Positions 1 to 64,000 of a stretch of 64,000 nt of DNA are shown here, in pieces. Position 1 is the first letter of the stretch. The number at the start of each line of letters is the position of its first letter. Where the stretch lies: positions 6,572,001-6,636,000 of the forward strand of contig OZ024760.1 in NCBI GenBank assembly GCA_964016885.1. Direction: 5' to 3'. Both the position numbers and the translations under genes were made by a program. Below the pieces are notes generated by a model, which saw only the letters and a program-made list of their open reading frames with translations, did no database searches and was not told the DNA's origin. The DNA comes from Eledone cirrhosa (Eukaryota).

Positions 1-18623: not shown

Positions 18624-19261
18624 CTTTATGGTATTTAGTTAGAACTTTCTACATCCTGAGTTCAAATCCTACCATGGTTAAGTAGCAGTAATATATTGGG
18701 GTTTATATGATCAACTTTCCCTTTGTCTCAGATTGTTGGACTTGGTGCCAAATGATAGATACAATGGTTAAACTGATCTATACCACCACACCACACCACC
18801 ACACACCACACCACCAACACCATACCACCACAATGGATAAACTGACCTTTGGAACACGACAAAAGTTCCTTCATAGAATTATGATGGAACTTTTGGTTTG
18901 TTTTGATTTACGACCAGTAGATAGTATCAGCAATGGGAAGTCCAATGGAAACATTGCTTCCTTGGTCCGATTCGACGAGTTGCACTTCCACTCAAAACAT
19001 GAATGACATCTGGGATCTTGTTGATTGTTTAAAGAAAGAATATGTATATATATATATATCGAGAGAGAGAGAGAGAGAGAGAGAGGTGATTGGAATAGTT
19101 TTAGTGCTGTAGGAGTCGTTTCTATTAACATATTATATATATATATACTTATTCTCTACTAACATATTGAGTCCCTTATTTAACTGGTGGGGGGTTAGGG
19201 AGGGGGGTCTGATCCCCTTCAGAATACCATCCTATATGAATATATATATATATTTATATAT

Positions 19262-19312
<51 letters not shown>

Positions 19313-19410
19313 TGTTTCTTTATTAACCACAGGGGCACAAAAGAAGGGGATAGATAGATAGATATGTTTCTTTATTAGCCACAGGGGCACAAAAGAAGGG
19401 GACAAATACA

Positions 19411-19458
<48 letters not shown>
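19262..19458 (-). repeat. (GATA)n tracts enclosing two copies of a short retroelement-like 3' end
   Basis: gatatgtttctttatta(a/g)ccacaggggcacaaaagaagggga occurs twice; AATAAA on the minus strand precedes (TATC)n. Confidence 0.55.
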
Positions 19459-19572
19459 TTCAGATCTAGTTGTTGAAACGGCCAGAGCTCAGCTGTCGGG
19501 CTCCTGAATATTTTCCTATAGATAGGTACTCAATACATAGTAGGGTATTTACAAGACTTAATATAGAAATGG

Positions 19573-19613
19573 CTTCTACAGGACTAGAACTGTTTCATTT
19601 GAAGGAAATCATC

Positions 19614-19614
<1 letters not shown>
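19573..19614 (-). ncRNA. 5'-truncated hammerhead motif
   Basis: (a)TGATGA-tttccttcaaat-GAA-ACAG-ttctagtc-CTGT-A-gaag. C3 and the 5' strand of stem I are lost into the microsatellite; a diverged inverted partner lies at ~20082-20122. Confidence 0.6.
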
Positions 19615-19673
<59 letters not shown>

Positions 19674-19692
19674 GTATATATATGTGTGTGTG

Positions 19693-19726
<34 letters not shown>

Positions 19727-19779
19727 CACACACATGTATGTATATATATATATATACACACACATATATATATACACAC

Positions 19780-19815
<36 letters not shown>

Positions 19816-19870
19816 GTATATATATATATATACACACACATATATATATACACATGTATATATATATATA

Positions 19871-19937
<67 letters not shown>

Positions 19938-19952
19938 GTATATATATATATA

Positions 19953-20016
<64 letters not shown>

Positions 20017-20034
20017 TATGTATATATATATATA

Positions 20035-20084
<50 letters not shown>

Positions 20085-20206
20085 TGAGACAGTTTTAGTC
20101 CTGTAAAAGTCGTTTCTGTATAAAATATGTTTGTTCCCTACTATTGTATAGAGTCCCTTATTTAACTGGGCTTTTTGTCTAATCCCTTTCAGAACACCAT
20201 CTTATA

Positions 20207-20261
<55 letters not shown>

Positions 20262-20488
20262 TTATGGTGACATGATAAAACCTCTCTATCTCACATGATC
20301 CACCATTAACTGTCTCAGTTCTTCACCAGATAGTTCTATATCTCTCACATAACAACCAAAAGGGTTAAAGAATGAGTTTTTGAGGAAACATTTGGCTGCC
20401 ATTTCTTGCAGGGTTTGGTGGTTGCTGGGTCTTTTGAAAGAAAGTATTTACAGAGAAATAAAAGTTTTTTTTTTCTATTTATTAAAAG

Positions 20489-20548
20489 TAAATATCCCGA
20501 CTTGTATGAGTCTGACATAGTTGTCATACCAGGACAGTGTTTTATCAG
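20489..20548 (+). other. Candidate internal exon (60 bp, phase 2-2), unidentified gene
   Basis: Poly-T tract plus AG, then the only open frame KYPDLYESDIVVIPGQCFI, then donor AG/GTGAG. No homology recognised. Confidence 0.3.
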
Positions 20549-21302
20549 GTGAGGAGTGGTAGGGTAGAAAGGTAGGTTGGTAGGGTGGGCGGTGGTGGTG
20601 GTGGTAGGAGCTAGGTTGATGGGTGGGCTGGTAGGGTGAATGGTGGGGAAAGAGGAAGGGTGGTGTGGAGGTAGGTGGAGAGGTAGATAAATAAAATACA
20701 CCGGTAGGTAGGTGGAAAGGTAGATAGGTAGGCTGGTAGGTTGAGTGGTGGGGTGGGGGAGTGGGTAGGTAGACTGGTAGGGAGGGAGCTAGGTAGGGAG
20801 GGAGCTAGGTAGGTAGGGAGAAAGGTAAACTTAAGAAAATGAACAAAGAGAGGACAAGACTACTAACAAATAAAAACAAGGCAAAAGAAAAACAATTTTT
20901 TAAATATAAAAGTACAAACGAAAGACACAAATATCCAGGGTGGTCAGCTGTTGAGATGGATTTTGACCCCTACCATCGGTATTGCTGGTCTACCCGGGGT
21001 CACAGCTCTAGGGTCATCGCCTGTTCAGATGGACTTTGGCAATTTTGACCCCCTACCAACAGTAATGCTGGTCCACTTGGGGTCATAGCTCCAAGGTCAT
21101 CAGCTGTTGAGATGAACTTTAGCAGTTTCGACCCCTACTTCTCTCACTACTGGTCCACCCAGGGTCACAGCGTCTGACACAAGCCAAACGCTGTCCAGTG
21201 GAGTAAGAGACCAAAAGTAGAAACAATTAATTTATAGCAATTAAGCTAGAAAAGTGGGATGATAGTTAGATAGGTATGTATGTAGGGAGGGAGGTAAAAG
21301 AG

Positions 21303-23215
21303 TAAAGACCCCTCTGTAAAGACTCCCATGGTCATTCTTGACCATGGGATCTACACCTAGAAAGTTCCCCTCCAAGGCACAAGTCCAGGCAAGGTTGTGG
21401 AAGACCAGCAGTCACCCATGTATACCAGTCTCTCCTCTCCATGCCACCGATGTTGTCCAAGGGAAAAGCAATGGCTGATACAGCTTGGCACCAGTGACAT
21501 CACAACTGTTATATACACCATATGTATATTATATATACACTATTTACATTATATATACACTATGTACATTATATATACACTACTTACATTATATATACAC
21601 TATGTACATTATACATACACTGCTTACATCATATATACACTATGTACATTATATATATACACTATTTACATTATATATACTCTATGTACACTATGTACAG
21701 TATATATACACTATATACAGTATATATACACTATATACATTATATATATACACTATGTACAGTATATATACACTATATACAGTATATATACACCATGTAC
21801 AGTATATGTACACTATGTACATTATATATACACTATGAACAGTATATACAGTATATATACACTATATACAGTATATATACACTATGTACAGTATATATAC
21901 ACTATTTACAGTATATGTACATTATATATACACTATGAACAGTATATACAGTATATATACACTATATACAGTATATATACACTATGTACAGTATATATAC
22001 ACTATATACAGTATATATACACTATGAACAGTATATACAGTATATATACACTATATACAGTATATATACACTATGTACAGTATATATACACTATTTACAG
22101 TATATGTACACTATGTACATTATATATACACTATGAACAGTATATACAGTATATATACACTATATACAGTATATATACACTATATACAGTATATATACAC
22201 TATGTACAGTATATATACAGTATATATACACTATGTACAGTATATATACACTATATACAGTATATATACACTATGTACAGTATATATACACTATGTACAG
22301 TATATATACACTATGTACAGTATATATACACTATGTACAGTATATATACACTATATACAGTATATATACACTATATACAGTATATATACACTATATACAG
22401 TATATATACACTATATACAGTATATATACACTATGTACAGTATATATACAGTATATATACAGTATGTACAGTATATATACACTATGTACAGTATATATAC
22501 AGTATGTACAGTATTTATACACTATGTACAGTATATATACAGTATATATACACTATATACAGTATATATACACTATGTACAGTATATATACACTATTTAC
22601 AGTATATGTACACTATGTACATTATATATACACTATGAACAGTATATACAGTATATATACACTATATACAGTATATATACACTATGTACAGTATATATAC
22701 ACTATGTACAGTATATATACACTATATACAGTATATATACACTATGTACAGTATATATATACACTATGTACAGTATATATACACTATGTACAGTATATAT
22801 ACACTATATACAGTATATATACACTATGTACAGTATATATACACTATATACAGTATATATACACTATATACAGTATATATACACTATATACAGTATATAT
22901 ACACTATATACAGTATATATACACTATATACAGTATATATACACTATATACAGTATATATACACTATGTACAGTATATATACAGTATATATACACTATGT
23001 ACAGTATATATACAGTATGTACAGTATTTATACACTATGTACAGTATATATACAGTATATATACACTATATACAGTATATATACACTATGTACAGTATAT
23101 ATATGGTGTTGTACAAGGTAAAGGCAATGGCCAATACAACTTGGCACTAGTGATGTCACAACTCATTCCTACAGCTGAGTCAATTGGAATAACATGAAAT
23201 AAAGTGTCTTGCTCA
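21303..23215 (-). mobile_element. CORE-type SINE with a different 3' tail, split by a 20-bp minisatellite (tatatatacactatgtacag, ~21510-23103)
   Basis: A ~55-bp segment (tgttgtccaaggg...cacaact) appears in diverged form on both sides of the array; CORE motif gaaataaagtgtcttgctca at ~23196-23215. Confidence 0.6.
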
Positions 23216-23523
23216 TACGGGAACTGATTCTGGATGCCCTTCCTAACACCAACCTCATTTACAGTGTGGGCTGGGTGCTTTTTTGCCGTGGCACCCCCAT
23301 GACCACTTTGCAGTGGAATGATAGGGACCCCAGTCCCTATCATCTCATTTCTACATACATATATATATATATCATATATAAATATATATATATATCTTTT
23401 ACTATTATATATATATATATATCACCCACTCTCTCACCCCTCATCTATCCTCTCTCTCCCACCCCTCTCTCTATACAATAACCACAACAGTTAAAATACC
23501 TTCCTTTCAAACTCCACTGACAA

Positions 23524-25415
23524 GCTCTCACTACTCTCTCTACTGTCTCACTACTCTCTCTACTGTCTCTACTACTCTCTCTACTGTCACTACTACTCTC
23601 TCTACTGTCTCACTACTCTCTCTACTGTCTCTACTACTCTCTCTACTGTCACTACTACTCTCTCTACTGTCTCACTACTCTCTCTACTGTCTCACTACTC
23701 TCTCTACTCTCTCTACTGTCTCACTACTCTCTCTACTACTCTCTCTACTGTCTCACTACTCTCTCTACTCTCTCTACTGTCTCTCTACTCTCTCTACTCT
23801 CTCTATTGTCTCTCTACTCTCTCTACTCTCTCTACTCTCACTACTACTCTCTCTACTGTCTCACTACTCTCTCTACTGTCTCACTACTCTCTCTACTCTC
23901 TCTACTGTCTCACTACTCTCTCTACTACTCTCTCTACTGTCTCACTACTCTCTCTACTCTCTCTACTGTCTCTCTACTCTCTCTACTCTCTCTATTGTCT
24001 CTCTACTCTCTCTACTCTCTCTACTGTCACTACTACTCTCTCTACTGTCTCTACTACTCTCTCTACTGTCTCACTACTCTCTCTACTGTCTCACTACTCT
24101 CTCTACTCTCTCTACTGTCTCACTACTCTCTCTACTCTCTCTACTACTCTCTCTACTGTCTCACTACTCTCTCTACTCTCTCTACTGTCTCACTACTCTC
24201 TCTACTCTCTCTACTGTCTCTCTACTCTCTCTACTCTCTCTATTGTCTCTCTACTCTCTCTACTGTCTCTACTACTCTCTCTACTGTCACTACTACTCTC
24301 TCTACTGTCTCTACTACTCTCTCTACTGTCACTACTACTCTCTCTACTGTCTCTACTACTCTCTCTACTGTCTCACTACTCTCTCTACTGTCTCACTACT
24401 CTCTCTACTGTCTCTACTGTCTCTACTACTCTCTCTACTGTCACTACTACTCTCTCTACTGTCTCACTACTCTCTCTACTGTCTCTACTACTCTCTCTAC
24501 TGTCACTACTACTCTCTCTACTGTCTCACTACTCTCTCTACTGTCTCACTACTCTCTCTACTCTCTCTACTGTCTCACTACTCTCTCTACTGTCTCACTA
24601 CTCTCTCTACTCTCTCTACTGTCTCACTACTCTCTCTACTCTCTCTACTACTCTCTCTACTGTCTCACTACTCTCTCTACTCTCTCTACTGTCTCTCTAC
24701 TCTCTCTACTCTCTCTACTGTCTCACTACTCTCTCTACTGTCTCTACTACTCTCTCTACTGTCACTACTACTCTCTCTACTGTCTCACTACTCTCTCTAC
24801 TGTCTCACTACTCTCTCTACTCTCTCTACTGTCTCACTACTCTCTCTACTCTCTCTACTACTCTCTCTACTGTCTCACTACTCTCTCTACTGTCTCTACT
24901 ACTCTCTCTACTGTCACTACTACTCTCTCTACTGTCTCACTACTCTCTCTACTGTCTCACTACTCTCTCTACTCTCTCTACTGTCTCACTACTCTCTCTA
25001 CTCTCTCTACTACTCTCTCTACTGTCTCACTACTCTCTCTACTCTCTCTACTGTCTCTCTACTCTCTCTACTCTCTCTATTGTCTCTCTACTCTCTCTAC
25101 TGTCTCACTACTCTCTCTACTTCTCTCTCTACTTCTCTCTCTACTCTCTCTACTGTCTCACTACTCTCACTACTCTCTCTACTGTCTCACTACTCTCTCT
25201 ACTCTCTCTACTGTCTCTCTACTCTCTCTACTGTCTCACTACTCTCTCTACTTCTCTCTCTACTCTCTCTACTCTCTCTATTGTCTCTCTACTCTCTCTT
25301 CTTCTCTCTCTACTCTCTCTACTCTCTCTATTGTCTCTCTACTCTCACTACACTCTCTACTCTCACTACTCTCACTACTCTCTCTACTCTCACTACTCTC
25401 TCTCTATTCTCTCTA
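23524..25415. repeat. CT-rich minisatellite (ctctctacta/ctgt variants)
   Basis: Direct inspection. Confidence 0.95.
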
Positions 25416-25680
25416 CATTATACAGCCTGTTTGGTGGGCCTAGAACACATTCCTAATGTCATTAGCATTGTTGTTGTTGTTGGTGTTAGTGTTGAGGTGG
25501 TGGTGGTGGTTGTGGTTGTCGTGGTTGTTGTTGTTGGTGTTGATGGTGATGGTGATGGTGGTGGTGATGGTGGTTGTTGTGGTTGTTGCTACTACTAAGG
25601 CTGTTGCTATAAGTAGTTATGGCTATTGTTATTTGTTAGAGTGTGGATATATATATATATATACACACACACACATCATC

Positions 25681-25733
<53 letters not shown>

Positions 25734-25734
25734 T

Positions 25735-25833
<99 letters not shown>

Positions 25834-26184
25834 CCTATCTAATTTAGACACACAACACAATATATATGTTAGTTGTAATTTAAGTGTAGCAATATAAATT
25901 TGAAATAGAGTAATTTGTCAATGAAAAAAATTCCATGTTTCCTTATTTTCTTCACAATTCCTCACATTTCAATTTAAACATGCCTCCCCACCCCAATAAA
26001 AAAATATACCATAAATAATAATAATAATAATGATAATAATGATAGTTTGTGAAAATTGCTGGCCATTATTTTTCAGTGTGAAAAGACTCCATTATGAAAA
26101 TATGGTAAAGGCTTGGAAGGAATTTAGTCTCATAGTCTTATATCTAAAGAGAAAATATTCAAAGTCTTGTGATTATGTTTTCAG

Positions 26185-28578
26185 TGCTCTCAGAGAGACA
26201 CTCCCGGTACAGCCACTACTTCTCCGAATTGAGAGATCATAGCTCCAATACTATGGGCATGTGGTTAGAATGTCTCAGGAAAGAATCACTGAAGAGATTT
26301 GTAGCTTCGAGATCAAAGTTGCTCCAGGTAGAGCCTCTACTTCTCCGAATTGAGAGATCATAGCTCCGATACTATGGGCATGTGGTTAGAATGTCTCAGG
26401 AAAGAATCACTGAAGAGATTTGTAGCTTCGAGATCAAAGTTGCTCCAGGTAGAGCCTCTACTTCTCCGAATTGAGAGATCATAGCTCCGATACTATGGGC
26501 ATGTGGTTAGAATGTCTCAGGAAAGAATCACTGAAGAGATTTGTAGCTTCGAGATCAAAGTTGCTCCAGGTAGAGCCACTACTTCTCCGAATTGAGAGAT
26601 CATAGCTCCGATACTATGGACATGTGGTTAGAATGTCTCAGGAAAGAATCACTGAAGAGATTTGTAGCTTCGAGATCAAAGTTGCTCCAGGTAGAGCCTC
26701 TACTTCTCCGAATTGAGAGATCATAGCTCCGATACTATGGGCATGTGGTTAGAATGTCTCAGGAAAGAATCACTGAAGAGATTTGTAGCTCGGAGATCAG
26801 AGAGTCACTCCAGGTAGAGCCTCTACTTCTCCGAATTGAGAGATCACAGTTCCGATACTATGAGCATGTGGTTAGAATGTCTCAGGAAAGAATCACTGAA
26901 GAGATTTGTAGCTCGGAGATCAGAGAGTCACTCCAGGTAGAGCCACTACTTCTCCGGATTGAGAGATCACAGCTCCGATACTATGGGCATGTGGTTAGAA
27001 TGTCTCAGGAAAGAATCACTGAAGAGATTTGTAGCTCGGAGATCAGAGAGTCACTCCAGGTAGAGCCTCTACTTCTCCGAATTGAGAGATCACAGCTCCG
27101 ATACTATGGGCATGTGGTTAGAATGTCTCAGGAAAGAATCACTGAAGAGATTTGTAGCTTCGAGATCAAAGTTGCTCCAGGTAGAGCCTCTACTTCTCCG
27201 AATTGAGAGATCATAGCTCCGATACTATGGACATGTGGTTAGAATGTCTCAGGAAAGAATCACTGAAGAGATTTGTAGCTTCGAGATCAAAGTTGCTCCA
27301 GGTAGAGCCTCTACTTCTCCGAATTGAGAGATCATAGCTCCGATACTATGAGCATGTGGTTAGAATGTCTCAGGAAAGAATCACTGAAGAGATTTGTAGC
27401 TCGGAGATCAGAGAGTCACTCCAGGTAGAGCCACTACTTCTCCGGATTGAGAGATCACAGCTCCGATACTATGGGCATGTGGTTAGAATGTCTCAGGAAA
27501 GAATCGCTGAACAGATTTGTAGCTTCGAGATCAAAGTTGCTCCAGGTAGAGCCTCTACTTCTCCGAATTGAGAGATCATAGCTCCGATACTATGAGCATG
27601 TGGTTAGAATGTCTCAGGAAAGAATCACTGAAGAGATTTGTAGCTCGGAGATCAGAGAGTCACTCCAGGTAGAGCCACTACTTCTCCGGATTGAGAGATC
27701 ACAGTTCCGATACTATGGGCATGTGGTTAGAATGTCTCAGGAAAGAATCGCTGGACAGATTTGTAGCTCAGAGATCAGAGAGTCACTCCAGGTAGAGCCA
27801 CTATTTCTCTGAATTGAGAGATCATAGCTCCGATACTATGGGCATGTGGTTAGAATGTCTCAGGAAAGAATCGCTGGACAGATTTGTAGCTCAGAGATCA
27901 GAGAGTTACTCCAGGTAGAGCCACTATTTCTCTGAATTGAGAGATCATAGCTCCGATACTATGGGCATGTGGTTAGAATGTCTCAGGAAAGAATCGCTGG
28001 ACAGATTTGTAGCTCAGAGATCAGAGAGTTACTCCAGGTAGAGCCACTATTTCTCTGAATTGAGAGATCTCAGCTCTGATACTATGGGAGTGTGGTCAGA
28101 ATGTCTCAGGAAAGAATCGCTGGACAGATTTGTAGCTCGGAGATCAGAGAGTCACTCCAGGTAGAGCTGCTACTTCTCTGAATTGAGAGATCACAGCTCC
28201 GATACTATGGGCATGTGGTTAGAATGTCTCAGGAAAGAATCGCTGGACAGATTTGTAGCTCAGAGATCAGAGAGTTACTCCAGGTAGAGCCACTATTTCT
28301 CTGAATTGAGAGATCACAGCTCTGATATTACAGACGTGTGGATAGAATGTCTCAGCAAAGAATTGCTGGACAGATTTTACGGGCAAAACCAACAGCAAGG
28401 AAACCCAGAGGTAGACTCCGAGCAAGATAGTTGGATAACATCCATGAGCTTGGCTGGTCACGCTTGGGGATCCAGCCGGATCAGTTGGAGAGGGTTGCTT
28501 CTGAAAGGACCTGCTGGAAGGAGTGTTTGAGGACTCTGCCTCCACCACCCTCTCACGAATAAGTAGGCGAAGAAGAAG
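26185..28578 (+). mobile_element. RTE-clade LINE 3' end with a 121/123-bp segment amplified about 17-18 times
   Basis: The unit translates SSEIRESLQVEPLLLRIERSQLRYYGHVVRMSQERI. The array runs on into unique AKPTARKPRGRLRAR.LDNIHELGWSRLGI...LPPPPSHE* and a (GAA)n tail. Confidence 0.85.
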
Positions 28579-28733
28579 TGCTGTCATGTCTTCAGGAATA
28601 ATGGCTGTGTGGGGCAAAGTCAATCAGTTGTTTCCTTTGAAAGTAGTTTGGTTCTTGGTTCAATCCTCCTTCAAACCACTTTGAGCAAATGTATTCTTAC
28701 TATATCTATATATATAAAGTTGTAGTTCCTGTC

Positions 28734-28808
<75 letters not shown>

Positions 28809-28934
28809 GTAGGAGGTGAGTTTTATTGTAGTACAATAAAGCAATGCAGATATCGGATAAGAAGCACTCTACAGTTTGTAGGACTGGAGTATACATAATA
28901 TAAGATCAAAAGATGGTTAAAAGAGTTCCATGTA

Positions 28935-29001
28935 TTTTATTATGCGCATTTCAAAAACAAACATCATCATGCAATAATATTTGTGTTTTCATCAGATAAA
29001 A
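28935..29001 (-). ncRNA. Minimal hammerhead ribozyme, intact core
   Basis: Reverse complement of 29101-29167. Confidence 0.8.
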
Positions 29002-29100
29002 CAGGAGAACATGATATGAAGGCTAAAAAACACTTGTGAATGTTGATTTAAAACTGCACTATCCACAAGTGTTTTTTAGCCTTCATATCATGTTCTCCTG

Positions 29101-29167
29101 TTTTATCTGATGAAAACACAAATATTATTGCATGATGATGTTTGTTTTTGAAATGCGCATAATAAAA
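29101..29167 (+). ncRNA. Minimal hammerhead ribozyme, intact core
   Basis: ttttat-CTGATGA-aaacacaaatattat...atgtttgttttt-GAAA-TGCGCA-TA-ataaaa; palindromic stem III, AUA site. Confidence 0.8.
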
Positions 29168-29402
29168 TACATGGAACTCCTTTAACCATCTTTTGATCTT
29201 ATATTATATATATATATATATATATATATCGTCATCATCATCGTTTAACGTCCATCTTCCATGCTTGCATGGGTTTGGATGGGAGTTTTCCTACTTGAGG
29301 CAAGAGTGGTTGTCTTGCTCGCATAGGACTGTCTGGCGGGTTTTCTACGACTGGATGCCCTTCCTAACACCAACCACGTTTACAGTGTGGAATGTACTAA
29401 AC

Positions 29403-29437
<35 letters not shown>

Positions 29438-29442
<5 letters not shown>

Positions 29443-29612
29443 ATAATAATAAATTTGAAGACTAAAATCCAAAGAGGACTCGATAAGGATAAATATATAT
29501 CAGATATATAAGAACCATAGAGTAAATATTTATTGTTAGTTTCAGAAGATCCCGTTAAGGGTGAAAGCACCGATTCTTTGCTTAAACTTTAATCTGTTAT
29601 TTTAATAAATAT
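29438..29612. mobile_element. Inverted-junction mini-element with a variant hammerhead (29538-29588, +)
   Basis: Same family as 16718-16912: tail on the minus strand (29438-29532) joined to agttt-CAGAAGA-tcccgttaagggt-GAAA-gca...tgc-TT-aaact on the plus strand. Confidence 0.7.
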
Positions 29613-29615
29613 ATA

Positions 29616-64000: not shown

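Follow-up and report, generated by a model that had tools for sequence, protein, structure and literature searches.

Introduction

Insertions of EN+ Penelope-like elements (PLEs) that carry an inverted, 5'-truncated copy of the element together with a 'tail' have already been described (PMC8557442, PMC3846280), and PMC8557442 lists the origin of the tandem or inverted ends and of the tails among the open questions. The same source gives DKT, RWK and CxCx5C motifs, the lack of CCHH, and CxxC and CxH motifs as the marks of the Hydra clade of PLEs. For an anole PLE, in vitro studies showed that both target strands are cut and extended, with two internal start sites bounding the tail and no difference in start site between the strands, and the protein was predicted to be a dimer (PMC11167929).

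The role of the hammerhead ribozymes of PLEs is unsettled (PMC4209133, PMC11167929). Hammerheads with a palindromic stem III require a dimer, a single minimal motif does not cleave in vitro, and hammerhead pairs on opposite strands, 100 to 700 bp apart, have already been noted (PMC4209133). In the anole PLE, cleavage occurs only with the protein and is dispensable for insertion (PMC11167929).

Here we describe a fold-back with one hammerhead on each strand at positions 28808-29207 of a 64,000-nt stretch of the Eledone cirrhosa genome (contig OZ024760.1, positions 6,572,001 to 6,636,000; hereafter the window). A preliminary description, made from the sequence alone, had proposed a snap-back or template-switching origin and a possible off-switch for the ribozyme. 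As the insertion shape is already known for PLEs, the added value of the present analysis lies in the counts that narrow down the mechanism.

Results

The copy at 28808-29207 consists of two inverted arms, each 144 bp long with one mismatch between them, which flank a 25-bp spacer (Table 1), and (TA)n adjoins both of its outer ends. The near-perfect arms and the spacer reported for 28810-29207 in the preliminary description proved exact, as did the single outward-facing hammerhead per strand and the restriction of the family tail to one arm, the left one. The spacer is the element's own 5' end and part of the tail-less arm, not a loop of unrelated sequence; it starts at the fixed 5' end of the family, in a minor A variant (264 genome matches versus 12,488). 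Each arm therefore holds private sequence, namely the 25 nt of the short arm that are absent from the tailed arm, and the tail of the latter, so that neither arm is a copy of the other. The short arm terminates in AT-rich sequence that grades into (AT)n, and a target-site duplication is unreadable within the (TA)n repeat. Taken together, 28808-29207 represents an autonomous PLE that inserted into a (TA)n run in 5'-truncated, two-armed form. A further locus (L002, G000:C8:52929141) has a centre junction identical to that of this copy and different flanks; the common junction is probably recurrent and homology-guided. A non-LTR retrozyme, as defined in 10.64898/2026.07.22.740005, was rejected, since it needs a head-to-tail tandem of short hammerhead units, whereas the units here are head to head and belong to the pLTR of an autonomous element.

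Table 1. Features of the insertion at 28808-29207, in positions of the window; cut sites were predicted from the hammerhead consensus
Feature	Positions	Strand	Remarks
(TA)n target, left side	28745..28807		from sequence
Tail of the long ('T') arm	28808..28894	-	element nt ~171-257; in full-length copies continues into the ORF leader
Tailed arm	28895..29038	-	pLTR nt 24 to ~170, 5'-truncated
Type I hammerhead motif	28931..29005	-	core from 28995, palindromic stem III, predicted cut after 28941
'Spacer'	29039..29063	+	first 25 nt of pLTR, tail-less arm only
Short ('S') arm	29064..29207	+	pLTR nt 24 to ~170
Type I hammerhead motif	29097..29171	+	core from 29107, predicted cut after 29161
(TA)n target, right side	29208..29229		from sequence

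In the 3.0-Gb genome, the exact 29-nt ribozyme-core pattern matched 10,418 times and the tail pattern 8,674 times, with no match for either reversed control. The parent unit of 3,940 bp contains the pLTR, the tail, an ORF and a 3' UTR, in that order. Partial pLTR tandems were present at four loci (L094, L095, L109, L148), and ORFs of 738 to 821 aa, the largest counted from stop to stop, lie between pLTRs in L091, L094, L095 and L148. The ORF (800 aa) carries the reverse transcriptase (RT) motifs FD..S.Y, ITMG and YRDD, and its predicted structure (pLDDT 79.6) has telomerase RTs (TERTs) as best Foldseek matches; a Pfam search of the ORF gave no RT match and a PDB sequence search no match. The GIY-YIG endonuclease motif LIY..YFG lies at residues 678-695, in predicted strands followed by helices, and the C-terminal endonuclease domain is assigned by this motif, profile and fold searches having returned no match. 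By motifs and predicted fold, the parent is an EN+ PLE with a telomerase-like RT and a putative C-terminal GIY-YIG domain.

Several features of the ORF resemble the Hydra clade. It has DKT in place of DKG at residue 123, a CxCx5C linker (CNCRIKNKC) at 659, CNLC (CxxC) at 759 and CLH (CxH) at 787, no CCHH in the GIY-YIG domain and one C in the core of the latter. The RW motif at residue 35 reads RLRWT or RLRWI, the Hydra-clade form being RWK. The RT motifs agree by eye with the Hydra RTs printed in the supplement of PMC8557442, and the hammerhead in the pLTR and the insertion into (TA)n, both Hydra-clade traits, are present as well. The family carries Hydra-clade motifs, and its placement in the clade, by motifs, is putative; 18 homologues were found. 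In L091 (1492-3891), a low-confidence Asn/Thr-rich insert spans residues ~580-656 between the RT and the endonuclease and recalls the N-rich inserts of rotifer PLEs (PMC3846280).

The anatomy of the family was assessed at 106 loci around the first 100 core and the first 100 tail matches on contig C1, that is, in the first 63 Mb of one contig. We called 117 insertions, of which four at locus edges were dropped. Ninety-four of the 113 complete insertions were two-armed and head to head; among the 19 single-armed ones at least five had a tiny second arm. Both the PLE identity and the routine occurrence of an inverted partial copy, as anticipated in the preliminary description, are therefore borne out. 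The 3' ends in the family fall at two fixed points, nt ~170-175 (S) and nt 257 (T) of the element, and 83 of the 88 two-armed insertions with both ends classed (six of the 94 had an unclassifiable end) combined one S with one T end, the five exceptions being T/T (4) and S/S (1). The same pairing was found in 50 of 53 insertions at loci retrieved with the core pattern, a selection indifferent to the type of end. Outer ends adjoined (TA)n in 186 of 201 cases.

Because the event caller separates a plus end from the minus end that comes next, tail-to-tail pairs are uncountable, and the orientation was assessed by counting neighbours around core matches. Within 6 kb of the first 100 core matches on C1, 35 neighbours faced outward, one inward and two lay on the same strand, with distances of ~100 bp to 5 kb; the ORF of up to 821 aa lies within the long ones. 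The outward orientation, for which genome-wide orientation statistics had been proposed as a test, is thus non-random in this sample.

Palindromes are a known assembly hazard (PMC8557442), and an assembly or amplification artefact was therefore considered. However, the two arms are not identical, each has sequence of its own, and on many contigs they stop at fixed positions of the element. Moreover, the two ends joined to (TA)n also appeared in short-read contigs from four public runs, as did, in two of the four, one joint between opposite strands at the fixed 5' end; all runs are of one study and possibly of the assembly's own sample. We give an artefact virtually no credence.

The distance between the two arms of an insertion was 0.9%, compared with 5.2% between insertions (60 of the 83 insertions, those with sufficient overlap), and both arms of an insertion share one subfamily haplotype. 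Arm length ranged from <30 nt to kilobases, and the arms overlapped by at least 100 bp in 63 of the 83 insertions and by up to 2.5 kb. The S arm reached further 5' in 38 insertions and the T arm in 14, with 31 ties within 10 nt; each arm held sequence absent from the other in 38 of the 83, as in the copy at 28808-29207, and the two arms are truncated independently of each other. A whole ribozyme was confined to the S arm in 16 cases and to the T arm in four. When both arms were long (n = 22), they were symmetric within 70 nt in eight insertions versus 1.5 expected by permutation. On these sequence data, we consider it roughly 60% probable that both ends of one cut prime on the same element RNA and that the two cDNAs are joined head to head.

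A shared haplotype would also follow from one active source locus per cell or from later gene conversion. The main rival assumes two RNAs of one source locus, one per dimer subunit, which are copied independently from both target ends. It accounts for the overlaps of up to 2.5 kb without strand displacement and, provided that each germ cell has a single active locus, for the shared haplotype, and it agrees with the dimer predicted in PMC11167929. By itself, however, it gives neither the pairing of one S with one T end (83/88) nor the excess of symmetric long arms (8/22) nor the bias towards a longer S arm (38 versus 14), which makes it unlikely. The symmetric excess fits a shared broken RNA end, and equally a fold-back step.

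As to the snap-back or template switching of the preliminary description, snap-back alone is refuted for the copy at 28808-29207 and for 38 of the 83 insertions, because the tail-less arm reaches further 5' while only the other arm has the tail. A single cDNA that snaps back on itself, with later central deletions giving the asymmetry, would be compatible with the 45 insertions in which the short arm is nested or tied, with symmetric long arms offset by 10-40 nt, and with 32 perfect palindromes centred on the 8-nt stem III palindrome. The private sequence in each arm speaks against it, as do the perfect palindromes that persist at 9 of 92 junctions; later deletion should also shorten the arms equally, whereas 38 S and 14 T arms were the longer ones (p = 0.001). 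We regard this version as decidedly unlikely, although a fold-back step may help to form the centre. Two further candidates were not adopted. Collision of a trailing enzyme at the internal site is not established by the arms of at most 152 nt, which were tailed in 16 and short in 10 of the 83 insertions (p = 0.29, not significant). The origin of the tailed arm from the 5' pLTR and of the short arm from the 3' pLTR is disfavoured because a tailed arm that ends at the start site and has a long partner is nearly absent.

The inversion point had been described as always lying at a different place; within the family it is non-random, both arms ending at the same fixed 5' point in 24 of the 83 insertions. 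Genome-wide, 4,579 copies of the ~12,500 carrying ATATGTTG diverge from the template exactly before ATATGTTG. Among the first 100 of these copies, the extra base before ATATGTTG was G in 44, T in 40 and A in 16. Since full-length L1 insertions owe an extra G to the mRNA cap (PMC11702581), the fixed 5' end is likely, by analogy, a capped transcription start, and the extra-T class likely reflects TA annealing. A non-templated A at the 5' end was dropped as a candidate, the first genome search having been biased to the minor A variant (264 versus 12,488). Perfect palindromes centred on the fixed 5' end made up 9 of the 92 junctions, which were scored against one reference; junction homology was short and noisy, insertions outnumbering overlaps.

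These inner ends also bear on a model in which self-priming on an antisense transcript yields a head-to-head palindrome (PMC3846280). The model predicts the head-to-head geometry and the palindromic centres. It does not predict the cap signature, however, and the inner ends, located at an initiator-like TC|A of the sense strand with an extra G, fit the copying of a capped sense RNA, which is also the template in vitro (PMC11167929). Antisense self-priming is therefore highly unlikely.

The ribozyme core is intact. Stems I and II fold, whereas stem III, being a palindrome of 8 nt, forms a duplex (-10.5 kcal/mol) and no hairpin of its own. By analogy with the hammerheads of PMC4209133, that of the family is assigned to the type that depends on a dimer, and near inactivity is predicted for the lone ribozyme. 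A pattern for arms that begin at the predicted cut, nt 123-124, matched 185 times, compared with 28 and 51 for control patterns 8 nt upstream and 9 nt downstream. Inspection of 30 of these matches revealed 21 true junctions, corresponding to 20 events, and the partner arm started at or after nt 123 in 11 of the 20 versus 13 of 166 arms in the general sample. Among the first 100 matches, counted by eye, ~21 were a 3-nt deletion variant and another ~21 one recurrent junction joined through TTAA. The site at nt 123 is AT-rich, symmetric junctions also occur at other positions, and stem III is the centre of more perfect palindromes (32) than the cut is (19). We put the odds at about even that the modest excess of inner ends at nt 123-124 is a footprint of ribozyme cleavage in vivo. 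As a separate observation, one copy (L203:906-1815) runs from nt 122-123 through the tail into the ORF, as would be expected of a copy of ribozyme-cleaved mRNA.

The possibility that the fold-back is a selected regulatory device, which silences the ribozyme and feeds ADAR or Dicer, was weighed against the same data. A transcript with antisense followed by sense hammerhead would fold as a long hairpin, as had been suggested: the computed folding energy is -229 kcal/mol for the read-through hairpin versus -22.6 for one arm. Read-through RNA would hence form a near-perfect duplex, and 63 of the 83 insertions have an overlap of at least 100 bp. Nevertheless, a built-in off-switch is unsupported, given that stem III is unable to close alone and that single ribozymes of the type with palindromic stem III were inactive in vitro (PMC4209133), which leaves a ribozyme predicted to be nearly inactive already. 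Furthermore, in 24 of the 83 insertions at least one arm is devoid of a whole ribozyme, arm length varies from <30 nt to kilobases, and a transcript from the central start would hold the sense copy only. A regulatory device is very improbable, and dsRNA from the fold-backs may be a side effect, hence no device.

The window is microsatellite-rich (33% masked). Nine sites had been listed as having the same geometry; all nine are fold-backs with one tail, but the complete core (CTGA-N-GA..GAAA) was present on both strands at only three (28810, 41035, 46838), on one strand at two (47828, 54136) and on neither at four (16718, 3747, 42169, 57732). The other eight sites belong to other families, 28808-29207 being the only copy in the window that matches its family, and tails of 78-90 nt were found in seven of them. 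An Rfam scan of the window yielded no hammerhead family among the 150 of 262 matches listed, only microsatellite-driven miRNA look-alikes. In the fold-back at 41037-41209, of another family, stem III of both hammerheads is, by eye, 3 bp long and not palindromic; these hammerheads might be capable of cleavage as monomers, which makes the fold-back a better test case for the off-switch idea. The fold-backs at 46838-47225, 47828-48265 and 54136-54482 are related and represent one further PLE family, whose tails are 87-90 nt long and whose palindromic stem III is of the TATATA type. Other families are also represented by three isolated hammerhead-like cores on the minus strand (188-212, 32065-32102 and 57615-57636). 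A 509-aa open frame at 29977-31509 (minus strand) contains an RVT_1 domain and a PHD-finger match near the cut-off (score 27.9, cut-off 24); judged from these matches, it is a non-LTR retrotransposon fragment with a putative C-terminal PHD finger. The regions 32497-32605 and 33197-33271 comprise perfect 42-bp arms together with an adjoining 75-bp piece that recurs in inverted orientation 500 bp away.

Discussion

The outward-facing ribozymes are best read as a by-product of integration. Extending the in vitro finding on the anole PLE, in which both strands are cut and extended from two start sites bounding the tail (PMC11167929), we propose that the endonuclease would cut both strands of (TA)n, and that priming would then start from one target end at the internal AT-rich site and from the other at the end of the tail. 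Both cDNAs would stop at the capped 5' end of the RNA, at a break or early, and their 3' ends could be joined by short homology or fill-in, a step that would also supply second-strand synthesis, each cDNA templating that of the other. The centre might form by cross-annealing of the cDNAs or by fold-back of the longer one; the sequence is compatible with both. In short copies such as 28808-29207, the cDNAs would reach the RNA 5' end or end early, and short two-armed copies are likely dead ends. The start site is strand-indifferent in vitro (PMC11167929), which does not account for the pairing of one S with one T end and speaks against the proposal.

A more specific proposal is tentative, and we hold it at somewhat below even odds: obligate twin priming in the Hydra clade, with one RNA, two fixed start sites, one for each target end, and two cDNAs that template each other's second strand, whose junctions record the capped start and, in ~1% of events, RNA that the hammerhead had already cut. 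If true, this would be the first sign of germ-line cleavage by a PLE hammerhead with a palindromic stem III, and thousands of junctions would constitute a fossil map of RNA 5' ends. In the open-access literature, we found no study that applied twin priming to PLEs. A young family of about ten thousand copies turns the questions of PLE integration into countable tests, and the one-of-each rule, the same-template arms, the cap signature and the possible cleavage footprint make sharp predictions for the existing in vitro system. As a by-product, such genomes also hold perfect hairpins by the thousand, from which dsRNA might arise.

Like the EN+ PLEs described so far, the family shows partial tandems, a head-to-head inverted copy, a tail at one end and microsatellite targets (PMC8557442, PMC3846280). 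It differs in the length of its tail (82-87 nt versus a typical 30-40 nt, which is no strict criterion), in that the two-armed form is the rule (94/113), and in that the inverted arm is often the longer one, up to kilobases. With the Hydra clade it shares DKT, RW, CxCx5C, the lack of CCHH, CxxC/CxH near the C-terminus, the hammerhead and (TA)n (PMC8557442). Its unit of ~3.9 kb exceeds the Hydra-clade size of generally <3 kb, RW is followed by T or I instead of K, and the Asn-rich low-confidence insert (~580-656) is a further difference; by eye, the family protein also differs from four Hydra proteins, compared by their beginnings.

The L1 twin-priming inversion is comparable in that priming from the second target end takes place internally on one and the same RNA, and in the cap-linked extra G (PMC11702581). 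L1 arms, however, abut with gaps or overlaps of 1-10 bp, whereas those of the family overlap by at least 100 bp in 63 of 83 insertions; this large overlap rules out the L1-type product, although the working is alike. In the family, unlike in L1, the second start site is fixed and the two-armed product is the rule. The PLE hammerheads of PMC4209133 resemble those found here in their long stem II, palindromic stem III and dimer dependence; the accessible text of that study does not describe any footprint in the genome that would point to cleaved RNA being copied occasionally. The accessible text on the anole Poseidon element PAc (PMC11167929) likewise describes neither a strand-specific pairing of start sites nor reads ending at the ribozyme cut, but PAc has the same two internal starts bounding the tail, cutting and extension of both strands, and AT-rich targets.
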